Below, in pieces: positions 1-64,000 of a stretch of 64,000 nt of DNA. Positions within the stretch are counted from its first letter, which is position 1, and each line of letters starts with the position of its first letter. The position numbers were made by a program, and so were the translations under genes. The notes beneath the pieces were generated by a model. The model saw only the letters and a list, made by a program, of their open reading frames with translations. It did not search any database and was not told where the DNA came from. This DNA comes from an uncultured Gammaproteobacteria bacterium (GTDB taxonomy: Bacteria; Patescibacteriota; Microgenomatia; JAMCZE01): assembly GCA_964576435.1 (NCBI GenBank), contig CAZNUP010000002.1, forward strand, positions 107,302-171,301, in the 5' to 3' direction.

Positions 1-311
1 CTACCATCTGATTCAAAAAGACCAATGATGCCTTGATAGTTTTTGCCGTCAATGGTTTCTTGCTTTCCCACAATATGGCAAACCTCAACTATGCCACTGG
101 GACTCATTTCGACCCGGCGTCTCCAAATAAGTCTTTGTCCTTTTTTAAACCTTAGGAAAAAGAGTCTATTTCCTCCCTCCCACATTTCAAAAGCCGCCAG
201 TTTATTCCGGTCAATGTTTTTGTAGGCGTTTAAGGTGCCATCGGGTTCGATTTGACTTAAGGAAGACCCATCTTCATACTTTGCTACCCAGTGATATCTT
301 TGTCCTGGCAT
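1..311 (-). CDS. Hypothetical protein, 3'-truncated by the window edge. N-terminus MPGQRYHWVAKYEDGSS...; the ATG at 309-311 overlaps the stop of the upstream gene.
   Basis: Manual translation of the minus strand gives an open frame from ATG 309-311 to position 1 with no stop. It is directly coupled to the 312..566 ORF. It is absent from the ORF track because it is partial. Confidence 0.35.
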   Translation of the reverse strand, partial: MPGQRYHWVAKYEDGSSLSQIEPDGTLNAYKNIDRNKLAAFEMWEGGNRLFFLRFKKGQRLIWRRRVEMSPSGIVEVCHIVGKQETIDGKNYQGIIGLFESDG

Positions 312-566
312 TTAGATGGCAATTATTTCTACATTATCTTCACGAGTCCACCAGCCTTTGCCGACAGTAATGCCTCTCGTGGGGTCAGTTTTCTCCTCGA
401 CCAATTTGTCTAGAGAGTGGGCATAATCTGTGAAGTGTTCAAGTTCAATGCCTAGAGTTTTTCCAGGAACGTTTTGAACCACTTTGACGATCCCTTCGGT
501 AGGGACTCCGCCTGGAGGATCAATTATTATCTTTACTTTTTGGCCAGTAGTTAGTTTTTGAGCCAT
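312..566 (-). CDS. Small hypothetical protein (84 aa). Possibly a KOW/Tudor-like small beta-barrel.
   Basis: ORF track. GQKVKIIIDPPGG...GIVKVV pattern. Tightly packed with flanking minus-strand ORFs. Confidence 0.35.
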   Translation of the reverse strand: MAQKLTTGQKVKIIIDPPGGVPTEGIVKVVQNVPGKTLGIELEHFTDYAHSLDKLVEEKTDPTRGITVGKGWWTREDNVEIIAI

Positions 567-571
567 AGGTT

Positions 572-1129
572 TTAAGCACTAGTGTCATCGTATTTCCAGG
601 TAAATGTTTCTTGAGCTGTAGCTCCACTTTGAGCACTACTTCCAACCTCTATCTGATAAACCATGAAATTGCCGATATCTCCAGTTGTTGAAGCGCTTCC
701 TGGAATTGATTTCGGGGAAGAGGAGGTAAAAGAAAATACATCTACTGGTGTGCCACTTAGACTAGGATATGTTCCTTGAGTTAACTGAGTTCCTGTTTGA
801 CCTGGGGTGCCAGTTGCTTGGACATAGGCGGAAGCTGTATTTCCAATACAAGTTACGCCAGTTCCAAAATTATTTGTACCATCGGTGTACCAGCGTAAAT
901 TATCAACTGTGCCTTGGTTTATCGCAGTTATGCCTAGCCTCGTTGAGACCCAGTAGGAATAGTTGAAGCCAACAGCTGGGACCAAAATAGAGTTTGTTGT
1001 GCCTGACAGAGAGTGCACATCTTCGGCATTAGCTCTTGTATTTATGCCAGTAATGTTGGTTTTGGTTGGACTGGCGCCATTTCCTGTCCAACGCATGATT
1101 ATCACAGATGCTGCCATACGTTTAATCAA
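572..1129 (-). CDS. Hypothetical Gly/Thr/Ser-rich protein (185 aa). Fibre- or surface-like composition.
   Basis: ORF track. Low-complexity T/G/S-rich sequence. First gene of a three-gene minus-strand string. Confidence 0.4.
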   Translation of the reverse strand: MIKRMAASVIIMRWTGNGASPTKTNITGINTRANAEDVHSLSGTTNSILVPAVGFNYSYWVSTRLGITAINQGTVDNLRWYTDGTNNFGTGVTCIGNTASAYVQATGTPGQTGTQLTQGTYPSLSGTPVDVFSFTSSSPKSIPGSASTTGDIGNFMVYQIEVGSSAQSGATAQETFTWKYDDTSA

Positions 1130-1170
1130 TGTAATTTACAGGTTAATACCTTGTCAAGAGGAAAAGACCA

Positions 1171-1192
1171 TTTTGGGGTTGAACCCCTAAAA
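1171..1192. repeat. Perfect hairpin ttttGGGGTTgAACCCCtaaaa, 25 nt upstream of the IS200-like tnpA. Candidate subterminal IS200/IS605 end or REP-like hairpin.
   Basis: Palindrome read directly from the sequence. IS200/IS605 ends and REP elements are hairpins recognised by Y1 transposases. Confidence 0.35.
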
Positions 1193-1216
1193 TAGATTGT
1201 ATAGAATGGTATTTCT

Positions 1217-1843
1217 ATGCCACTCAAATTTGTAACTCGAAATCTTAAAAGTAACGCTTATTACCATGTTTATAACCAAGGACTTGGGAAAAGGGAGATT
1301 TTTCTTGATTCAGAGGATTACAAGATGTTTTTGTACTATTTAGATATATATACGAGTAGTTTAGTGGAAGTGGAGGCGAGGTATCCGGAGTTACCTCATA
1401 GACTTAAGAGTAATAATTTGAGCTCCGAAATTAAATTAATTGCATACTGCTTGATGCCAGATCACTTTCATTTGCTTGTTAAACAACAAACTCCAGATGC
1501 ACTTCCTAAACTTATGAAGCAGATTACGAATGGGTACACAACTTACTTTAATGCAAAATATAAACGGGCTGGGGGAGTTGTGCAGGGAAGATACCGTGCT
1601 GTTATTATTGAAAGTGAATTCTTGGTTTTGGAGATGGTTAGATTTGTACATTTAAATCCGCAAGCTTCTGGGCTTTCTTCTGACCCCCGAAACTATACGT
1701 GGTCTAGTATGAATAACCATGGACCATCTAACGAGCTTTTAAATAGGTTTGGATCAGTTGAAGAGTGGGAGAGGTTTCATTTAGACCGTGAGAGCTATGA
1801 ACGAGGAAAAGAAAAGATAAAACACTTGATGATTGAGATTTAA
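1217..1843 (+). CDS. tnpA: IS200/IS605-family Y1 (HUH) transposase, TnpA/RAYT-like
   Basis: YHVYNQG N-terminal motif. HUH motif HFHLLV. Tyr-containing helix GYTTYFNAKYKR. Transposase_17-like length of about 200 aa. Confidence 0.7.
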   Translation: MPLKFVTRNLKSNAYYHVYNQGLGKREIFLDSEDYKMFLYYLDIYTSSLVEVEARYPELPHRLKSNNLSSEIKLIAYCLMPDHFHLLVKQQTPDALPKLMKQITNGYTTYFNAKYKRAGGVVQGRYRAVIIESEFLVLEMVRFVHLNPQASGLSSDPRNYTWSSMNNHGPSNELLNRFGSVEEWERFHLDRESYERGKEKIKHLMIEI

Positions 1844-1856
1844 AAGGTAAGACCTC

Positions 1857-2642
1857 TTAGAAGGCAGAATCGTATAGTCCGTAGACAAGGTTGGCTCTAT
1901 TTTTCCAATTCTTAGTGAAGTTTTCTTCGCCTCTTGCGTAGCGGAAAGATCCCGTGTCAGTTTCTTTCATAATGTACCACCTACCGGTTCTATCTATATA
2001 GCCAAAGTAAGTGGGATTAGAGTCATCAATTTCTGAAATCTTATAGCCTAGTGTGGAGTCACTAACAGCAGTGGCTGCATTTTGGGTTGTTCCTTCAGGG
2101 AGGGCTCCAACATTTGCGTTTCCAAAGAAGGTGTTTTCTACCTTTTTAGTAAAGAGTGAGAGAAAAAAGACGCCAACTCCAACTGAACCAACAAGTTTGA
2201 TAAATGTTCTTCTGTCCATGTCGAAGTCTTTTTCGATGGTTGGTTCTTCTTTAGTTTCTGATACAACTTCTGGTGCTTTTTCTTCAGTTTTAGCCTCGAC
2301 AAAATCCTGATCAAGTTTTTTACCCCTTTTTGGGAGAACAAGTATCCAGAAATATGCAGCAAGGGGAATAAAAAGAGCTGCACTAATTAGTTCTGCTGTG
2401 TTTGTGGCTCCAAGAAACCCAGATATTGCCATGATATTTACAATAATGAAATCGTAGTAGAGAAGTAGCTTGTGACCCTTATTGGGACGAAAAACCACTA
2501 AGCCAAAATGAATGACGACTGGTAGGAAGAGGAGGAAGACGAGTGGATTACCAGTTTCAAGTGTTTGACTAGCAGCTCCAATAGTAATAAAGATGGAGAG
2601 TAGAGAAACGTAGAACAATAATATGATGCGGGCAATTCTCAT
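1857..2642 (-). CDS. Hypothetical membrane protein (N-terminal multi-TM, C-terminal soluble domain)
   Basis: ORF track. Hydrophobic N-terminal half. Confidence 0.4.
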   Translation of the reverse strand: MRIARIILLFYVSLLSIFITIGAASQTLETGNPLVFLLFLPVVIHFGLVVFRPNKGHKLLLYYDFIIVNIMAISGFLGATNTAELISAALFIPLAAYFWILVLPKRGKKLDQDFVEAKTEEKAPEVVSETKEEPTIEKDFDMDRRTFIKLVGSVGVGVFFLSLFTKKVENTFFGNANVGALPEGTTQNAATAVSDSTLGYKISEIDDSNPTYFGYIDRTGRWYIMKETDTGSFRYARGEENFTKNWKNRANLVYGLYDSAF

Positions 2643-2651
2643 TTATGGAAT

Positions 2652-3290
2652 TTAATATAAGACCTCTTTGACCATAGAACTTTCAATATAGCCTTCTTTG
2701 TTGTTTTCGTAGACTAGATACCAACTATCATCTTTGCTTAGGAATATATAAGGTTTGCCAAATTCTGCGGTTCCTACTACTTCTGAAGATGTGCTTTTCT
2801 CTTTATAGATGTTGACTGGAGTAGTTTCAGGTTTTTCTTTTAAAGTAATTGTATTTATCTTTTGATCGCTTTGACCTAAAATGGCCTTGGCTGGTACCGG
2901 TTGAACAGGTTTAGTGGACAATTTTTCTACTTCTTGTGTGAGATTGTCTAGTCTCTGAGTAACTCTATCACTCGAATATTCTGTTTGGATTGTCTTTACT
3001 TGTTTTTGGGATTTGTTTGAATAGGAAATCACGCCGGAATAGATGAGCGCACTAAGTGAACTAGCCAAAAGCGCCATTAAGAAAAATGGCACAGTTTTAG
3101 TCATGTTGTCTTTTGAAAAGTCAGCTTTAATGATTCCAGCGGCAGTTGCCCAGAAATATATGCCGCAAGGGATAAAAAGGAGAGCTACAAGAAAGCTTTC
3201 TGGTCTGGAACTTACAAAGATAGCCCAAATTAGAAGTGCTGTTGAAACAATTAATGTGTAATAAGCAAGAATGATCTGAAATTTCTTCAT
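2652..3290 (-). CDS. Hypothetical membrane protein
   Basis: ORF track. Several predicted TM helices. Confidence 0.4.
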   Translation of the reverse strand: MKKFQIILAYYTLIVSTALLIWAIFVSSRPESFLVALLFIPCGIYFWATAAGIIKADFSKDNMTKTVPFFLMALLASSLSALIYSGVISYSNKSQKQVKTIQTEYSSDRVTQRLDNLTQEVEKLSTKPVQPVPAKAILGQSDQKINTITLKEKPETTPVNIYKEKSTSSEVVGTAEFGKPYIFLSKDDSWYLVYENNKEGYIESSMVKEVLY

Positions 3291-3365
3291 ATGTGTCTAA
3301 CTATTCAGTATAGCAAAAATTATTGCTTGACAAGGATATAATTATGTTATAACATATGTACTAAC

Positions 3366-3608
3366 ATGATGTTAACAATTTTTAGAGCTGGGAATAGTGA
3401 TGTTGTTGCTTTAAATCCTATTTTGAAAGAGAAATACGGGTTTAAAACTGGTGTAAAAATTATTCAAGAAGATTCGGAAAACGGAATCTTAATTAGACCA
3501 CTTAAACCTAAAACAAAAAAAAAGGAAAGTAAGGTCAATAAAGATTTTAATAACTGGCTTAAGGGAGCTTTGGAAGAGGATAGCCTTTTATTAGATGAAC
3601 TAAAGTAA
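3366..3608 (+). CDS. Phd/AbrB(SpoVT)-like antitoxin partnered with Doc
   Basis: 80 aa. Stop is 2 nt before the doc start. Small swapped-hairpin-like N-terminus and a basic C-terminus. Confidence 0.5.
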   Translation: MMLTIFRAGNSDVVALNPILKEKYGFKTGVKIIQEDSENGILIRPLKPKTKKKESKVNKDFNNWLKGALEEDSLLLDELK

Positions 3609-3610
3609 AA

Positions 3611-3997
3611 GTGACAAAATTTGTTCCAATTGAAGAAGTTTATGAGATCCACGAAGCAATAATTAAACAAGTTGGAACGAAGGCTTCAGTTAGGGATTTT
3701 ACACTTCTACATTCAGCAGTTGAAAGACCAAAGGCTACATTTGATGGAAAAGATCTCTATCCTACAATTTTTACTAAAGCAGCAGCTCTTCTTCAATCGA
3801 TTTGTTTAAATCACCCTTTTACAGATGGGAATAAACGTTCTGCTTGGTTATCTACCAAAAGGTTCCTATTTATTAACGGGTATCATTTAAGAGCTGAACC
3901 CAAGGAGGGAGCTAATTTCATGGTTTATGTGGATAATAGTAAGCCGGAACTCTTGGAAATTGCTCGTTGGCTTAAAGATCACTCCAAAAAGAACTAA
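3611..3997 (+). CDS. doc: Doc (death-on-curing) toxin, Fic-fold kinase
   Basis: Diagnostic Doc/Fic motif HPFTDGNKRSA. 128 aa. Immediately follows the small antitoxin ORF. Confidence 0.8.
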   Translation: MTKFVPIEEVYEIHEAIIKQVGTKASVRDFTLLHSAVERPKATFDGKDLYPTIFTKAAALLQSICLNHPFTDGNKRSAWLSTKRFLFINGYHLRAEPKEGANFMVYVDNSKPELLEIARWLKDHSKKN

Positions 3998-4028
3998 AAA
4001 ACCCGCTTGCGCGGGGTTTTAGTTTTAA
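3996..4028. terminator. Bidirectional rho-independent terminator shared by doc (+) and rplL (-)
   Basis: aaaaaaCCCGCttgcGCGGGgtttt: a GC stem flanked by an A-run and a T-run. Confidence 0.5.
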
Positions 4029-4042
4029 ACTTAAGTTTAAAG

Positions 4043-4429
4043 TTATTTGAGTTCAACTTTAGCTCCTGCAGCTTCAAGCTTTTTCTTTGCTTCTTCTGCG
4101 GTTGCCTTGTTTGCTCCAGTTAGAACTTCTTTAGGAGCGGATTCGACGAGAGTTTTGGCTTCGGCGAGTCCAAGAGTTGGAACGACTTCACGAACGGCTT
4201 TAATTACACCGATCTTGTTGTCTCCGGCTGCGGCGATTACTACGTTAAAAGAAGTTTGTTCTTCTTTTGGACCTTCATCGGCTGCGGCTGCGGCTTGTGG
4301 AGCTGCTTGTGCCATTGGGGCTGCAGAAACTCCAAACTTTTCTTCCAAAGCTTTAACGAGTTCAGAAAGTTCCAATACGGAAAGTTCTGAAATTGCGTCA
4401 ATTAATTCGTCTTTTGTCATTTTTGCCAT
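4043..4429 (-). CDS. rplL: 50S ribosomal protein L7/L12
   Basis: [34 protein letters not shown]...; Ala-rich hinge; typical C-terminal domain. Confidence 0.9.
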
Positions 4430-4447
4430 TAGTACTCACCTCCAATT

Positions 4448-4936
4448 TTAGTCTTTCTTAATTTGAGAAAGCACATAAACTAATTTGTTGAGATTTGCAT
4501 TTAGTGTGTAAACAAGTCCGTAGATTGGTCCATTGAGGCGGCCAACTACCATTCCTTGTAATTCTTGTTTTCCAGGAAGTTTTGACATTGCCTCAGTTTG
4601 TTTATCGTCATATCTGACTCCAGAAAACATACTGAATTTTATTTTTGGAAGGGAAGTGGTTTTTGCGAATTTAGCTAGATCCTTAAGTGGGGCTAGTTCG
4701 TCTTCATAGGCAAGAAGAATAGCTGTTGGACCAGTTGATTCAATGCCATCAGAGGCAATTTTTAGGAGAGAATTTTTGACAACCATGTATTCGCCGCCAG
4801 ATAACTTGACTGTTTTGTGAAGATCTTCGGCTTGTTTGTGAGTTAGACCTTGATAGTCGGTAACGACAATGGATTTGGACTTTGCGACTTTGTCTTTTAA
4901 CTCAGAAACTACGGTAATGTTTTTTGTTTTTGGCAT
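4448..4936 (-). CDS. rplJ: 50S ribosomal protein L10
   Basis: MPKTKNITVVSELKDK...SIVVTDYQGLTHKQAEDL. The track ORF starts at an upstream TTG at 4972; the ATG at 4936 (MPKTKN) is preferred. Confidence 0.8.
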   Translation of the reverse strand: MPKTKNITVVSELKDKVAKSKSIVVTDYQGLTHKQAEDLHKTVKLSGGEYMVVKNSLLKIASDGIESTGPTAILLAYEDELAPLKDLAKFAKTTSLPKIKFSMFSGVRYDDKQTEAMSKLPGKQELQGMVVGRLNGPIYGLVYTLNANLNKLVYVLSQIKKD

Positions 4937-4940
4937 ATTT

Positions 4941-4970
4941 TTAAAATAAAAAAACTCGCCAAAGCGAGTC
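4941..4970 (-). terminator. Hairpin plus U-tract on the minus strand between ORF 5082..5483 and rplJ. Terminator or attenuator immediately 5' of the rplJ start.
   Basis: CTCGC-caaa-GCGAG stem followed (minus sense) by TTTTTTTATTTT. No Shine-Dalgarno (SD) sequence precedes rplJ. Confidence 0.35.
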
Positions 4971-5081
4971 AAAATAAGAAAATCTATTTTTGCCTCGGTA
5001 GGTCTTTTGCTATTTCTAGCTGCCTACTGTCTTTGGTGGATTTATTATAAATGATTCGAAATGGGTTTGCAACAGGTTGTG

Positions 5082-5483
5082 TTACTGCAAAGAAGAGATG
5101 ATTAACCCACATGCAGCCATTCCTAGGCCAGATATCGTAAGCCAGAATATCGTCTTTTGCGTCACTGAAATCCTAGGTGGGTTGTTTTCGAAATTTATCA
5201 TGTCATATTTTATACCAGTGGTTCGAGCGATGTCTAAGCCCATTCCACTAGTTTCCTCAAGACGGTTCAAAACATCTGAAACCATTTGTTTGGTTGCGTG
5301 CGGATCATCCGCTAGCAGTTTTAATTGCTCTAAAGATGCCCTTGAAGCTTCATAAGAAGTGGATTCATACCCTCTGGGAACATCATTTCCGTCTAATACT
5401 GGAGGGTTTGCACCTAGTCTGAGACTTTCTCTTTCTGCTTTGTTGAATGGTCCTTCTCCTCGAAAAATTGTTTTTAATGACAT
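5082..5483 (-). CDS. Hypothetical tail-anchored protein (C-terminal TM), inserted between rplA and rplJ
   Basis: ORF track. Single C-terminal hydrophobic segment. Confidence 0.35.
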   Translation of the reverse strand: MSLKTIFRGEGPFNKAERESLRLGANPPVLDGNDVPRGYESTSYEASRASLEQLKLLADDPHATKQMVSDVLNRLEETSGMGLDIARTTGIKYDMINFENNPPRISVTQKTIFWLTISGLGMAACGLIISSLQ

Positions 5484-5532
5484 GTTTTATATTATAGGGT
5501 ATTATGTCTTAAAACGCAAGCTTGAAATTTTA

Positions 5533-6375
5533 TTAGAGGGAGATTTTGATGGAGGGACCCATGGTTGCTTTTGTAAATGCTGATTTCACTCTGTCTTTAC
5601 CAATTGATTTAAAGAGAGCTTGGTAGTTTTCTTCAAGTTTCTTTGTATCAAAACTCACTTTTCCAATGATTGTATGGATAATTGGGAGGTCGTTTTGAGT
5701 TTTCCATTGAACTTGACCTTGGGAAAGATCTTTAACTAGTTTGTCTGTGTCAGTTCCAATTGTGCCTGTTTTTGGATTTGGCATTAGTCCTTTTGGACCT
5801 AGGATTTTTGCTACTTTAGCGAGTTTTGGCATCATTGATGGATCGGCTACTAAGATGTCGAAATTTATACCGCCACCAGAACTAATTGAGCTAATTAATT
5901 CGTCAGTTGCAACTACGACTCGAACTTGTTTTCCGGTTCCATGGGGGAGAGCTACTGTGCCTCTAATGCCTTTTTCAGTGACATTTAAATGAAGTTCAAC
6001 GGAGCCGTCAAATTTGGAATAACTGGTTTTTTTGACGAGTTCAAGTGCATCCTTAAGTGAATAACTCTTATTTTTATCAACCATTTCACTTGAAGCGGTG
6101 GCCTTTTTACCAGTTTCAAAGTGATATTGATCATTTAAGGAAGTCTTTTTTGATTTGGATTTCTTTTTGCCGGTTTCTTTTTCACCTTCAAGATCGCCAT
6201 CATCAATGATTGGGTGAGTAGCTACTTCTTCAACGGTTGCGGAAGGATTAGTGTCTTCTTTATGTTTAGTAGCTTCTTTTTGAGCTTTCTTTTGCTCACG
6301 TTTAATTTCAGCCTTTTTCTTGGCTGCTTCTTCCGCTATTTCATCTCCGATGACTACTGTTTTAACTTTTCCCAT
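5533..6375 (-). CDS. rplA: 50S ribosomal protein L1 with a Lys/Glu-rich N-terminal extension of about 90 aa
   Basis: The L1 core (...VELHLNVTEKGIRGTVALPHGTGKQVRVVV...GLMPNPKTGT...) begins near residue 100. The start sits 6 nt after the rplK stop. Confidence 0.8.
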   Translation of the reverse strand: MGKVKTVVIGDEIAEEAAKKKAEIKREQKKAQKEATKHKEDTNPSATVEEVATHPIIDDGDLEGEKETGKKKSKSKKTSLNDQYHFETGKKATASSEMVDKNKSYSLKDALELVKKTSYSKFDGSVELHLNVTEKGIRGTVALPHGTGKQVRVVVATDELISSISSGGGINFDILVADPSMMPKLAKVAKILGPKGLMPNPKTGTIGTDTDKLVKDLSQGQVQWKTQNDLPIIHTIIGKVSFDTKKLEENYQALFKSIGKDRVKSAFTKATMGPSIKISL

Positions 6376-6381
6376 ATATTT

Positions 6382-6807
6382 TTATTCAACTTTAACTCCC
6401 ATTGATCTTGCAGTCCCAGCGACTACTTTACTTGCGGCATCAATATCTCCGTTAGCATTTAAATCTGGCATCTTTGCTTCGGCGATTTTTTTGACTTGAT
6501 CTTTAGTTATGGTTCCAGCTGATTCGCGTCCTGGTTTTTGTGAACCCTTTTCAAGCTTAGCTTCTTTCTTGATAAGTTCAGATACAGGGGGAAGTTTGGT
6601 GATAAATGTAAAAGTTCTGTCTTCAAAAACAGTGATAACGGCAGGAATTACTTGGCCTTTTTGCGCAGCTGTCTTTTCGTTATAAGCCCTTACGAAGTCC
6701 ATGATAGGAATACCCTGAGGACCTAGTGCAGTGCCTACTGGTGGTGCTGGAGTTGCTTCACCTGCGGGGAGATTAATTTTAATGACTGTTTTGATCTTTT
6801 TTGCCAT
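6382..6807 (-). CDS. rplK: 50S ribosomal protein L11
   Basis: [33 protein letters not shown]... canonical L11. Confidence 0.9.
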
Positions 6808-6861
6808 ATGTTTCGTCAGTTAGACTCCCATTTATTCAATGGTACGGTGATTATAGCAAAA

Positions 6862-7056
6862 TTAAAGTTCTTCTGCAATCTCTGCAGTACGTAGAGGTGC
6901 TTTTTCTGTTACACCATTTAAAAGTGGATAACGACGTATAACAGGATTACCATCTAAGTCTGTTCCCTGAACTTCAAAGTATTCAACTGGTTTTGGTGCA
7001 GGGTTAGGTAAATTAATTGTTATTACTTCTATTTTTTCGGATTCGCTTTTAGCCAT
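6862..7056 (-). CDS. Small hypothetical protein (64 aa) inserted between nusG and rplK
   Basis: ORF track only. Confidence 0.35.
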   Translation of the reverse strand: MAKSESEKIEVITINLPNPAPKPVEYFEVQGTDLDGNPVIRRYPLLNGVTEKAPLRTAEIAEEL

Positions 7057-7102
7057 ATGAAAAGTTTAAATTGTCAACTTCTTACAAACAAGAGTTTTTC
7101 GT

Positions 7103-7684
7103 TTAGTCAAGCTGTGTAACTGTGACCTTGTCGTAGTGGACTGGTTGGGGAGAGTTTTGGGTTATAACTGCTGAAACTTTAAAACTAGATGAGTTACATA
7201 CTAAGGTCTGCTTTGTCCAATTTCTTTCAGTTTGGGGAACGGTAAATTTTTCGCTGCAGAGAGTATTGCCTTTATAGCCTAAAAGCTCCAGCGCCCCACG
7301 AGTTTCAGCTAAGGTTGAAGTTGGTTTTACCCACACTATTAATTTGAGGGGTTTTAGATCAGTGGTGTAGTTGTCCACATAGAAGAGGTGACTCCTAATA
7401 CTTACCGCTTTTGGACTTGTTGATTCAGGAACAGTTGTTTTGTTGGGTGTTAACTCCAAGGAATAGACACCATCTAATAGATCTTGTGAGCGTCTAATTT
7501 GTTTTTCAGGATTAGTTGCTTGAATTATTATCCAATCATTGGGTAGAAGAGAACCATTTTGGAGAGACCAAGATTCAAAGCTGTAATTTGATGGATAACT
7601 TTTTTCTTCAGGAGTAGCTATCGCTTGCTTTGGAAAGAAAGTTAAAAAAAGGAGCAGGAATAGTGGAATAAATAGTTTAACCAC
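7103..7684 (-). CDS. Hypothetical secreted protein (signal peptide) inserted between nusG and rplK
   Basis: N-terminal MVKLFIPLFLLLFLTFFPKQAIA. Confidence 0.45.
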   Translation of the reverse strand: MVKLFIPLFLLLFLTFFPKQAIATPEEKSYPSNYSFESWSLQNGSLLPNDWIIIQATNPEKQIRRSQDLLDGVYSLELTPNKTTVPESTSPKAVSIRSHLFYVDNYTTDLKPLKLIVWVKPTSTLAETRGALELLGYKGNTLCSEKFTVPQTERNWTKQTLVCNSSSFKVSAVITQNSPQPVHYDKVTVTQLD

Positions 7685-7696
7685 TAAGTTTGTAAA

Positions 7697-8278
7697 TTAT
7701 AGTTTGGATACTTGTAAGAAATCCAATTCGACCGGTGTTTCGCGACCAAAGATTGAAACGAGTACTTTTAGTTTACCGTGGGCTTCGTCAATTGAATCTA
7801 CAGTTCCTAAAAAGTCAGCAAATGGACCGTCAATGATCTTAACTGCTTCGCCATTTGAAAATGCAGCTTTGAATTTTGGCGCCTGTAATTGACTAAATTT
7901 AACAATTGCATCAACTTCTTTTTCAGAAAGGGGAGTTGGGCGGTTTCCAATGCCTACAAATGCTGTGACACCTGGTGTTGTTCTAACAACTAACCATGAA
8001 TCATCTTCTAAAACCATTTGGACAAGGATATATCCTGGGAAGATCTTTTCTTTGACATCTTCTTTTTTGCCTCTTTTGACAGTGACGGTGTCTCTAGTTG
8101 GAACAACGATTTCAAAGACTTTGCCACCAATATTCATGGCGTCAGCTCTTTGCCTAATAGCTGCAGCGACTTTGTTTTCGTGACCAGAGTAGGTGTGCAA
8201 GACAAACCACTTGGCATTATCTGGTGCTTTTGGAGTTTCTTCGATAACTGGTGTTTGTGCTTGTGCTTGGTCGTCCAT
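7697..8278 (-). CDS. nusG: Transcription termination/antitermination factor NusG
   Basis: [18 protein letters not shown] domain. C-terminal KOW ([18 protein letters not shown]). Confidence 0.85.
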
Positions 8279-8279
8279 A

Positions 8280-8516
8280 TTATTTTCTTGCTAAAACTAA
8301 TTCAATTGCTTTTGCGAAAATTAAATCTAAAGCGCCTAAATAGAGTCCAACTAAAGCTGAGACTGCTATTACTACTATTGTATATTTAACAACGTCGCTT
8401 CTTGTTGGCCATGTAACTTTTTTAAGTTCAACTCTAACTTCTTTGAAGAAGTTAACTGGATTTTTACCAAAATCTGGTGCTGTAAATTGAAATGAACTTG
8501 TTTGTTCGTCGGCCAT
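8280..8516 (-). CDS. secE: Preprotein translocase subunit SecE
   Basis: 78 aa. [17 protein letters not shown] followed by one TM helix. Canonical position upstream of nusG. Confidence 0.75.
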
Positions 8517-8600
8517 AATTTACTTAGTATAAAGGTTCTTTCCAACAAAAAACAGTCTCTTTGCGGACTGTCAAGTCTTTTTACTATATCAGATTTGACA

Positions 8601-9059
8601 TCATCTGTAAAGACCCTTTTCTACAGGGCTTCTTTGGTCTTTTTTGCAAGCTCTTAGATTGAAACCTTGTTTGTCTGTTAGGAATATGATTTCTCCACCG
8701 GTTCGACTTTGATCAAGGATAGTTTTTCCATCTGGGTCGTTTTCTGTATAGAGGAGTGTGGTTATTCCTGTTCTTGAGGTCCCAAACCTGTCTGCTTTGA
8801 CACAGCCATCTTTGGGTTTTTCAGTGGGTGCGGTTGGCTTGGTTTCAAGAGGTTTTGTGTTTTCTTGTGTTAGACCTGGAAGACTTATTGGTATACCGCC
8901 TATTGGCGGTAGGTCAAGATTAATGCCTCTGAAAGTCATTTCAGGTTGGACTATGGTTGTAATCATACAAGCAGGAACTATACAAGCAGTAACTAGTAGA
9001 CCGCTAATTAGGACACTTCTTCCGCTAATTTTATATGTTGGTTTGGCTTTTTCTGACAT
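8601..9059 (-). CDS. Hypothetical membrane-anchored protein
   Basis: ORF track. N-terminal TM, Pro-rich linker. Confidence 0.35.
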   Translation of the reverse strand: MSEKAKPTYKISGRSVLISGLLVTACIVPACMITTIVQPEMTFRGINLDLPPIGGIPISLPGLTQENTKPLETKPTAPTEKPKDGCVKADRFGTSRTGITTLLYTENDPDGKTILDQSRTGGEIIFLTDKQGFNLRACKKDQRSPVEKGLYR

Positions 9060-9105
9060 GAATTTGTGATTTTAGATTTTTGAAATAAATTGTCAACAAG
9101 CTTTA

Positions 9106-9927
9106 TTAATCTGCTTTAGATTTGGAATTTTGGAGGGACATATTTACCCAAGCATTTTTAGCACTTAGTAATAGAGCTGCATCACGGCTATTTAGAGTTA
9201 AATAATTAGTGGCTTCTTCAAACGTTACTCCGATAGAAAGAGTTGGAATAAATCCCGTATATTTGAAATTCATGTGTATAGTAGTCAGTCCAGTTAATGA
9301 GTTTGCTTCTGCGGAAAGATTTTGAGAATTGGTTGTTGGTTCTTTCTCGATGCCATGCGATTCGATACCTAGCCCGTTATCATTTAATTCTGTAAGAGTT
9401 TTAAAACGAGAGCCAGGGAATCCATATTTTAGTGCAGTATGGAAATCATGAAGCCTATGATCATTTGTAACATTTGATGGCTCCCATAGAAGACCAAAGG
9501 CATTGGCTAATATTTTCCCGTCATTAGAAACTTTTTGATCTGGAACAAGCAAAAACTTGGTTTCACTTTTGTTGAAAAAAATCACTGATTGATCTTGTTG
9601 AGGCATTCTTAGCCAGTCAGAGTCGTTAAATTCTGAGACCTTATTAAAAGTGAGTGTGCCTGTAGGAATAGGCTCATTAAAAGCGTCGTGGTTATACGAG
9701 TCAATTATTATGCCCTGAAGACCGGGTTTTATAGAGATAATTCCAAAACTATTGTTTTGAGGGCTGTTTTCAGATGTGCCACAGGCTGAAAGTGCAAAAA
9801 TTCCTAAAATTCCTACGCCCGCATTAAGACTGTGTTTTAAAAAATCTCGCCTGCTAAGAGGTTGCGAATCCCAAAGACTTGTTGGATCTTTTATTAGATT
9901 TGATAACTCTAAGTTTGTTGATTGCAT
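9106..9927 (-). CDS. Hypothetical exported protein with a twin-arginine (Tat)-like signal
   Basis: SRRDFLKHSLNAGVGILGIFALSAC: an RR motif with a lipobox-like Cys. Confidence 0.5.
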   Translation of the reverse strand: MQSTNLELSNLIKDPTSLWDSQPLSRRDFLKHSLNAGVGILGIFALSACGTSENSPQNNSFGIISIKPGLQGIIIDSYNHDAFNEPIPTGTLTFNKVSEFNDSDWLRMPQQDQSVIFFNKSETKFLLVPDQKVSNDGKILANAFGLLWEPSNVTNDHRLHDFHTALKYGFPGSRFKTLTELNDNGLGIESHGIEKEPTTNSQNLSAEANSLTGLTTIHMNFKYTGFIPTLSIGVTFEEATNYLTLNSRDAALLLSAKNAWVNMSLQNSKSKAD

Positions 9928-9979
9928 AGTCTATATTATAGGATAATAAGTTAAGAAATTCAAAGCAATTATACTAACC

Positions 9980-10519
9980 TTATGGGCAATTTGGATTGGC
10001 TTGGTATGAACCGTCCTTTTGTCTGTAAAGGCCAAATTGACCTTCCTGACCTTTTTTATAGGCAGCTTCTAGAGCATGTTTGACTAATGACATACGTGAA
10101 CCCTTTTTGTCTTTAGGTACTTGAATGTCTAAAAGGTATTCAAGTGGCTTGTTGGTATCTACATCAATGCAAAACTCATAGGTTCCACTCAAGCTTTCCT
10201 TCTTTTGTTCAGAAGATTGGGGAGTAAAAATACCGGTGGAATAGATTGCGGCCAGTACAATTATTCCGGAAGCAACTAGAAGTGTGTTTCTAAGTGGAAA
10301 TCCAGATTCATAAATATATTTTTTGTATTCTTCTTTTTTCGGTCGGAATCTTTTTCGATATTCTGGGTGATATGATAACCATATAAAGTAAGCAGCATCG
10401 TCTTTTGATACTCTTTGAGAGCGCAAATTTTTAAAGATGGATTTGTCGGACTGGCCGCTGTCCCGGGCCTCTATAACGCTTGCTGCTGTTTCTTTGTCTA
10501 ACCTGGTGCCTTGTGACAT
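9980..10519 (-). CDS. Hypothetical protein with a central TM segment
   Basis: ORF track. Confidence 0.35.
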   Translation of the reverse strand: MSQGTRLDKETAASVIEARDSGQSDKSIFKNLRSQRVSKDDAAYFIWLSYHPEYRKRFRPKKEEYKKYIYESGFPLRNTLLVASGIIVLAAIYSTGIFTPQSSEQKKESLSGTYEFCIDVDTNKPLEYLLDIQVPKDKKGSRMSLVKHALEAAYKKGQEGQFGLYRQKDGSYQANPNCP

Positions 10520-10560
10520 AATAAACCATTATATCTTATAGTATTAATATAATCAATTTT

Positions 10561-11208
10561 ATGATCAGAAGAAAGAAAACCTTACCGAGTTTTGAGTTTG
10601 AGATGTCTTTAGATGATGGTTTTGTGGTGATTGGGGTTGATGAAGTTGGTAGGGGTGCTTTGGCAGGGCCTGTTGTAGCTGGGGCGGTTTGCTTATTGGG
10701 TGACCGTGGTTTTTGGTTAAAACAGGGGATTGATGACTCAAAAAGATTATCAGCTATAAGGCGTGAAGAATTGTCTAAAATTATTTGGAAAAATGCAGCG
10801 TGTGGGATCGGAGGGGTGAGTGTTGCATATATAAATAGTCATGGAATTGTTAAGGCAACTGAGAAAGCAATGCGCCAAGCAATAAAAGCAGTGCAAGGAA
10901 AAATAGCTAGTAATCAAGGTCAATTTTTGCTTATTGATGCCTTTAATTTAATGTTTGTGCCTAAAATAGGACTCAAACAACAAAAAGCGATTATAAAAGG
11001 TGATCAGAAGTCGATATCTATTGCTGCTGCTTCAATAATTGCAAAAGTTTATAGGGACAAACTGATGGATGAGTTAGCTTATAAACAGACGAGGTATGGT
11101 TTAGATGGAAATAAAGGGTATGGCACGAAATTACATATAGAGGCTATCAAACATCATGGAGTTTCTAAAATTCACAGGAAACTTTTTGTCAGAGGTTTCA
11201 TTATTTGA
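10561..11208 (+). CDS. rnhB: Ribonuclease HII
   Basis: VIGVDEVGRGALAGPVVAGAV...DDSKRLS...GDQKSISIAAASIIAKVYRD. The true start may be the internal Met at 10603. Confidence 0.85.
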   Translation: MIRRKKTLPSFEFEMSLDDGFVVIGVDEVGRGALAGPVVAGAVCLLGDRGFWLKQGIDDSKRLSAIRREELSKIIWKNAACGIGGVSVAYINSHGIVKATEKAMRQAIKAVQGKIASNQGQFLLIDAFNLMFVPKIGLKQQKAIIKGDQKSISIAAASIIAKVYRDKLMDELAYKQTRYGLDGNKGYGTKLHIEAIKHHGVSKIHRKLFVRGFII

Positions 11209-11306
11209 CAAACATTGATATACTGTTTTTAGTGTTAAAAAAGCTTTTCGAGTTTGGTCTTTTGGGAAGATGGCCAAGCCTAGTTGGTTTGGATTGAGTT
11301 TATATT

Positions 11307-11330
11307 AACTCCGCAAAAGCGGAGTTTTTT
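11307..11330 (+). terminator. Rho-independent terminator after rnhB
   Basis: aaCTCCGCaaaaGCGGAGtttttt. Confidence 0.55.
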
Positions 11331-11379
11331 GTGGGTGGTTGAGTTTGACAAACCTATAGTTAGTTGATAGAATGAAATT

Positions 11380-12627
11380 ATGAGCTTAGTTACTAAAGAT
11401 AACGAGCGCGGCATCGGAGTTGAACCGGTTAATTCTGTTGTGCTGGAGGGCCTAACAGGTAGACAATATAAAAAATTGGGAATTACACTTTTGGCAATCA
11501 TTGCTGCAAGTTGTAGTAGTGCCCCCCGAACTACTAATGCTATGGAGCCGGATCGGGAATTGGGTATTTCAAATTCGCCAGCAGAGTTAGTTACGCAAAC
11601 TCCTGCAGCTCATTATGGGGTAGATTATTCTAATAAAAATTTGATGCCGGTTGTAGGAATACAGGTTCCTACTGGGTCTGCGTTGGAGACTGTCGTGGCA
11701 ATAGAAACTAGGGGCATACCCGGTTTACCTACTGCAACACCTGAATCTACAAAAACTCCAGAGCCTAGTGTGACACCATTTCCCACAGAGACAGTTGCTC
11801 CCACTGAAACAGATTTGCCTACTAATACGCCTACCTTAGAGGTGACAGCCACTGATGTGCCAACTGATACTGCTGTGGTAGTGGCATCTCCTACAGATGT
11901 TCCACAACCAACGGAGATAGCAACCGCAACAGATATTCCAACTGTAGTTTTAGAACCAACCGTGGTTTCAACTTCCACGCCCGATATTCCACCCACAGTG
12001 GTTTCTCCTGATGCAAAATTTGAAGCTATCGCAAATTCAGTGGAGATGAGATTTGCAAATCCAGATGATGCTGCAAAAGTAAGAAAAGCTATAGTAGAAA
12101 TAGGCAAAAAGGGACCTCATAAGGATTGGGTAGTTGATGATTTTGATCCTGAATTTCAAGCTAAATGGGCAGAAAATTTCCCAACTATTCCTCTTGAAAT
12201 CGCTGTTAAAACAATTAATGAAGATGTGATGAAACTTTTGGTTGGAAAAGACTCCGCTACTGGTGTGAAGTGGGTAAGTTATATTGGTGACAGAGTAACT
12301 TGTTCAGCAACTTGCTTTTCTATAGATTCTTCCAAAGGAATAAATTTCATCGAGATCGATAGATCTTATCTGGACGGAGCTAATATGAAGAAACCTGAAA
12401 TCGGGCTAGAAAGTGCTATCCAAAAGGAAACACAGGCTTTTCCAATCGTGTTTGGTCTATGGCGTCATAACTCTACATTAAGTGCAGAGCAACTTGGCAG
12501 GGCGGCTGATACTTTGGGGTTGATGCAGTCTTATTACTACATTTTGAATTACAGCCCTGAAGATACAGAAGCTGCAAACTTTTTAAGGCAGCGAGCTCTG
12601 GAAGGTGGATCACTTGCATCTAATTAA
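11380..12627 (+). CDS. Hypothetical lipoprotein-like surface protein with a Pro/Thr-rich linker
   Basis: N-terminal TM/lipobox-like AASCSS. Then about 120 aa of PT/VPT repeats. Then a globular C-terminal domain. Confidence 0.45.
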   Translation: MSLVTKDNERGIGVEPVNSVVLEGLTGRQYKKLGITLLAIIAASCSSAPRTTNAMEPDRELGISNSPAELVTQTPAAHYGVDYSNKNLMPVVGIQVPTGSALETVVAIETRGIPGLPTATPESTKTPEPSVTPFPTETVAPTETDLPTNTPTLEVTATDVPTDTAVVVASPTDVPQPTEIATATDIPTVVLEPTVVSTSTPDIPPTVVSPDAKFEAIANSVEMRFANPDDAAKVRKAIVEIGKKGPHKDWVVDDFDPEFQAKWAENFPTIPLEIAVKTINEDVMKLLVGKDSATGVKWVSYIGDRVTCSATCFSIDSSKGINFIEIDRSYLDGANMKKPEIGLESAIQKETQAFPIVFGLWRHNSTLSAEQLGRAADTLGLMQSYYYILNYSPEDTEAANFLRQRALEGGSLASN

Positions 12628-12694
12628 GTAACAATAGTCGAGTCTTCTCTTCCCCTAATTGCTTTAAGACATAACATCCAGTTATCATGATTGA

Positions 12695-13105
12695 ATGTCC
12701 AAGTTGGATTCTCGTCAAAAAAGAAAAAAAATAATAACTATTTGCTTAGTGCTTCTGTTATTGGCTGCTGGAGTGGTAATAAAATCTAAACCTCTTTTTT
12801 CTGATGTACCTAAGCAGGAGATTCGAGGTCCGAGAGGGCAAATAATAAACAATGGACTTAATATTTATGTCAGGGAACCAATTGATGGGGCGGTTGTAAT
12901 ACACAATCAGGTTGTTATAAGTGGGGAGATATCTGAACCGACCGATTTTAAGATTAACGGTAAGTCTTATAACACAAATGCGGCGGGTATTTTCAAAGAA
13001 ATTATTGAGCTAAGCCCTGGATTAAATTCTGTTGATATTGTTGCGTCTAAGGGTGGAAGGAGTGGTATTAAAAAAATGTCAATTACATACGAACCGATCA
13101 ATTGA
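12695..13105 (+). CDS. Hypothetical membrane-anchored protein
   Basis: ORF track. N-terminal TM. Confidence 0.35.
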   Translation: MSKLDSRQKRKKIITICLVLLLLAAGVVIKSKPLFSDVPKQEIRGPRGQIINNGLNIYVREPIDGAVVIHNQVVISGEISEPTDFKINGKSYNTNAAGIFKEIIELSPGLNSVDIVASKGGRSGIKKMSITYEPIN

Positions 13106-13146
13106 CTTGATTCTCAAGACTAATGTGAACTATATTTAAAAGACAG

Positions 13147-15171
13147 GTGAAAAAATATTTTTTTGGTTTTGCTATTTTTATAGCAATTAATATTATTGGG
13201 GCTATTATTGTTCAAAACTTTAATGTTGCTTATGCTGGGTGTGAGCCTAGGGAGTGTTCGAGCGCCAGTCAATGTGGTGGAGGTGGGTGGAAATGCCAAT
13301 CTTTTTGTTGTGTACCACCTGCTCCGTCTGGTGGTGGTGGGGGAACAGCTAGTCTTCCTCCATCGACATCGGGTACTCAGCCCAATGTTCCACAGACTAA
13401 TGCATGTCAAGGGTGTGGATGTTGTAATAATTCTGGAACAGGATGTGCTGCGTGTGCTGGTGGGGGACCTGGGATAATTAGAAGAATTGTACATATTAAC
13501 TATCCTGGCCCAAGTGGTGCCTTTACAATTGGAGATTCGCCGGCGTGTGGTAATTATATTTTTGATTATGGATTTTCTGTTAATATGCCAGGTGCAACTG
13601 TGGAAGGGGGATGCGGGACATATACAATTACGGTTGCGACTCCTCCTGTTGGAGAAACGATTAATTGGAATTTCACAGTTACAGCTCCTTCAGGATATGA
13701 ATTTCCTACAGTTAATGCATATAGTGATAACTTTGGAACCCCGTTTGGAACCAGGAACTATCAAGATACTTCGACTGTAAACTACACATATAGTACTATT
13801 CAGGATGGTAATACATCTTTTGTTTTATATTTACCAACATTTGTTTGTAAGAACACTAAGACGAAAGTGTATTACAAAACATCAAGTACAAGTACTAATT
13901 GGACGGAAGTAACTTCCAATGATCAAGTAGTTGTGGACCCAAATGGTTCACCGATTTTTGTTGCAGCAACAGTGACAAATTCAAGTAACCAAAATTTACA
14001 TCCCACTGATATTGCTGACTATATCAATGGGAATATATCCATTGTCAGAGACGCTTCAACACCTGTTTCAGGACTTACAAATATTAATGCAGATACAAGC
14101 TATTTGTGGGAATATAATTTTACGGGTCCACGAACTTATCGAGCAGTTTTTACCAAAGCATCAAATAATCATCCATGGTGTTCATCTTCTAGTTTTAGAT
14201 TTATTCTAAGCCCAGCTGTAGTATCTCCAAGTCCAAGTCCAAGTCCTTCCCCAAGTCCAAGTCCTTTGCCAACTCCTTCTTCCGTAAATACAAGTTATTT
14301 CAAAACCTTTGGGGGTGGAGTGGTTGCTGCTGGCATAACTGGTAAGGTGGTTGATGCTAAATTGCCATTTATTACGGATTTTATTTCGGCCAATTTATCA
14401 GGAGCACAAACGACAAGTGCTGGGCCAGTTTCTGCTAAATCCGATATTCAGAGTGGTACTGGAAAATTTTCTCAGCAACCAAATGGCAGCTTATCTAAAG
14501 GGTGGAATCTTCTTGGATATCAGACTGGGAGCTCGGCTCTTGGTGGGGGCGACTATGTGAAATTCAAGGAATCATTTTTCAAACTTGGTAATGTCTCAGA
14601 CATTAACTATTGTGACACAACTGGTCCACTTTCTGGGGGTCAAACATTTAAAGTCTTCTGTTACACAAATGGAGGTACAAGTTTACGCGCCACAATTAGC
14701 AATGCTTTAACTGATTCATCAGGGGCGCAATTTGTTGTTTTGTTGCCTGATCCACTGATGACTAATTTTAGTACTGCAAGCCTTGGTGTTCCTGTTGGCG
14801 GAGTTAACGGTAAGCACCTCTTAGCTTTTTTACCTATGGGTTTAACAATCACCAACGACGTGTTGGTTAGTTCTTCAACTAATTCTACGGCAACATTTAT
14901 CGTAGATGGAAATATTGATGTTGCTCCTTCTGTTGGAGTAGTGGATGGGGCTTATTTACTTAGTGGGAACTTTAATACGGGAATTAACACGTCAGCGGTT
15001 ACAGGTCGAGGAATGGTATTTGCCATTAGTGATAGCTCACAAATAAACTTCCAGAGAAGTCCAACTAACGCTATTGGTGAGAGTTGGTTATATGAACCCA
15101 AATATTTGTCTGTTTTGTCAAGAATGCTTACCAAACCTGCAGTCCAGTGGAGTGAGCTTGCTCCTAAATAA
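13147..15171 (+). CDS. Large secreted/surface protein (674 aa) with a Cys-rich N-terminal module and an (SP)n linker
   Basis: Signal/TM at the N-terminus. CEPRECSSASQCGGGGWKCQSFCC...CQGCGCC. SPSPSPSPSPSPSP encoded by a hexanucleotide repeat. Confidence 0.5.
   Translation: MKKYFFGFAIFIAINIIGAIIVQNFNVAYAGCEPRECSSASQCGGGGWKCQSFCCVPPAPSGGGGGTASLPPSTSGTQPNVPQTNACQGCGCCNNSGTGCAACAGGGPGIIRRIVHINYPGPSGAFTIGDSPACGNYIFDYGFSVNMPGATVEGGCGTYTITVATPPVGETINWNFTVTAPSGYEFPTVNAYSDNFGTPFGTRNYQDTSTVNYTYSTIQDGNTSFVLYLPTFVCKNTKTKVYYKTSSTSTNWTEVTSNDQVVVDPNGSPIFVAATVTNSSNQNLHPTDIADYINGNISIVRDASTPVSGLTNINADTSYLWEYNFTGPRTYRAVFTKASNNHPWCSSSSFRFILSPAVVSPSPSPSPSPSPSPLPTPSSVNTSYFKTFGGGVVAAGITGKVVDAKLPFITDFISANLSGAQTTSAGPVSAKSDIQSGTGKFSQQPNGSLSKGWNLLGYQTGSSALGGGDYVKFKESFFKLGNVSDINYCDTTGPLSGGQTFKVFCYTNGGTSLRATISNALTDSSGAQFVVLLPDPLMTNFSTASLGVPVGGVNGKHLLAFLPMGLTITNDVLVSSSTNSTATFIVDGNIDVAPSVGVVDGAYLLSGNFNTGINTSAVTGRGMVFAISDSSQINFQRSPTNAIGESWLYEPKYLSVLSRMLTKPAVQWSELAPK
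14225..14266 (+). repeat. Hexanucleotide tandem repeat (agtcca/agtcct, about 7 units) encoding the (SP)n linker
   Basis: ccaagtccaagtccaagtccttccccaagtccaagtcc read directly from the sequence. Confidence 0.5.
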
Positions 15172-15225
15172 AATGGGTGTTTCAGGTTGTTGCAATTTAT
15201 TTAGATTTTGATTTAAACTTCAAGT

Positions 15226-16524
15226 ATGGCCTTTGGAAAAAGACAGATAATTGCGGCTTTTTTAGAAAAAGATAATGTCAAACTTCTTGCGTTTGAAATC
15301 TCTGGTAAAAGTGTATCAAGAATTTTTGGAGGCCAGGTAAGTTTTGGAGAAGATACTTTAAGAGATGCTTTTATTGCCGATCCAGTTAAGTTTTCTACTC
15401 AAGTTAAGGGGGTTCTAGCTCAAAAACCGCCACTATCAGAAATAACTGAAGGATATCTATTTTTGCATCCTGATAAGACTTTCATTAAAGCTTTACCACC
15501 AGCTGAATCAGTTGATGCGTTTGTTAGGTCATTACCTTTTTTCAAAGAAGAATTAGTTATTCAGGAACCGGCAGTTCAAACTGGAGCTCCTGTTTCAGGT
15601 CAAGTTAATTATGTGGCTTTTGAAAAAAAGCTAGTTGAAGATTTTGAGAGACCATTTCTTGAATCTGGGAAAAAGATTTTAACTGTTAATTCGGCAGTTA
15701 GCCTTCTTGTTAAGAAGTTTCCGCAGACAGGAAGGTATCTTTTGGTTTTGCCATTTGAGAAGGATGTTTGTGTTGCGGCTTGTCAGGACGGAGTAATCTT
15801 GGACATTGCAACATTTCCAAAAGATGTGTGGGTGGGAAGACTTAATGAATTTAGAATGGGGAAGGGTTTTTCAGATATATCCAATGTGTTTGTAGTAGGA
15901 GCTTTGGAAATGGGTGCGGGGGATAAATTGCGAAATGAGCAACACTTAAACGTTACTGAAAATATTCCAGGAGATGTTTACGACCTGTCAGTTCAATCTG
16001 TGCTTTTGGGAACTGGTGCAACACCAAGTGCTACTGGTTCAGGTCCAAAATTTCAGATGCCAAAGATTCCTGGTGGAAAATTTGTGTTTCTGATTTTGGC
16101 AGCGATCATTGGTTTTGTTTTAGCGTTTCTTATTCTTAAGAGTCTGCTTGGTGGAAAGATTCCAGGTACGCCGATTGGTCAAACGCCAAGTCCAACACCA
16201 AGCATGCAAGAACCAACTCCATCTCCTACACCAGAAGCAAAGCCTGCCGACTTTAAGGTGATAGTTTTAAATGGAACTACAGTTCCTGGAGAGGCAGGAG
16301 CCCTTGGAGAGACTTTGACTGGACTTGGGTATGATGTTATTGAAACTGCAAACGCAACAACGTCGGGATTTGTGGCAACGAGATTGAGAGTTACGCAAGA
16401 TGTTCCAGAAAGCATAATTACACAGCTTAAAGAAACTATTCTTGAGACATACAAAGAAGTGACGCAAGAAGAACTTACTGACAGTGATGCGCAGGTTGAG
16501 ATAATTATTGGAGAGAAGAAATAG
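15226..16524 (+). CDS. Membrane protein with a C-terminal LytR_C-like domain
   Basis: Central TM. The C-terminal FKVIVLNGTTVPGEAGALGETLTGLGYDV resembles the LytR C-terminal domain. Confidence 0.4.
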   Translation: MAFGKRQIIAAFLEKDNVKLLAFEISGKSVSRIFGGQVSFGEDTLRDAFIADPVKFSTQVKGVLAQKPPLSEITEGYLFLHPDKTFIKALPPAESVDAFVRSLPFFKEELVIQEPAVQTGAPVSGQVNYVAFEKKLVEDFERPFLESGKKILTVNSAVSLLVKKFPQTGRYLLVLPFEKDVCVAACQDGVILDIATFPKDVWVGRLNEFRMGKGFSDISNVFVVGALEMGAGDKLRNEQHLNVTENIPGDVYDLSVQSVLLGTGATPSATGSGPKFQMPKIPGGKFVFLILAAIIGFVLAFLILKSLLGGKIPGTPIGQTPSPTPSMQEPTPSPTPEAKPADFKVIVLNGTTVPGEAGALGETLTGLGYDVIETANATTSGFVATRLRVTQDVPESIITQLKETILETYKEVTQEELTDSDAQVEIIIGEKK

Positions 16525-16551
16525 TTTGCTTCTAGTTAAATTTGATCCATC

Positions 16552-16587
16552 AAAAAACCCCAGGCTTCCCTGAGGTTTTTTGTTTTT
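16552..16587. terminator. Hairpin terminator between convergent genes
   Basis: aaaaaaCCCCAGGcttcCCTGAGGttttttgttttt. Confidence 0.45.
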
Positions 16588-16600
16588 CTAAGGTCTAGAT

Positions 16601-17413
16601 TTAGAAATTAGAATTTTGTGCAAAGTAGGCTTTTGGAAGCAAATTGAAATCTGCTCCATTTGCTACATAAACATACCCTGGTTTGGAAGTAATTGGGTTA
16701 TTAGCCCCTATTTTCCTCCAGTTAGTTTGAATGTTTGGTTTGTTTGTTTCTTTTGGATAGAAACATTGTAAAACCTTAGCTTTTCTATCTTCATCTGCGC
16801 CAATGAAATAGACATAGTCAGCACCTTCTCTAAGTTTTGGTTGTCCAGCGATCCAGTGAGTTCCTGTTGGATGACTCACATCGGGAGTTTTACCATCCCA
16901 TCTTTTTCCTGGTGCATTAAGCGCAGCACCTGGAGTTGGGCATGGGGCATAACCATCATCACAGTCACTTCCTGTGTAAGCAAAACCCCAGAAAGCGCCT
17001 TGAGTTGATCCATCAGTTAAATCTTTAACGTGGAAATCGACTTGTGCTGTTCCGCAGTCTTCTCTAGGAGTGTTTTGTGAAAGGGTTCTTGTAATTGACT
17101 CCTTGGGTTTAAGTGTCAATTTTTCAGTTCCTGATTTTTGGTTATTTCTGTTATTGCTGCATGGTTTTGCAACTTCACCGTAATCGCAAGTAAAAGCACC
17201 TTTTCCGATTTCGATATTTTTATTCACAGAACTTGTGTTCTTTACTTTGATTGTGGTTTCTGCCACGGTACCGATGTAACCAGAAAGGGTGGGGTAGCCG
17301 TTTTTGAGTCCGCTCCATTCGACCTTAATGTCACTTGCGGCGGAAACTTGTGAAGCTCCAAAAGTTAATGCTATAGCAAAAACAGTTAGTGTTAAGAGTG
17401 ATTTTTTAAACAT
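16601..17413 (-). CDS. Hypothetical secreted protein
   Basis: Signal peptide MFKKSLLTLTVFAIALTFGASQVSA. Confidence 0.45.
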   Translation of the reverse strand: MFKKSLLTLTVFAIALTFGASQVSAASDIKVEWSGLKNGYPTLSGYIGTVAETTIKVKNTSSVNKNIEIGKGAFTCDYGEVAKPCSNNRNNQKSGTEKLTLKPKESITRTLSQNTPREDCGTAQVDFHVKDLTDGSTQGAFWGFAYTGSDCDDGYAPCPTPGAALNAPGKRWDGKTPDVSHPTGTHWIAGQPKLREGADYVYFIGADEDRKAKVLQCFYPKETNKPNIQTNWRKIGANNPITSKPGYVYVANGADFNLLPKAYFAQNSNF

Positions 17414-17458
17414 TAATTTTCACCTCCTAAACGTATTGGATTTTGTTAGTGTATAACA

Positions 17459-18067
17459 ATGGATCTAATTATATCATATATTGAGTTGTTTTTTGCTTGT
17501 AGATATACTGAAATTATGGATATTCCACTGTCTGCATATTTAATGATGGACCTTAGAGGCTATACAAAATTTTTGATGCATGAAGATTTAAAAAATGTGC
17601 TTAGCAACGTGCATACTTACTACACAGAATTTGATAAGTGCGTGGAAAGAGGAGGGGGAGTGTTTTGTTCAGTGCTTGGTGATGCGGTGGGTGCAGTATT
17701 TCATGGAGAAGGTTGTGCTGATCGCGCTCTTAGAGCGGCTGGTGAGACCCTAGAGAGACTTAGGGAAATAGAATTTAGGTTTAAGGCAAATGCGGGGATA
17801 GATGTTGGACAAGTCATTGTAGATGGTTACAAATATTCGAAAGCTGAATTTATTTACCCTGTAGGAAAACCCGTTGTAATTGCATACAGACTTGAAGATT
17901 TAGCAGCTGACGTGGGAAGCGATGTGTTAATTACTGAGACTACGCTTGGAAAGTTGTCTGAAAAATTTAAGAAAAAATTTATTTCTGTGGGTGCTTTTCC
18001 AATAAAAGGCGTTGACGGAAATATTAATGTGTGGGGTGCTCAAGCAAGTGCTTTGATAACGGCCTAA
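17459..18067 (+). CDS. Class III nucleotidyl (adenylate/guanylate) cyclase catalytic domain protein, standalone
   Basis: MMDLRGYTKF (metal-binding Asp). GDAVGAVF (second Asp). GGG...RAL...Rxx pattern typical of cyclase homology (CHD) domains. The true start is probably the Met at about 17516. Confidence 0.5.
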   Translation: MDLIISYIELFFACRYTEIMDIPLSAYLMMDLRGYTKFLMHEDLKNVLSNVHTYYTEFDKCVERGGGVFCSVLGDAVGAVFHGEGCADRALRAAGETLERLREIEFRFKANAGIDVGQVIVDGYKYSKAEFIYPVGKPVVIAYRLEDLAADVGSDVLITETTLGKLSEKFKKKFISVGAFPIKGVDGNINVWGAQASALITA

Positions 18068-18070
18068 ATT

Positions 18071-18619
18071 TTAAGAAGTCCAGTTAGCGACATTCCACCA
18101 ATTTTTTATATAGTCAGCGCGAACGTTTTTGTATTTTAAATAGTAGGCGTGCTCCCAAACGTCTAAACCTGTAATTATGGACACTTTTGGATTTCTCATT
18201 AGCGGATTGTCCTGATTGGGAGTTGTTTCAATTTTAATTACACCATCTTCTTCAATTAACCATGCCCACCCGGAACCAAAAATACTTAGAGCTGCTGCAT
18301 TAAATGGTTCAATAAATTCTTGATATTTTTGTGGAACTTCCTCTTTGGCGGGGGACATTAAAGTCCAAAATAGGGAATGATTAAAGTGTCCGCCGGCATT
18401 GTTTCTGACTTTTTGTCTTATGTCTTCTGGAACTTGATCAAGACTTGTTACAAGTTTTGAAATATCCATATTTAAAAGCGTGTCGTTCCCAGCTAGTAGT
18501 TTATTTAGATTATCTACATAAGTTTGGTGATGTTTGTCGTGATGGAGATGCATAGTTTCTTCATCAATCCATGGTTCTAAAGCGTTATATGCGTAGGGAA
18601 GTGGGGGAAGAGTAAACAT
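18071..18619 (-). CDS. sodA: Superoxide dismutase (Fe/Mn)
   Basis: LPYAYNALEPWIDEETMHLHHDKHHQTYV...DVWEHAYYLKYKNVRADYI. Confidence 0.9.
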   Translation of the reverse strand: MFTLPPLPYAYNALEPWIDEETMHLHHDKHHQTYVDNLNKLLAGNDTLLNMDISKLVTSLDQVPEDIRQKVRNNAGGHFNHSLFWTLMSPAKEEVPQKYQEFIEPFNAAALSIFGSGWAWLIEEDGVIKIETTPNQDNPLMRNPKVSIITGLDVWEHAYYLKYKNVRADYIKNWWNVANWTS

Positions 18620-18666
18620 GGTTTTAATATAGTACTTTTTAAACCTCAGTCAAGTGTGTTGTTGGT

Positions 18667-19254
18667 TTACTTCTTAATAAATTTGTCGTCACGGTCTGTG
18701 TAGTAACCATTTCTTTTTGTTAAATCTTTCATTTGTTCTTCTAGCCAATCTGAAAAGTCTGAGAGATTTAGGGAGTTTTTATTTAGTGACTTTTTTAGTT
18801 CCTCAGATGGGCTACCGGGATTGATTAATCTTCTTGCTACGACTATATCAAAGTTGTCGCCCACACTACGTTTTAGCTGGTCGCCTTTTTTTGCCATGTC
18901 TGTTAGGTCTAGCCTTTTGTGATTGTAAAATTCTTCAGTTCCGTGCGTTTGTTTTCCAATATCGATTCCGGTTACTTTTGCGCCATAGTATGAGGCTGCT
19001 AGGGCAAATGCTGGTAAGGCCTCCTGTTCAAAAATAAAAGCAGTATCAGCAGTATCTGTCCCACCACAACCTATATCAAGGATTTTTTTATTTTTTATTT
19101 TTGATAGAGAACCATTACCGCCATTTAACTGATCAATTGATTGAAGTGTATTAATTGCAGCCAACCAATTGGAAAATGGAATCTCCAAATCTTCGTAAAT
19201 ATTTGGGATTTCCAAGAAATTTCCAATATCGTCGGACAAGCTAATTTCTGGCAT
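18667..19254 (-). CDS. Putative SAM-dependent methyltransferase-like protein
   Basis: ILDIGCGGTDTAD glycine-rich motif I, followed by acidic motif II-like GIDIG. Confidence 0.35.
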   Translation of the reverse strand: MPEISLSDDIGNFLEIPNIYEDLEIPFSNWLAAINTLQSIDQLNGGNGSLSKIKNKKILDIGCGGTDTADTAFIFEQEALPAFALAASYYGAKVTGIDIGKQTHGTEEFYNHKRLDLTDMAKKGDQLKRSVGDNFDIVVARRLINPGSPSEELKKSLNKNSLNLSDFSDWLEEQMKDLTKRNGYYTDRDDKFIKK

Positions 19255-19301
19255 ACGGTCAAAGTATATATGTTCATCTAAAAATTTGATACGATAAATT
19301 T

Positions 19302-19847
19302 ATGTCTGCCCAAAAAGGATTTACTAAGATCGAGATTTTGATTGTGATTCTACTTGTTGGTGTTTTGATTGGAGTTTTAGTTTATGGATCTGGGACAATT
19401 CAAAAGAGACTTGGCGATGATCAACGGGTGAGATTTATGAAGGAGATTACAGTAGCTTTAGAAACTTATAGGGATGAGTTTGGGCATTATCCATATACAG
19501 GAGACAAGATTCCTAGTGGGACTGTAGTCTCTGGCAATGATAGTTTTAAGTCAATGATGACCGCTCTTGGTCAGGGGGGATTTTTGGAGGTGTCTAAACT
19601 TGTGGATCCCTCTTATGGGTCACTTTTTACGGAATTTGATGGGGTTGACTCATACGGGGATGGAGCCAAATTTAGTGAAGCAAATGGGCGATGTGATGGA
19701 AACAACGTGCTTGTTCAGAAGGTAAATAAGGGAGATGTTTTTTACGCATACTTTAGTCCTGACGGAAGAACTTATGTGATGTGTGTTGGTAAGGAAAATG
19801 GGGAAACTGGCGTATTTGTGAGTCCAAAATTTGACAAGCTTAATTAA
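19302..19847 (+). CDS. Type IV pilin-like / pseudopilin (prepilin N-terminal methylation motif)
   Basis: MSAQKGFTKIEILIVILLVGVLIGVL: G-F-T-x-I-E followed by a hydrophobic helix. Confidence 0.65.
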   Translation: MSAQKGFTKIEILIVILLVGVLIGVLVYGSGTIQKRLGDDQRVRFMKEITVALETYRDEFGHYPYTGDKIPSGTVVSGNDSFKSMMTALGQGGFLEVSKLVDPSYGSLFTEFDGVDSYGDGAKFSEANGRCDGNNVLVQKVNKGDVFYAYFSPDGRTYVMCVGKENGETGVFVSPKFDKLN

Positions 19848-19865
19848 ATTTTAGAAACTGGATAT

Positions 19866-20216
19866 ATGAAGATTGTTAGTTTGCTTTCGATGGTAATGAT
19901 TGTTGGGATTTTAGGGATGGCTGTGTTTTTTGTATCTAATAGACAGACCAGTGTTGGACTGAATGTTAAGGCGTCTCCGAGCGTAACTATTACAGGAACA
20001 GTTGTTTCAAGTGATCCACAAGGGTGCGCGAAGAATTTTTACCTTGGGTGCTATGTGTTATTTGCTTCTAAGGGAGAGAAATATTTCTTAGTTGAAGAAT
20101 CGGTGCCTGTTAATTTGTCCACGTTGGTTGGTAAAGAGGTTCAACTTACGGGGAAGGTCGCTGCACTTAAGGGTAGGGATGTGTTGATGGTTGGATCGGT
20201 GAAGTCTGTCCGCTAA
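19866..20216 (+). CDS. Hypothetical membrane-anchored protein
   Basis: ORF track. N-terminal TM. Confidence 0.35.
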   Translation: MKIVSLLSMVMIVGILGMAVFFVSNRQTSVGLNVKASPSVTITGTVVSSDPQGCAKNFYLGCYVLFASKGEKYFLVEESVPVNLSTLVGKEVQLTGKVAALKGRDVLMVGSVKSVR

Positions 20217-20376
20217 CTTAACTGTTTGTAGTTTACTTTTCTGCTGACTAAATAGCTCTTCCACTAATTCCGTGCTAATAGCTTATCGACATAGTAAAAA
20301 AGTTTTATGGACTTTTATTTCTAAAACTAAAGTTCTATTATTGTAATTAGAAAATATGTTTCTGAGGAGGTGAATT

Positions 20377-20760
20377 ATGACAGGTTTTGTTGGGAACATA
20401 GAGCAATTAACTTTATCCAACAACGACTTCCGACGGGTTTTGTTTACAGGTCAACATGCTCAATTAGTTTTGATGAGTCTTTTACCCAACGAAGAGATTG
20501 GTCTAGAGGTTCATGAAATCGTGGACCAGTTTTTAAGGATTGAGAAGGGGAAAGCTAAAGTTATTATGAATGATGAAGAGTATGTTGTTAATGATGGCGA
20601 TGCGTTTTTAGTTCCTGCCGGGACAAAACATAACGTCGTTAATCTTTCTAATACGGAAACGTTGAAGCTCTATACAGTTTATTCACCGCCTCATCACAGA
20701 GATGATACAGTTCACAAAACTAAGGGTGATGCGGAAATTGATAAGGCGGACCATCTCTAG
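20377..20760 (+). CDS. Cupin-domain protein
   Basis: G(x)5HxH-like EVHEI... and later P-G-x2-H-x3-N (PAGTKHNVVN). Strong SD GAGGAGGTG 5 nt upstream of the ATG. Confidence 0.6.
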   Translation: MTGFVGNIEQLTLSNNDFRRVLFTGQHAQLVLMSLLPNEEIGLEVHEIVDQFLRIEKGKAKVIMNDEEYVVNDGDAFLVPAGTKHNVVNLSNTETLKLYTVYSPPHHRDDTVHKTKGDAEIDKADHL

Positions 20761-20763
20761 TTC

Positions 20764-21234
20764 TTAGTTAAGAAGGACAATTGCTAAATTAAGAATGCTT
20801 GCAAAGCTTACCCACAACAGGTAGGGGATGAGGAGAAGAGATGCGGTTTTAGATATAGGGCGAAATTTTTTGATTGTAAAAAAAATGGCTAGCCATAGAA
20901 TAAAAATTTCTATGAGCGCTAATGTCGGTAAATGAAGATAGAAAAATAGAAATGACCATAAAAAGTTAAGAAGAAGTTGAATGCCAAAGAAAGTTATAGC
21001 CACCCTGGTTTTTTTAGTTTGTTTTTCTCTCCAAACAAGGAAAAGTGAGATCCCCATTAAAGAATAAAGTAATAGCCATACTGGACCAAATATCCAATTA
21101 GGAGGATTAAATGAAGGTTTCGTTAAAGCTTGATACCATGAATTTATCGAGGGAGTGGTGATTACAGAACCAGCAAAAGCGACCAAAAAACAAAAGCTAA
21201 GAGAAATGACCAGTTTTAACCATGATGATTTCAT
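20764..21234 (-). CDS. tspO: TspO/MBR tryptophan-rich sensory protein
   Basis: WYQALTKPSFNPPNWIFGPVWLLLYSLMG; five TM helices, Trp-rich. Confidence 0.75.
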   Translation of the reverse strand: MKSSWLKLVISLSFCFLVAFAGSVITTPSINSWYQALTKPSFNPPNWIFGPVWLLLYSLMGISLFLVWREKQTKKTRVAITFFGIQLLLNFLWSFLFFYLHLPTLALIEIFILWLAIFFTIKKFRPISKTASLLLIPYLLWVSFASILNLAIVLLN

Positions 21235-21489
21235 TAATATTTAGTATAACATTAAAAATATCTATTATTTCTGCACTATGATAAACGGGCCTAGTGAGTT
21301 GTTAAACATTCAAAGAGCTGCTGCATATTATTTATTTCCAGGTTATCGAGAAAAGATTCAGAAACACGGGTTTTTAGGAATTAAATTAGTAGACCCTAAA
21401 TTGTTATAAAAAATTAGTCAAAAAGTTTTATTTTTGGACGCATGATTTTGGGGCATTTTATGCTAAATATTAGCTATTTATAAGAATTT

Positions 21490-21515
21490 AAAACTCCGGC
21501 TTATGCCGGAGTTTT
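21490..21515. terminator. Hairpin terminator downstream of hsp20 (minus), possibly bidirectional
   Basis: aaaaCTCCGGCttatGCCGGAGtttt. Confidence 0.5.
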
Positions 21516-21529
21516 GGAATAGATCCAGT

Positions 21530-21940
21530 TCAACTTGTCTTTACTAAAATTTCCTTCGGCTTTTCCTCGGGAACCTTGTCAAAAGAGACTTCAATCATGC
21601 CATTTTTAAATTTTGCTGACGGATCTTTGGACAAGTTGATTTCGCCAGGAACAGCAATTTTATAATAGTAGTTTTGATATGACTTTTGATAATATTTCTT
21701 ATCTTTGTCTTCTTCTTGCTCTTCGGCGGCAATTGTCAAAACGCCTTTGTGAAATGTGACTTTAACTTTTGAAGGGTCAATTCCAGCAACGTTGGCATTA
21801 ACAACAACTGAATCGTCGGTTTCATAGACGTCTAGTGATTGGCTGGAACCTGAGAAATCCTCATCCAGAAGACTTGGCCAGCGAAGAATGCTTGGCATTT
21901 GAGAAAAAGGCTCGTATCTGATTATAGCCATTTTTGTCAC
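21530..21940 (-). CDS. Hsp20/alpha-crystallin family small heat-shock protein
   Basis: DVYETDDSVVVNANVAGIDPSKVKV...GVLTI: alpha-crystallin domain. Confidence 0.8.
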   Translation of the reverse strand: MTKMAIIRYEPFSQMPSILRWPSLLDEDFSGSSQSLDVYETDDSVVVNANVAGIDPSKVKVTFHKGVLTIAAEEQEEDKDKKYYQKSYQNYYYKIAVPGEINLSKDPSAKFKNGMIEVSFDKVPEEKPKEILVKTS

Positions 21941-21997
21941 CTCCTTTCAAAATTTATTAGCACTGTTGTATCACGAGTGCTAATTTATGTCAAGGGG

Positions 21998-23683
21998 TTA
22001 TATGCTTTTACTTCTGAGGATTGAAATTAACAGCAAAAAGGTGAGGACGAGGGATAGGATGAAGCCGATTGCTGCAAATGTTGGAATGCCATAAAGTTTT
22101 GATGTGTCGACATCTCGCAGCAGAAGGGAAGTGCCAAGGATTACCGACGATAAAAGAAGTGCATATATTATTCTGTTTGAAATCGTTTCAAGCTTTTTGA
22201 AAATGTAGTCAATGTGTAATCTTAAATCAGATAGGTTAGCGTTGACTGTGAATTTGCCTTGTTGCAAAAGTTGAAGCAGGCTTCTTAGTTCTCCCGGAAA
22301 CTCTTTAATCAAGTTGATGGCATCACTTGATGACATGTATAGTTCTTTGGCGAAATTGACTGGCGAGAGATTTTTTTGAATTAGGGTTGTTGCATATTTT
22401 TTCGCGTTGGTGGCAAGTTCAAAATCCGGATTTAGGTGTCTGCCGATGCCCTCAAAGCTGGTGACGGTTTTGATTAGAAGATAGATATTAGAGGGAAGAC
22501 TTATATTATATTTATTGAGAAATCCTAGAATGTTTGTCAGCAACTCGCTAATTTTTATGTCTTTCAGGTTTTTGTCGTAATAGGTGGCCATGAGACTGGC
22601 TACATCAAACTCAAGGTAATTTGCGTCAATAACGGTGTCTTTTGCTGTCATGTTTTGTATTATTCTGGTGATTTTTTGGGCGTTTTGTTGCGAAAAAGCG
22701 ATGACAAGTTCATTGAAATTTTTTTGTTGTTTGGCTGTCATGTAGCCCATGAGCCCAAAGTCAATAAAGCATATTCTTCCATCTGCAAGGAGCAAGATGT
22801 TTCCGGGGTGGGCGTCACCATGGAAGAAGTTGTGTTCAAATATTTGTCTGAAGCCAACCTCAAGTAAGTCATCCGCGACTTTGACGGGATCGAAACCAGC
22901 TCTGATTATTTTTTCTTTGTCAGTTATTTTGATGCCCTCAACAAAGTCCATAACAAGAACTTTTCGAGTGCTAAAGTCGGGGTAGACAGTTGGAACATAG
23001 ACCTTTTTTTCTTGCTTGAAGTTGCTTTTGAAACGCAGAATGTTTCTTTCTTCATTTTTAAGATCCACTTCTTTTTCAAGTTCTTGGCGGAGTTCCTTGA
23101 TGGGGTTTCTGTCTTTGAATTGTTTTTTAAACTTAGTGAATTTTGAGATGTGACTTGAGGCATAAACTAGGACGTCAAAGTCTATTTTTATTTGTTCTTC
23201 AATATCAGGGCGCTGGATTTTTATAACAACAGGCGTGAGGTCGGCAAGCACTGCCCGGTGGACTTGTGCAATTGACCCGGAGGCTAGGGGCTCTGGGTCA
23301 AACATAAGAAAGACGTCTTTTAATTTGCAGTCTAATTCTGTTTCAATAATTTCGACTGCCTGTTCGGACGAGAATGGGGGAATGTTGTCCTGAAGTTTTT
23401 CGAGTTCTTTAATAATATCTTCAGGAAGAAGATCGGGGCGGTTACTTAAAAGTTGACCAATTTTAACAAATGCCCCACCCATGTCTTCAAGAGCTAGTCT
23501 GATTCTTTCTCCTCTGGTCAGAGTGGTGATGGGATCTTTCTTGAGTTTAAATCTGTTTATCAGGGGGATGCCTTGAAATCGTTTAATGCTTAAGACTTCA
23601 TCAAAACCGTATTTGCTGATGGTTGATAGGAGAAGTTTGTACCTGTTTCGATGTGCTCGTCCTAGTAAATGAAGGCTGTCCAT
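21998..23683 (-). CDS. ubiB: UbiB/ABC1 family atypical protein kinase
   Basis: MGGAFVKIGQLLSNRPDLLPEDIIKELEKLQD. Kinase core HGDAHPGNIL, DFG. Two C-terminal TM helices. Confidence 0.8.
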   Translation of the reverse strand: MDSLHLLGRAHRNRYKLLLSTISKYGFDEVLSIKRFQGIPLINRFKLKKDPITTLTRGERIRLALEDMGGAFVKIGQLLSNRPDLLPEDIIKELEKLQDNIPPFSSEQAVEIIETELDCKLKDVFLMFDPEPLASGSIAQVHRAVLADLTPVVIKIQRPDIEEQIKIDFDVLVYASSHISKFTKFKKQFKDRNPIKELRQELEKEVDLKNEERNILRFKSNFKQEKKVYVPTVYPDFSTRKVLVMDFVEGIKITDKEKIIRAGFDPVKVADDLLEVGFRQIFEHNFFHGDAHPGNILLLADGRICFIDFGLMGYMTAKQQKNFNELVIAFSQQNAQKITRIIQNMTAKDTVIDANYLEFDVASLMATYYDKNLKDIKISELLTNILGFLNKYNISLPSNIYLLIKTVTSFEGIGRHLNPDFELATNAKKYATTLIQKNLSPVNFAKELYMSSSDAINLIKEFPGELRSLLQLLQQGKFTVNANLSDLRLHIDYIFKKLETISNRIIYALLLSSVILGTSLLLRDVDTSKLYGIPTFAAIGFILSLVLTFLLLISILRSKSI

Positions 23684-23706
23684 TTTTATATATTTTGGAC
23701 AGTTAT

Positions 23707-24033
23707 TTAGATCGCCTTGGTCTTTTTGGTGGCGGATTTAGGAGTGGGGTCTTTGTCGATATCAGATTCCTTAATTATTAACACTTCTAGATCTTTTTTA
23801 GTGACAATATCCATTTCGTCGAGTGATTCTTTAACCAAGGTTTTGATTTTTGCGTTCAGCTTTGCTTTAGATTCTTCAGATTGGAGAAGGAGGTCGTCGA
23901 CGAGCTTTTTGCCCTCATCTTCGGATAGTTTGCTTTCCTCAGCGATTTTTTTGCCAATGCGTCTTATAGAATTAGCACTCATGGCGGCGAGGCCGAGACT
24001 GACAAAGGCTGACTTTTTTACAAGTTCTAACAT
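23707..24033 (-). CDS. Phasin-like coiled-coil protein (PHA-granule/regulator-like, COG3937-like)
   Basis: LVKKSAFVSLGLAAMSANSIRRI...EEGKKLVDDLL: pattern typical of small phasin-like proteins. Confidence 0.4.
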   Translation of the reverse strand: MLELVKKSAFVSLGLAAMSANSIRRIGKKIAEESKLSEDEGKKLVDDLLLQSEESKAKLNAKIKTLVKESLDEMDIVTKKDLEVLIIKESDIDKDPTPKSATKKTKAI

Positions 24034-24167
24034 AAGGTTATGGGTACTATAACATAGTTAAGTGTAGAGTCAAGTTATAGGATGATTTCAAAGCCCTGAT
24101 GGAAGTTTACCCCGATATCCATCGGGGACGTTTGAACTTTTTATGCTCAAAATTCATAAATGGTCTA

Positions 24168-24202
24168 TTGACAAGTGTTTTTGCTAATGGTGATATTAAT
24201 AT
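24168..24202 (+). promoter_or_regulatory. Candidate sigma-70 promoter for ORF 24203 (TTGACA-17-TGATAT). It ends 6 nt before the ATG, so the mRNA would be leaderless.
   Basis: ttgacaagtgtttttgctaatggtgatattaatatATG. Confidence 0.3.
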
Positions 24203-24544
24203 ATGTTCGATCCAGTTAAAAACGCAAAGGTTGTTGGATTCTTAATTGTTTTATTAACATTGCTTGGGGTTGCTGCAATTTATGGTTTTGGTGAGGGAGT
24301 ATCGTTTACACCTTTAGCAATCGTACTTACTTTGGCTAGTTTAGTAGTTGCCTATGGTTTGATTAAAACTAAGTTATGGGGAGTTTATGGCCTTGGATTA
24401 TTGGGATTAATTTCGTTAGTGCAAATGCTAATATCATTTTCTTCAGGAGAACAGGTAACAGTTGGTTCATGGGTGACATTAGCTTTTTATGCAGCGTTAT
24501 TTTTTTGGTTCTTCTCTTCAAGAAACAAATTTTCAAAGAAGTAG
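24203..24544 (+). CDS. Hypothetical small membrane protein (3-4 TM)
   Basis: ORF track. Hydrophobic throughout. Confidence 0.4.
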   Translation: MFDPVKNAKVVGFLIVLLTLLGVAAIYGFGEGVSFTPLAIVLTLASLVVAYGLIKTKLWGVYGLGLLGLISLVQMLISFSSGEQVTVGSWVTLAFYAALFFWFFSSRNKFSKK

Positions 24545-24584
24545 TTTCTAGGTGCTGTAATTTGTTCAATATAACTTTGCAGGG

Positions 24585-24640
24585 GCGGGTGCGTGGCGCG
24601 CCGCCAAATCCCGTTCCTCTTTCTCTTCAAGTGCAGGAAG
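24585..24640 (+). repeat. Short GC-rich copy of the 3' part of repeat B' (see 28712..28827)
   Basis: gggcgggtgcgtGGCGCGCCGCCaaatcccgttcctctttctcttcaaGTGCAG. Compare gcgcgcggatcGCCGCCccttcttgtgagtctgtgtctctctGTGCAG at 28775-28826 and the tRNA-Tyr copy. Confidence 0.4.
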
Positions 24641-24688
24641 CCGTAAGTGATGTTAAAACTTTTTACGTTTAAAAAAGTTCAAGTTATA

Positions 24689-25426
24689 TTAACTACTTAA
24701 AGATTTGAAAAATCTGGCCCAATCATAAGCGATCAGTGGAACTAAAAACGGAAGTGAGTTGAGGATTATATGAGCGCTGATTGGATAAAAGATATTTTTT
24801 GTTTTTAAATAGATCCATCCAAGAAATAAACCTAAAACAAATGTATTAATTATAAGTACAGGATAAACATGTCCCAGTGCAAACAGGCATGAGCTAATAA
24901 CTAGTCCTGGAATTATTCCCAGCTTTGCTTTGAAGCTGTTTAAAAGTATCCCCCTTGCGAAAAGCTCCTCGATAATCGGAACTAAAAAAACAATCGTTAT
25001 TAAAGAAATAATATATTGGCTCCAGGTGTTACCTGTTCCCAGACTAAGGTATTTGGTTTGCTCATTAAATGCAGATGTTTGGTTTACGGAGTTAAATATA
25101 AGCCCTGATACAGCTGTCGCAATTAGACTGATAAGAATAACAATTGGAATAATTATTAGAATAATTTTAAAGTTGAATCTTTTGTGATTTAGTTTGGCAA
25201 ATGTTTTTTTAATGTAAAGATTAAAAATAATTATTAATAGACTAAGACTTACTAGGTTTTGGAGTAAAAAAATTATTTCCGGATAAACTTTTGGGTTAAG
25301 GAGAGTTGTTACTTTGCCGATGAGGAAGAAAGAAAATAATTGAGCCAGAAAATAAATAATGATTTTCCTTAAAAGAGGTTTATTGAAAGGTTTGTCTGGA
25401 TCGAAAGTTTCCGAGGTTTTTAACAT
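24689..25426 (-). CDS. CPBP (CAAX) family intramembrane metalloprotease
   Basis: EELFARG (EExxxR) and FALGH (FxxxH) motifs; multi-TM. Confidence 0.7.
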   Translation of the reverse strand: MLKTSETFDPDKPFNKPLLRKIIIYFLAQLFSFFLIGKVTTLLNPKVYPEIIFLLQNLVSLSLLIIIFNLYIKKTFAKLNHKRFNFKIILIIIPIVILISLIATAVSGLIFNSVNQTSAFNEQTKYLSLGTGNTWSQYIISLITIVFLVPIIEELFARGILLNSFKAKLGIIPGLVISSCLFALGHVYPVLIINTFVLGLFLGWIYLKTKNIFYPISAHIILNSLPFLVPLIAYDWARFFKSLSS

Positions 25427-25499
25427 TAGATTAGTTTATCAAAATTCGACTCATGTCAGAGGAGAAGACGATTAATAGAGTAGTAATACTGGAGAATTT

Positions 25500-25613
25500 A
25501 TGCAGAGGTTTACCAACAAATTCGAACGTGTTTTCGTAGAAAATGTCTTTATGTTGGCTCGCTCCGCTCGCCTCTATCTTAGTGTCGACCCGCTGCGGCG
25601 GGGGCCTCCGCTT
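25500..25613 (+). repeat. Repeat A, left arm of inverted-repeat pair A/A' (about 113 bp, GC-rich)
   Basis: The reverse complement at 27045..27156 matches with a handful of mismatches and one 2-nt indel, as read by eye. Confidence 0.6.
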
Positions 25614-25763
25614 TAACGAATTTTTTGCGCGCGCGACACAGCACAGGAGCTTCCCGGCCAATTTGGGCGAAATTGGCCGCAATCGGCCGGAATGGTGGTA
25701 TTCGGCCGCTTGGGTTCATTGTGTGATTGCACAACAGGGATTTTGGTTTAGTGAAGTCATGTT

Positions 25764-25813
25764 AGCATAGTGCTATGCTGTAATGCGAGTATTCGTTCCA
25801 CAAATGTTATAAT
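25764..25813 (+). promoter_or_regulatory. Perfect palindrome AGCATAGtgCTATGCT (25764-25779), a candidate operator, plus an extended -10 TGtTATAAT (25805-25813) 9 nt before the ATG of ORF 25823
   Basis: Read directly from the sequence. Upstream are GC-rich hairpins: CGGCCAATTTgggcgAAATTGGCCG and CGGCCGGAAT...ATTCGGCCG. Confidence 0.35.
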
Positions 25814-25822
25814 TGAAGCGTT

Positions 25823-26227
25823 ATGGCAACACCTGAAGAAAAGCTACTTAATTGGGCTAGGGAAAGGGAAGCTAATCCTCCTTCTCCATCTGTTCCAAAA
25901 CCTCCACTTGGTCAAGCCAAGGACGTTTTGATGCATTTTTTGGGAGGCTCGATTGGTTCCAGGAAGGTTACTTTAAGCGAAGGAAAGCCAACTTCAAAGA
26001 CTGCGGATGAGTTGAGGACAGAATTAAAAGAGGCACTTGGAGAATTTGACACGACAACTTTACCGGAAGATCGAGCTAGACAATATCAACAGATTGTTGG
26101 AGAACTAGATGGAAATCTGGATGATTTAACTCATTTGAATTTGATTGTAAAACACTATCACAATTTTGCCGCAGATCGTCCCCTGGATGCTCCTGAAATT
26201 AAAAAAGTGCGAAGAAAGCAAAAATAA
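25823..26227 (+). CDS. Hypothetical protein (134 aa), cargo of the A/A' segment
   Basis: ORF track. No family recognised by eye. Confidence 0.4.
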   Translation: MATPEEKLLNWAREREANPPSPSVPKPPLGQAKDVLMHFLGGSIGSRKVTLSEGKPTSKTADELRTELKEALGEFDTTTLPEDRARQYQQIVGELDGNLDDLTHLNLIVKHYHNFAADRPLDAPEIKKVRRKQK

Positions 26228-26237
26228 TATGTATTTC

Positions 26238-26903
26238 TCATGTTGTCACTTTTCTAGCGCGGTATGCTTCAATTCGTTTTGGAAGATCGTATAAATATTC
26301 GAGCAAGTAGTCTAGAAATTCAGTAATGTCGTTTGCGTCTTTAGGGTCGACACCGGAATCATTTGGGTCAGAGTGAGTTGCCTCATTCCCCAACAATCTA
26401 ACTTCATTGGACCAGTCAATCATTAGTGGGGGTAATAAACCCTGTTTTCCTAGATATTCAATTTCCTCCAAAAGATTTGCGCCTTTTGCCTTTTTATCTC
26501 GAAGCGCTGATTGCATCGAACTACGTGCCATTACCGAAGCTGCATCCCAATTCTCGTCAGTGAGGGATTTATGAGCTTGTAGCCAGTTTCTGCCAACGGC
26601 CGGTGGCCAGTGATCGGGGGATTTCGTGTATTTTAATGGAAAAGGAAGGACGCGATAATCATGGAGACTGTGACTACCACTGTATTCGCTTGATGACCAT
26701 AACACCATCACATAGCCAGCACAATTGCCGCATTTTAATGTGTCAAAATTAAGAACCTTACGGTTATTTGATTTTTTCTTTTCAGAATGATGTGCTGTTG
26801 AAAAATTACCTCTTTCCCCACAGAATGCGCATTCAATTCGATATATTGCAAGCGAGTCACCGGATTCTCCAATATGTTCACCGAGATCCCACCAACTGTT
26901 CAT
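26238..26903 (-). CDS. Zinc-ribbon protein with a C-terminal DUF4145-like domain, cargo of the A/A' segment
   Basis: CAFCGERGNF...CGNCAGY Cys pairs at the N-terminus. C-terminal LLGNEATH...LLEYLYDLP fits the DUF4145 GNxxAH pattern as recalled. Confidence 0.45.
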   Translation of the reverse strand: MNSWWDLGEHIGESGDSLAIYRIECAFCGERGNFSTAHHSEKKKSNNRKVLNFDTLKCGNCAGYVMVLWSSSEYSGSHSLHDYRVLPFPLKYTKSPDHWPPAVGRNWLQAHKSLTDENWDAASVMARSSMQSALRDKKAKGANLLEEIEYLGKQGLLPPLMIDWSNEVRLLGNEATHSDPNDSGVDPKDANDITEFLDYLLEYLYDLPKRIEAYRARKVTT

Positions 26904-27044
26904 AGCGGCATTTTACCAGAATTTTTGTGTCGGTTTGTATTGTTTTGTCTTCTTGAAAACTTCTTGACTTAAGACGACACTGAAAAAAAATCGCGAAAAT
27001 TTTTGCGTTTTCTTTCACACACAGGATTCGAGCCGACCTTTTTC

Positions 27045-27156
27045 AAAGCGGAGGCCCGCCGCAGCGGGCCGACACTAAGATGACGGCGAGCGGAGCGAGC
27101 CAACATAAAGACATTTTCTACGAAAACACGTTCGAATTTGTTGGTAAACCTCTGCA
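27045..27156 (-). repeat. Repeat A', right arm, inverted copy of A. Similarity to the tRNA-Tyr locus copy extends left to about 27020.
   Basis: Reverse complement of 25500..25613. 27022-27038 cgagccgaccttttt is the reverse complement of aaaaaggtcggctcg found in B' and at 40878. Confidence 0.6.
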
Positions 27157-27257
27157 CAGAGAGACACAGACTCACAAGAAGGGGCGGCGATCCGCGCGCC
27201 CGCAACCGCGCGGAGCGCCGCAAAGGGCTGTTTCAAAACCGCGCTGAGCTGCCGATT
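27152..27257 (+). repeat. Repeat B, left arm of pair B/B'. It overlaps the end of A' by 5 nt (ctgca).
   Basis: ctgcacagagagacacagactcacaagaaggggcggcgatccgcgcgcccgcaaccgcgcggagcgccgcaaagggctgtttcaaaaccgcgctgagctgccgatt. Its reverse complement lies at 28712..28827. Confidence 0.6.
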
Positions 27258-27329
27258 AGAAAATTAAAAAGCAGGAAAGAAAACGCAAAAATTTATTTAG
27301 GAACAGGAAAGTTACTCAAAACTGCACAA

Positions 27330-28949
27330 ATGAAATATATTGGCTATTGCCGAAAATCAACAGACGAAAAAGACAGACAGGTTTTGTCGATTGACGCACA
27401 AATTGCAGAACTCAAAGAATTTGCTCAGCGTGAACGCTTAGATGTTGTGGATTTTGTTGTTGAGGCAAAGACTGCCAAAGAACCGGGCAGGGAAAAATTT
27501 GCCGAAGTCTTGAAAAGAATTGAAAAAGACGAAGCACAAGGTATCCTTAGCTGGCATCCAGACAGACTTGCAAGGAATTCCGTGGATGGTGGGAGAGTGA
27601 TCTATCTTTTGGACACCGGGAAACTTTTGGATCTCAAATTTCCTTCATTTTGGTTCCAGAACACCCCTCAAGGCAAATTCATGCTCGGAATGGCCTTCAA
27701 TCAGAGCAAATATTATGTGGATTCCTTATCTGAAAATGTCAAAAGGGGAATCAGACAAAAACTTCGGCAGGGAATTTGGCCCAAACAAGCGCCGCTTGGC
27801 TACAAAAACAATCCCAAGACTAAAGGAATTGACATTGACTCCGAAACTGCACCTGTTGTCAAAAGAGCTTTCGCTCTTTTTGCCCAAGGCAACAAATCTT
27901 TCACTGAAATTGCCGATTTTTTCTTGAAGCATGGGATCACAGGAAAAACCGGGAAGAGATTACATTTGTCCGAAACCAAGAGACTACTGGGGAAAACTTT
28001 CTATATTGGCCATTTCAAATTTGGTGGTGAGCTTTATCAAGGAAGCCATAAGTGTTTTATCTCAAAATCCACTTTTCAAAAAGTTCAAGAGAGGCTGAAG
28101 AAAATTGAGCGACCAAGAAGGAAAGGCCACAATTTTCCTCTCGTTGGAATCGCTAAGTGTGGAGAATGTGGTGGTGCAATAACTGCCGAATCTCATCCCA
28201 GATTCTATCCCCGAACGGGAAGAAAAGTGGATTTTGTCTATTACCGCTGCACGAAAAAATTTGGCACATGCTCTCAGCGCTACACTCCGGCAGTAGATTT
28301 TGAGTCACAACTTGAAGAGTTGTTGTTTTCTGCATCTCTGCCAAATTCCTGGCAGAAAAAATGGAAAGATTGGTTGGATCGGGATGAAAAACTGGCGAAA
28401 GAATCCGCAGAGAAAAACCTGGCTGGTTATCAAGTCAGGATTGCTGACTTAGACAAAAAACAAAATCTACTGCTAGATACTTTCTTAGAGGGGACAATTG
28501 ATGAGGGAATGTTCAAAACGAAAAAGAACGAAATGTTTGAGAGAAAACAGAAACTTGAAGAAGAACTTTTGCAAGTGAAAGCTAGTGGCGCAGGTTGGCT
28601 CGAACCAATGAAAGACTTCATGGAAACGGCTTCACAGCTGGAAAAAATCGCGCGCGCAAAAAATTCCAGCGAAGATTTGCGAAACTTCGCCAAAAAGGTC
28701 GGCTCGAACTACTTTTTACAGGATCAGCAGCTCAGCGCGGTTTTGAAACAGCCCTTTGCGGCGCTCCGCGCGGTTGCGGGCGCGCGGATCGCCGCCCCTT
28801 CTTGTGAGTCTGTGTCTCTCTGTGCAGGGGCGGAAAGAATCGAACTTTCGTTGCGGGTTTTGGAGACTCGCGTCCTACCACTGAACGACGCCCCTTTATC
28901 CTGTTATTTTATCATTTTTATATGTTGGTGGTATAATCTATTTGTTTAA
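27330..28949 (+). CDS. Large serine recombinase (resolvase/invertase N-domain, recombinase domain and zinc ribbon)
   Basis: MKYIGYCRKSTDEKDRQVLSIDAQ (catalytic Ser region). ...ILSWHPDRLARN. Zinc ribbon CGECGG...YYRC. The track ORF opens at 27138 (no upstream stop); the Met at 27330 is preferred. The last ~80 codons read through repeat B' and the antisense tRNA-Trp before the first stop at 28950. Confidence 0.8.
   Translation: MKYIGYCRKSTDEKDRQVLSIDAQIAELKEFAQRERLDVVDFVVEAKTAKEPGREKFAEVLKRIEKDEAQGILSWHPDRLARNSVDGGRVIYLLDTGKLLDLKFPSFWFQNTPQGKFMLGMAFNQSKYYVDSLSENVKRGIRQKLRQGIWPKQAPLGYKNNPKTKGIDIDSETAPVVKRAFALFAQGNKSFTEIADFFLKHGITGKTGKRLHLSETKRLLGKTFYIGHFKFGGELYQGSHKCFISKSTFQKVQERLKKIERPRRKGHNFPLVGIAKCGECGGAITAESHPRFYPRTGRKVDFVYYRCTKKFGTCSQRYTPAVDFESQLEELLFSASLPNSWQKKWKDWLDRDEKLAKESAEKNLAGYQVRIADLDKKQNLLLDTFLEGTIDEGMFKTKKNEMFERKQKLEEELLQVKASGAGWLEPMKDFMETASQLEKIARAKNSSEDLRNFAKKVGSNYFLQDQQLSAVLKQPFAALRAVAGARIAAPSCESVSLCAGAERIELSLRVLETRVLPLNDAPLSCYFIIFICWWYNLFV
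28712..28827 (-). repeat. Repeat B', inverted copy of B. It ends 3 nt inside the 3' end of tRNA-Trp.
   Basis: Reverse complement of 27152..27257 at about 95% identity by eye. Direct similarity to the tRNA-Tyr flank (40878..41011) starts at 28684. Confidence 0.6.
28825..28895 (-). tRNA. tRNA-Trp (anticodon CCA)
   Basis: Manual fold. Acceptor AGGGGCG/CGCCCCT. D-stem GTTC/GGAC. Anticodon loop CU-CCA-AA. T-arm GAAAG-TTCGATT-CTTTC. No encoded CCA. Confidence 0.8.
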
Positions 28950-28997
28950 TAGAAAGAGAAAGTAAGCTTCTTTTAAATTTTTACTTCTTTTGAATAT

Positions 28998-29804
28998 ATG
29001 GATAGTGGAAAAGTTTCAGCAGAACTTTTTGTTCCTGTTGATGGAAATGAAATTTTAAAACAAACGCTTGAGAGAGTTAATACTTCTGTTGAAGTTAAGA
29101 CTTTATGGCGAATCATGAATGTCAATGCAATTGAAAGACTAGGGATGACAGATCATGGTCAGGTGCATTTTCAAATTGTTGCTAATTCAGCCCTTCGAAT
29201 TTTAAGACTTCTTAGGAACCACCACATAGAAGCATCAATAACAAAGAATTTTGAGCTTGATTTTAGATATGCCGAGGTCGTAGTCTTTCTTGCTAGTGTT
29301 TGCCATGATCTGGGGATGTCTGTTTCAAGAGAGGGACATGAAGAATTTAGTCTTTTTTTGACAAATGAGATTTTACACAAACTTTTGGATTTTTTACCAG
29401 AAGAAGAAAGAACAATTGTGATTTCAGAAACACTGCATGCAATTATTTCTCATAGAGCAGGGGGCAGGCCTTTGACAATTGAAGCTGGGGTGGTTCGGAT
29501 TGCTGACTCACTTGATATGACAAAGGGTAGGACAAGAGTATCTTATGAAGCCGGGAAATTTGATATTCATAGTGTGTCAGCTAATGCGATTGAACAAGTT
29601 GATATTGGGGAAGGGAAAGAATTTCCGATTGAAATTAAAATTATGATGACAAATCCAGCGGGGATTTTTCAAGTGGATGAGCTGATGGGATCAAAACTTG
29701 CTAAGAGTGGAATTGAGAGCTATGTGCATGTAAATGTATTTTTGGAAAACGATGGGAAGAGGAAATTGTTTAAGAGTTATGGTGATCCTGTATCGCCAGC
29801 TTAA
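28998..29804 (+). CDS. HD-domain phosphohydrolase family protein
   Basis: HGQVHFQIV ... CHDLGM ... (H..HD..D pattern). Confidence 0.55.
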   Translation: MDSGKVSAELFVPVDGNEILKQTLERVNTSVEVKTLWRIMNVNAIERLGMTDHGQVHFQIVANSALRILRLLRNHHIEASITKNFELDFRYAEVVVFLASVCHDLGMSVSREGHEEFSLFLTNEILHKLLDFLPEEERTIVISETLHAIISHRAGGRPLTIEAGVVRIADSLDMTKGRTRVSYEAGKFDIHSVSANAIEQVDIGEGKEFPIEIKIMMTNPAGIFQVDELMGSKLAKSGIESYVHVNVFLENDGKRKLFKSYGDPVSPA

Positions 29805-30792
29805 TCAATTCGTCTACTAGTTTCTCTTGTGATAGACCACTTGCTTCCCAAAGTTTTGGATACATGCTGGAGTTTGTGAACCCAGGGATTGTATTTAATT
29901 CATTTACTAATATTTTCCCATTTGGAGTTAGGAAGAAATCAACTCTCGCCATTCCTTCACAGCACAGGACTTTGAAGACTTTAATCGCAAGGTTCTGAAA
30001 TTCCTTTATTTTTTCTTTAGATAACTTTGCAGCAGGAATATCTATTTTTAGACTTTTACCGTCAATATATTTAGCTTCATAGTCATACCAATCGTGGGAG
30101 GTTATGACCTCCCCAGGAAGTGAGGCCTTAGGGTCTTTATTGCCCACGACTGAAACTTCAATTTCTCGACCTTTGATTTCCTCTTCAATAATTATTTTTC
30201 GATCATAGGAAAAAGCCGATTTTAAAGCTGAATTTAGCTCTTTTATATCTTCCACTTTAGAAACACCGACTGACGAACCCATGTTGGCTGGTTTAACAAA
30301 AATAGGGAAGGGTATATTAATTTTTTCTTTTATATGTGTTATTGTTTGGAATTTGGCAATTGGTAAACCAGCTTCTTTTAAAAGACGTTTTTGGACATCT
30401 TTATCCATTCCAATAGCAGATCCCAGGACACCTGCTCCCACAAATGGGATACCTGTGAGTTTTAGGAGGCCTTGAACAGTTCCATCTTCGCCATTCGGAC
30501 CATGGAGTATTGGAAAAACTACATCAACAGCAGCACCTTTTTTAGATGACAACTCTTGGGGATCGAATTTTAGTGAATTTGAAGTTACCACTGCTTTGAA
30601 GTCGGATTTTTGCTCTAGTAACTTTGAGGAGTCCAATTTGTGCCATGATCCAGATTTATCAATTCCTATAAGAGTGATTTCATATTTATCTTTTCTTAAG
30701 GAAAAAAAGATATTTTTCGCTGATTGGATAGATACTTCGTGCTCTGCTGATTTGCCACCAAAGAGAAGTGCCACTTTGATTTTTGACTTCAC
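29770..30792 (-). CDS. ddl: D-alanine--D-alanine ligase
   Basis: VALLFGGKSAEHEVSIQSA...ILHGPNGEDGTVQGLL...ATP-grasp...NELNTIPGFT. The 3' end overlaps the convergent HD gene by 35 nt. Confidence 0.85.
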   Translation of the reverse strand: MKSKIKVALLFGGKSAEHEVSIQSAKNIFFSLRKDKYEITLIGIDKSGSWHKLDSSKLLEQKSDFKAVVTSNSLKFDPQELSSKKGAAVDVVFPILHGPNGEDGTVQGLLKLTGIPFVGAGVLGSAIGMDKDVQKRLLKEAGLPIAKFQTITHIKEKINIPFPIFVKPANMGSSVGVSKVEDIKELNSALKSAFSYDRKIIIEEEIKGREIEVSVVGNKDPKASLPGEVITSHDWYDYEAKYIDGKSLKIDIPAAKLSKEKIKEFQNLAIKVFKVLCCEGMARVDFFLTPNGKILVNELNTIPGFTNSSMYPKLWEASGLSQEKLVDELIKLAIQDHHNS

Positions 30793-30829
30793 AGAGAGAA
30801 AGTATAGCGCTTTTGCTAGAATTGAACAA

Positions 30830-32008
30830 ATGAAGAAATTTGGAATGAAATTGCTTTTGGGCTATCTCAGGCTTTTATCTGATTTTCAGCTTTGGAAGAT
30901 GGACCATAAACATATAATTGGAATTACTGGATCAGCGGGGAAGTCATCTGCAAGGGAAGCAATTTATGCTGTTTTAAAAGATAAGTATAAAGTTAAGTCT
31001 GGTCACAAAAGTTTAAATACGGAAATTGGATTACCGACTGATGTTCTGGGATTTGATGAATTTTCCTGGAAGGTTGTTATTTTTGCCCCATTTAAAATTC
31101 TCTTCGATTGGAAAAAATATGATGTGTATATAGCTGAAATGGGAGTTGATAAGCCAGGGGATATGGATTATTTGATTTCAATTGTGCTTCCAGATATTGG
31201 AGTGTTTTTGAATGTCTTACCTGTGCACACTTTTAATTTTCCAGATGGTCTTTCTGGAATCTCCAAAGAGAAAGGGAAACTTGTTATGGCATCTAAGATT
31301 GATGTTTTAAATGCCGACGATCCAAACGTAATTAAGTTTAAGGATAGTCATTCGATTACGTTTGGTAAACAGGGTCAAATTAAGCCGTTTGTAATTAAAA
31401 AAGATGGCTTTTTATTTACTGAAGATTATGGATACACCTTTGCGGCTGCGGCTGCGGTAGGTGAGATTCTTGGAATAAGTTTTGAACAATCTAAAAAGAA
31501 CTTAGAAAAAAATTTGGTCTTGCCTCCTGGTCGGATGAGTGTTTTTGAAGGAATCAATGGGAGTACAATTATTGACTCAACATATAACTCTAGTAGGGTG
31601 CCAGCAATTGCTGCTTTGAAGGCTCTTAAAAAGTATCCTGGGAAGCGGAAAATAGCAGTTCTTGGGGATATGAGGGAGCTTGGGGATTTAGCGGAAGAGG
31701 AGCACAAACTGGTTATAAAAGAAGCACTTTTGGATGCTGATTTAATTTATAGTTTTGGGCCGCTTACAGAAAAATATTTCCCTTTGAATGAAAAAATAAA
31801 GAAGTTTAATAAGATGGGAGAGTTAATTGAAGAAGTAAAACAGCAAGTAAAAGATGGAGATGTAATTTTAGTTAAGGGGTCGCAAAATACAATATTTTTA
31901 GAAAGATTGGTGGAGGCACTTTTAAAAGATAGGGAAGATGAGAAAAGACTAGCAAGAAGGGGTAAGTTTTGGGAAGAAAAAAGAAATCAAACTCCTAAAG
32001 TCCTATAG
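30830..32008 (+). CDS. murF: UDP-N-acetylmuramoyl-tripeptide--D-alanyl-D-alanine ligase (MurF)
   Basis: GITGSAGKSS P-loop, NTEIGLP, Mur ligase C-domain. The Met at 30830 (MKKFGM...) is preferred over the track start at 30596, which would overlap ddl. Divergent from ddl. Confidence 0.8.
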   Translation: MKKFGMKLLLGYLRLLSDFQLWKMDHKHIIGITGSAGKSSAREAIYAVLKDKYKVKSGHKSLNTEIGLPTDVLGFDEFSWKVVIFAPFKILFDWKKYDVYIAEMGVDKPGDMDYLISIVLPDIGVFLNVLPVHTFNFPDGLSGISKEKGKLVMASKIDVLNADDPNVIKFKDSHSITFGKQGQIKPFVIKKDGFLFTEDYGYTFAAAAAVGEILGISFEQSKKNLEKNLVLPPGRMSVFEGINGSTIIDSTYNSSRVPAIAALKALKKYPGKRKIAVLGDMRELGDLAEEEHKLVIKEALLDADLIYSFGPLTEKYFPLNEKIKKFNKMGELIEEVKQQVKDGDVILVKGSQNTIFLERLVEALLKDREDEKRLARRGKFWEEKRNQTPKVL

Positions 32009-32034
32009 TTAGGTTAATTTGATATAATCACTTC

Positions 32035-32454
32035 ATGAAATATATTCCTGGTCCAGAGATGGCTGTTTTTTATGATTCTAGCTATTCTACAATTTGTTAC
32101 GGTTCTTTTTCCTTGGGTTCCGGGACAGAGGAGAGAGAAGTTAAGTTTTTTCCGGAATCCAGACGATTGGTTGTTTGGGGTGGAGGAACAGTTGAGGGGG
32201 ATATTGTTGATCAGAACGGAGCGGTTAGTGATAGGGTTATCCTAGAAGATCGAAAAGAAAAGCCTCGAAAAGAGCAAAGGGAACATGGATTGGTCCGCTT
32301 AAATACTAATCCTTATAATGGACAGGGATTGAATAATCCTGGTGTATGGGAGGAATGTTCATTTCTTCCTGGGGTACGTGTCATGTGGTTACCTAATGGT
32401 GAATTCGATAAAAATAAGATTGACGGATATTTTGATAGCGAGAGGTTTATTTGA
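32035..32454 (+). CDS. Hypothetical protein
   Basis: ORF track. Confidence 0.3.
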   Translation: MKYIPGPEMAVFYDSSYSTICYGSFSLGSGTEEREVKFFPESRRLVVWGGGTVEGDIVDQNGAVSDRVILEDRKEKPRKEQREHGLVRLNTNPYNGQGLNNPGVWEECSFLPGVRVMWLPNGEFDKNKIDGYFDSERFI

Positions 32455-32470
32455 GATCAAGAGAAGTGGG

Positions 32471-32644
32471 CTATTTAAGCTTTTCGTTTTCTTTGTGTTC
32501 AGTGTGCTTTTTGCAGTGTTTGCAATACTTCTTGCGAGTTAGTTTGTCCTTATTCTCAATCTTATTTTTAGTCGTGACATAATTGCGGTTTCCACAAACC
32601 GTGCAGATGAAGCCAAACTTGATTGTCGCGTCTTTTGCTGCCAT
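32471..32644 (-). CDS. rpmG: 50S ribosomal protein L33
   Basis: [28 protein letters not shown]...[15 protein letters not shown] (C4 zinc ribbon). The start is taken at the internal Met (MAAKD...). Confidence 0.8.
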
Positions 32645-32692
32645 GTGACTTGAATTATACCTGATTATGGTCCGGAAATCAAAGATGGTAAA

Positions 32693-33148
32693 ATGCGTCC
32701 CATGACGCATTTGACTAATCTAAGAGTAAACTTGGAAACTGAAAAAAATCGCCTTTTGCAGAAACTTAAACAGGAAGAAGAAATTCGGGATTCGGCTCCT
32801 TCAGCCATGGAATCACATTCCGATACGACAAGGCACAGATATGAGGAGTCTGTGCGCAATCTAAAAAATAAAATTGATGAAATAGACCAGTGTTTAAAGA
32901 TTGTTCCGAAGAGTATTCACTCTAATGCTGTCGCTGTTCTTTGGAGTAAAGTAATTTTGGAAACTAATAATCAAAGACAGGAATTTATTCTGGTACCAGA
33001 TGGTATTGGAGGAAGAAAACTTGATAATGGCATTGTTCTTCTTTCAACCTCATCTCCACTTGGAAAGGTGGTATTAGATAAACGATTAGGTGACACATTT
33101 ACTTTTAATCAGAAGAAATTCACTGTACTAGCGGTGACTGATGAATGA
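32693..33148 (+). CDS. GreA/GreB-family-like protein (coiled-coil N-terminus, FKBP-like C-domain)
   Basis: C-terminal [22 protein letters not shown] matches the GreA C-domain motif S.SPlGkALlGk..GD. Confidence 0.5.
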
Positions 33149-33839
33149 TTTCTTCGGTAATTGAGCTGGCTAAAGAATCCATGTATTGACCTATTTTTTC
33201 TCGAGGCATACTTTCAATTTGTAATTCGTGCCAGTTAATACTGCGTCCATATGCTTGTTTGAGTTTGTTTACTGTTTTTATATAACAATTAATCCTGGTT
33301 TCGTTTGCAGCGACTGTCTTTGGGTCATTGGTCGAATCAAGTCCTCTTTTTATAAGTCTAGCATGTAAATCTTCTGCTGAGGATTTAAGGACTATTTGAT
33401 TTCTTGGGATTACATTTGCATTAAGCACTCCTGATAATATTAATCTTTCTGTCATTTCATAAACTTTGCTCGATCTTTCGGCTAAACAAAAAGCGATTGG
33501 GCGTATTTGAGACGAATTCATGATAACCCATTTACCTTCCTGAAGTGCTGGAAGAATTATTTCTGAAAAGTTTCTTCTGAAAGCTCCGAGATAGAACTTG
33601 TTTATAATTTCAGGGTCAAGTGAGTATCCACCTATTTTTTTGAACCTATCATAAAGATTCCCAGCACTATGACTGGTTTCGAATAAATTTGGAGCACATA
33701 CGACAACCCTCTCGTTTGTTTTGTACTGTAGGTTTCTTGCTAAGTGTGTTGATAAAGTGTCTTTTCCGGACCCATCGGGTCCATCGATACCAATTAATTT
33801 ATTATGGGGATAAACCGAAATTTCCGCTGTTGTGTTCAT
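33120..33839 (-). CDS. P-loop nucleoside/nucleotide kinase (deoxynucleoside kinase / dTMP-kinase-like)
   Basis: LIGIDGPDGSGKDTLS Walker A in the dNK/Tmk style. The ATG overlaps the stop of the upstream radical-SAM gene (ATGA). Confidence 0.5.
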   Translation of the reverse strand: MNTTAEISVYPHNKLIGIDGPDGSGKDTLSTHLARNLQYKTNERVVVCAPNLFETSHSAGNLYDRFKKIGGYSLDPEIINKFYLGAFRRNFSEIILPALQEGKWVIMNSSQIRPIAFCLAERSSKVYEMTERLILSGVLNANVIPRNQIVLKSSAEDLHARLIKRGLDSTNDPKTVAANETRINCYIKTVNKLKQAYGRSINWHELQIESMPREKIGQYMDSLASSITEEIIHQSPLVQ

Positions 33840-34927
33840 GGGTAAATATTGGTGGACATGTTTTTATATGATTGAGATATTTCATGTGGGACGCTGCCAG
33901 GTTTATCGGTCAAGAGAAGGAACTCGTCGATGGAAAATCTCGTTTTTCCCTCAGTGGCTACATCTAAACATGTTCCAACCTGGCCGTTTTCGATTCGTAG
34001 TCCGTAGAATTTCTCTCGACACTCATCGGTCCCTTTTAATGGGCATTGATCGCACATGTTTGGTATATAAATCTCTCCGAACTCTTTCACTCTAAAATTG
34101 CCGAAATTTGATATATAATTTTTTCCAGAGCCACTGCTGTCGCCGATGGCTTTGTCTATTGAAATGAGTTGTGCTCCTGACCGTGTTATTACTTCACCAA
34201 GGACTATGTCAGAGGCATCTTTGTGATTCAAATTTCTTTGTAGGCGGCATTTTATACCTAGTTTGTGACATAGTTTTATGATGTTGATTGTTGTATCTGC
34301 ATCGCGTACGACGGTATTGGCTGCTATTTTTAGTGAGGATGTCGCGCTGTATTCTGCAGCTGCTTCTAGATTCGTTTGCTTGTTTTTTAAGCGGGTAGCT
34401 GCATAATTAAGTGCAATATCATGTGAGTTATTTCTAGCTAGCCCTTGAGCAATCAAGTCCATTGCTAAATATTCTTCACACGTTAATGCGTGTAAGGAAA
34501 AGTTGATTTTATCGATACCGGAGGTCATGATATTTTTGAATATTTTGGGGGCAATTTCTCCGTTAGTTGTCATCCCTACAACAACACCAGATTGCTTAAA
34601 TGCCGAAATTATTTCGACAATTTCAGGATGAATGGTTGGTTCACCTCCAGTCAAATGAACATGTGAGTTTCCTATTTTTTTAGCAACCTCAGCCACTTTT
34701 GGTACATCAGTAACTCTGAAGGGGTGGGTCAAGCGTTCAACAAGGGGAAGACTTTTGGATCTTTTCATCCAATCACTGAGAATGGGATTTAGGGTTCCAT
34801 CTTTATCTTTTGCTGTGTTGCCTTCAAGATGACAAAAGTCGCATCCAGATTGGCAGGATGTTGTCATGATGAGTCTAATATCTCCGCCGGATTTGTACCG
34901 CATTGTGGGATTGAATTCGGCATTCAT
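33836..34927 (-). CDS. Radical SAM enzyme, MoaA-like architecture (CxxxCxxC plus a C-terminal auxiliary Cys cluster)
   Basis: TTSCQSGCDFCH. HLTGGEPTIHPEI. MTTNGE. GIDKINFSLHAL. C-terminal CDQC...C...C. Confidence 0.7.
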   Translation of the reverse strand: MNAEFNPTMRYKSGGDIRLIMTTSCQSGCDFCHLEGNTAKDKDGTLNPILSDWMKRSKSLPLVERLTHPFRVTDVPKVAEVAKKIGNSHVHLTGGEPTIHPEIVEIISAFKQSGVVVGMTTNGEIAPKIFKNIMTSGIDKINFSLHALTCEEYLAMDLIAQGLARNNSHDIALNYAATRLKNKQTNLEAAAEYSATSSLKIAANTVVRDADTTINIIKLCHKLGIKCRLQRNLNHKDASDIVLGEVITRSGAQLISIDKAIGDSSGSGKNYISNFGNFRVKEFGEIYIPNMCDQCPLKGTDECREKFYGLRIENGQVGTCLDVATEGKTRFSIDEFLLLTDKPGSVPHEISQSYKNMSTNIYP

Positions 34928-34963
34928 ATAAATATAATATCCTATAGTTTTAAATATGTCAAT

Positions 34964-35413
34964 TTATTCTACTTTTAGAATTTTGATCTTTTTATCCGGG
35001 ATTATGTCTCCTTGCTTTTTCCCCTGGATGGCTTTACCTATAGGTGATTCAGGGGTGACAAGTGTAATGCCGTGAAGATCGACCATTGTATTTGTAAAGT
35101 AGAATGTGAGGGTGTCTCTATCTTTCCCAATACCTTGTTCAATTTCAACATAACAGATGGGTGAAACTGTTTCTGAGACCTCGTCAGTAGTGGCATCTAA
35201 AGAAGTATGGAGGAGCTGTAAGCGTTTATGTCTTGCCTCATTTAATGCAGCATGAAGCTCTGTTGATTCTCGGTCGCCAGAAGAAGATTTAGAGGTGGAA
35301 GCTGCATTAGAAAATTCATTAGCTTCTAGGCGTGCTCGGGTCGACCCAGTTGATGACCTGTCAAGTGCAGCCGCCACTATCCTTTGTAAAGTTTTTTTCC
35401 TTTCTGAATCCAT
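34964..35413 (-). CDS. GreA-family-like protein, second paralog
   Basis: C-terminal ITLVTPESPIGKAIQGKKQGDII...KILKV matches the GreA C-domain. Confidence 0.5.
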   Translation of the reverse strand: MDSERKKTLQRIVAAALDRSSTGSTRARLEANEFSNAASTSKSSSGDRESTELHAALNEARHKRLQLLHTSLDATTDEVSETVSPICYVEIEQGIGKDRDTLTFYFTNTMVDLHGITLVTPESPIGKAIQGKKQGDIIPDKKIKILKVE

Positions 35414-35504
35414 AAGAAGAGAAATTATATAAACTTTTATTTAAAAAGACTAGTTTTAATAAAATATCAACCTTTAGTCCGTAGTCACTTTTTTTGCACA
35501 ATAA

Positions 35505-35521
35505 AGCCCGGTTTCCCGGGC
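35505..35521 (-). terminator. Hairpin AGCCCGG-ttt-CCGGGCT immediately after the stop of ORF 35527..35742
   Basis: Read directly from the sequence. The following U-tract is weak. Confidence 0.3.
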
Positions 35522-35526
35522 TAAGT

Positions 35527-35742
35527 TTAGCTATTTCTTCTCAACCTAGATCTTCGGGGAGTATGCTCATTGTCTTTCCTTTGATGTGTAGCCTTGTGAA
35601 TGGCCCTGTCGGCTAGTAGTGCTCGATCAAAAACACCAACTCTTCTACGAGGAGTGTTTTGCGTTGTAATTCGATCTTTATCTTCAGATCGAACAGTCGT
35701 GGTTGGAGTTGCTCCGCTTCTTTCGCGAGTGAAATTAAACAT
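35527..35742 (-). CDS. Small Arg-rich basic protein (71 aa), hypothetical
   Basis: SD AGGGTGGTGA 6-8 nt upstream. Hairpin after the stop. Composition like a nucleic-acid-binding or ribosomal-type protein, but no family recognised. Confidence 0.3.
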   Translation of the reverse strand: MFNFTRERSGATPTTTVRSEDKDRITTQNTPRRRVGVFDRALLADRAIHKATHQRKDNEHTPRRSRLRRNS

Positions 35743-35890
35743 TACTTATCTCACCACCCTTCTGAAATAATAAAAAAACCGTAAAGTTTTTACGATTTTA
35801 TCGACATGTTTTACAAGTCGAACTTATTAGTTTAACTATGGGGAGTTTAGACCCTGAGAAGAATATGTGTCAAGGCTTAAATCAAAATAA

Positions 35891-35965
35891 TGGAGCCTGA
35901 GAAGGGAATCGGACCCTTGACCTCTTCCTTACCAAGGAAGCGTTCTGCCACTGAACTACCCAGGC
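35891..35965 (-). tRNA. tRNA-Thr (anticodon GGT), CCA encoded
   Basis: Manual fold. Acceptor GCCTGGG/CTCAGGC. Anticodon arm CTTCC-TTGGTAA-GGAAG. T-arm AAGGG-TCCGATT-CCCTT, with C at position 55. Confidence 0.8.
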
Positions 35966-35993
35966 GTTTAATGCACATTATCTGGGAAAGTCA

Positions 35994-36395
35994 TTACTTT
36001 GGCAAGGTAGCTTGACGAGGTAACGCTGTTTCGGGGTGATCAAGGATTCTAGAGATGACTATTTCTGTTAGCTTGTCTTGAAATTGATAAGGAGAGTGGT
36101 CAGTTATAGCTCTCCCCAATAGTGTTTTATATGCATAATCTTTTGGATGGAGTGCAATATATTCAGTCGAGTTCTCGGGTGGCGCTTTATTTTCTGGACA
36201 CAGGAAATATTTTTTAATGCCTAATATCGAACCTGAAGTAGGGTCAATTATTGTTAATTCAATAAAGTCTCCAGGTTTTATTTCAAGAGAACGGTTAACA
36301 TCTGCTTTAATATCTGGGGGTCCATCATTCTTAACCCCTCCGGAGGCTATTAGTTTGGCACGTCTTTCTGACTCACTAAGTCGTCTACGTGGCAT
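35994..36395 (-). CDS. Hypothetical protein (possibly a third, divergent Gre-like paralog)
   Basis: ORF track. Weak resemblance (IALHPKDYAYKTLLGRAITD) to the Gre C-domain. Confidence 0.3.
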   Translation of the reverse strand: MPRRRLSESERRAKLIASGGVKNDGPPDIKADVNRSLEIKPGDFIELTIIDPTSGSILGIKKYFLCPENKAPPENSTEYIALHPKDYAYKTLLGRAITDHSPYQFQDKLTEIVISRILDHPETALPRQATLPK

Positions 36396-36457
36396 TTATT
36401 TTTACTTACATAATTATACCTCTTTGGGTCAAGAGATTTTTCAGGTAGAATTAGAGC

Positions 36458-38209
36458 ATGGATATTAAAACTGAGTGGAATTTGAATTTAATTTTGAAAC
36501 CGGATCAATTTGCTTCGGAAAAAGATAGAGTTATTTCTGAATCTTATAAATTCATTGATAAGTGGAAAAATAGAGAAGACTATTTAACTGACCCAAAAGT
36601 TTTAGCAGAAGCTTTGTTTGAATACCAAGAATGGGAAAGGGGAACAGGACTTGCTGGAAGACTGTGGTATTTTTGGAGCTTATCCAGTTCTTTAGATCAA
36701 ACTAATCCAGAAATTAAAGCCAAGCTTAATCAAGTAATTGAACTTTCAAATAAAATTCAAAATGATATTCAATTCTTCGAGCACAAGGTGTCTCGGATGA
36801 AACCAATTGAAGCGCCTGAACTTCTTCCTTATAAACACTATCTAGAGAGATTGTGGGCAAATGCTAAATACCTTCTTTCTGAACCAGAAGAAAAACTGAT
36901 GAATTTGAAAGCCGATTCTTCTTATGGAGCGTGGGAAAGAATGACATCGGGACTAATTTCCAAAGAAGAAAGAGAGGTCATGGGTCGGAAAAAGAATTTC
37001 TCAGAGATTTATAACATGATTAATGATCCTGATAAGAAAACTCGTGATAGTGCAGCTCTTGCTATGAATGAAGTTCTTTCTAGGTGGGTTGATGTCGGGG
37101 AGGCGGAAATGAATGCAATCCTAAATGATAAAAAAGTTAATGATGAACTGCGGGGAATGAAAAGACCTGATGAAGGACGACATGTGAGTGATGATGTAAG
37201 TTCTCCTATAGTTGATGCGTTAACAAAAACTGTTTCCGAAAATTTCAAACTACCAGCTAGATTTTTTGAACTTAAAGCAAAACTTTTAGGACTTCCTAAA
37301 CTCGAATACTATGAGCGGGCAGTGCCTTATGGGAAACTTGATAAGAAATATAGTCTGGATGAAGCTGTTAGTTTAGTGGCTGGGGTTTTTGAAAAACTGG
37401 GTCCAGAATTTAAAGAAATTTTTGAAAGACTTCTTTTAAATGGACAGGTTGATGTCTATCCAAAAAAGGGGAAGCGGGGAGGGGCATTTTGTTCACACAA
37501 CCTTGTTGTAGAACCAACATATGTGCTTATGAACTTTAATGACAAATTGGAATCAGTTTTAACACTTGCTCATGAATTTGGTCATGCAATTAATAATGAA
37601 CTAATGAGAGGGCAAAGTGCATTCTATTTCCATACAAGTTTAGCGACAGCTGAAGTAGCTAGTACTTTTTTCGAAGGATTTGTTCTTTCTGAACTTTTAA
37701 AAGAAGCTGATGATGAATTACGACTTGCCTTAATGGTCAAACAACTTGACGACGATATGGGAACAATCTTTAGACAAGTTGCGATGTACAACTTTGAAAA
37801 AGAACTCCACAATGCCTTTAAAGAAAAGGGGTATTTAGCAAAAGAAGAAATTGGAAAGATGTGGCTTGATAATGCGATTTCTTCAATGGGGCCATTTGTG
37901 AATGCAACGCCGGGATCTGAAAATTGGTGGCTATATGTTCCTCACATTAGAGACTTTTTTTATGTCTATTCTTATGCATCTGGTCAACTAATTTCTAAGG
38001 CAATGCAAAAGAAGGTTAAAGAGAAACCGGAATTTATATTGAAAGTAAAAGAATTTTTAGCATCAGGTACATCTAAGTCACCAAAAGATCTTTTTATGGA
38101 CATGGGAATAGATGTTTCGGATCAAAAGTTTTGGGAAGAGGGAATTATGGAGATAGAAAATGAACTAGGTCAGATTGAAGAGTTGGCCAAAAATATGGGA
38201 AAGATTTAA
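36458..38209 (+). CDS. pepF: Oligoendopeptidase F (M3B family metallopeptidase)
   Basis: HEFGHAINNE (HExxH) with a downstream Glu. About 580 aa, typical of PepF. Confidence 0.85.
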   Translation: MDIKTEWNLNLILKPDQFASEKDRVISESYKFIDKWKNREDYLTDPKVLAEALFEYQEWERGTGLAGRLWYFWSLSSSLDQTNPEIKAKLNQVIELSNKIQNDIQFFEHKVSRMKPIEAPELLPYKHYLERLWANAKYLLSEPEEKLMNLKADSSYGAWERMTSGLISKEEREVMGRKKNFSEIYNMINDPDKKTRDSAALAMNEVLSRWVDVGEAEMNAILNDKKVNDELRGMKRPDEGRHVSDDVSSPIVDALTKTVSENFKLPARFFELKAKLLGLPKLEYYERAVPYGKLDKKYSLDEAVSLVAGVFEKLGPEFKEIFERLLLNGQVDVYPKKGKRGGAFCSHNLVVEPTYVLMNFNDKLESVLTLAHEFGHAINNELMRGQSAFYFHTSLATAEVASTFFEGFVLSELLKEADDELRLALMVKQLDDDMGTIFRQVAMYNFEKELHNAFKEKGYLAKEEIGKMWLDNAISSMGPFVNATPGSENWWLYVPHIRDFFYVYSYASGQLISKAMQKKVKEKPEFILKVKEFLASGTSKSPKDLFMDMGIDVSDQKFWEEGIMEIENELGQIEELAKNMGKI

Positions 38210-38506
38210 TCTTGGCGAAGACTCGGCATCTTCTACAGTTAAAATTGTTCTAACGGTAAATTGCTCGGCCCCCTCTGGATAAAATATTTGAGTTTTAGGC
38301 TTATTTGTTAGAGGGTCAACTTGTCCTCTTACAGTCAAACATTTATCTCCACCAAGAAGAAAAAATGCTCCATGTTCGTTATTAGCTAATATCACTCTGG
38401 TGCCAATACCAATTGCTTTTGCAGTGTCTTGTTCACTGTTATTTGGGAAGATGGCATATCCAAATGGTACCCCGCCTCGGGTTATTTCAACTAATCCTGA
38501 ATTCAT
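38165..38506 (-). CDS. Hypothetical protein (113 aa)
   Basis: ORF track. Overlaps the 3' end of pepF by 45 nt. Confidence 0.3.
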   Translation of the reverse strand: MNSGLVEITRGGVPFGYAIFPNNSEQDTAKAIGIGTRVILANNEHGAFFLLGGDKCLTVRGQVDPLTNKPKTQIFYPEGAEQFTVRTILTVEDAESSPRLNLSHIFGQLFNLT

Positions 38507-38531
38507 AATATGGTAATTATACTATTTAAGG

Positions 38532-39998
38532 TTATTTATTGTATTTTTCAAGAAGTTTTTTCAACTTTTCTTGTTGTTCTGTTTGCTGATAGAGGTTTGC
38601 TAGCGATTGTGCGGAAAAAAAGAAATTAGGATTTACCTCTAGGGCTTTTAAATAGTTTTTTTCTGCTTCTTCAACATTCCCTCTTGCTACTTCTGCATTT
38701 GCTAGATTGTGATAAAGATTTGGAACTGTCGGGTCTATCTTTATGCCTTTTTGGTAAGTTGAAATAGAATTATCTATATCACCATTTTCTGCATATGCCA
38801 TGCCTAGACCGTTAATAATTCTAATTGATTTGGGGGCGTGAATTAGTGTTTGGGTATAAAACCTAACTGAGTCGTTCCAATCAAATTGGCGGATAAAATT
38901 TCTTAGACTGAAAAGTATTAAAACTACATAAATTGTGTAAAGCACATATTTATTCTTTAGGTATTTTTCAGCCAAAATTAAAAGGAAAGCGAAGAAGAAA
39001 ACTAGTGGCAAATATAGGAAGTGTTCATAGAAAATACCGTTAATTAATAGAATTCCTGTATATGGAATAAAACAGATGAAGAAACCCAGGAAACAGAATA
39101 TTAAATTATTAAAATTTTCTTTACCCTTTTGTTTATAGAGAAGGAGTCCAATTAACGCTAAGAAAATAATAAAACCAAAAAGATATGGATTTAGAAAATT
39201 GGTTTGAATACTAATTGTGAAATCTCGTTCCATAAAAAGTTCAGCTGGGAAAAGCATGAGGGCAAAATAGAGATAAAGATTTTGAATAAAAGTTAGGAGC
39301 CTAACAATTAGTGAATTGGCATAAGGATTGTTTCCCCAAGCTGATTTAATATCAAATGAATTAATGCTTGTGAAGTGAAACCAAAGATAAAGTAACGATA
39401 TAGTTAATTGTGACCATAGCGTCTTCCAACTCTTATTTAAAATCCCCAAAACAATTAAAAGCGGTAGGAAAACTAGCCCCGTCTCTTTAGATAAAATTGA
39501 AAGAGTAAAAAATCCTAAACTCCACCAATTTTTTTTCTTTAGAAAAAAGATTAAAGATAAAAAACCAAATAAAACAAACATGGGGTCAGAAAGACCTGAG
39601 ATATAGCTAACTGCTTCTGTTTGGACTGGGTGAACTAGAAATACTAGAGATGTTAGGAGGGCAATGGTCTGGTTTTTTGTTAGCAGGTAGAAAAAATAGA
39701 ATATTGCACAAGCTGCTCCAATGTGGAATGCGATATTTAACAGGTGATACCAGAAAGGGGTGAAACCAAAAACTGCATGGGTTGTGGCATATGCAATTTG
39801 TGGGAGAGGGCGATAATAGTTGGAGTTTTTGTCTCTACCTGCGGTTTGAGATTCTGTAAAGAATTTGTCAACTCTAAATTCGGCTACATATTTATTGGCG
39901 TAAACAAAATCTTCGTCATCCCAAAGAAATGGGCCAAAAAGGGAGGGTAGATAAAGAATAATTCCAGCAAAAAAGAGTATGAGAAAATATTTCTTCAC
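38532..39998 (-). CDS. Polytopic membrane protein with C-terminal TPR repeats (putative glycosyltransferase-like)
   Basis: Ten or more TM helices followed by TPR-like repeats (YQKGIKIDPT..., AEKNYLKALEVNPN...). Confidence 0.5.
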   Translation of the reverse strand: MKKYFLILFFAGIILYLPSLFGPFLWDDEDFVYANKYVAEFRVDKFFTESQTAGRDKNSNYYRPLPQIAYATTHAVFGFTPFWYHLLNIAFHIGAACAIFYFFYLLTKNQTIALLTSLVFLVHPVQTEAVSYISGLSDPMFVLFGFLSLIFFLKKKNWWSLGFFTLSILSKETGLVFLPLLIVLGILNKSWKTLWSQLTISLLYLWFHFTSINSFDIKSAWGNNPYANSLIVRLLTFIQNLYLYFALMLFPAELFMERDFTISIQTNFLNPYLFGFIIFLALIGLLLYKQKGKENFNNLIFCFLGFFICFIPYTGILLINGIFYEHFLYLPLVFFFAFLLILAEKYLKNKYVLYTIYVVLILFSLRNFIRQFDWNDSVRFYTQTLIHAPKSIRIINGLGMAYAENGDIDNSISTYQKGIKIDPTVPNLYHNLANAEVARGNVEEAEKNYLKALEVNPNFFFSAQSLANLYQQTEQQEKLKKLLEKYNK

Positions 39999-40145
39999 AA
40001 TCTAATTATACCCCGGGATTTTAATATTCTGATATATGAAAATCTTTGGTTTTTAAGAATTTCTTGAAGAGTTGAAGATAGTCTCCTAGTATTCCAATTG
40101 GCTTTTTGTGCAGATTAGTTGATTATATTGGAACTTACTTTAAAT

Positions 40146-40712
40146 CTATTTTATGAATTTGAAAGTTTGTAGTAAACTTTCAAAAGTGTCAAACATATCT
40201 GAGTCTTGGTTGTGCATAAGGCTAAGCCAGTAATAAGTTCCATTTCTGAATAAGTCGACTCTAGAAATGCGAACGGTAATGGGCGGATTGTAAACATTTC
40301 CTCTTTCCTCACTTATTTTTTCTTTAAGTTCGCACTTTTTTGCAGGAACAGAATCAAGTTGAATATCTTTACACGAAGTAAAACCTGGCAAGTTCATAGG
40401 TTTTTTGTTGGTAGTTTCTATCCAAATTTGATCTTCATTTGGTCCTCCATCGCTGAAGAGAACTCCATTTTCAAATGGCACGCCATACGGCAGAGGTTCT
40501 GGTTTAAGTTGTTCAGGATATTTTACAGAAAAATCATTTGTCCTGTCTGAATAGGTTTTCCAGTCAGATGTTACCGCTTCAAATGGGTTAATTTGGTTTT
40601 GCTGCTTTTTAGATTTAAAGATAAGATATACGTTGGCCGTTAATGAAAGCACTAGAAGTAGGACTAAGAAAGTAATTAAAATGTGGACAAATTTTTTGTT
40701 TTTCACCGTCAA
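40146..40712 (-). CDS. Hypothetical membrane-anchored exported protein
   Basis: ORF track. N-terminal TM. Confidence 0.35.
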   Translation of the reverse strand: MTVKNKKFVHILITFLVLLLVLSLTANVYLIFKSKKQQNQINPFEAVTSDWKTYSDRTNDFSVKYPEQLKPEPLPYGVPFENGVLFSDGGPNEDQIWIETTNKKPMNLPGFTSCKDIQLDSVPAKKCELKEKISEERGNVYNPPITVRISRVDLFRNGTYYWLSLMHNQDSDMFDTFESLLQTFKFIK

Positions 40713-40794
40713 ATTGTACGTTGATCATACCAAAACGTCAAAAATCGGTTCCAACGACGTTTTTAGTTTAAAGTCGAATCTAATTTCGTTGGTG

Positions 40795-41011
40795 CGGTGT
40801 TACGAACAAGCTAGAACGTTATGTCGCAGCTCGCTCCGCTCGCTGCTTTTATAGCGTCGGCCTGCGGTCTCTGCGTTGGAAAAGGTCGGCTCGATCTTCT
40901 TTTTGAAGGACCGGCAGCTAGCCGTCGAATATACTCAGGAATTCGCGGCGCTCCGAGCGGTTGCGGGCGCTTGGCGCGCCGCTACCAATTCTTCTGAAAA
41001 ATCCCTGTCTG
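40795..41011 (+). repeat. Degenerate composite copy (A-like + aaaaggtcggctcga + B'-like) of the tRNA-Trp element repeats, immediately 3' of tRNA-Tyr
   Basis: 40878-41011 aligns with 28684-28826, including gcggcgctccgAgcggttgcgggcgc versus ...cgCgcgg.... 40795-40877 aligns with repeat A (gctcgctccgctcgc...). Confidence 0.5.
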
Positions 41012-41096
41012 TGCTGAGACCTGGATTCGAACCAGGGTAGCTCTTTCGAGCACGAGATTTACAGTCTCGCTCATTTGTCCACTCTGATATCTCAGC
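41012..41096 (-). tRNA. tRNA-Tyr (anticodon GTA) with a long variable arm
   Basis: Manual fold. Acceptor GCTGAGA/TCTCAGC. Anticodon loop CU-GTA-AA. Variable arm GTGCTCGAAAGAGCTAC. T-arm CCTGG-TTCGAAT-CCAGG. Confidence 0.85.
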
Positions 41097-41691
41097 TAAT
41101 CAACTCAGATGATATTATACCAATGTCCGATAAAATCTGTTCAAGAAGTCTTTTGTCGTTGTATCTTACGTGTATAAGGCCGTGCGGCATTTTATCAACT
41201 TTTTTTTCATCGAAGTCTGTTCGTGTATAAGGTTTGGTAAAATTTGATTTTGAAATTTTTAATTTTTTAGACCAGAAATCTACCAGACTAGAGGCATTTT
41301 GATTTGAATAGCAATACAAAAATGCTCTTAGTCGCTTTTCGTCTATTTTATATATTTGTCTTAGTAATTTTGTGAAAATTACTACCATATTTTCATTTGA
41401 ATTGGCAAAATCCACAATTCCATGTGGGGCTTTTGCTCCTTCTGCCCAGTACAACATTAACCCGGCCTGTAATAGCATTTTCTCGCTTTTTGTTGTTGGT
41501 GTTTTCTTTTGATAGGAGAGTGGAGTTTTATTAAATCTTAATTTTAAGGAGAGCGCTATTTTTCTCCTTGGAATATTAAATTTCTTCATTATCGACAAAA
41601 CCTGCCATTGGCTGATTTTAAGAGTGTGAGCTATCTCACGGGTATTTAGTTGTTGGTTACAATAAAGATCTCTTATCTTGTCAATGTCCAT
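41092..41691 (-). CDS. Hypothetical HTH-containing protein inserted between tRNA-Thr(TGT) and tRNA-Tyr
   Basis: N-terminal LNTREIAHTLKISQWQVLSIMKKF looks like an HTH. The stop overlaps the tRNA-Tyr 5' end by 5 nt. Confidence 0.4.
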   Translation of the reverse strand: MDIDKIRDLYCNQQLNTREIAHTLKISQWQVLSIMKKFNIPRRKIALSLKLRFNKTPLSYQKKTPTTKSEKMLLQAGLMLYWAEGAKAPHGIVDFANSNENMVVIFTKLLRQIYKIDEKRLRAFLYCYSNQNASSLVDFWSKKLKISKSNFTKPYTRTDFDEKKVDKMPHGLIHVRYNDKRLLEQILSDIGIISSELIS

Positions 41692-41745
41692 GCATACTTA
41701 GTATATTACTTTTGTTGAAGAATTCTAGAAGAGAAATTTTATTTG

Positions 41746-41817
41746 AGCCACCTCTCGGATTTGGACCGAGGACCTTCGCTTTACAAAAGCGTTGCTCTAC
41801 CACTGAGCTAAGGTGGC
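41746..41817 (-). tRNA. tRNA-Thr (anticodon TGT)
   Basis: Manual fold. Acceptor GCCACCT/AGGTGGC. D-arm GCTC-AGTGGTA-GAGC. Anticodon loop UU-TGT-AA. T-arm CTCGG-TCCAAAT-CCGAG, with C at position 55. Confidence 0.8.
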
Positions 41818-41821
41818 TTGT

Positions 41822-41860
41822 TAAAGGATATTATACAGGAGTTGTTGGGGACAAATAAAG
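41822..41860 (-). promoter_or_regulatory. Candidate promoter for the tRNA-Thr / ORF / tRNA-Tyr transcript. A -10 TATAAT (plus-strand 41827-41832) lies about 10 nt upstream of the tRNA 5' end.
   Basis: Minus strand: ...gctttatttgtccccaacaactcctgTATAATatcctttaa-[tRNA]. Confidence 0.3.
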
Positions 41861-42056
41861 CTCCCCAAGGAACTGGCAGAAAAGAAGCGTTTTCCCCGAA
41901 ATATTTGGGTCCCGAAAAGTTTCTGACTTTAGCTTGTGGCATGGCCAAAAAACATTTCGATGTGGTTAGCCCTTTCAAGTAGAACGCTGTCAGGGAAAAA
42001 TACTCCTTTTGCCAATGTTCTTCAGGGAACCTATGTGTATATTATAAACCCTTTCG

Positions 42057-42656
42057 TCAATGGATCAAAAAGGAAGTTATGTTGAAAATTATTGGATCAA
42101 TTATGCCAAAAATCAGAGGGCGAAAGAGATATATTGCACCAAAAACGAGAAGAAAACTAAATCTTTCGAGAGACAAATAGATTCTACTTATGTTGTCTGG
42201 TAAAACTCCCGCCAAGATTTTTGAACCATCAAGTGGAGGAATTGGTAAAAGGTTGAAAATAGCTAATGTTACATTTAAATAGATACCACTTGTTAGGATA
42301 TTTGTGACAATTGGTCCAAGATTTAGAAAGAGGAGGAGTGAGAAAAGTCCGGCAATTAAGAGATTGGTTGCTGGACCAGCTAATGAAACTATTGCCATAT
42401 CTCGTTTTGGATCCTTCAAATTAAACGGATCTACTGGCACTGGCTTAGCGGCTCCAAAGATAACGCCGGCATTTAAGATGAATAGAATTAGGGGAAGGGC
42501 GATAGTCATAATAGGGTCAATATGGGGGATAGGATTTAGGGTCAAACGTCCGTGGACTCTGGCTGTTGGGTCTCCTAATTTGTCGGCTACATAGCCATGA
42601 GCAATCTCGTGGAGGATGATTGAATAGATCAGAACTAGAAAATCGACAACAAACAT
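42057..42656 (-). CDS. Site-2 protease (M50) family zinc metalloprotease
   Basis: HEIAHGYVADKLGD (HExxH in a TM helix); multi-TM. Confidence 0.65.
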   Translation of the reverse strand: MFVVDFLVLIYSIILHEIAHGYVADKLGDPTARVHGRLTLNPIPHIDPIMTIALPLILFILNAGVIFGAAKPVPVDPFNLKDPKRDMAIVSLAGPATNLLIAGLFSLLLFLNLGPIVTNILTSGIYLNVTLAIFNLLPIPPLDGSKILAGVLPDNISRIYLSLERFSFLLVFGAIYLFRPLIFGIIDPIIFNITSFLIH

Positions 42657-42672
42657 GGTAAAATTCTAACAT

Positions 42673-42903
42673 ATGACTCAATGTGACATTTGCGGAAAAG
42701 GCGTTATGGTTGGCCACAATGTGCGCCATACTCATTCTGGGCAATGGGAAAAAAGAGCAACAAAAACTCGCAGAGTCTTTTTGCCAAACGTTCAAACCGG
42801 TAAAGTAATGATCAACGGCGTTTCTAAAAGGGTTAAGGCTTGTGCATCATGTCTTGCGATGTACAAAGTGAAATACACTCCAAAAGCTGCTACACTGGCT
42901 TAA
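42673..42903 (+). CDS. rpmB: 50S ribosomal protein L28-like
   Basis: 76 aa. HNVRHTHSGQWEKRATKTRRVFLPNVQ matches the L28 core pattern (N.SHA....R.F.PN). Extra Cys residues. Confidence 0.65.
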   Translation: MTQCDICGKGVMVGHNVRHTHSGQWEKRATKTRRVFLPNVQTGKVMINGVSKRVKACASCLAMYKVKYTPKAATLA

Positions 42904-43160
42904 TGAGCCAACAAGGATACGTGTCTCCGCTATTTGTAATTATCTCAGGGGTTTTTATCATTGTCTTAGTGGCGACTGTAGCTTTGAACGCAAAATCACT
43001 GGACTTTGGTTCAAGAGCTAGCGAGACAGTCAAAAAAGTTAACTTATTACCCTCTGAAAACGTAGATATTTCTTGTGGAAATGGGGGAAAACTTAAGGTT
43101 GTAAAAAGTGGAGATTCCGCTTATCAACTTAGCTGTACCGGGTTTTTGCCTTCAAATTGA
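42840..43160 (+). CDS. Hypothetical membrane-anchored protein
   Basis: ORF track. One TM. Confidence 0.3.
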   Translation: MCIMSCDVQSEIHSKSCYTGLMSQQGYVSPLFVIISGVFIIVLVATVALNAKSLDFGSRASETVKKVNLLPSENVDISCGNGGKLKVVKSGDSAYQLSCTGFLPSN

Positions 43161-43894
43161 ACGATATCCAGGACTAGTTTTTCATTTTCTAAATGACATT
43201 TTCTAATTAGCATCCGTTTTCCTTCTTTTATGGTCCAAAGACCTGGCCAGGGAGTCATTGCCCTATATTTGTTATATGTCTCAACTTTTTCTAAATCCTC
43301 GTATTTTACAAAACCATCATCTTTAGTGAGCATTTTGGTAAAGGTGGCTTTTTGGTGGTCTTGGGGGGTCAGTTTGCCTGAAAAGTCAATATTGGGCAGT
43401 TCTTTGGCGACTTCTATAAACAATCTTGTATAAAGAGTGTTTGTGGTGTCATCTGGAAAGATAGGGTAATCTTTTTGCCAGAGGATTGGACCAGTGTCCA
43501 AGGTTTTTTCGAGCTTAAAAATGGTGACCGAGGTTTTATTCCTGCCTTCTAGTAAAGCATATTGGACAGGGGAGGCGCCTCTTAATTCTGGTAGCTTGGA
43601 AAAGTGGATATTAAAAGTGCCGATTTTAGCTCTGTTAAAGACATCTTCTTTAATGATCTCTCCAAAATCGGCAACGATTCCTAAATCATAATCTAAGTCA
43701 TTTAACTCTTTAATAGTTTTTACTAAAATTTTGTGTTCATTTGCCCATGTTTTGGTTGCTGAAGGAGTCAAAACTTTTTTTCTCCCCACTGGCTTATCAG
43801 GGCGAGTTACTACCATTTTTAGGTCGAAATTGACCTTTAATGATTCTAAGATTGGTATGCAGTAGTTGGATGTGCCGAAAAAGATTGTTGTCAT
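43124..43894 (-). CDS. fmt: Methionyl-tRNA formyltransferase (short form)
   Basis: MTTIFFGTSNYCIPILESL...VVTRPDKPVGRKK...HFSKLPELRGASPVQYALLEG. C-terminal domain shortened. Confidence 0.75.
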   Translation of the reverse strand: MTTIFFGTSNYCIPILESLKVNFDLKMVVTRPDKPVGRKKVLTPSATKTWANEHKILVKTIKELNDLDYDLGIVADFGEIIKEDVFNRAKIGTFNIHFSKLPELRGASPVQYALLEGRNKTSVTIFKLEKTLDTGPILWQKDYPIFPDDTTNTLYTRLFIEVAKELPNIDFSGKLTPQDHQKATFTKMLTKDDGFVKYEDLEKVETYNKYRAMTPWPGLWTIKEGKRMLIRKCHLENEKLVLDIVQFEGKNPVQLS

Positions 43895-43953
43895 ATTTTC
43901 TATTCTAACATTTCAGACTTGACATTTTTATATTTTGCCTTATAATTAATACT

Positions 43954-44139
43954 ATGAGTGATCGTAATGAACAGTCAAAAGTTTCCATTGGGGACGTTTC
44001 ACCAGAATTGGCTAAAATATTAGCGAAATTTGCAGCTAGGGGTCAAACACCGGATGCTGATACAGTTGCAATGTTTTTAAAAGCTGCAGCACCAAGGGCG
44101 GTCGAGCTTCTAGATAAGAAGGGTAAAAAACAGGGTTAA
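43954..44139 (+). CDS. Small hypothetical protein (61 aa)
   Basis: ORF track only. Confidence 0.25.
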   Translation: MSDRNEQSKVSIGDVSPELAKILAKFAARGQTPDADTVAMFLKAAAPRAVELLDKKGKKQG

Positions 44140-44681
44140 ATTTCTACCTCATCCCACTCTTCTTCACTTTTGTTTTTCGTGATTTTATAGAGTTTTCCCT
44201 GCTGTTCTAGAATTCTTTCAATAAAAAGTTTACCGTCTAGATGGTCCATCTCGTGCTGAATCACAGTTGCTGCAAAGCCTTCAAATGTTTCTTCTTTTGT
44301 TTCTCCGGTTTCTGTTTGGTATTTTAGTTTCAAATTGGTCCATCTTTTAACTACACCGTAATAGTCGGGTTTTGACAAGCAACCTTCGAGAGGGGATTTC
44401 TTGGTTGTTTTATTTGGTTGAAGTTCTTCACTATGACTTAATATTTGAGGGTTAATAAAAACACGGACCTCGTCTGTTTTTTTTGTTCCAAATCTGGCCA
44501 CAAATATTTTCCATGGGAGATTTACTTGATTTGCAGCAAGACCAACCCCTTCTGGATCCTTTTGAGCAAGCATTGTTTCAATCATTTCTGAAACGATTTT
44601 TTTAAGTTTATCGTCAAAGAAATAGACATCTGTGGCGCTAGTTCTCAATATTTCATTTGGCGCTTGAACAATAGTGTACAT
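44136..44681 (-). CDS. def: Peptide deformylase
   Basis: GVGLAANQV, EGCLS and HEMDHLDG motifs. Confidence 0.85.
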   Translation of the reverse strand: MYTIVQAPNEILRTSATDVYFFDDKLKKIVSEMIETMLAQKDPEGVGLAANQVNLPWKIFVARFGTKKTDEVRVFINPQILSHSEELQPNKTTKKSPLEGCLSKPDYYGVVKRWTNLKLKYQTETGETKEETFEGFAATVIQHEMDHLDGKLFIERILEQQGKLYKITKNKSEEEWDEVEI

Positions 44682-44703
44682 ATGTTAATTATACCGTATA
44701 TAA

Positions 44704-45405
44704 TTGACTTTCATGACAAAAGATACTCCGAAACATATTGCGATTATTATGGATGGTAACCGGAGGTGGGCTAAGAAAAAAGGGCTTCCTTCCTCAGAAG
44801 GACATAAAGCAGGGTCTGATGCTTTGGAAAATATTGTGGAATCAGCCTCCAAACTAGGGGTTAGAACAGTTACAGTTTATGCGCTTTCTACTGAAAACTT
44901 GCATGAGAGGACGAAAGGTGAAATCTCTTCGATCTTTGAAATTATTAAAATGAGCTTTGAAGTTAAATTTTCAAGGATGATGAAAAATGGAGTCAAAATT
45001 GAAATTCTTGGAGAGCTTGATGGACTTCCAAGGTTTATTCGAAATATTATCGCAAAGACAAACAGATTCGATGTTGATAACGAGAAAATTAAATTGAATG
45101 TAGCATTCAATTATGGGGGGAAAAAGGAAATAATTGTTGCAATTCAAAAACTTCTTAAAGATGGAATTACTGCGGAGGCAGTTACTGAAGAAGAGATAAG
45201 GCAGAGATTATATGCTGGAAATTGTGATGACCCTGATCTTGTTATAAGGACAGGCGGAAAGATGAGACTTTCAAATTTTCTTTTGTGGCAAACAGCTTAT
45301 TCAGAGCTATATTTTTCAAAAAAGATGTGGCCCGACTTTAAAGATAAAGACTTGAAAGAGGCGGTGTCCTGGTTTCAAAAACAAAAGAGGAACTTTGGAA
45401 GATAG
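44704..45405 (+). CDS. uppS: Undecaprenyl (isoprenyl) diphosphate synthase
   Basis: HIAIIMDGNRRWAKKKGL...RTGG..RLSNFLLWQTAYSELYF. Confidence 0.85.
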   Translation: MTFMTKDTPKHIAIIMDGNRRWAKKKGLPSSEGHKAGSDALENIVESASKLGVRTVTVYALSTENLHERTKGEISSIFEIIKMSFEVKFSRMMKNGVKIEILGELDGLPRFIRNIIAKTNRFDVDNEKIKLNVAFNYGGKKEIIVAIQKLLKDGITAEAVTEEEIRQRLYAGNCDDPDLVIRTGGKMRLSNFLLWQTAYSELYFSKKMWPDFKDKDLKEAVSWFQKQKRNFGR

Positions 45406-45408
45406 ACC

Positions 45409-46095
45409 TCAATTTACCCCTGGCCATCCGAAAATTGCAAGAGCTAAAAGCATGTAAATTATTGGCAGTGCAAATCCGGCTGTTAACTCTTTTGGGGTGT
45501 GTAGTTTCAGGTGCCACCTTGCCCAACCAATAGGAATTAAAAGTAGGAACAGCCAGAGGAAAGTTAAACCAAAAAGTAAATTTATATAGGCAAACGTAAT
45601 CGTAGCAACCGCCATGTGGCCACTAATTTTAAAATCAAATATAACCCAGATTGCTGACATTGTAAGTAAGATTGCAGACAGAAGTAGACCAAGGTGAAAA
45701 ATTGTCCAGTTTGTCAGAAAATATGTTAAGACGTTTAAAATAATTAGGGCAACAATGGTAAGGGGTAAAAGATACTTTTTCCTGTCATCAATATTTTTCC
45801 ATTCGATATCTGGAACGCGTTTTGTGGCATGAAGGAAAAGTGTAATTAAAAGAGGAATCAAAATTGTGGTAAAAAAAATAATCGGATAAACAACTAATGC
45901 CTTCCAAAAGCCAATCCCAGATGTTAGTGCAGTTAGAAGCCAGATAATTATTCCCATTGGGAGGGGGCCGAAAATTCGGGAAATTAGAAACGCTAATTTG
46001 TCTTCATTAGTTTTCAGTTCAATCTCTGCCTTGGTGTCCCTAAAAGCTAATAGTTTTTTTATGGAAGTAAATTTATTGGTTGGGTGAGAGCCCAT
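45409..46095 (-). CDS. Hypothetical polytopic membrane protein
   Basis: ORF track. 6-7 TM helices. The start overlaps the end of the UbiA-like gene. Confidence 0.4.
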   Translation of the reverse strand: MGSHPTNKFTSIKKLLAFRDTKAEIELKTNEDKLAFLISRIFGPLPMGIIIWLLTALTSGIGFWKALVVYPIIFFTTILIPLLITLFLHATKRVPDIEWKNIDDRKKYLLPLTIVALIILNVLTYFLTNWTIFHLGLLLSAILLTMSAIWVIFDFKISGHMAVATITFAYINLLFGLTFLWLFLLLIPIGWARWHLKLHTPKELTAGFALPIIYMLLALAIFGWPGVN

Positions 46096-46940
46096 ATCTG
46101 AAAAATCATTATGGCAATTAACATCATTGCTCCAATTGGAAATGAACGTTTGCCGATGCTATGTAATCGTTTTAAATCTGGTTGATAAATAGCAGCTCTT
46201 GCGTAACCAATAACAAGAAGTTGATATGCAAGAATAATAATTGTTGGATAAAGCCACCAGCTTTCGTGTCTATAGACCATGTAGGCAAAAGCAAGAAGCC
46301 CTAGGATCGCAACTTTATCAAGAATTCTTAGAAAATTGTGATAACCAAGGACTGTGGCCCAAGTGTTAAGCCCTGCCTTTTTATCAGCTTCAGCATCAGC
46401 TAATTCGTGGATTCCTTGGAAACAAAAGCCAAGACAAGCAAGAACAATAAAACCGCTTGTGAGCATGACGTCGTAAGGTAAATTGTTTAAATTAAACCCA
46501 AGAGAATAGGGGACAAAACCGGCAGCAATTAGATTTGCTACCATGTCCCACGGGAAACGTCCCTTGAATCTGACTGGTGGAATTGAATAGAGGAAGCCAA
46601 AAATAAGAAGCAGAATTAGAGCGACAAAAAGCTCGTAATAGATAAAGATTAAACCACCCATTATTCCAAAAAATGTGGCAATTCCTAAAATTGGTAGCTT
46701 GTATTTTTTGAAATCTAAAGGTGCTTTGTTTCGGTCATTTTCAGAATCTGTGTCGAAAGAATCTATATATTCATTTACCATAAAGGCGCTAATTCCAAGA
46801 AAAACGAGGCCAAGTCCTACATAAAAAATCGTTTGGTAGTCTCTAAAATTAGAAGCGAGGATACCAAAGAGATATGGGACAATATAGATCACCTGTTCGG
46901 GAATTCTCATTATTCCTATGAAACCTTTTAATGTTTTCAT
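46059..46940 (-). CDS. UbiA-family prenyltransferase
   Basis: NEYIDSFDTD (NxxxDxxxD-like) and HELADAEADKKAG second Asp-rich motif; multi-TM. Confidence 0.6.
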   Translation of the reverse strand: MKTLKGFIGIMRIPEQVIYIVPYLFGILASNFRDYQTIFYVGLGLVFLGISAFMVNEYIDSFDTDSENDRNKAPLDFKKYKLPILGIATFFGIMGGLIFIYYELFVALILLLIFGFLYSIPPVRFKGRFPWDMVANLIAAGFVPYSLGFNLNNLPYDVMLTSGFIVLACLGFCFQGIHELADAEADKKAGLNTWATVLGYHNFLRILDKVAILGLLAFAYMVYRHESWWLYPTIIILAYQLLVIGYARAAIYQPDLKRLHSIGKRSFPIGAMMLIAIMIFQIWALTQPINLLP

Positions 46941-48013
46941 TAGACGTCTCTATTTACCATGTACTCTGCAATTCCTTGAATATAGTCGATTGAATCGACA
47001 TTTAGTCCTCTAATGTCTCGAAGCTTTGAAGCTGTCATTGCAGCATTTTTGGCAAGGCTAACTGCAGTTTTTTTAGAATAGTCGTAGGAGCCTGAATCTT
47101 TAATCGCTTGTTTAGCGTCGTCCAGTTCTTCTTTTGTGGCATTTAAGTTTCCCCACACCTTTTTTAATGATTCTTTTTGTTTTTGTGTGCCGTTTTCTAA
47201 CAGATATAAAATTAAGAGAGTGCATTTGCCCTGCTTTATGTCAGAGTCGGCTGATTTTCCAGTTTTTTCCGGAGTCCCAAAGATGCCTAATATATCATCT
47301 TGAAGTTGGAAGGCAACTCCACCATCCATGGAGTAGCTGTCTAGAATATCGTAAACTTTTTTATCTTCAATTCCAGCTAAATAGGCGCCGACGAAGAGTG
47401 GATTTTTATATGTGTAGATGGCGGTTTTTGCTTTATGAAGAGTCATGACATCGTCTTCGGTCCACTTGGTAAAAAATTCAAGGGTGACATCATAGGATTG
47501 ACCAAAGGCAGTATGGGATATGCCCCTAAGCATCTGTTCGGACGCTTTGATGCTCCCTGTTTTAATAAGGAGTTCTAATCCTAAGAAAATAGCAAGGTCA
47601 CCCGCGTTTATTGCCATAGAGTGGCCAAAGTGTTCACTTTGTTCATACTTTTTTTCAAAAAATTTATGTGTTGTTGGAGCACCTCTTCTGGTTTCGTCTC
47701 TATCCATAAAGTCGTCGTGAATTAATAACCCAGTATGGACTAGTTCCACACCAAGAGCTGCATTCCATACTTTCTCAGTTACTTTTTCTCCGGTTAACAT
47801 ATAGGCATAGTTAACAAATGAACCACGAAGCCTCTTTGACGGTCTTAGGTTGTGTTCTTTGGTATGTTCTAATATGACCTTCACCATATCTTTTTGGCGT
47901 TGGTTATAACCAAAGTTTTGGTTTATTTCCTGATCCCAATATTTGGAAAGTTTTGGGTCGATTTCTAAAACATAGTCAGTCAGGTTCTTTTTTGCTTTTA
48001 ATCCAAGATCCAT
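46940..48013 (-). CDS. Polyprenyl (e.g. geranylgeranyl) diphosphate synthase
   Basis: LLIHDDFMD (first DDxxD) and FQLQDDILG (second DDxxD). Confidence 0.8.
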   Translation of the reverse strand: MDLGLKAKKNLTDYVLEIDPKLSKYWDQEINQNFGYNQRQKDMVKVILEHTKEHNLRPSKRLRGSFVNYAYMLTGEKVTEKVWNAALGVELVHTGLLIHDDFMDRDETRRGAPTTHKFFEKKYEQSEHFGHSMAINAGDLAIFLGLELLIKTGSIKASEQMLRGISHTAFGQSYDVTLEFFTKWTEDDVMTLHKAKTAIYTYKNPLFVGAYLAGIEDKKVYDILDSYSMDGGVAFQLQDDILGIFGTPEKTGKSADSDIKQGKCTLLILYLLENGTQKQKESLKKVWGNLNATKEELDDAKQAIKDSGSYDYSKKTAVSLAKNAAMTASKLRDIRGLNVDSIDYIQGIAEYMVNRDV

Positions 48014-48021
48014 AAGTTAAA

Positions 48022-48984
48022 TTATAGCCTATTGGTAACATAATCGCAGGAGTTTTTGAGATGAACTTGAGCAGTGCTTAAGACTTTGTTTCTTAAAAGG
48101 TTGATTTTTCCTACAGCTAGAGCTGTGTGTAAATAGGCGAGAATGTGTTCCTTTTTACCAATTGCACCATGTACTTCTAATGTAATTTTGTGGGAATAGT
48201 CTTTCTCGTATAAGAAATTAATGAAGTCAACAATTTTTGGATCGTTTACTTCCATCGCGTCATCTATGAAACCAATTTTATTGGTCGCAAGGTGTACATG
48301 AATTATTTGATCATAAATTGGCTTTATACTTTCCAAAATATCTAGGTCGGCACACATAAGCGATGCAGTGTCAAAACAAATACCAAATTTTTTCCTTGGA
48401 AGCAAGGCGCTCAGTGCCTGTGACATTATTTTGGGATTTATTAGCCAATCATAGGAGCCTTGATATTTTTGATAAAAAACACCCTTTTTTAATGATTTGT
48501 AGATATAAGGAGCATCGTGTTCAATTGCGATTGGGATTTTGTAATGACTTTCAAGTTTTGCAAATTGCTCTAGTTGTTTTTGTAAATTGTGGTGATCAAA
48601 AAACGTTATATGAGAGATAATGACTCTAGCTCCAATTTTTTTGGCAAAAATTAATGATTCTTCGGTCCGTTTAATTAAATCGTTAGAAAGTTCACGTTTT
48701 TTTAAAAGAAAAAAGTTAGCTGGGCCCTTTATTACCTTTGGTAGGGAAGCTGTGGGGATGAAAGTTTGCCAAGGTGAGTGGAGTACATATATTTTATCTG
48801 CCAAAACAGTGGAATTTATATCATTAAAATTTTGACCAAGAATGTAAAAATATTCGAAACCCTTAATTCCTAATTCATTCCTAGTATTTTCATAGATTTT
48901 GAAGTCCTCCAGATTAATTGTAGGAGGGAGAAAGCCAACTGGAAGGAGAGTGCGATCTAGAAACCAGGTTTGTTTTTTGCTCAT
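48022..48984 (-). CDS. TIM-barrel protein (xylose-isomerase-like / AP-endonuclease-2-like fold), uncertain
   Basis: Weak motif resemblance (HSPW..., IAIEHD...). Confidence 0.3.
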   Translation of the reverse strand: MSKKQTWFLDRTLLPVGFLPPTINLEDFKIYENTRNELGIKGFEYFYILGQNFNDINSTVLADKIYVLHSPWQTFIPTASLPKVIKGPANFFLLKKRELSNDLIKRTEESLIFAKKIGARVIISHITFFDHHNLQKQLEQFAKLESHYKIPIAIEHDAPYIYKSLKKGVFYQKYQGSYDWLINPKIMSQALSALLPRKKFGICFDTASLMCADLDILESIKPIYDQIIHVHLATNKIGFIDDAMEVNDPKIVDFINFLYEKDYSHKITLEVHGAIGKKEHILAYLHTALAVGKINLLRNKVLSTAQVHLKNSCDYVTNRL

Positions 48985-49013
48985 GGATTTTTATTATATA
49001 CTGAATTTAGGAC

Positions 49014-49946
49014 ATGATTAACAACTTACAGAAATTTTTCTTCAGGCATAATTATGTGGAAATTGTTGTCGGATTGATTTTTTTTGTTTTAATGACGATA
49101 TGGGCTGTCTTTTTTAACTTCCCGTATTTTTACAGTGTCTTTGTCGTTGGTCTTTTTTTAATTTTTGATGGTTTGGAGCACAGGCTTAAAAAGTTTTCTA
49201 ATTTAGATGGGGTAGTCAGCAAGTTTAATCCAAGAAGAATATTTGTCGTTCTGGTGTTTATTTTGGTTACAGATTTAATCGCCGGACAGATTGTTTTTAA
49301 AGTATGGTATTACCCCTATTACAATAGTATTTTTAATTGGATATTACTTTATCTCGTAATATATCCGATTGGAGGTCTTTCTCTTCTTGTAATGTTTAGG
49401 GTTTTTAAAATAATTATTGATAATCAGATAGAGGATCAAAGATTTTATATCGTCAAAAATCCCATGAGATGGGAAAAGATTTTAATTCATATAACTTTTT
49501 GGACTTTGCCTATTTCCATTGTTGTTCCCTTGCTACTTTTTGCCACTGGCAATTTGGAAATTGTTATGAGATCAAGGATTTTATATTCAATTTTGGCTTT
49601 GTTTCTTTTGTACCAATGGGTATTTTGTTTTGATATAGTAACTTTTGCTTATCATGGCAAAACTTTAATGTATGACTTTCTGAGGGGAGAAAAGAAGACT
49701 ATTATTGCGCTTGTTATTACTGGTCTTGTGGGGGCTTCGTTGCATGAAATTGTAAACACCTTTGCTTACGAATGGAGATATGTTCCCGAGAGATTACCGT
49801 TTAGCAGTGAGGGTATTTTGGGAGTTCCGTTTACAATTTTCTTGGGATGGATTTTTATGACAGCTGTTTGTGTGGCTGCTTATAGAATGTTTAAGGCAGT
49901 TTACAGTCATCACGTAAATAGAGCTCTGGAAAAAGAATATTTTTAA
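49014..49946 (+). CDS. Hypothetical polytopic membrane protein
   Basis: ORF track. Eight or more TM helices. Confidence 0.4.
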   Translation: MINNLQKFFFRHNYVEIVVGLIFFVLMTIWAVFFNFPYFYSVFVVGLFLIFDGLEHRLKKFSNLDGVVSKFNPRRIFVVLVFILVTDLIAGQIVFKVWYYPYYNSIFNWILLYLVIYPIGGLSLLVMFRVFKIIIDNQIEDQRFYIVKNPMRWEKILIHITFWTLPISIVVPLLLFATGNLEIVMRSRILYSILALFLLYQWVFCFDIVTFAYHGKTLMYDFLRGEKKTIIALVITGLVGASLHEIVNTFAYEWRYVPERLPFSSEGILGVPFTIFLGWIFMTAVCVAAYRMFKAVYSHHVNRALEKEYF

Positions 49947-52018
49947 AGAGTTTGTTTGTTTTCTTCAAGCCATTTTTTGGCACGATCGTCATTCCCAATT
50001 TTATTTAGCATGTATTCCATTTCTGCTCTTGCCTTTTCTTTATCTCCCTTTTGGTCATAATAGGTACCGAGTGCAAAATGGGCGTCAGCATAATCAGGTT
50101 TCATTTGAGTGACTCTTTTGAGAACTACGATGCCGCCATTTATGTCACCTGTTTGACCTAGGAGAAGGCCGTAGTTATAGTTAACTTTGGCGTCAGTTGG
50201 AGCAAGTTCGGCTGCTTTTTTAATTGAGTTTAAAGCTTCAAAAAGATATCTTTTGTCGATATTTGCTAGATTGTAAAAGAGTCTCGTCCTTGTTTTCCAG
50301 AACGAGAGAATACTTGGGGAAGAGCTTACTACTTCGTTACTGTTTTTAATTGCCTCATCTGTTAAGAATTTTGCTTCAGCTGAAGTTGAGGACTGCCCAA
50401 AATAGGCGAGAGCTAAGACAGATTCATTGTAGGCAAGTTCGTCACGATAGGTGGGTTCACCTGGACTAGTTTCTACAGCTTCTGCAAGGTATTTATAGCC
50501 TGCTTGGTATTGCTGAACACCGTCTAAATTTTTACCATATGCATAGGATTTATCTGCTTGCCACATGCTCCAAAGTTTTAGGATCCCAATTAGGGCAACT
50601 ACTAAAACTATGCTAATAAAAACCCAAGACCAGAGGGTTAATGGTTTGGTTGGGTGAGTTTTAATTTCTTCTTCTGGTTCTTTCAAAATTAAGGAGAAAG
50701 CTGGAATTAAGAAGAAGAATAGACCAATGATGACTACACTAAAGCCAAAGAAGTTAGTTACTAATATAGTAGTCCAGCCAGCATACAGAGCAATAGTTAA
50801 AACATCTTTTTTAGATTTCAAGAACCACCAGGTGTAGACCCCCAGAATTGATAGGTAGGCGAGTGTGCCGACTAGACCAGTGGTAGCCAAGATATTTAAA
50901 TATTCGTTGTGTGCCTTGTTGTATAAAAAGTCCCATTCTGAGACTAAATTGTGTGCAACTGGGCGATCTTTGTAATAGGAATAGGCAAATGTTTCCACTC
51001 CTGAACCAAAGACTGGATATCTTTGCCAAACTTTTAGGGCACCTTCCCAAACAATGTTTCTAATGTCACCAGATTCAGTAATAGAAATGGTGGGGTCAAC
51101 AGTTTTTGTAACTGGTTGAATTGATTTTTGGGAGGTTATTCTTTCAAGGGACCAATTTTCTGTTTGAGCAAAGGGGAGGCCAAATAGGACAGTTAGAACT
51201 AAAAGTGCTCCTAGGACTATTAGGAGTGGTTTAGTCAGTAATTTTTTAAAGTTTAAGTCTTTACGATTTGTGTAAATATAGAAACCGGCAAAAACACCTA
51301 AACCTAGCATTAAACCTAAAATGCCAGATCTAGATCTGGTAAAAAGAAGGGCGGCAAAAAAGAGCGGGGTAAATATTAAAAAGTATGGTTTTACCTTTTT
51401 GGCTTGTACTATGAGTCCTAATGATATGAGAATTAGCACATCTAGATAGGCTGCCATCCAATTTGGTTGGCCAAGAGTGGCAAAGACACGGGATTTAACA
51501 TCTTGGATCCAGCAATCAACTCCGCCACTGCCTGTTATGAACCAACAGGAAGGGGAACTACCAAAGTGTTCAAGAATTCCCCAGAGTGAAACAATTGTTC
51601 CCGATGCTAGGGAGACGTAGAAAATACGCATGATGTCTTGTTTTTTGAGATTGGAGACAACAGCAAAATAGAGAATTAAGTAGCAAGTTGTTGCTACTAG
51701 TCCTTCATGGAACCTCGAATAGTATCCCCAAATTGATGTTTGGACATCAATACTGAAGATGGTTGAAAGAATATGGGAACCTAGATAGAGAGCCAGTGGA
51801 ATTATTAGGTAAGTTTTTTGGAAGTTAATTTTGTGGTTTACTACAATTTTAATTAGCCAGGCTGCCCCTACAACTAAGGTGAGTGCATAAGTTAACATCA
51901 TCTTGTTGTATTCAAAAAGCTCAAAGGAACCTGAGAAGAAAATTAAAGGAACAAAGAAAAAAAGAAGATAGAAACTCCAACGAATTATGAGATCTGCCCA
52001 CTTAGCCATGTGTTTCAT
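49943..52018 (-). CDS. O-antigen-ligase-like (Wzy_C) membrane protein with C-terminal TPR repeats
   Basis: Polytopic N-terminal part with a TRSRSGILGL loop. C-terminal TPR-like repeats. Confidence 0.5.
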   Translation of the reverse strand: MKHMAKWADLIIRWSFYLLFFFVPLIFFSGSFELFEYNKMMLTYALTLVVGAAWLIKIVVNHKINFQKTYLIIPLALYLGSHILSTIFSIDVQTSIWGYYSRFHEGLVATTCYLILYFAVVSNLKKQDIMRIFYVSLASGTIVSLWGILEHFGSSPSCWFITGSGGVDCWIQDVKSRVFATLGQPNWMAAYLDVLILISLGLIVQAKKVKPYFLIFTPLFFAALLFTRSRSGILGLMLGLGVFAGFYIYTNRKDLNFKKLLTKPLLIVLGALLVLTVLFGLPFAQTENWSLERITSQKSIQPVTKTVDPTISITESGDIRNIVWEGALKVWQRYPVFGSGVETFAYSYYKDRPVAHNLVSEWDFLYNKAHNEYLNILATTGLVGTLAYLSILGVYTWWFLKSKKDVLTIALYAGWTTILVTNFFGFSVVIIGLFFFLIPAFSLILKEPEEEIKTHPTKPLTLWSWVFISIVLVVALIGILKLWSMWQADKSYAYGKNLDGVQQYQAGYKYLAEAVETSPGEPTYRDELAYNESVLALAYFGQSSTSAEAKFLTDEAIKNSNEVVSSSPSILSFWKTRTRLFYNLANIDKRYLFEALNSIKKAAELAPTDAKVNYNYGLLLGQTGDINGGIVVLKRVTQMKPDYADAHFALGTYYDQKGDKEKARAEMEYMLNKIGNDDRAKKWLEENKQTL

Positions 52019-52050
52019 TCTATCAGGCTGATTGCTATACTTGCAAACGT

Positions 52051-53103
52051 ATGTTGGATTACCTTTTTGGCCTAGTCTCTCATGACATGGGAATTGATTT
52101 GGGCACAGCTAATACTCTTGTCTTTATAAAAGGCAAGGGGATTATGATCCGCGAACCTTCGGTTGTTGCGATGAATAAAAAAACTAAGGCAGTTGTTGCT
52201 GTTGGCGGGGAAGCTAAAAAAATGTACGGGAGAGCTCCTTTAAATCTTACAGTAGTTCGTCCGCTTCGTGATGGAGTTATTTCAGATTTTGATGCAACGG
52301 CTGCTATGCTTTCTCACTATGTTAAAGAAGTGCACCAAACACCAGGGATTATTCCTAAAATTCCAAAACCCAAAGTCGTTGTTGGAATTCCATCTGGGGT
52401 CACTGAAGTGGAAAGAAGAGCAGTTGCTGGAGCGGCTCTTGCGGCTGGAGCTCGGAAGGTTTACTTAATTGAAGAACCAATGGCTGCAGCAATTGGAATT
52501 GGGTTACCAATTGATGAATCTCATGGAAGTATTATTGTTGATATTGGCGGGGGCACAACTGAAATTGCAGTGGTGTCTTTGGGAGGGGTAGTTGTAAACA
52601 AATCGGTGCGAGTTGCGGGGGACGAACTGGATGAAGCAATTATTTCTTATGTCCGACTTAAATATAATGTTTTAATTGGTCAGCCAACAGCCGAAGAGGT
52701 CAAACTAACTATTGGGAATGCCCATCCATTTAATAATAATGAAGAAATGTACTCAGTTATTCGTGGACGGGATTTAGAGACAGGACTTCCACGGTCTTTA
52801 AAGATATCTTCGTCAGAAATTCGCGAAGCTTTGATGCCAGTTGTTCAGCAAATCATTGAAGCAATTAAAGACTTAATTGAAGAAACACCACCAGAACTTG
52901 TATCTGATATTTTAAATAGGGGAATTGCTCTTGCTGGAGGAGGCTCACTTCTTAAAAACATGGATAGAGCTGTCTCAGAAGCCACTAAAATGCCTGTGTG
53001 GGTAGCTGATGAACCACTTACTGCTGTTGTTCGGGGAACAGGGAAGGTTCTTTTGGATCCTAAGCTTCTTGATAGAGTTAAAGTGACTGGAGGTTTGAAA
53101 TAG
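52051..53103 (+). CDS. mreB: Rod-shape-determining protein MreB
   Basis: DMGIDLGTANTLVF...actin-fold ATPase...DEPLTAVVRGTG. Confidence 0.9.
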   Translation: MLDYLFGLVSHDMGIDLGTANTLVFIKGKGIMIREPSVVAMNKKTKAVVAVGGEAKKMYGRAPLNLTVVRPLRDGVISDFDATAAMLSHYVKEVHQTPGIIPKIPKPKVVVGIPSGVTEVERRAVAGAALAAGARKVYLIEEPMAAAIGIGLPIDESHGSIIVDIGGGTTEIAVVSLGGVVVNKSVRVAGDELDEAIISYVRLKYNVLIGQPTAEEVKLTIGNAHPFNNNEEMYSVIRGRDLETGLPRSLKISSSEIREALMPVVQQIIEAIKDLIEETPPELVSDILNRGIALAGGGSLLKNMDRAVSEATKMPVWVADEPLTAVVRGTGKVLLDPKLLDRVKVTGGLK

Positions 53104-54577
53104 GGATTAGGTTTGGTATTTCAGAAAAAAGCCTAACTTGAACTCTGGTTGAGATTTTTCCTTGTCTTTCACTAAACGACGTAATTTTTTCTCCTAATTC
53201 TTGCTCTGACAATTCTGGGTTGAAATAATTTATTGCATATCTTGAACTTATGTTTTCAGTCATTTTATTTATGCTTTCAAAATCCACAGAATGGAATTTG
53301 CCGTTTTTTAAGTATAAATGGTTTTTAGTAAACAATTGATTCCACAACCAATAATCAGCACTGCTATAAACACCTCCATAGGTTTTTATATCTTGTGGCT
53401 CGTTGTGAATATTTTTTAGTGATTCCAAGAGCTTTGCCATTACTGCATATGCTTCAGGATTTGGAATGCCCATTTTTCTTAAACATCTTGCGACAACCGA
53501 GACGGCTATAGCATCGGCCGCAATTTCTTCTATCGACTCATTTGTATTGGAAATAACTAGTCCCGTTTCTTCATCAAGTCCAGCCAAAAAATGTTTGATT
53601 TTTTTTGATCTGTCTCCCATCCCTAGATATATTAAATGCGCTGGCTCATGTGCAGCAAATAATAGCCAATTGGCGAGATCTAAGTAATTGGGATTAAGGG
53701 ATTTACCTACGGTAAAAGTGTCCAACCATATCTTAGATTGTTCCTCAAATCTTTTTCTGACTTGATTAATATTTACGATTGCAACCCGATCAGAACTTAT
53801 TCCTTGCGCACGAGAAACTATGCCGTAGCCTGCGGAACTTACTAGCATTTGCAAAATTATTTCTATTATTCTGCCGTTTGTATTGTCAATTGAATTTGAC
53901 TTTTCTCTTAATGTTGATCTAACCAATTCTTTAAGTGGAGCTAATTTTTTTATTTCTGGAGTAATTATTCCAAATAATATTTCTCCTATATCTTCATCTG
54001 TAAATCCAGATTTAACATATGGGTTTACTGTATCTTGGCTTGAAATATGGATCTGAAATGGGCTATCAATTTGTTTTCTTTCAACTTTTTGAAAATGTGA
54101 GAAAGTTTTTTTTCTCTCGTCATGATTTTTGGAACAAATATAAGCTCTTAAAGCATTTGAAATGTGGTGTAAACTAAGGCGGTCTTCTGATTGTTCAACT
54201 TGATTTGCTTGCAATGACTCTTCAATTGCTTCACTAATTAATAAAGACCTGTGTTTAAATTCTACTTGTACACTCTTAGGAGGATGAGTCGGTCCAAAAA
54301 GCATGGCCGATTTTTGGTATAAGACATTTTGATTAATTGCTTGTGTGGTTATTGTTGCGATGTCAAGAAAATTCGTTACGATTCTTGGTGATAGTCCCGA
54401 CTCCGTAATCCATGTTTCCCTTGTAGTTTTTGAGGTCAAATTTTCAATAGCTTGATCACTAGATAATTTGAGAATTTCTAGCCAATGTAACTTATCTCTA
54501 GTTGTGCCAGTTTCTAAATATTGATATATGCCAGCATTGCCAGAGGAAATTTCTTTAAATTCAGATGATGAAATCAT
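53078..54577 (-). CDS. Hypothetical 499-aa protein with an HExxH motif, encoded antisense between mreB and mreC
   Basis: AAHEPAHLIYLGMGD contains HEPAH. No signal peptide seen. Confidence 0.4.
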   Translation of the reverse strand: MISSSEFKEISSGNAGIYQYLETGTTRDKLHWLEILKLSSDQAIENLTSKTTRETWITESGLSPRIVTNFLDIATITTQAINQNVLYQKSAMLFGPTHPPKSVQVEFKHRSLLISEAIEESLQANQVEQSEDRLSLHHISNALRAYICSKNHDERKKTFSHFQKVERKQIDSPFQIHISSQDTVNPYVKSGFTDEDIGEILFGIITPEIKKLAPLKELVRSTLREKSNSIDNTNGRIIEIILQMLVSSAGYGIVSRAQGISSDRVAIVNINQVRKRFEEQSKIWLDTFTVGKSLNPNYLDLANWLLFAAHEPAHLIYLGMGDRSKKIKHFLAGLDEETGLVISNTNESIEEIAADAIAVSVVARCLRKMGIPNPEAYAVMAKLLESLKNIHNEPQDIKTYGGVYSSADYWLWNQLFTKNHLYLKNGKFHSVDFESINKMTENISSRYAINYFNPELSEQELGEKITSFSERQGKISTRVQVRLFSEIPNLIPISNLQSL

Positions 54578-54640
54578 AGAATTTGGATTTTAACATCTCT
54601 TGAATTTGAGTAGTGGAAATGTATACTGTTTCATTACAGT

Positions 54641-55420
54641 ATGGAGAAGGTTGGAATTAGGGTTTTTTTGGTATTCATTTTTTTAAGTCTCCTTTTTATG
54701 TTCTTAGATTCCCGGGGAAGTTTAGTGTTCTTAAGGAATGGTTCTAGTTATATTATTAGTCCTTTTGCGTCATTTTCTTCAAATGGAAGAACAGCTTTTA
54801 ATGAGACATTTTCATTTTTAACATTTTGGAAAAGTGGAGAGTCAAGAATCAGAAATTTGGAACAAATTAATTTGGAACTTCTTGTCAAAGCCGGAAGGAC
54901 TGATGCTCTTGAAAGAGAAAATAAGATACTTAGGCAACAACTGGGTGTGACTAGTTTAGTTGAGCACAAAATGTTGCCTGTTAGAGTTCTTGGGAGAGGG
55001 AGATTTTTGATTGTTGGGGCCGGGTCAAATGAAGGAGTTAAAGTTAATCAAAATGTGGTTTATAAAAATGGACTAGTTGGAAAGGTTAGTAAAGTTACTT
55101 CTAAACTTACTTATGTTTTACTGCCAACAGATCCAGATTCGAAGATTCCAGTTGTGGTTGGTCCTTCTGAAATGGTTCGAGGAATTGTTATTGGTCAATT
55201 TAATTCTTCGATTATATTAGATCAGATTGTTCAAACCGAGCATATCTCGTCAAATGAGTCGATTTTTACATCAGGGGAAAGTGAAGACTATTTGCAAGGA
55301 CTGTTAATTGGAAAAGTCGGAAAAACAATTTCGCAAGAAACTGATCTTTTTAAGAAGACGTCAGTTGTTCCAGTTTTTGATTACAACAAATTAACAACTG
55401 TTTTTATTGTTTTAGATTAA
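54641..55420 (+). CDS. mreC: Rod-shape-determining protein MreC
   Basis: N-terminal TM, coiled coil, then beta-rich LPVRVLGRG...GLVGKVSKVT...PTDPDSKIPVVV. Confidence 0.7.
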   Translation: MEKVGIRVFLVFIFLSLLFMFLDSRGSLVFLRNGSSYIISPFASFSSNGRTAFNETFSFLTFWKSGESRIRNLEQINLELLVKAGRTDALERENKILRQQLGVTSLVEHKMLPVRVLGRGRFLIVGAGSNEGVKVNQNVVYKNGLVGKVSKVTSKLTYVLLPTDPDSKIPVVVGPSEMVRGIVIGQFNSSIILDQIVQTEHISSNESIFTSGESEDYLQGLLIGKVGKTISQETDLFKKTSVVPVFDYNKLTTVFIVLD

Positions 55421-55423
55421 AAT

Positions 55424-55759
55424 ATGCAGAAGTTTTTATTTATCACCCTTTGGACTGTTGGAATAATTCTTCTTACGAGTATTGTGGGATTTGTTTTGTG
55501 GTCACTCATTGCAGTTTCCATTGTATTTTTGAAAGCTAAGAGTTTTTGGAGAGTATATGGGGCAGCGTTTGGGTTTGGGATTGTTAGTGATTTAGTGCTT
55601 GGATTTCCTTTGGGGTTTTCATCGCTTTTCCTGTTAGTCTTTTCGCTATGTCTTTTTGCATTGTCAGTCAGATTTAGAGCTGATCTTAGGATAGTTATTT
55701 TAACTGCACTGGCTTTTGAGGTGATGTATTTCTTGAGTTATTATCTTTTACCAATCTAG
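55424..55759 (+). CDS. mreD: MreD-like small membrane protein
   Basis: Position after mreC and before PBP2. 3-4 TM helices. Confidence 0.4.
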   Translation: MQKFLFITLWTVGIILLTSIVGFVLWSLIAVSIVFLKAKSFWRVYGAAFGFGIVSDLVLGFPLGFSSLFLLVFSLCLFALSVRFRADLRIVILTALAFEVMYFLSYYLLPI

Positions 55760-55766
55760 TCTGAAT

Positions 55767-57503
55767 ATGTCTATTGGAGATAATTTATCCGATTTTATTT
55801 CGAACCCAGTTTCTAAAACGAGGAGGAAATCTGGCGTTGATCTTAGTAAAAGGGATTTTTCTGTGCGCATGCTTTCTGTGAGACTAGTTGGACTTGGGGT
55901 GTTTTTTGTTCTTCTTGCTGGACTTGCAAGGACACAGGTTTTGGAAGGAGCTTATTATAGAGATTTATCTAATGGAAATAGGGTGCGAGAGGTTTTCCTT
56001 CCAGCTCCTAGGGGAATTATTTATGATCGGAATGGAAAACCATTAGTTTCTAATATTCCAGCATATAGATTAGTTCGGTGCACAGATCAGGGGAGAAAGT
56101 GTGAAGCTGATACAATTTCCCGTGACCAGGCGATTGACTTTCAAACCTCTTCACAAAACAGCAGTGAGAAAGTTGATTTGGTAGTCGATTCATCAAGAGA
56201 ATACTTGGAAAGGGAAGCCACAGCTCATGCTCTTGGATACGTAAGTGAAATCTCGGCCCAAGAACTAACTGATAATCCAGAATATGTTCCTGGAGATAAA
56301 ATAGGGCGTGGAGGGATTGAAGAGAGCTACGAGGTACCACTTCGTGGGGAACGAGGCAAGGAGCTTGTGGAAGTGGATGCGCTGGGTAGGAGACTTAAGG
56401 TGCTGTCTGCAGTTTTACCAAAACCCGGTAATAATTTAAAACTGGGGCTGGATATTAATTTACAAAAGACTGCTTATGAAGCAATTAAAGAAAAATCTGA
56501 GGGGGCGGCGATTATTGCTACAAATCCAAAAACGGGAGAGGTGTTAGCAGTTGCAAGCAATCCATCGTTCGATCCCAATATATTCACAGATTTTTCTATT
56601 GATTCAAGCGAAAGGAATAGAGTAATTAATTCTCTCTTTAGTGATAGTTCGAGGCCGTTATTTGATCGAGCAATTTCGGGAACTTACCCACCAGGGTCTA
56701 CGTTTAAAGTTATTACATCAACGGCGGGACTTGAGAATAAAAAGATTGATGAGGATTTTACGATTGAAGATACTGGGATTATTGTGATTGGTCCTTATAA
56801 GTTTGCAAACTGGAAGTTTTTACATGATGGAGGAACGCAAGGGGTTCTAAATGTGGTTGGGGCACTTAAGGTTAGTAATGATATTTTCTTTTATAAACTT
56901 GGGGAGAAAGTTGGGCTTGATGGTTTAGTTTCGTGGATGCAGAAGTATGGACTTGCTCGGAAAACAGGAATTGATTTACCGGGAGAGATGTCGGGGGTTG
57001 TGCCAACAAAAGATTGGAGATCAAAATTTGCCCCTGAGTGGTATTTAGGGGATACATTCCACTTAGCTATTGGACAAGGAAAACTTCTTGTTACTCCAGT
57101 TCAAATTAATGCGTGGACAAATGTGGTCGCTAATGGGGGAAAGTTGTGTAAGCCACATGTGGTTCAAGGAGTTTCAGATTGTTCAGATCTTGGAATTAGT
57201 AAAAAAACACTTGGACTTATAAAGGAAGGGCTTATTGAAGCTTGCTCAGCTGGTGGAACTGCTTATCCACTTTTTAACTTTAAAGATCCGAAAGACAAAG
57301 ATAAAACGATTCAAATTGCCTGCAAAACTGGAACTGCGGAAATAGGAGACTTAGATAATAAGACACATGCTTGGCTCACTGCTTATGCGCCCGCTAATAA
57401 TCCAGAAATTTCCGTTACTGTGCTTGTTGAAAAGGGGGGAGAAGGGTCTGATACGGCTGCACCAATTGTAAAAGATGTGTTGACTAAGTATTTCTCTCTT
57501 TGA
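55767..57503 (+). CDS. mrdA: Penicillin-binding protein 2 (class B transpeptidase)
   Basis: STFKVIT (SxxK), KVSND (SxN) and KTGTA motifs. N-terminal TM. Confidence 0.85.
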   Translation: MSIGDNLSDFISNPVSKTRRKSGVDLSKRDFSVRMLSVRLVGLGVFFVLLAGLARTQVLEGAYYRDLSNGNRVREVFLPAPRGIIYDRNGKPLVSNIPAYRLVRCTDQGRKCEADTISRDQAIDFQTSSQNSSEKVDLVVDSSREYLEREATAHALGYVSEISAQELTDNPEYVPGDKIGRGGIEESYEVPLRGERGKELVEVDALGRRLKVLSAVLPKPGNNLKLGLDINLQKTAYEAIKEKSEGAAIIATNPKTGEVLAVASNPSFDPNIFTDFSIDSSERNRVINSLFSDSSRPLFDRAISGTYPPGSTFKVITSTAGLENKKIDEDFTIEDTGIIVIGPYKFANWKFLHDGGTQGVLNVVGALKVSNDIFFYKLGEKVGLDGLVSWMQKYGLARKTGIDLPGEMSGVVPTKDWRSKFAPEWYLGDTFHLAIGQGKLLVTPVQINAWTNVVANGGKLCKPHVVQGVSDCSDLGISKKTLGLIKEGLIEACSAGGTAYPLFNFKDPKDKDKTIQIACKTGTAEIGDLDNKTHAWLTAYAPANNPEISVTVLVEKGGEGSDTAAPIVKDVLTKYFSL

Positions 57504-58126
57504 TGCAAAGTATTAAAACAATTAAAAGAGGAGACAAAGATTATCCAGAATCTTTAGAAAATATCTCTGATCCGCCAGAGATTTTATATTATTTGGGAAA
57601 TTTAAGTATACTTGGCAAAAATATTGGAGTTGTCGGAACAAGGCAAATTACAAAGTTTGGACAAGAGGTAACGGAAAAAATAACAAAGGAACTTGTTGAA
57701 GAGGGATTTGTGATTGTCTCAGGGATGGCGCTTGGTGTGGATGCGGTTGCTCATTGGACCGCGCTTAAGAATGGTGGAAAAACTGTGGCAGTACTTGGTG
57801 CTGGGGTCGATGTTATATATCCACGGGAAAATACCCACTTATATAATAGTATCCTTGAAGCCGGTGGGCTTATTATTTCTGAAGTGGCTCCCGGAAGAAC
57901 GGTTCAAAAAGAAATGTTTCCAGCAAGGAATAGAATAATTTCTGGGTTATCAGAAGCTGTTGTCGTTACAGAAGCTGCTTTAAAATCCGGAAGTTTAATT
58001 ACAGCGAGACTTGCTCTAGAACAAGGGAGAGAGGTGTTTGCAGTTCCTGGTTCACCTGGACCTGACTATTTGATTGAACAAGGTGCCAGTTTGATTCTAA
58101 AATCTGAAGATAAAATTTCTTTTTAA
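57500..58126 (+). CDS. dprA: DNA-processing protein DprA (Rossmann domain only)
   Basis: IGVVGTRQITKFG...VSGMALGVDAVAH...VLGAGVD..YPREN...VTEAALKSGSLITAR. Confidence 0.8.
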   Translation: MMQSIKTIKRGDKDYPESLENISDPPEILYYLGNLSILGKNIGVVGTRQITKFGQEVTEKITKELVEEGFVIVSGMALGVDAVAHWTALKNGGKTVAVLGAGVDVIYPRENTHLYNSILEAGGLIISEVAPGRTVQKEMFPARNRIISGLSEAVVVTEAALKSGSLITARLALEQGREVFAVPGSPGPDYLIEQGASLILKSEDKISF

Positions 58127-58581
58127 AAAAATAAATTACCCAGACTAGACAGTACTATTATTGCAGTTAGAGCTTCTAGCCTATTATTGTCATCTATAAA
58201 CTGGAACTCCGAGGCACTGATGCTCTTTAGTTTTGCAAGCTCATAGACTGCTAATCCACATTTTTGTTTTCCGTGCGTTGAATGCTCGTCAACATATCTT
58301 TCCACTAAGTAATCTGTCCCTGCAACTAGCTTTTGTACATTAGGATTATATTCACAACAGAATATGGAATTAGGTTCAAGTTCTGGGTTTCGTCTGGTAG
58401 CTATTCTATAGGTTCCTGTCTTTTTTAAGTAATCTAAATTGCGAATGGGAAACGCACTAAAAACATGACTCCCTTTAAGTAGAGATGGGTTTATTTGTTG
58501 GATGTTTTTAATCAGTAAATCGTCTGGGTCTCCATGTTGGTATTTGTCGACGTTTCTAAAACTTATTTCATACTCTTGCAT
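58123..58581 (-). CDS. Hypothetical protein (152 aa)
   Basis: ORF track. Confidence 0.3.
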   Translation of the reverse strand: MQEYEISFRNVDKYQHGDPDDLLIKNIQQINPSLLKGSHVFSAFPIRNLDYLKKTGTYRIATRRNPELEPNSIFCCEYNPNVQKLVAGTDYLVERYVDEHSTHGKQKCGLAVYELAKLKSISASEFQFIDDNNRLEALTAIIVLSSLGNLFF

Positions 58582-58670
58582 GGTTAAATTTTAAATCTAC
58601 ACAACCCTATAGTCAATATTTGACATTACTGATAGAATTGACGAGCAGTGTTTTTGATACACTGATAAAC

Positions 58671-60623
58671 ATGGACCTAATTATTGTTGAATCACCAACT
58701 AAAGCTAAAACATTGGCCAGATTTTTGGGCGATGAGTTCAAAATTGAGGCCTCAATGGGTCATATCCGAGATCTTCCTGAAAGGAAGATTGGTGTTGATG
58801 TTAAGCACGATTTTAAGCCTGACTATGAGGTTCCAGCTAAAAAAGCAGAAAAAGTTAAGGAACTTCAGGCTTTAGCTTCTAAAGCAGATAAGATTATTCT
58901 GGCGACTGATCCGGACCGAGAAGGGGAAGCAATTTCGTGGCATATAGCATCACTTCTTCCTGAAAAGAAAAGAATTGAACGAATTACATTCCATGAAATT
59001 ACAGAGTCAGCCATTAAAGAAGCTTTAGGAAAGCCTGGAAAAATTAATATGCAGCTTGTTGATGCGCAACAAGCAAGAAGAATTCTCGATAGATTAGTCG
59101 GTTATAAACTGTCACCCCTTCTTTGGAGGAAAATAAGAAAAGGACTTTCTGCGGGACGTGTTCAGTCGGTTGCAGTTCGCCTTATTGTTGAAAGGGAAAG
59201 AGAAATTGTGGCATTTAAACCTGTGGAATATTGGGAAATTCTTGCTGATCTTAAGGCAAAGGGTGGAGAATTTCAGGCAAAGCTTGTTAAAACAGAAGTT
59301 AATAACGGGGAGGAATCCTCTAAAATTGTATCGGAGCTTGAAAAGGCGAAATTTATAATTACTGATATTTCAAAGAGAGAAGTTAGAAGAAATCCATATC
59401 CTCCATTTACGACATCAACTCTTCAACAAGCCGCTTCTAATTTAATGGGATGGAGTGCAAAACGAACTATGCAGGTAGCTCAAAGTCTATATGAACAAGG
59501 TGCTATTACTTATCACCGAACTGATTCCACAAATCTTGCCACGGAAGCAATTAGTATGGTCAGAGGTTATATTAGTAATGTTTATGGAGCTAAATATTTG
59601 CCTTCTGAACCTAGACTTTTTAAGACTAAGTCAAAAGTTGCCCAGGAAGCACATGAAGCAATTAGACCAACAAGTGTTGAAAAAACACAAGGGTTTGGAC
59701 TAGATAGAGACCAGCAAAGACTCTACGATCTTATTTGGAAAAGGTTTGTTGCCTGCCAGATGACAGAAGCACTTTATGAACAAATGGGAGTTGACATCAA
59801 AGCTTCTGATTATGCACTTCGAGCTAATGGAAATAAGATGCTTTTTGATGGATGGAAGAATTTATATCAAAAGCTTGATGATAATAGTGATGATCAGGAG
59901 CAAAGTTTACCTGATTTAAGTGTTGGAGAGCCTTTGGACCTTTTAAAGATACTTCCGTCGCAGCACTTTACGGAGCCGCCGCCAAGATATACGGAAGCCG
60001 GACTTATTAAAGCGTTGGAGGAACATGGAATTGGTAGGCCATCAACGTATGCGCCAATTATTTCCACTATTCAAGAGAGACAATATGTTGAGAAGGCTGA
60101 TAAAAAATTAATTCCAACAAATCTCGGGTTTGCAGTTAATGATTTTTTGACTACAAACTTCCAAAAGGAATTTGACTATCAGTTTACAGCCAATATGGAA
60201 AATGAACTTGACGCGGTTGCTAACGGAGATAAACAGTGGGTGCCAGTAATTAGAGAATTTTATGATCCATTTTCAGCAATATTAGACAAAGTTCAAGAAA
60301 CATCCGCTCGGGTTAAGGTGGAAGTGGAAACAACTGATGAAGTCTGTCCAAATGATGGGTCACCACTTGTTGTGCGAATTGGAAAGTTTGGGAGATTTTT
60401 AGCTTGTTCAAAGTTTCCTGATTGTAAATTCACTAAACCATATCTTAAAAAGGTGGACGTTAAATGCCCAAAATGTTTAATTGGTGATGTCATACTTCGT
60501 AAAACTCGCAGTAAGAGAACGTTTTATGGATGTAGTAGATATCCAGAATGTGATTTTGCATCATGGACAAAACCTAAGGCTCCTGGGGAAATAACAGAAC
60601 CTACTCCAACTGCTACTGTTTGA
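58671..60623 (+). CDS. topA: DNA topoisomerase I
   Basis: MDLIIVESPTKAKTLARFLG (Toprim), ...GHIRDL. C-terminal C4 zinc ribbons (CPNDGSPL..C; CPKC...C..C). Start at the Met at 58671. Confidence 0.9.
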   Translation: MDLIIVESPTKAKTLARFLGDEFKIEASMGHIRDLPERKIGVDVKHDFKPDYEVPAKKAEKVKELQALASKADKIILATDPDREGEAISWHIASLLPEKKRIERITFHEITESAIKEALGKPGKINMQLVDAQQARRILDRLVGYKLSPLLWRKIRKGLSAGRVQSVAVRLIVEREREIVAFKPVEYWEILADLKAKGGEFQAKLVKTEVNNGEESSKIVSELEKAKFIITDISKREVRRNPYPPFTTSTLQQAASNLMGWSAKRTMQVAQSLYEQGAITYHRTDSTNLATEAISMVRGYISNVYGAKYLPSEPRLFKTKSKVAQEAHEAIRPTSVEKTQGFGLDRDQQRLYDLIWKRFVACQMTEALYEQMGVDIKASDYALRANGNKMLFDGWKNLYQKLDDNSDDQEQSLPDLSVGEPLDLLKILPSQHFTEPPPRYTEAGLIKALEEHGIGRPSTYAPIISTIQERQYVEKADKKLIPTNLGFAVNDFLTTNFQKEFDYQFTANMENELDAVANGDKQWVPVIREFYDPFSAILDKVQETSARVKVEVETTDEVCPNDGSPLVVRIGKFGRFLACSKFPDCKFTKPYLKKVDVKCPKCLIGDVILRKTRSKRTFYGCSRYPECDFASWTKPKAPGEITEPTPTATV

Positions 60624-60667
60624 TAGTCTTGTCACAGCTTCTTAGCTCTGTTAAGTTTTAAAACATT

Positions 60668-62335
60668 GTGAAGTTTATCTTTGTTTCAGGCGGAGTCATC
60701 TCCGGACTAGGTAAGGGAATTATTACAGCTTCGACGTCCCTACTTCTTAAAAATTTAGGAATTAAAGTTGCCCCAGTTAAAGTTGATATGTATTTAAATG
60801 TTGATGCTGGAACGATGCGCCCTCAGGAACACGGGGAAACATTTGTTATGACAACGGGTCTTGAAACTGATCAAGACATGGGCAATTACGAGAGATTTTT
60901 GGGAGAGGATTTACCATCTGTTAATTACATAACTGCTGGGCAAATCTACACTGAGGTAATTCGCAAGGAACGTGCTTTTGAATATGAAGGATCAACTGTT
61001 GAGGCTATACCACATGTGACTGATGAGATTGTTCGGAGAATCAAACTGGCTGGGGAGAGCTCTAAGGCTGACGTAGTAATTGTTGAGTTTGGCGGAACAA
61101 TTACTCTTCAGGAAATTCACAACCGTGTGTTTTTGGAAGCCGCCAGAATAATGAGACTTAAGAACCCCCAAGATGTTGTACATGTTCACGTAACATATTT
61201 ACCATTTGTTAAAAGTGTCGGGGAACTTAAAAGTAAACCGGCACAAACAAGTGTTTATATTTTAAATTCTTGGGGGATTCAACCTGATTTTGTGATTGCG
61301 AGAAGTGAAGTTCCAGTTGATAAAAAGCGGGCTGATAAAATTGCACTTTTTTGCAATATAAATCCTAATGAAATGGTTTTATCTCCGGATGTGGATTCAG
61401 TTTATAAAGTGCCAATGATTTTAGATGAGCAAGGATTTGCGGAGAAAATTGTAGATAGACTTGGACTTAAAAACAAAAGGAAAAATGGAGTTTTAAAGGA
61501 ATGGAAGAAAATGGTTGAAAAGTCTGGGAAAGCTAAAAAGGAGATAACAATTGGGATCGTTGCTAAATATTATAAATCTGGGGATTACGATCTTTCAGAT
61601 TCATACGTGTCTGTTTTAGAAGCAATTAAACATGCAAGTTCGGAACTAGGGATAAAAACAAATTTGAAATGGATTAATTCAGATGGACTGGAAGAGAGAA
61701 AAGATCTAGAAAAAGTTTTTGAGGGGATTTCAGGAATAATTGTTCCACAAGGTTGGGGAAGTCGGGGAGTGGAGGGAAAAATCAAAGCTATTCAATATGC
61801 GAGAGAAAACAAAGTTCCATATCTTGGACTTTGTTTTGGGATGCAAATGGCTGTTATTGAGTTTTCAAGAAATGTAGCCCTTATGAAAGGAGCTAATTCT
61901 GAAGAAGCAGATCCTAAAACAAAGTTTCCTGTAATCCACATAATGCCTGATCAAAAAGCATATCTTGCTAAGAAGCAATATGGGGGGACAATTAGACTTG
62001 GGCAGTGGCCGACAAAATTTTTGAAAAATTCTAAGATTGAGGAAATATATAAGAAATATAAAGATTTTGATAGTGGATACTTTGATGGAAAAGTGGCACT
62101 TGAAAGACATAGACACAGGTATGAAGTGAATAATAAACTTGTTAAACAGTTAGAAAAAAATGGAATGATTTTTTCCGGTGTTAGCCCTGACGGAAAACTT
62201 GTGGAAGCAATTGAACTTAAAGATCACCCATTTTTTGTGGGAACTCAATATCATCCCGAACTTCAATCAAGGCCATTAACACCACACCCGTTATTTATCA
62301 GTTTTTTGGAGGCAAGTTTGGATAAAAACAAATGA
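60668..62335 (+). CDS. pyrG: CTP synthase
   Basis: MKFIFVSGGVISGLGKGIITAS..., glutamine amidotransferase C-domain (GLCFGMQ). Confidence 0.9.
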   Translation: MKFIFVSGGVISGLGKGIITASTSLLLKNLGIKVAPVKVDMYLNVDAGTMRPQEHGETFVMTTGLETDQDMGNYERFLGEDLPSVNYITAGQIYTEVIRKERAFEYEGSTVEAIPHVTDEIVRRIKLAGESSKADVVIVEFGGTITLQEIHNRVFLEAARIMRLKNPQDVVHVHVTYLPFVKSVGELKSKPAQTSVYILNSWGIQPDFVIARSEVPVDKKRADKIALFCNINPNEMVLSPDVDSVYKVPMILDEQGFAEKIVDRLGLKNKRKNGVLKEWKKMVEKSGKAKKEITIGIVAKYYKSGDYDLSDSYVSVLEAIKHASSELGIKTNLKWINSDGLEERKDLEKVFEGISGIIVPQGWGSRGVEGKIKAIQYARENKVPYLGLCFGMQMAVIEFSRNVALMKGANSEEADPKTKFPVIHIMPDQKAYLAKKQYGGTIRLGQWPTKFLKNSKIEEIYKKYKDFDSGYFDGKVALERHRHRYEVNNKLVKQLEKNGMIFSGVSPDGKLVEAIELKDHPFFVGTQYHPELQSRPLTPHPLFISFLEASLDKNK

Positions 62336-62874
62336 TTATAGGAACAAAAATATTATTGGATCTAGTTAAAAAACAAAATTTGGTTTCAGATCTTTCAGAA
62401 AGGGAACTAACAAATCCTGAAGGAGCGGGTTTTGATTTGCGACTGGGTGAAGTTTATGAGCTTTCTGGTAAAGGTTTTTTAGGAATTGATGAAAGACAAA
62501 CTCCTAATGCAAAGTTAGTTGCAAGGTTTGACCCCAAAAAACGAAGTTCATTTATTTTCAAACCACATAAATATTACATTGTTAAGACCATTGAGAAAAT
62601 AAGTGTGCCAGATGATATGGCAGTGTTATTTAGAACAAGGGGGACTGTTTTTCGTTGTGGGGTGGCGATTTATACTGGCGTTGCGGATCCTGGATATTCG
62701 GGAGAATTAAATTTCGCGATGGTGAACCACAGTGAGCTAGATTTTGAAGTAGAACTGGGAGCCAGAATAGTTTTTGCAATGTTTTATGAAGTTAAAGGTG
62801 GAGTGGTTTCCAAATATCGAGGACAGTGGCAAGGTGGTCGCACGGATGCAAAGAAGAAAGAAAAGCAAGTTTAA
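62332..62874 (+). CDS. dcd: dCTP deaminase / dUTPase-superfamily protein, paralog 1
   Basis: ...GAGFDLRLGEVYE... beta-barrel dUTPase-like. The start overlaps the pyrG stop (ATGA). Confidence 0.55.
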   Translation: MIIGTKILLDLVKKQNLVSDLSERELTNPEGAGFDLRLGEVYELSGKGFLGIDERQTPNAKLVARFDPKKRSSFIFKPHKYYIVKTIEKISVPDDMAVLFRTRGTVFRCGVAIYTGVADPGYSGELNFAMVNHSELDFEVELGARIVFAMFYEVKGGVVSKYRGQWQGGRTDAKKKEKQV

Positions 62875-62897
62875 TTATTTAATGATGGGTTTATATT

Positions 62898-63608
62898 ATG
62901 GCAGTTTTATCCAAACCTCAGATTATTAAACATTTAAAAGCGGGCAATATTTTTATTGATCCATTTAATGAAGCGAATTTAGCCAACACTAGTTATGATG
63001 TAAGACTTGGAAAATATTTCTATCGCCAGTCTCCAATGGATCATACTCAAACTCTTAATCCTTTTTGGGAAAAGTCTGTGCGAAAAATGTATCCTCTCGT
63101 TGAGGAAGCTCAGTCTGTTAAAAGATATAAATCTGATAGAAATCCGTTTTATGGTTTAACTGAGAAAGACTTAATAATCTTAGTTGCCCCCGGTGAAACT
63201 ATCCTTGCTCATACAATTGAATTTATTGGCGGAAGAAATGGTGATAAAAAAAATAATTTGCCTGCAGTAACTACAGAAATGAGGGCTAGAAGTTCAATTG
63301 GAAGAATTGGTCTTGCTGTTTGCAAATGTGCTGGGTGGGGAGACATTGGTTATATAAATAGATGGACTATGGAAATAACAAACTTTAGTAGTTCAATTAT
63401 CCCGATTCCTGTTGGAATGAGAGTTGCACAGATTATCTTTCATGAAGCAGAACCAGTTGAAGAAGCTGATAAATATTACAAGAAGGGAAAATATCAAACT
63501 GCAGGGGATTTGAAAGAGTTAAAAAAACTCTGGAAGCCTGAACTTATGATACCGAAACTTTATAAAGACCCAGACCTTGGGAAATTTGAAAAATTTGCTA
63601 AAGAGTAA
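62898..63608 (+). CDS. dcd: dCTP deaminase-family protein, paralog 2
   Basis: LSKPQIIKHLKAGNIFIDPF...SYDVRLGKYFY...ARSSIGRIGL. Confidence 0.6.
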   Translation: MAVLSKPQIIKHLKAGNIFIDPFNEANLANTSYDVRLGKYFYRQSPMDHTQTLNPFWEKSVRKMYPLVEEAQSVKRYKSDRNPFYGLTEKDLIILVAPGETILAHTIEFIGGRNGDKKNNLPAVTTEMRARSSIGRIGLAVCKCAGWGDIGYINRWTMEITNFSSSIIPIPVGMRVAQIIFHEAEPVEEADKYYKKGKYQTAGDLKELKKLWKPELMIPKLYKDPDLGKFEKFAKE

Positions 63609-64000
63609 TGAAAAATAAAAAAGGAATTTATATTGTTTTTGAAGGAATGGTTGGTGTCGGTAAATCAATCCAGTCGGCTTTAGTTGTTGAAAGATTAAAA
63701 AAAGATTTTCCAAGAAAACTTGTAATATATACAAAAGAACCAGGTGGAACTGAGATCGCACAGGAAATTAGGCGTGTGGTTCAAGGTATGATTTTTAAGG
63801 AAGAGATGGATCCTATTTGTGAACAATACTTATATGCTTCCTCGAGAGCGCAGTCTTTAAGAATGATTGTAAAACCCACTTTGGCTAAAGGAGGGATAGT
63901 TTTATCTGACAGGTCTTTTGTAACCAGTTTGGCTTATCAAGGTTTTGGTAGGGGTTTAGGGATGCCTAAGGTTTTGGAAATCAATAAAGCTGCGGTAGAT
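63607..64000 (+). CDS. tmk: Thymidylate kinase, 3'-truncated by the window edge
   Basis: MKNKKGIYIVFEGMVGVGKSIQS (P-loop) ... DRSFVTSLAYQG. The start overlaps the stop of the preceding gene. No stop before the window end. Confidence 0.7.

Follow-up and report, generated by a model that had tools for sequence, protein, structure and literature searches.

An ordinary class III nucleotidyl cyclase fold with an unusual, conserved active-site variant in a rare clade, probably not Pycsar

Two-metal catalysis in class III cyclases was reportedly described by Tesmer et al. in 1999, and the roles of the active-site asparagine and arginine are said to have been described by Yan et al. in 1997; PMC4215837 cites both papers. 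Among the enzymes of this class Ma1120 is a minimal, standalone adenylyl cyclase. In this protein of Mycobacterium avium the asparagine site is occupied by Ala164, Arg168 is kept and the enzyme is active, and placing an asparagine at the site (A164N) sharply reduces or abolishes activity (PMC4215837). In PycC, the pyrimidine cyclase of the antiphage Pycsar systems, the residues reported to govern selectivity are Y50/D94/R97 in BcPycC, F60/K104/F109 in AnPycC and F100/R142/Q144 in EaPycC, and in clades B, D and E the selectivity positions lie two residues before the first metal-binding aspartate, and four before, two before, one after and three after the second (PMC11224242). Here we compare with these systems a gene from an uncultured bacterium, lying in a stretch of 64 kb, the whole of which is referred to below as the window.

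The gene, its fold and its relatives

The listing of open reading frames, with its translation, places a 202-residue frame at 17459..18067 on the forward strand that carries the motifs DLRGYT and GDAVGAV; a degenerate DNA pattern joining the two motifs at fixed spacing matches the window once, against 0 matches expected from 100 shuffles. The start codon is probably the second in-frame ATG, at 17516, because homologues begin there, and the most likely coding sequence, a single class III cyclase homology domain, thereby spans 17516..18067 (+), opens with MDIPLSAYLMMDLRGYT and specifies 183 residues plus the stop. Residue numbers below refer to the 183-residue form, counted from the ATG at 17516. 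The possible N-terminal extension of 19 codons from the upstream in-frame ATG, where the listed frame starts (17459..17515, +), has no counterpart in any of the relatives, the closest of which begin 2-5 residues ahead of the first strand, and it is probably not translated. A consensus scan picked out a promoter-like site (TTGAGT, 17 nt, TATACT; 17481..17509, +) that ends 7 nt ahead of the ATG at 17516; the scan is weak and no better than shuffles (4 sites versus 2.7 expected), and a real promoter at this place would give an mRNA with little or no leader.

The cyclase gene is monocistronic. The divergent gene upstream (16601-17413) has no Pfam match, and its N-terminus, judged from the translation by eye, is signal-peptide-like; on the other side sodA, named as a neighbour in the sequence-only reading too and encoding an Fe/Mn superoxide dismutase (18071-18619), runs convergently with its stop 3 nt from that of the cyclase. 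The GC content of the cyclase gene is 0.402 and its GC3 0.299, versus window means of 0.387±0.029 and 0.309±0.042, and its composition is native to the window. The surrounding segments (11380-16524 and 19302-20216) encode a series of large proteins, none of them with a confident Pfam match, among which are a Cys- and Pro/Ser-rich protein of 674 aa, one with a LytR_C domain and one with a prepilin-type N-terminal methylation motif; to the eye these large proteins look secreted or envelope-associated. Three Logan contigs (L017, L018 and L034), public and from the same strain, are 100% identical to the window and end within the cyclase gene (17770-17838); two of them share a 29-nt overlap, and in our reading these ends reflect a k-mer break made by the assembler, not variation between strains.

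The product is a single-domain class III cyclase homology domain. Pfam Guanylate_cyc (PF00211) matches residues 29-188 of the 202-residue form with an E-value of 4e-4 and 20.4 bits, just missing the gathering cut-off of 21.9 bits, and precomputed annotation assigns the same family to the relatives P0007, P0012 and P0036, in the latter two as 'weak'; no NCBIfam model matches the cyclase protein. A search of PDB sequences with the single protein recovered the photoactivated adenylyl cyclase OaPAC (3.6e-5) and Cya2 (6e-5), and a profile built from the protein and 12 relatives matched the PDB cyclases OaPAC (1e-17), Cya2 (4.5e-16) and CyaB (1.8e-15). AlphaFold with a 41-sequence alignment gave a cyclase fold with pLDDT 96.5 and pTM 0.91; this model was taken instead of the single-sequence one, which was unusable (pLDDT 31). 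Foldseek searches of PDB with the model returned OaPAC (1e-14, TM 0.84-0.86), followed by bPAC, CyaB, CyaC and Cya2. In a fold comparison bPAC, CyaC and CyaB scored 21.8, Rv1900c 21.4, Cya2 21.0 and Ma1120 19.8, the PycC proteins 20.6 (BcPycC), 17.0 (EaPycC), 16.5 (AnPycC) and 16.2 (PaPycC), and GGDEF domains about 14. No further domain, sensor included, was found in the 183 residues. The sequence-only description of a standalone class III domain with both metal aspartates (D12 and D56) and no sensor or regulatory domain is thus upheld by the fold, by the profile matches and by the lack of any other domain.

An exact look-up of the 202-residue product found no match, and a word-indexed search of 5.8 billion proteins returned the protein itself only. 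An exhaustive HMMER search of 1.84 billion representatives yielded 1388 matches at E ≤ 1e-3 and 12 at E ≤ 1e-10, the best of which are all standalone proteins of 175-223 aa with 24-35% identity to the query. Scanning with the degenerate DNA pattern gave three true members in GTDB genomes and one in JGI metagenomes, along with false matches such as a recurring unrelated Pelagibacteraceae ORF, and found no match among the viral contigs of IMG/VR. The protein belongs to a rare divergent clade of standalone class III cyclase relatives of about 180 residues, defined here as 18 members, two of them from genome contigs. Within the window the clade profile also touched 57488-58123 (E 0.001), which is DprA, a chance match and not a second cyclase.

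Active-site residues and catalysis

The functional columns were compared in a single profile alignment of the 18 clade members with 150 other cyclase hits. The first metal/phosphate loop, DLRGYT (17549..17566, +), aligns with the DI(R/V)xF(T/S) loop of OaPAC and contains the first metal aspartate, D12 (17549-17551, +), present in 18/18 clade members and 148/150 others, as well as R14 (17555-17557, +), kept in 17/18 and an arginine in 126/150 others. The second metal loop, SVLGDAVGAVF (17669..17701, +), which contains S52, L54, D56 and G59, supplies the second metal aspartate, D56 (17681-17683, +; 18/18 and 149/150). Toward the C-terminus a segment, YPVGKPVVIAYRLE (17855..17896, +), is aligned by HMM with the OaPAC stretch ...YTILGDAVNVAARLE, and places R125 (17888-17890, +) on the arginine of VNVAARLE, at the site of the transition-state arginine; this residue is conserved in 15 of the 18 members (the exceptions being P0002 with F, P0004 with N and P0016 with G) and in 148/150 others. 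Finally K164 (18005..18007, +), in a C-terminal (L/I)KG motif, is a lysine in 17/18 members, with K or R in 142/150 others, and is presumably the triphosphate-binding lysine of class III cyclases, comparable to Lys1065 of mammalian adenylyl cyclase. One chain accordingly has both the 'C1-type' residues (the two aspartates) and the 'C2-type' residues (the arginine and the lysine), like the homodimeric cyclases.

The positions that read the base and orient the ribose are different. S52 (17669-17671, +) stands at the base-specifying lysine site, which the clade fills with S/D/A/N and 103/150 other cyclases with K; Y114 (17855-17857, +) stands at the Asp/Thr base-specifying site, which varies among F/C/L/I/Y/S/T in the clade and is T in 116/150 others; and V121 (17876-17878, +) occupies the transition-state asparagine site, which is I/V/F in 18/18 members, with no asparagine, and N in 145/150 others. 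In addition G59 (17690-17692, +), three residues past the second aspartate at the usual Met/Leu site, is glycine in 18/18 members, with M/L in 118/150 others. The columns invariant across the clade (D12, D56, L54, G55, G59, G48, G98 and G117) correspond to the two metal loops and a few structural glycines. As the invariant columns fall on the metal loops, the metal/phosphate half of the active site is under strong constraint, and the base/ribose half has been rebuilt into an apolar pocket (M10, S52, L54, G59, Y114 and V121). The pair that specifies purines, Lys with Asp/Thr for ATP or Glu with Cys/Gly etc. for GTP, is absent, being replaced by S52/Y114, and the substrate nucleotide is not readable from the known rules. 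The specificity residues, which the sequence-only reading expected to separate purine from pyrimidine products, match neither the adenine nor the guanine rule, nor the published PycC determinants.

We think it somewhat probable that the protein, as a member of this divergent clade, is a minimal nucleotidyl cyclase of class III with one domain only, and that it is homodimeric, active and unregulated, with a remodelled apolar base pocket. The dimer, the catalysis and the product are predicted from the mechanism of the class III family. Two copies would pair head to tail, with two active sites at their interface. To each site one chain would contribute D12 and D56, which would hold two Mg2+/Mn2+ ions and, together with R14 and the DLRGYT loop, bind the triphosphate of the NTP; the partner chain would contribute R125 and K164, which would stabilise the transition state at the alpha-phosphate as well as the pyrophosphate as it leaves. 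Attack by the ribose 3'-OH would then give a 3',5'-cyclic NMP. With no sensor domain in the chain, output might be set by expression, by a monomer-dimer equilibrium or by a small ligand. What favours an active enzyme is that conservation centres on the catalytic residues that bind metal and phosphate. Against it count the clade-wide absence of the ribose-orienting asparagine and of both base-specifying residues, the lack of the arginine in three members, the Pfam score just short of the cut-off and the lack of any cNMP receptor among the matches in the 64-kb window, as well as fast evolution and relocation of the gene (see below), which are unusual in a core signalling enzyme.

These same losses are the argument for a degenerate cyclase-fold protein that would bind metal and nucleotide without cyclising, and serve as a nucleotide sensor or regulatory partner: the asparagine site is hydrophobic in all 18 members, the base-reading Lys and Asp/Thr are gone, even the arginine is not universal (15/18), and the clade evolves fast (29% identity, versus 40-77% for the syntenic neighbours). 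Pseudo-enzymes usually lose the residues of their catalytic loops first; here, in contrast, the catalytic loops are the most conserved columns, and both metal aspartates are invariant in 18 members that share only 24-35% identity with the query. Moreover, Ma1120 shows that the asparagine is dispensable for catalysis (PMC4215837). The sequence-only reading had held that missing Asn/Arg transition-state stabilisers would mark a pseudo-cyclase: the asparagine is indeed absent (V121) but the arginine is present (R125), and since Ma1120 is active with an alanine, and no positions of the clade are better conserved than those that bind metal and phosphate, the absent asparagine does not prove a pseudo-cyclase. 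We judge an inactive protein of this kind, the chief rival, unlikely, and retain the active homodimeric cyclase as the preferred reading.

Genomic setting and the Pycsar question

The window has the content of a housekeeping chromosome, encoding NusG, L11/L1/L10/L12, RNase HII, Ddl, a Mur ligase, MreBC, PBP2, DprA, TopA, PyrG, Def, Fmt and UppS. One relative's locus (L008) has the same gene order as the window, comprising MreC-MreB, a Wzy-TPR protein, a polyprenyl synthase, def and fmt, with identities of 40% for MreC, 77% for MreB, 50% for the Wzy-TPR protein, 60% for the polyprenyl synthase, 58% for Def and 51% for Fmt, as against 29% for the two cyclases. At L008 (5554-7589) the cyclase homologue is flanked by def and fmt, with a 4-nt overlap into fmt, whereas in the window these two genes (43124-44681) are direct neighbours across a 240-nt gap that holds no cyclase remnant, and the cyclase instead adjoins sodA. 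The gene is therefore fast-evolving and relocated, given its lower identity than that of its neighbours (29% versus 40-77%) and its different site in L008. This chromosomal, monocistronic gene of native composition has the look of one of the cell's own signalling or nucleotide-metabolism genes and not that of part of a defence cassette.

Other features of the region deserve record. In another pair of related genomes (L005, 1293-4150, and L013, 7-2524) the cyclase homologue directly follows the leucyl-tRNA synthetase gene; the two reading frames overlap, which suggests that these genes are probably co-transcribed. The window and the related loci contain a sortase, many PMT-type glycosyltransferases, pilin-like proteins and a LytR_C protein at about 38% GC, and this gene content looks unlike that of a typical gammaproteobacterium. 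The source may be a small-genome bacterium of the CPR/Patescibacteria type. Two nested pairs of inverted repeats of about 100 nt lie at 25501-28949: the arms 25501-25602 / 27055-27156 (96%) enclose an ORF with no Pfam match (25823-26227) and one for a DUF4145 protein (26238-26903), and a large ORF for a serine recombinase (27138-28949) carries the arms 27149-27256 / 28723-28830 (98%) at its two ends, overlaps a tRNA-Trp gene (28824-28895, minus strand) and has a GC3 of 0.44 versus the window mean of 0.31. This segment may be invertible or an integrated element. Genes for an IS200-like Y1 transposase and for a member of the Fic/DOC family (1217-1843 and 3611-3997) adjoin the rplK-rplA-rplJ-rplL cluster, and rplL is not followed by rpoB in the window. 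At 11 kb from the cyclase the window encodes a 268-aa protein with an HD domain (28998-29804, E 8.5e-6), a type of domain that includes some nucleotide phosphodiesterases; nothing points to a link with the cyclase.

The sequence-only reading had hinted at an antiphage role, and an orphan Pycsar-type antiphage pyrimidine cyclase, its effector encoded elsewhere or lost, would account for a small single cyclase domain like those of PycC clades B-E (PMC11224242) and for a fast-evolving, relocated gene. Consistent with it, the best PADLOC match is a PycC model, PDLC02367 (E 6.5e-11, 40 bits), which all 13 of the 13 clade members tested also match. However, ten ordinary cyclases with the full Lys/Thr/Asn/Arg set, used as a control, score 52-83 bits on PDLC02367 and reach 112 bits on PDLC00734, a second PycC model; with scores of ordinary cyclases above that of the protein itself, the match is generic to the fold. 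The clade profile likewise scores 67 bits on OaPAC versus 33 on BcPycC (7r65) and 23 on PaPycC (6yii), and by these scores the clade is closer to ordinary cyclases than to PycC. At the published PycC selectivity positions, located with an inferred numbering of the BcPycC metal aspartates, the protein has M10, S52, L54, A57 and G59, which match none of the reported residues.

The neighbourhoods tell equally against a Pycsar cassette. No cNMP-binding, TIR, GAF or similar domain was detected by Pfam in about 60 ORFs of the 64-kb window, and a CRP probe of the window gave nothing better than E 0.11, in agreement with the earlier statement that a cNMP-binding effector is not adjacent. Nor was a cNMP-binding, TIR or TM effector found beside the relatives at L001, L004, L005, L008, L013, L032 and L033, and an all-versus-all comparison of neighbours revealed no family common to the loci, save for synteny between two related genomes. 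Instead, the cyclase at L001 has glycosyltransferases and a radical SAM enzyme as neighbours, that at L004 a sortase, peptidases and an HTH protein, and that at L005 leuS, which runs 4 nt into the cyclase start. At L032 the neighbours are a gene resembling those for nucleoside deoxyribosyltransferases and one for a DHH phosphoesterase, at L033 they are ndk and nadD/nadE, and at L008 the order is def-cyclase-fmt. These neighbourhoods are of a housekeeping kind and not conserved, and there is no defence-island context. With the native composition and the lack of an IMG/VR match also against it, we regard an orphan Pycsar cyclase as very improbable, and the antiphage hint fails on the features compared here. 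It is more far-fetched still that the protein is one half of a heterodimer, a C1-like metal-binding chain needing a second, C2-like cyclase-domain protein encoded elsewhere: the two C1-type aspartates are present and the C2-type Lys, Asp/Thr and Asn absent, but the C2-type arginine and the phosphate lysine are retained, and no second cyclase-like ORF occurs in the 64-kb window, nor a second copy at any relative's locus.

Implications and comparison with described cyclases

If the clade is active, as we favour, the class III scaffold tolerates the joint loss of the asparagine and of both base-reading residues, and these proteins would provide a test case for how this fold encodes substrate choice, as well as pointing to cyclic-nucleotide signalling in poorly studied small-genome bacteria; in the open-access literature we found no paper that connects Patescibacteria to adenylate cyclase and cyclic nucleotides. 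One can go further and speculate that the nucleotide signal of the clade is neither cAMP nor cGMP and might be a cyclic pyrimidine or some further non-canonical product, used by small-genome uncultured bacteria for their own signalling through an unrecognised type of receptor, the latter being proposed because no known cNMP-binding domain lies nearby; we consider this proposal rather doubtful. If inactive, the protein would be one more pseudo-enzyme. In either case a caution for defence annotation follows: PADLOC PycC models match any class III cyclase domain, and a PycC match without an effector gene should not be read as Pycsar.

In sum, the protein combines an ordinary fold with an unusual, conserved variant of the active site in a rare clade, and we class it as a variant of the class III nucleotidyl cyclases, not as Pycsar. 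With PycC of clades B-E (BcPycC, 7r65; AnPycC, 8jsz; EaPycC, 8jsf) it shares a small single-domain architecture of class III type and non-canonical residues in the base pocket. In contrast, PycC genes adjoin a gene for a cNMP-binding effector and the gene described here and its relatives do not; PycC has no specific sequence affinity with the clade, and its selectivity residues are not matched. Ma1120 (PDB 4wp3/4wp9/5d0g) resembles the protein in consisting of the cyclase domain only, in having an apolar residue in place of the asparagine (there Ala, here V121) and in keeping the arginine (PMC4215837), but it retains the ATP-specifying Lys101/Asp157, where Ser52/Tyr114 are found here, and its sequence relation is distant (35 bits with the clade profile). 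The class IIIb domains (OaPAC, bPAC, CyaC of Spirulina, CyaB of P. aeruginosa and Cya2 of Synechocystis) are the best matches in both sequence and fold, and the two metal loops, the arginine, the C-terminal KG motif and the domain length are common to both. They differ in possessing the Lys, the Thr (or equivalent) and the Asn, and most of them are fused to sensor domains; at these three sites the clade described here has, respectively, S/D/A/N, an aromatic or apolar residue, and I/V/F, and three residues past the second aspartate it has a glycine in place of the Met/Leu of class IIIb.

Follow-up and report, generated by a model that had tools for sequence, protein, structure and literature searches.

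Our results indicate that the inverted repeats beside a tRNA-Trp gene in the window (the whole stretch of DNA analyzed, 64,000 nt) probably belong to an integrated serine-recombinase unit that harbors attL, attR, and an internal, inverted attP. In this reading, a single mobile unit of ∼3.3 kb, spanning about positions 25505 to 28826, would have entered the tRNA-Trp gene at its 3' end through the action of the large serine recombinase that it encodes, with crossover at tRNA positions 71 and 72. Read in the sense of the tRNA, the proposed order is tRNA-b, recombinase gene (antisense), rc(b)-rc(a), cargo, and a-x, where a and b are the two arms of the attachment sites and rc denotes the reverse complement. 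The features are listed in Table 1.

TABLE 1 Features of the putative integrated unit, numbered by position in the window
Feature	Coordinates	Strand	Remarks
A, distal copy of the a arm	25501-25614		Reverse complement here; crossover window TGCAG at 25501-25505
I4L, T-run/GCGCGCGC motif	25618-25636		Inner edge of A
Cargo ORF, 134 aa	25823-26227	+	No Pfam or PADLOC match
DUF4145 cargo gene, 221 aa	26238-26903	-	CxxC...CxxC at the N terminus
I3L	26997-27016		Inner edge of A'; inverted copy of the motif 5' of the recombinase start
I6L	27027-27043		Inner edge of A'; inverted copy of the KVGSN codons
A', proximal copy of the a arm	27045-27156		Putative P half-site; GTTCGAA at 27130-27136; crossover window CTGCA at 27152-27156
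B, proximal copy of the b arm	27149-27256		Hairpin at 27184-27221; makes the internal a-b with A'
I3R, conserved motif	27275-27294		36 nt before the recombinase ATG; may belong to a promoter or 5' UTR
Large serine recombinase ORF	27330-28949	+	
B', distal copy of the b arm	28723-28830		Crossover window TGCAG at 28823-28827; hairpin at 28758-28795
tRNA-Trp(CCA), intact	28825-28895	-	ARAGORN; Rfam, 57 bits

The two pairs of inverted repeats reported in a preliminary description of this region were recovered by a mechanical repeat search at 96 to 98% identity. A and A' are 95.7% identical over 115 aligned positions with one indel, none of the differences falling within 70 nt of the outer end, and B and B' are 98% identical over 108 nt. 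The GC richness of the arms (52 to 59%, versus a background of about 36%) was also borne out, as was a further inverted pair linking the flank of A to that of B', which is exact over 19 nt (25618-25636 and 28648-28666). Two more exact inverted pairs measure 20 nt (26997-27016 and 27275-27294) and 17 nt (27027-27043 and 28692-28708). Some details of the preliminary description are revised here: A' and B do overlap, but by 8 nt (cctctgca, 27149-27156) instead of 5, the overlap of B' with the 3' end of tRNA-Trp is about 6 nt instead of 3, and the 26-mer said to run through the repeats is present in B and B' but absent from A. This 26-mer belongs to a 15+8+15 hairpin in the b arm (27184-27221 and 28758-28795) that displays covariation among loci. 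CTGCA is the part that is identical across all three junctions. The ends of the unit, a and b, are unrelated in sequence, and each inverted-repeat pair is internal to the unit; an internal, inverted attP would by itself give rise to both pairs.

The gene content (a large serine recombinase, a DUF4145 protein, and an ORF without matches) is as first described. In the HMM search that had been proposed for the recombinase, the Resolvase, Recombinase, and Zn_ribbon_recom families all scored above the cutoff (PF00239, E value of 3e-20; PF07508; PF13408), and residues Y6, R8, S10, D78, R79, and R82 are invariant in 20 homologs, so that the catalytic motif is intact at the sequence level. The closest relative of known structure in the PDB is the SPbeta integrase (E value of 6e-13).

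We compared the window with 80 related loci harboring the same type of recombinase (designated L numbers below). The arrangement is not peculiar to this DNA: a very large family, found in hundreds of Patescibacteria genomes, is built in this way as a rule, and we found no description of the layout in the literature. The ∼100-bp b-arm repeats corresponding to B and B' flank the recombinase gene in about 60 loci, and an a-b junction lies directly upstream of the recombinase in all examined loci with a detectable B/B' pair. In 65 of 70 loci, the recombinase gene converges on a tRNA gene no more than 260 nt away, with 20 isoacceptors represented. Viral contigs almost never carry the family (1 locus). 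An empty tRNA-Trp site, for which a search had been suggested, is found in a relative whose tRNA-Trp is 97.5% identical and that lacks the element (L088), and L085 is likewise an empty counterpart. In L001 and L090, the unit separates two neighboring codons of a gene that is not interrupted elsewhere, the target being another recombinase gene, and this precise position between two codons implies that the unit inserts as one piece. The empty site, the 20 tRNAs, the clean insertions of whole units, and the geometry of the attachment sites all support the initial view of an integrative element at a tRNA 3' end.

That geometry is the basis on which the junctions can be assigned. The outer 35 nt of the a arm mimic the T-arm/T-loop and acceptor end of the tRNA, and in about 40 loci the GTTCGAA of the a arm lies 4 to 5 nt farther from the junction than the corresponding motif of the real T-loop. 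For the left half-site, the shift between a arm and tRNA is 4 nt in 28+5 loci and 5 nt in 5, the latter being the tRNA-Gln subfamily. In serine integrases, the motif bound by the zinc ribbon domain is shifted by 5 bp between attP and attB and is nearer to the crossover in attB (PMC3783163). As the shift in the a arm matches this attP-versus-attB geometry, we read tRNA-b as attL, a-x as attR, and a-b as attP. The a arm would then be the P arm, with its recognition motif 4 bp more distal than in the tRNA, and the T-loop plus the 3' strand of the acceptor of tRNA-Trp would form the B half-site of the target. The b arm would be the P' arm, restoring the discriminator and trailer of the tRNA, and the A'B junction would be an intact, inverted attP with the cargo on one side and the recombinase gene on the other. 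A weak inverted motif resembling a T arm is present in the b arm with a spacing like that of attB rather than attP, which makes the P/P' assignment of b uncertain. When the three junctions are compared, the crossover can be placed at tRNA positions 71 and 72, and in L042 and L044 it falls exactly on GC. Around half of the loci have no palindromic dinucleotide in the crossover window (TCAC, GTCCACA, CAACA). The arms are identical within an element (median, 100%) and about 76% identical to those of the nearest other element, a concerted evolution that is not explained by conservative recombination. At 100 bp each, they also greatly exceed the 40 to 50 bp of a typical att site, and both points weigh against the proposed reading.

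The 3' end of the recombinase gene provides further evidence on the state of the unit. About 499 of its codons are encoded by the element, ending at the crossover (28826-28827), and the last 40 codons of the ORF run antisense through tRNA-Trp up to the first stop; the element itself therefore contains no stop codon for this frame. The b arm codes for the last ∼35 residues contributed by the element while also supplying the discriminator and trailer of the tRNA. Of 61 loci, 59 have a recombinase frame without stops through b as far as the tRNA; the other two frames contain stops in 51 and 50 loci, and a spacing of 139 nt is constant in 46 of the 61. When the ORF is threaded instead into rc(a), it acquires the short tail (V/I)(F/Y)E(K/Q)(I/V)RT.F followed by a stop (24 loci). 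In the window, the A arm carries this stop codon, TAG (25580-25582), and a GC hairpin. A GC hairpin plus UUAUUUUUU follows the tail in 8 loci, with a weaker version in the window, and the hairpin of the a arm together with I4L looks like a putative intrinsic terminator. I4L is also an exact inverted copy of the recombinase codons KIARAKN, and its position is fixed throughout the family.

Because tail, stop, and terminator are complete only when the ends of the element are joined, they argue for an excised circle. Recombination of attL with attR would free this circle, in which the recombinase ORF would cross the rejoined att site, gain the conserved tail and the stop in rc(a), and be followed by the hairpin plus T-run terminator. 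Integration would strip the gene of its stop and terminator and aim it head-on at the tRNA gene, and would thereby probably turn the recombinase down and stabilize the insertion. We infer the circle, the lowered recombinase expression after integration, and any role of the internal attP. In canonical serine integrases, recombination of attL with attR requires a directionality factor. The lack of a recognizable factor of this kind counts against the reading of excision by attL and attR. With two equivalent attP sites on a circle, two integration isomers are expected; one is found, which likewise counts against the reading, since selection or asymmetry would be needed.

Among the cargo, the DUF4145 protein matches Pfam PF13643 (E value of 3.8e-12) and the PADLOC model PD-T7-4 (E value of 2.6e-9; model positions 14 to 190 of 211), and by these matches resembles a PD-T7-4-like candidate defense gene. 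The 134-aa ORF is not conserved in other elements. Cargo is hypervariable across the family, and since relatives have cargo segments of 0.58 to 5.5 kb, the equal lengths of the two segments, to which attention had been drawn, are a coincidence. No conserved accessory gene or candidate directionality factor was detected among 36 cargo segments. Relics of the recombinase ends (I3, I4, I6) lie at the inner ends of the cargo segment.

What the internal attP does is a separate matter. The suggestion that we favor, although on balance doubtful, is that it serves as a rarely used switch, inversion of the recombinase segment rebuilding a complete gene behind the tRNA promoter; the site may also be an operator or accessory site. 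A rather unlikely alternative holds that the internal a-b and the long arms are architectural or regulatory and do not serve inversion: the 100-bp arms, with their GC palindromes, would bind extra recombinase dimers or form an operator between divergent promoters and so set directionality or autoregulation, with no separate directionality factor needed. In Tn3 res, accessory sites bind extra recombinase dimers. Several observations would fit such a role: the inner boundary of the arms is sharp at about 100 nt across the family, with mismatch uniformly low along the full length; conserved, covarying palindromes occur in the arms; the I3 motif stands on both sides of a-b, upstream of the recombinase and of the first cargo gene; the 139-nt spacing to a T-loop-like TCGAAC within the KVGSN codons is exact; and the cargo offers no directionality-factor candidate. 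An operator, however, does not need a full, perfect 215-bp copy of attP, and a few loci in which the internal site is missing or diverged persist (L057, L066, L068).

The preliminary description likened the region to a shufflon or phase-variable cassettes, with both segments routinely flipped by the recombinase so that gene expression varies, and this we consider improbable. The chemistry would allow inversion, since the sites face opposite ways and have matching cores, and as the internal attP copy is inverted, the segments can invert but not delete. The near-identity maintained between the arms is in keeping with flipping as well. In the assemblies, the orientations are nevertheless fixed. 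The recombinase segment points the same way in 65 of 70 loci and is reversed in 0 of 59; the other 5 of the 70 show remnants of a tRNA, a run of N, or nothing resembling a tRNA (L014), without a flip in any of them. The cargo segment has one orientation, judged by marker motifs, in 24 of 24 loci (one without the I4 marker). Neither gene ends nor promoters exist in alternative versions that could be exchanged, and cargo is unrelated between loci. Three contigs (L083, L084, and L091) in which the recombinase reads into rc(b)-rc(a) would favor flipping, but they are short (one assembled at k=55, below the length of the inverted repeats) or chimeric, so their orientation cannot be trusted. For the element in the window, we detected neither a circle junction nor an empty site nor a flipped segment, and Logan unitigs from two runs show only tRNA-b, matching the window at 100% across that junction. 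This counts against the proposed integrated unit as well.

It is highly improbable that two independent transposon-like elements lie side by side, a recombinase-only element with b ends and a nonautonomous cargo element with a ends. Each segment does have perfect terminal inverted repeats, the I3, I4, and I6 relics suggest that the cargo segment descends from a recombinase module, and modules occur in chains (L082, L090). In about half of the loci, however, the cores are inverted and nonpalindromic, so that a serine recombinase could not excise or insert either segment on its own. A recombinase segment with b arms on both sides but without an adjacent a arm was found in no locus, and nested insertions hold the whole unit. 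An assembly artifact or chance repeats can be given next to no credence: inverted repeats longer than the k-mer do confuse assemblers, and many related contigs stop at the repeats, but more than 60 assemblies made independently in different projects show the architecture, many of them built with k=141 and hence with a k-mer longer than the inverted repeats, and independent unitigs cross tRNA-b without a mismatch.

The integrated unit that we propose shares with phage-type large serine integrases (A118/LI, phiC31, Bxb1, SPbeta SprA) the Resolvase, Recombinase, zinc ribbon, and coiled-coil organization with a catalytic Ser, a recognition motif set about half a helical turn farther out in the arm of the element than in that of the host, and conservative crossover at a short shared core. 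It differs in targeting the T-loop and acceptor end of a tRNA, in having arms of about 100 bp and not 20 to 25 bp, in an ORF that crosses att, in a second, inverted attP inside, in showing no directionality factor, and in not being phage-borne.

Other systems resemble the unit in part. SSV1-type integrases are split by integration and lambda sib acts by retroregulation, both involving tyrosine recombinases; there too, the recombinase gene or its mRNA has a different 3' end after integration, so that expression tracks the free or integrated state, but the exchange here concerns just the last codons, the stop, and the terminator, and the element keeps a second copy of the junction. In the yeast 2-micron plasmid, FLP acts on two inverted FRT sites, and Hin is encoded within its own invertible segment. 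The predicted circle would similarly have two inverted sites separating two unique segments, and the recombinase gene lies between inverted sites as in Hin. Both isomers are readily seen in those systems, whereas one orientation dominates completely here, and enzyme class and site size also differ. SCCmec elements, mobilized by the large serine recombinases Ccr at a specific chromosomal site and with tandem accretion of cassettes, are comparable in these respects but have direct repeats as boundaries, lie at the 3' end of rlmH, and lack an internal inverted attP.

Some classes were considered and rejected. Invertases of the Hin/Gin/Cin type are ∼190 aa and act with an enhancer on 26-bp sites, and the shufflon enzyme Rci is a tyrosine recombinase acting on 19-bp sfx sites; the enzyme here is about 500 aa with recombinase and zinc ribbon domains, and its sites are about 215 bp. 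Insertion sequences or transposons with terminal inverted repeats, among them those with the serine transposases IS607 and TnpX/TndX, do not fit, given the unrelated ends, the polarity of the core, and the lack of a solitary module with intact b arms. Tycheposons, 474 of 501 of which use tyrosine recombinases and which are flanked by direct partial-tRNA repeats (bioRxiv 10.1101/2020.12.28.424599), resemble this family, as do other tRNA cargo islands, in being small cargo elements at tRNA genes, with recombinase lineages split by tRNA target, arrays, degenerate remnants, and defense or niche cargo. They differ in that the present elements have a large serine recombinase, a degenerate and shifted tRNA mimic, and inverted repeats; with no direct tRNA repeat, and with repeats that are inverted and merely tRNA-like, this assignment was not retained.

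A broader idea, which we consider unlikely as a whole, is that the element senses its own state via the recombinase gene, with an attP switch, accessory arms, and no directionality factor, and has been retargeted to nearly every tRNA. If this is true, an ORF and terminator spanning the crossover would produce different recombinase mRNAs and protein tails in the circle and in the integrated state. Integration and excision would then be reversible and self-limiting without a separate directionality factor, and the design would have been retargeted to nearly every tRNA by means of a coevolving, shifted tRNA mimic.

The element occupies about 3.3 kb (about 25505 to 28826) at the 3' end of tRNA-Trp and consists of a recombinase segment and a cargo segment. 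A repeat search recovered both of the inverted-repeat pairs that the preliminary description had placed beside the tRNA. In what follows, the arm type represented by A and A' is designated "a," that represented by B and B' is designated "b," the host flank is x, and rc stands for reverse complement. The arms are GC-rich (52 to 59%, versus about 36% in the surroundings), and the gene content is as first described: the cargo segment harbors an open reading frame (ORF) of 134 aa with zero matches and a gene whose 221-aa DUF4145 product is a match to PADLOC model PD-T7-4 (E value, 2.6e-9), and the other segment harbors a large serine recombinase. The frame of this enzyme begins at 27330 and has no stop until 28949, thereby crossing B' and the entire tRNA-Trp gene antisense to the tRNA. 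The two reported overlaps exist at other lengths: A' and B share the 8-nt stretch cctctgca rather than 5 nt, and B' overlaps tRNA-Trp(CCA) by about 6 nt rather than 3 nt. The tRNA was the sole match in an Rfam search of the arms for structured RNA at E values of ≤1, and an exact-sequence database look-up of the window recombinase returned no record. Upstream of its ATG, the recombinase frame continues without a stop for 64 codons, running through the B arm (27138 to 27329). The annotations of some database proteins (P0020, P0025, and P0072) include an N-terminal extension of this kind, probably as an artefact of the high GC content of the arm.

Repeats, short inverted pairs, and tRNA gene of the element in the window
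Feature	Position or left copy	Right copy	Description
A / A'	25501-25614	27045-27156	Inverted pair, 95.7% identity, one indel (repeat search)
B / B'	27149-27256	28723-28830	Inverted pair, 98% identity (repeat search)
I3	26997-27016	27275-27294	Exact short inverted pair
I4	25618-25636	28648-28666	Exact short inverted pair
I6	27027-27043	28692-28708	Exact short inverted pair
tRNA-Trp(CCA)	28825-28895		Minus strand

A database search identified at least 7,277 relatives of the recombinase at E values of ≤1e-3 out of 8,000 candidates scored, and those with source names are nearly all from Patescibacteria. At least 562 loci of the family are present in the GTDB species representatives, and a search of viral contigs gave one locus only. 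The nearest solved structure is that of the SPbeta integrase. In a comparison set of 80 fetched loci, the recombinase is bracketed by inverted repeats of ~100 to 120 bp. In 65 of 70 loci, representing 20 isoacceptors, the start of a tRNA gene of the opposite strand is no more than 260 nt downstream of the recombinase; the remaining 5 display tRNA remnants, an N-run, or no tRNA-like sequence (L014), and a co-directional tRNA upstream of the recombinase was found in 0 of 59 loci. A second repeat pair adjoins the first in 36 loci and encloses 0.58 to 5.5 kb of unrelated genes, including methyltransferase, MFS, ABC-ATPase, and HopA1-like genes, with no gene common to all of these 36 cargo segments. 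The equal lengths of the two segments in the window are thus a coincidence. An a-type arm is present immediately to the left of B even in loci in which a distal copy was not detected in the flank, and several genomes hold multiple units, each at a different tRNA. The layout, initially regarded as an unrecognized organization, is therefore the norm in a very large family.

We aligned three junctions per element: the far end a|x, the internal a|b, and tRNA|b. On the sense strand of the tRNA, the order is tRNA|b, recombinase segment, rc(b)|rc(a), cargo, and a|x. Judged by their sequences, the outer junctions tRNA|b and a|x correspond to putative attL and attR sites. Because the sequence of the internal junction exactly equals the product of joining the element ends, we consider it probable that this junction is an intact attP in inverted orientation, and one extra copy of attP would therefore account for both inverted-repeat pairs. 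Over its outer ~35 nt, "a" reproduces a tRNA 3' end in conserved, degenerate form (gaaatNcGTTCGAAttttt..aaacg..CAC in the junction alignment). Compared with the genuine T-loop of the neighboring tRNA, the GTTCGAA of this copy is displaced by 4 nt away from the junction. This shift was found in essentially all loci, and is 5 nt in the tRNA-Gln subfamily. With the crossover placed at tRNA positions 71-72, the half-site coordinates of the motif are 13-19 for the tRNA and 17-23 for "a." The motif recognized by the zinc-ribbon domain of the Listeria integrase spans bp 16-24 of attP and bp 11-19 of attB (PMC3783163), and as the shift matches this spacing, "a" behaves as the P arm and the tRNA as the B arm. 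Because the b arm starts with the discriminator, followed by a CCA-like trailer, the tRNA is kept intact.

The crossover is bounded by the sequence common to the three junctions. In the window, this sequence is CTGCA; in two related loci, L042 and L044, it narrows to exactly GC (positions 71-72). In about half of the loci, this stretch contains no palindromic dinucleotide (TCAC, GTCCACA, CAACA). Serine recombinases need matching 2-nt overhangs, and with nonpalindromic cores this leaves three reactions only, namely, excision of the unit, inversion of the recombinase segment, and inversion of the cargo segment; the segments are therefore unable to move separately. The same cores argue against independent IS-like and MITE-like modules, which would recombine at a palindromic attP, and no solitary module was found. 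An origin of the inverted repeats from inverted-dimer, hairpin, or dumbbell single-stranded DNA intermediates, considered on paper, predicts tRNA|rc(a), rc(b)|x, and hairpin-capped ends, which were never observed. Two loci, L057 (5680-6000) and L068 (4860-5180), have a tRNA-adjoining recombinase without a recognizable a|b upstream. Such forms, decayed or simpler, persist, so the internal site is dispensable for persistence.

In 28 of 45 elements, there is no difference between the two b copies (median identity, 100%), compared with a median identity of 76% to the nearest other element, and the closest match is the own partner for 42 of the 45 B arms. Mismatches amount to 1 to 3% over the first ~100 nt of b (~80 to 90 nt of a) and then rise sharply, at an inner boundary kept throughout the family. 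The hairpin of b, which holds the 26-mer noted previously, is conserved with compensatory changes. The motifs I3, I4, and I6 recur throughout the family, each at a fixed position. The left copies of I4 and I6 correspond to inverted KIARAKN and KVGSN codons, respectively, both at inner edges of a copies, and I3 is found upstream of the recombinase and also of the first cargo gene. Homogenization of the arms is beyond the reach of conservative site-specific recombination; gene conversion following aborted cleavage is one possibility, and selection for a ~215-bp multiprotein site is another. The KVGSN codons (right copy of I6) include a T-loop-like TCGAAC, situated 136 to 139 nt from the tRNA T-loop in most loci, and the inverted copy of this motif (left copy of I6) lies 1 nt from the inner edge of A'; TCGAAC could be an accessory binding site. 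In L066 and L091, the upstream b arm (5700-6000 and 1-110, respectively) is of a different subfamily from the 3'-end b arm (7390-7500 and 1560-1660), and these are chimeric units, with an apparent exchange at the conserved I3 motif.

Evidence for movement of the unit comes from empty and occupied sites. A relative, L088, has no element at tRNA-Trp; its HD-domain neighbor and tRNA-Trp are 79% and 97.5% identical to those of the window, and a terminator hairpin directly follows the tRNA. For the window element, the empty-site junction tRNA|x would have the sequence ...ccgcccCTGCAtaaattctcc. A scan of metagenomes with the tRNA-Trp 3' half gave one empty site, in an unrelated genome, and nothing more. 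In L001 and L090, another recombinase gene is split, precisely between the codons for ...FMLSI and those for AFGQSKYY, by a complete unit with cargo, internal a|b, and recombinase, a clean insertion of the whole unit in one piece. Along with the range of tRNA isoacceptors, these cases uphold the proposal of an integrative element at a tRNA 3' end. The host recombinase frame is preserved around the nested unit at codons ~121/122 (L001 4314-8526; L090 366-6031). Nested insertions yield "double recombinase" proteins of 865 to 932 aa (P0001-P0018, 18 of the top hits), and one subfamily seems to target the recombinase genes of resident relatives. Beside its empty tRNA-Trp, L088 also carries a tRNA-Trp 3'-end-like remnant (about 7548-7620) and a second partial tRNA-Trp 5' half broken by a GC hairpin (about 7830-7890), which may be scars of former elements.

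The recombinase gene itself extends across the att site. Its frame is open to the tRNA in 59 of 61 loci, with the other frames stopped in 51 and 50 loci; in 46 of the 61, exactly 139 nt separate the conserved GSN codons from the T-loop of the tRNA. As the frame is open throughout, b is translated and the stop is always beyond the crossover. Frame conservation across the crossover is weakened as evidence of selection by the constant length of b; the absence of stops alone is a strong signal. In the integrated state, the tail is encoded by the antisense strand of the tRNA and is typically G-x-E-P. When the right end is joined to the left, the ORF threads into rc(a) and reads (V/I)(F/Y)E(K/Q)(I/V)RT.F, with the stop reached after 11 to 16 codons in 24 loci; in the window, it is reached after 24 codons. 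Beyond this stop, most loci contain a GC hairpin, GCGCGGCG-8-CGCCGCGC (weaker in the window), followed by the T-run of the left I4 copy, an arrangement whose sequence resembles an intrinsic terminator. That a complete gene end exists only in the joined configuration is the best available, indirect support for an excised circle. Joining of attL and attR would generate this circle and provide the ORF with the rc(a) tail, stop, and terminator-like hairpin; integration would remove stop and terminator and leave the recombinase head-on to the tRNA gene, probably resulting in its down-regulation. Lambda sib retroregulation and the split integrase genes of the SSV1 type are parallels for a recombinase gene end that depends on integration.

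Inversion of the segments is chemically allowed, and good evidence for its occurrence is absent in the material examined. The recombinase segment has a single orientation throughout the fetched loci, and the cargo segment is inverted in 0 of 24 loci checked with the I3, I4, and I6 markers, which speaks against the shufflon-like or phase-variable flipping suggested previously. Tails of the rc(a) type end about 6 of 120 database homologs; the contigs examined with such tails are short assemblies, chimeric (L091), or arrays otherwise explicable (L082 and L090). L083, L084, L091, and the array L090 were weighed as circles or flipped forms and are short assemblies or chimeric, that of L084 having been assembled at k=55, below the repeat length. 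L082 is not a flipped recombinase segment; it consists of two converging canonical units with one cargo segment between them, which fits a deletion between their direct a copies. In this contig (4322-9500), the left module adjoins tRNA-Lys, and the right module adjoins a degenerate tRNA-like sequence and then a type I restriction-modification system. Among Logan unitigs of two source-community runs, the tRNA|b junction is present with 25 bases specific to b, so an empty-site branch is not above the unitig threshold. Two isomers would be expected from the integration of a circle that has two equivalent copies of attP. Only the isomer with the broken gene end was found, suggesting that the one with an intact, tRNA-driven recombinase is unstable. 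Our low-confidence working guess assigns the internal attP the role of a rarely used switch, of an operator or accessory site, or of both.

Full-text searches of a literature library did not find a description of this architecture. The family resembles tycheposons in ecology and phage serine integrases in recombination chemistry, and it is set apart by the tRNA-mimic P arm, the 100-bp arms, the att-spanning ORF, an internal inverted attP that is obligatory, and the absence of any visible directionality factor. As tools for genome engineering, large serine recombinases are prized, and the control of their directionality is an active structural question. In this family of thousands of members, attB is set by a universal, predictable tRNA feature (T-loop and acceptor end) and the mimic shifted by 4 to 5 bp is a readable attP/attB code, so that many natural enzyme/site pairs with inferable targets are on offer. 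The family is also a test case for the ways in which DNA architecture or an att-crossing ORF can set recombination direction, and the interest of the architecture is real for specialists in recombinases and mobile elements. Many contigs of related genomes start or stop at or within a b arm, as at the starts of L002, L019, L025, L037, L047, L055, L059, and L074; these elements are a recurrent source of assembly breaks beside tRNAs in Patescibacteria metagenome-assembled genomes, and apparently a frequent one. Patescibacteria genomes are tiny, with few mobile elements known, and this family looks like a major vehicle for their accessory and defense genes.

Follow-up and report, generated by a model that had tools for sequence, protein, structure and literature searches.

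The interval at positions 25764-26903 of the 64,000-nt stretch of DNA analysed here (hereafter the window) is likely the cargo of a tRNA-Trp large serine recombinase (LSR) element, comprising a RAZR-like gene (ORF2) and an orphan gene (ORF1), each with its own promoter and without an inversion switch. This reading builds on features established directly, namely domains, conserved residues, fold, promoter layout, element boundaries and family-wide architecture. The first-pass annotation of this DNA had placed both genes correctly and in convergent orientation (their stop codons lie 10 nt apart), and its view of the segment as the cargo of an integrated, recombinase-bearing element holds; the cargos of sister elements are rich in defence genes. 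Coordinates of all features are collected in Table 1.

Table 1 Features of the integrative element and its target, in window positions
Feature	Position	Strand	Description
Arm A, left end of element	25501..25602	+	Inverted repeat of A'
GC-rich hairpin	25655..25679	+	10-bp stem, 5-nt loop; non-coding left end of cargo
Interrupted palindrome AGCATAG-TG-CTATGCT	25764..25779	+	~41-56 nt 5' of predicted ORF1 transcription start
Extended -10 of ORF1, TGtTATAAT	25805..25813	+	9 nt from ATG
ORF1	25823..26227	+	134 aa; orphan, predicted helical bundle
ORF2	26238..26903	-	221 aa; RAZR-like (PD-T7-4 family), Cys4 zinc ribbon + DUF4145/HEPN
Extended -10 of ORF2, TGgTAAAAT	26910..26918	-	6 nt from ATG
Arm A'	27055..27156	+	Inverted copy of A; abuts arm B
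Arm B	27149..27256	+	Inverted copy of B'
LSR gene	27330..28949	+	Resolvase + Recombinase + Zn_ribbon_recom
Arm B', right end of element and recombinase 3' coding end	28723..28830	+	
tRNA-Trp(CCA), integration target	28824..28895	-	3' end overlaps core; gene intact

A tRNA-targeting element with an internal attachment site

The interval is all that an integrative element of ~3.3 kb (about 25501-28830) carries as cargo, and the element's GC content of 0.42-0.48 stands out from flanks of about 0.35; the host is a low-GC, Patescibacteria-type genome. The recombinase contains Resolvase (E 3.2e-20), Recombinase (E 7.6e-12) and Zn_ribbon_recom (E 2.9e-08) domains and matches the PHROG 95 integrase with an E-value of 2.5e-72. 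Its open reading frame meets no stop before the crossover core and continues into the antisense of tRNA-Trp, the target gene, which is left intact and scores 57 bits in Rfam. Phage, conjugation and replication genes are absent from the element.

Three junctions share a TGCAG core. At attL, host DNA meets TGCAG (25501-25505), followed by the attP-type arm A with a T-loop-like TTCGAAC motif, while at attR the core (28823-28827) adjoins the tRNA on the arm B' side. The third junction lies between cargo and recombinase, where A'.B (core CTGCA, 27152-27156) constitutes a complete inverted attP-like site. The A/A' repeats, which are 96% complementary over 102 nt, are attachment-site arms of the element itself, present in duplicate, and not a dedicated inversion switch. 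The predicted attB reads …GGAGAATTTA-TGCAG-GGGCGGAAAG…, and the predicted circle junction B'-TGCAG-A; the excised circle is predicted to hold two inverted recombination sites that delimit two unique segments, one with the recombinase.

The same design recurs widely. One recombinase family, which targets tRNA 3' ends through a T-loop-like motif, was found at more than 140 loci covering at least 32 tRNA species, with the LSR gene converging on the tRNA gene in 108 of 133 assessable copies and co-directional with it in none. Forty-five elements have the same architecture, including the core at their ends and an intact target gene, with the cargo and the recombinase gene each bracketed by ~100-nt inverted repeats. 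At one locus, a recombinase-only unit lies between convergent tRNA genes. A (C/T)GAA motif sits 17-21 nt out in arm A as compared to 13-15 nt out in the tRNA; for the T-loop-like motif, 25 of 27 elements show an offset of 4-5 nt, the copy in arm A being the more distant one from the crossover. The attP arm mimics the tRNA T-loop. Arms are ~98% identical within one element but only ~86% between elements, which implies continuing exchange between the two copies (concerted evolution).

The cargo of sister elements is highly variable and includes restriction-modification, GmrSD, ThsB-TIR, AAA_13, Schlafen, Fic and similar genes. Elements of this tRNA-targeting recombinase family retain an internal inverted attachment site, and their interchangeable cargo is rich in defence genes. 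A tentative reading, which we hold possible though not probable, is that the two-site layout works as a natural cassette-exchange device, by which one element, or one pair of tRNA genes, would trade defence cassettes with another without phage or conjugative machinery. If so, defence genes would spread by a new route in organisms without known plasmids and conjugation, and engineered recombinase-mediated cassette exchange would have a natural precedent. A literature search on such element architecture returned nothing relevant, and we found no published description of this tRNA-targeting LSR element family of Patescibacteria (CPR). The architecture is the more novel part of the element as compared to its cargo, and the vehicle may matter more.

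ORF2, a distant relative of the RNase RAZR

PD-T7-4, or RAZR (ring-activated zinc-finger RNase), is a recently characterised single-gene abortive-infection RNase of E. coli (PMC13017515; PDB 9y9c). It joins a zinc ribbon to a DUF4145-HEPN domain in which R146/H154 are essential, is activated by phage ring proteins and cleaves single-stranded RNA (PMC13017515). DUF4145 had been classified among the HEPN families, and a zinc-ribbon-DUF4145 fusion was already listed in 2013 (PMC3710099).

The ORF2 protein contains the motifs CAFC (C25/C28), CGNC (C58/C61), GNEATH and FLDYLLEYLY. Its paired CxxC motifs and DUF4145 domain had been called from the letters at first pass, and Pfam confirms the latter at residues 110-197 (E 3.8e-12; 46.5 bits against a cut-off of 23.1). 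The PD-T7-4 profile of PADLOC, a library without a curated cut-off, matches residues 23-213 at profile positions 14-190 of 211 (E 2.6e-9, 34.9 bits), and PHROG 1305 matches over the full length (E 2.4e-28). A defence context for the gene, likewise proposed earlier, finds support in the PADLOC match and in homologs located beside restriction-modification, Vsr, NOV_C and similar genes.

A profile of 56 ORF2-family members aligned with the solved RAZR chain 9y9c_OA (E 5.9e-7) across the linker and the HEPN domain, placing RLLGNEATH of ORF2 opposite RIVGNQAVH of RAZR. All 56 homologs have C25, C28, C58, C61 and H177, and at least 90% of them keep R169. The C-terminal DUF4145 domain adopts a divergent HEPN RNase fold with the conserved R169/H177 pair, and the N-terminus, with its four invariant cysteines and a four-strand sheet in the predicted model, is a zinc ribbon. 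The latter showed no sequence-level alignment with the zinc-finger domain of RAZR; 9y9c was absent from the fold-search matches, and phmmer gave a remote match to E. coli RAZR (E 0.008). Judged by its sequence, ORF2 is related to PD-T7-4 (RAZR) distantly but over its full length. PHROG 1305 and two Shigella phage records bear the label 'DNA binding protein', from which one might take ORF2 for a DNA-binding or regulatory zinc-finger protein without RNase activity. This is highly improbable: the label is an untested annotation, ORF2 has a HEPN fold in which the catalytic Arg/His pair is conserved, and RAZR, its characterised relative, cleaves RNA but not DNA.

The ORF2 subfamily spans phyla and comprises more than 600 clusters at ~60% identity; relatives in cultured phages and plasmids are limited to distant matches of 23-31% identity. 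Its zinc-ribbon domain is strongly conserved (~60% identity across phyla), whereas the zinc-finger domain of RAZR is the most variable, specificity-determining part of that protein (PMC13017515). Because of this difference, the trigger or even the activation mode of ORF2 may differ from those of RAZR, and a conserved rather than hypervariable sensor domain could mean a different or a universal phage trigger. The six distinct homolog neighbourhoods that we inspected all differ, featuring restriction-modification with Vsr, NOV_C, DUF2321 or HTH genes, and no conserved partner emerged across them. We read ORF2 as the functional, stand-alone payload of the cargo.

By analogy with E. coli RAZR, we infer an RNase activity, a phage trigger and an abortive-infection outcome for ORF2. 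An oligomer would stay idle until phage infection, when its zinc-ribbon domains would come together on a ring-shaped protein of the phage, such as the portal, and so activate the enzyme. Activated ORF2 would cleave single-stranded RNA through the R169/H177 site; translation would stop and the infection would abort. If this RAZR-like reading is correct, ORF2 would extend RAZR-type abortive-infection RNases to the ultra-small, host-dependent Patescibacteria.

Expression and organisation of the cargo

Most genes in the window have a TAnAAT element 5-10 nt 5' of the ATG and no Shine-Dalgarno sequence. Such a leaderless layout is the usual mode of the host, and ORF1 and ORF2 both follow it, suggesting that each is expressed as a leaderless mRNA from its own extended -10. 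A sigma-70 consensus scan missed both candidate promoters because they have no -35 boxes. The extended -10 upstream of ORF1 had been recognised earlier and is indeed present at the distance then given; that of ORF2 was absent from the first-pass annotation.

ORF1 is probably a real gene, which would be a separate orphan transcribed independently of ORF2. A word-indexed search among 5.8 billion proteins returned no close homolog, Pfam, PADLOC, NCBIfam and PHROGs gave no match, and the fold matches are generic helical bundles, all of which would suit a 405-nt chance open frame in the non-coding left end of the cargo. We nevertheless regard a chance frame as unlikely. An exhaustive HMMER search yielded, besides one spurious low-complexity match, only two remote relatives, yet these are of equal length (133-134 aa) and share the motif HF.GG..GSR (E 4e-5 and 6e-4). 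Moreover, a host-type extended -10 lies at the correct distance, the structural model is a coherent 5-helix bundle (pLDDT 73), and by our own estimate a 134-codon open frame would arise here by chance with a probability of a few percent.

Upstream of ORF1, a 16-bp palindrome had been described as perfect and operator-like. The site, AGCATAGtgCTATGCT, exists, yet it is not perfect: its 7-bp arms flank a central TG that is not self-complementary (7+2+7), so that pairing covers 14 of the 16 positions. Palindromes with 7-bp arms and a 0-4 nt spacer number 41 in the window, compared with 28 +/- 4 in shuffled sequences, and since this amounts to ~0.6 per kb, one palindrome in the region is at chance level. 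Given that frequency and the lack of a DNA-binding regulator in the cargo, we rejected an operator function. The GC-rich hairpins reported from the same upstream region are real; one of them, CGGCCAATTT-gggcg-AAATTGGCCG, has a perfect 10-bp stem, and others fall within arms A and B. Over 25300-29100, an Rfam scan (E <= 1) returned tRNA-Trp alone, with no RNA family matching the hairpins or the arms, and on these grounds a structured-RNA reading of either was discarded.

Two further proposals of the first-pass annotation, an orientation switch and an addiction module, are not supported, in contrast to the defence cargo. In the former, the A/A' segment would be a phase-variable cassette that the recombinase flips, its orientation switching ORF1 and/or ORF2. 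The 102-nt inverted repeats around the cargo, the adjoining serine recombinase gene, the frequent contig breaks at the arms and the signs of continuing exchange between the arm copies described above would all fit such a device, although assembly by itself is expected to break contigs at repeats. A check of promoters against segment boundaries placed both promoters inside the segment, immediately 5' of each ATG, and expression of ORF1 and ORF2 should be independent of orientation because the promoters would move along on inversion.

Since genome and metagenome collections offered no relative of the whole element above ~60% LSR identity, orientation was compared between different elements rather than at strain level. 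Homologous cargo genes share one orientation relative to the recombinase, which speaks against an inverting segment: in consensus assemblies, cargo genes shared between elements were opposite relative to the LSR in 0 of ~13 non-duplicate comparisons, and conserved cargo-end DNA always aligned in one direction. The B/B' segment was flipped in 0 of 108 loci, again in consensus assemblies, from which low-frequency inversion could escape. Of the features that mark an inverton, flanking repeats and a nearby recombinase are present, whereas the consensus assemblies show no second orientation, and neither promoter nor coding sequence is coupled or uncoupled across a repeat boundary in this cargo. Altogether, we deem a phase-variable cassette quite unlikely. 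A Logan contig (L001) covers only the cargo, breaks off within the repeats and says nothing on orientation.

The addiction proposal would make ORF1 and ORF2 a toxin-antitoxin pair, with a small partner neutralising a HEPN toxin and the two together stabilising the element. HEPN RNases are indeed often toxins with a cognate antitoxin (PMC3710099), and ORF1 and ORF2 are the sole cargo genes, 10 nt apart. A pairing is nonetheless very unlikely, as the genes are convergent with separate promoters, an ORF1-like gene occurs in 0 of the 6 distinct ORF2-homolog neighbourhoods, and ORF1 is without a close homolog, its two remote relatives not being adjoined by DUF4145 genes. RAZR, for its part, works alone, without an antitoxin (PMC13017515).

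Comparison with known systems

ORF2 and RAZR are of nearly the same length (221 and 219 aa, respectively) and have the same domain order, a Cys4 zinc ribbon followed by DUF4145/HEPN; the R-x7-H spacing within R..GN.A.H is common to both, and each is encoded by a stand-alone gene on mobile DNA. They differ in that homology can be detected no earlier than the linker (profile E 5.9e-7) and in the zinc ribbon, which at ~85 aa in ORF2 as compared to ~63 aa in RAZR is ~20 aa longer and does not align. In addition, the host of ORF2 is of Patescibacteria type. Other HEPN abortive-infection and toxin RNases (AbiV, AbiA-HEPN, HepT, LsoA, Csm6) resemble ORF2 in their conserved Arg/His pair and defence-island contexts; ORF2 differs in having no MNT antitoxin, CARF domain or other partner, and its N-terminal sensor domain is peculiar to its family.

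With LSR elements, such as those of the A118, Bxb1 and phiC31 integrases, SCCmec Ccr and Tn4451 TnpX, the present element shares a three-domain recombinase, a short attL/attR core and a recognition motif shifted by 4-5 bp between attP-type and attB-type half-sites. In the A118/LI integrase geometry, attP-type half-sites have this motif ~5 bp more distant from the crossover than attB-type ones do. Unlike those elements, the family described here targets the 3' ends of many different tRNA genes, a habit typical of tyrosine integrases and not of LSRs. Its integrated form also retains a full inverted attP between the cargo and the recombinase gene, its recombinase reading frame crosses the crossover core, and phage, conjugation and replication genes are missing. 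As an analogy only, the yeast 2-micron FLP/FRT system and engineered inverted-attP cassette exchange likewise involve two inverted sites, as does the circle predicted here; FLP, however, belongs to a different enzyme class, the present element has no replication function, and its flipping or exchange is hypothetical.

Tycheposons, the small tRNA-gene integrative elements of Prochlorococcus, carry variable cargo in streamlined genomes. They mostly use tyrosine recombinases, as opposed to the LSR found here, and we know of no tycheposon with an internal inverted attachment site or inverted-repeat bracketing. The two groups are alike as small elements that reside at tRNA genes and shuttle variable cargo in streamlined genomes.

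Attachment-site architecture of the element and its relatives

The 3.3-kb integrated element that carries the cargo genes ORF1 and ORF2 is built from two pairs of inverted-repeat arms, A/A' around the cargo and B/B' around a gene for a large serine recombinase (LSR), with a GC content of 0.42-0.48 as compared to ~0.35 in the flanks. Its outer junctions read host/TGCAG/A and B'/TGCAG/tRNA, and the abutting arms A' and B, when reverse-complemented, read B'-core-A, so that the ends are attL and attR and the middle is a full, inverted copy of attP. Three further perfect inverted matches (17-20 nt, about 115-180 nt from the cores) may be accessory sites, two of which, GAAAGAAAACGCAAAAATTT and AAAAAGGTCGGCTCGAA, are kept at equal distance in many sister elements.

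Features of the element and its surroundings (window coordinates)
Feature	Position	Strand	Remark
Arm A	25501-25602		left border of cargo
T-loop-like TTCGAAC of arm A	25521-25527		tRNA T-loop motif at 28840-28846
Inverted match GAATTTTTTGCGCGCGCGA	25618-25636 / 28648-28666
GC-rich perfect hairpin	25655-25679		10-bp stem
Palindrome AGCATAGtgCTATGCT	25764-25779
Extended -10 of ORF1, TGtTATAAT	25805-25813	+	9 nt upstream of ATG
ORF1	25823..26227	+	134 aa
ORF2	26238..26903	-	221 aa
Extended -10 of ORF2, TGgTAAAAT		-	6 nt upstream of ATG; equivalent to that of ORF1
Inverted match GAAAGAAAACGCAAAAATTT	26997-27016 / 27275-27294
Inverted match AAAAAGGTCGGCTCGAA	27027-27043 / 28692-28708
Arm A'	27055-27156		right border of cargo; abuts B
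Arm B	27149-27256		inverted partner of B'
Recombinase ORF	27330-28949
Arm B'	28723-28830		ends at 3' end of tRNA-Trp
tRNA-Trp	28824..28895	-
Second-element relic	40790-41010	+	~220 nt; adjoins tRNA-Tyr, 41011..41096 (-)

In the relic, which stems from a second element of this family, an A-type arm is fused straight to a recombinase-3'-end/B'-type arm that abuts tRNA-Tyr (78% identity to 28693-28783 over 93 nt). Given that the fusion point is a motif present in both arms, AAAAGGTCGGCTCGA, the relic resembles the scar of a deletion.

Relatives of the window's recombinase, with 33-59% identity, were found at more than 140 loci, the genome-derived ones overwhelmingly in Patescibacteria MAGs and the metagenome contigs without taxonomic label. 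The layout host/core-A-cargo-A'-core'-B-LSR-B'-core/tRNA, with the inverted attP copy between cargo and recombinase, is complete in 45 elements, whose cargo spans 0.5-5.8 kb. The recombinase converges on a tRNA gene in 108 of 133 assessable copies (32 anticodon species), and is co-directional with it in none of the 133. Arm A carries a (C/T)GAA motif, usually TTCGAAC, that in 25 of 27 elements lies 4-5 nt farther from the crossover than does the tRNA T-loop motif, an offset that fits the known geometry of attP and attB half-sites of serine integrases. This T-loop-like motif may explain how one recombinase family targets at least 32 tRNA species.

Up to the crossover core, the window's recombinase ORF meets no stop codon. 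Of the first 20 elements, 19 likewise show an open frame that continues out of the recombinase segment, across B' and the core, and into the antisense strand of the tRNA gene (the exception being the nested inner element of L057, where the recombinase ORF was not recovered); in these and the window the ORF ends there, 6-167 nt past B'. Consequently, the integrated form and the predicted circular form must encode recombinases with different C-terminal tails, a situation reminiscent of integrase genes spanning attP, such as that of SSV1.

At one locus (L106:756-2574), the recombinase segment stands alone between convergent tRNA genes, as tRNA-Leu(+)/B-LSR-B'/tRNA-Arg(-) with no A/A' cargo, which is what recombination of the internal site, too, with a tRNA gene would be expected to yield. 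Composite loci comprise two A copies in direct orientation and then a single A' (L114:845-2951) and one element nested in another's recombinase segment (L057:1853-8641); a tRNA cluster at L022:2483-9282 harbors two elements. No description of this architecture was found in the searchable literature, and it is a more unusual feature than ORF2.

Segment orientation and cargo promoters

The first-pass annotation had proposed an invertible segment whose orientation could govern expression. Homologous cargo genes shared between elements, however, always have one orientation relative to the recombinase—the opposite one occurred in 0 of about 13 non-duplicate gene pairs—as exemplified by four genes common to L010 and L146 and by a small HTH gene that six elements carry next to A'. 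Conserved cargo-end DNA always aligned in the same direction, and a flipped recombinase segment was never found among assessable copies. This constancy argues against an invertible segment: there is no evidence for inversion in these data, which are consensus assemblies and could miss rare inversion. Contig breaks do occur at the arms, as expected from assembly alone. On the other hand, arms are ~98% identical within one element versus ~86% between elements, implying that exchange between the two arm copies continues.

Both ORFs, the -10 of ORF1, the palindrome, the hairpin, and the cysteine pairs and DUF4145 region of ORF2 are all present as initially described. The two genes are convergent, with stop codons 10 nt apart. 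At most first genes of the window, TAnAAT (often TGnTAnAAT) precedes the ATG by 5-10 nt and no Shine-Dalgarno sequence is present; leaderless mRNAs thus appear to be the host norm, and ORF1 and ORF2 both fit this pattern. Since each promoter sits inside the A/A' segment, inversion would leave promoter-gene coupling intact, which speaks against orientation-dependent expression. The palindrome is in place but not perfect, since its two 7-bp arms flank a central TG that lacks self-complementarity. With 41 palindromes of this class in the window versus 28 +/- 4 in shuffles, one per 2-kb region is the chance expectation, and its reading as an operator could not be upheld.

Defense cargo and the relationship of ORF2 to RAZR

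The first 20 elements encode 67 cargo proteins, among them EcoRI-type, C5 and D12 methyltransferases, type II restriction enzymes, Vsr, GmrSD, ThsB-TIR, AAA_13, Schlafen/AlbA, Fic, DUF3800, XRE-type HTH and LexA-like proteins, and a Mutator transposase. Together with the PD-T7-4 match of ORF2, these defense genes support the earlier proposal of defense cargo on a recombinase-borne element. Between elements that share 80-88% DNA identity in their recombinase modules, cargo is unrelated and aligns over only about 220-580 nt, implying that it is exchanged as a cassette. In several sister elements (L010:5414-5632; L014:5416-5643; L050:2276-2494; and others), a gene for a 61-76-aa XRE-type HTH protein directly adjoins A', with transcription heading across the internal site and away from the recombinase; no such gene is present in the window's element.

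ORF1 had no match in Pfam, PADLOC, NCBIfam or PHROGs, and a word-indexed search of 5.8 billion proteins returned only ORF1 itself. Exhaustively scanning 1.8 billion representatives with HMMER yielded two remote relatives (133-134 aa; E 4e-5 and 6e-4), both collinear with ORF1 over its length and carrying its motif HF.GG..GSR. Its structure model is a five-helix bundle (pLDDT 73) resembling generic bundles only. ORF1 is probably a real gene without assigned function. Neither remote relative has a DUF4145 gene beside it, and the neighbors of ORF2 homologs differed in every case examined: EcoO109I restriction-modification plus Vsr (adjoining terminase and LSR), NOV_C, DUF2321, an XRE-type HTH, or an unrelated 153-aa ORF. 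We therefore consider ORF2 a solo accessory gene and do not regard ORF1 as its partner, contrary to a two-gene module.

ORF2 joins the known RAZR/PD-T7-4 family as a new, divergent member, and several independent models match it. A Pfam search bore out the DUF4145 assignment (residues 110-197, E 3.8e-12), residues 23-213 match the PADLOC PD-T7-4 model (E 2.6e-9), and the full length matches PHROGs family 1305 (E 2.4e-28). A 2013 classification already placed DUF4145 among the HEPN families and listed zinc-ribbon fusions (PMC3710099). PD-T7-4 was renamed RAZR in a 2026 paper (PMC13017515), which describes a single-gene abortive-infection system combining an N-terminal Cys4 zinc ribbon with a C-terminal DUF4145, a divergent HEPN RNase, and reports that its defense requires R146 and H154. 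Assembly of RAZR oligomers around ring-forming phage proteins (Gp77, portal proteins) is reported there to activate the enzyme, which then cleaves single-stranded RNA (mRNA, tRNA, rRNA), stopping translation.

The ORF2 family comprises more than 600 clusters of ~220 aa that are ~60% identical, with named members including a Verrucomicrobia MAG and Novilysobacter. Across 56 aligned members, C25, C28, C58 and C61 (ORF2 bears CAFC and CGNC pairs) as well as H177 never vary, and R169 is kept in at least 90%. Over linker and HEPN domain, the profile of the family matches the solved RAZR chain 9y9c_OA (E 5.9e-7), pairing RLLGNEATH of ORF2 with RIVGNQAVH of RAZR at identical R-x7-H spacing. Within the ORF2 subfamily (P0002-P0120), the N-terminal domain is conserved too, unusually uniform for a defense gene. 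ORF2 resembles RAZR in being a solo gene, whereas its zinc-ribbon domain is ~20 residues longer than that of E. coli RAZR, does not align with it in sequence, and is strongly conserved across the subfamily where that of RAZR is the most variable, specificity-determining part (PMC13017515).
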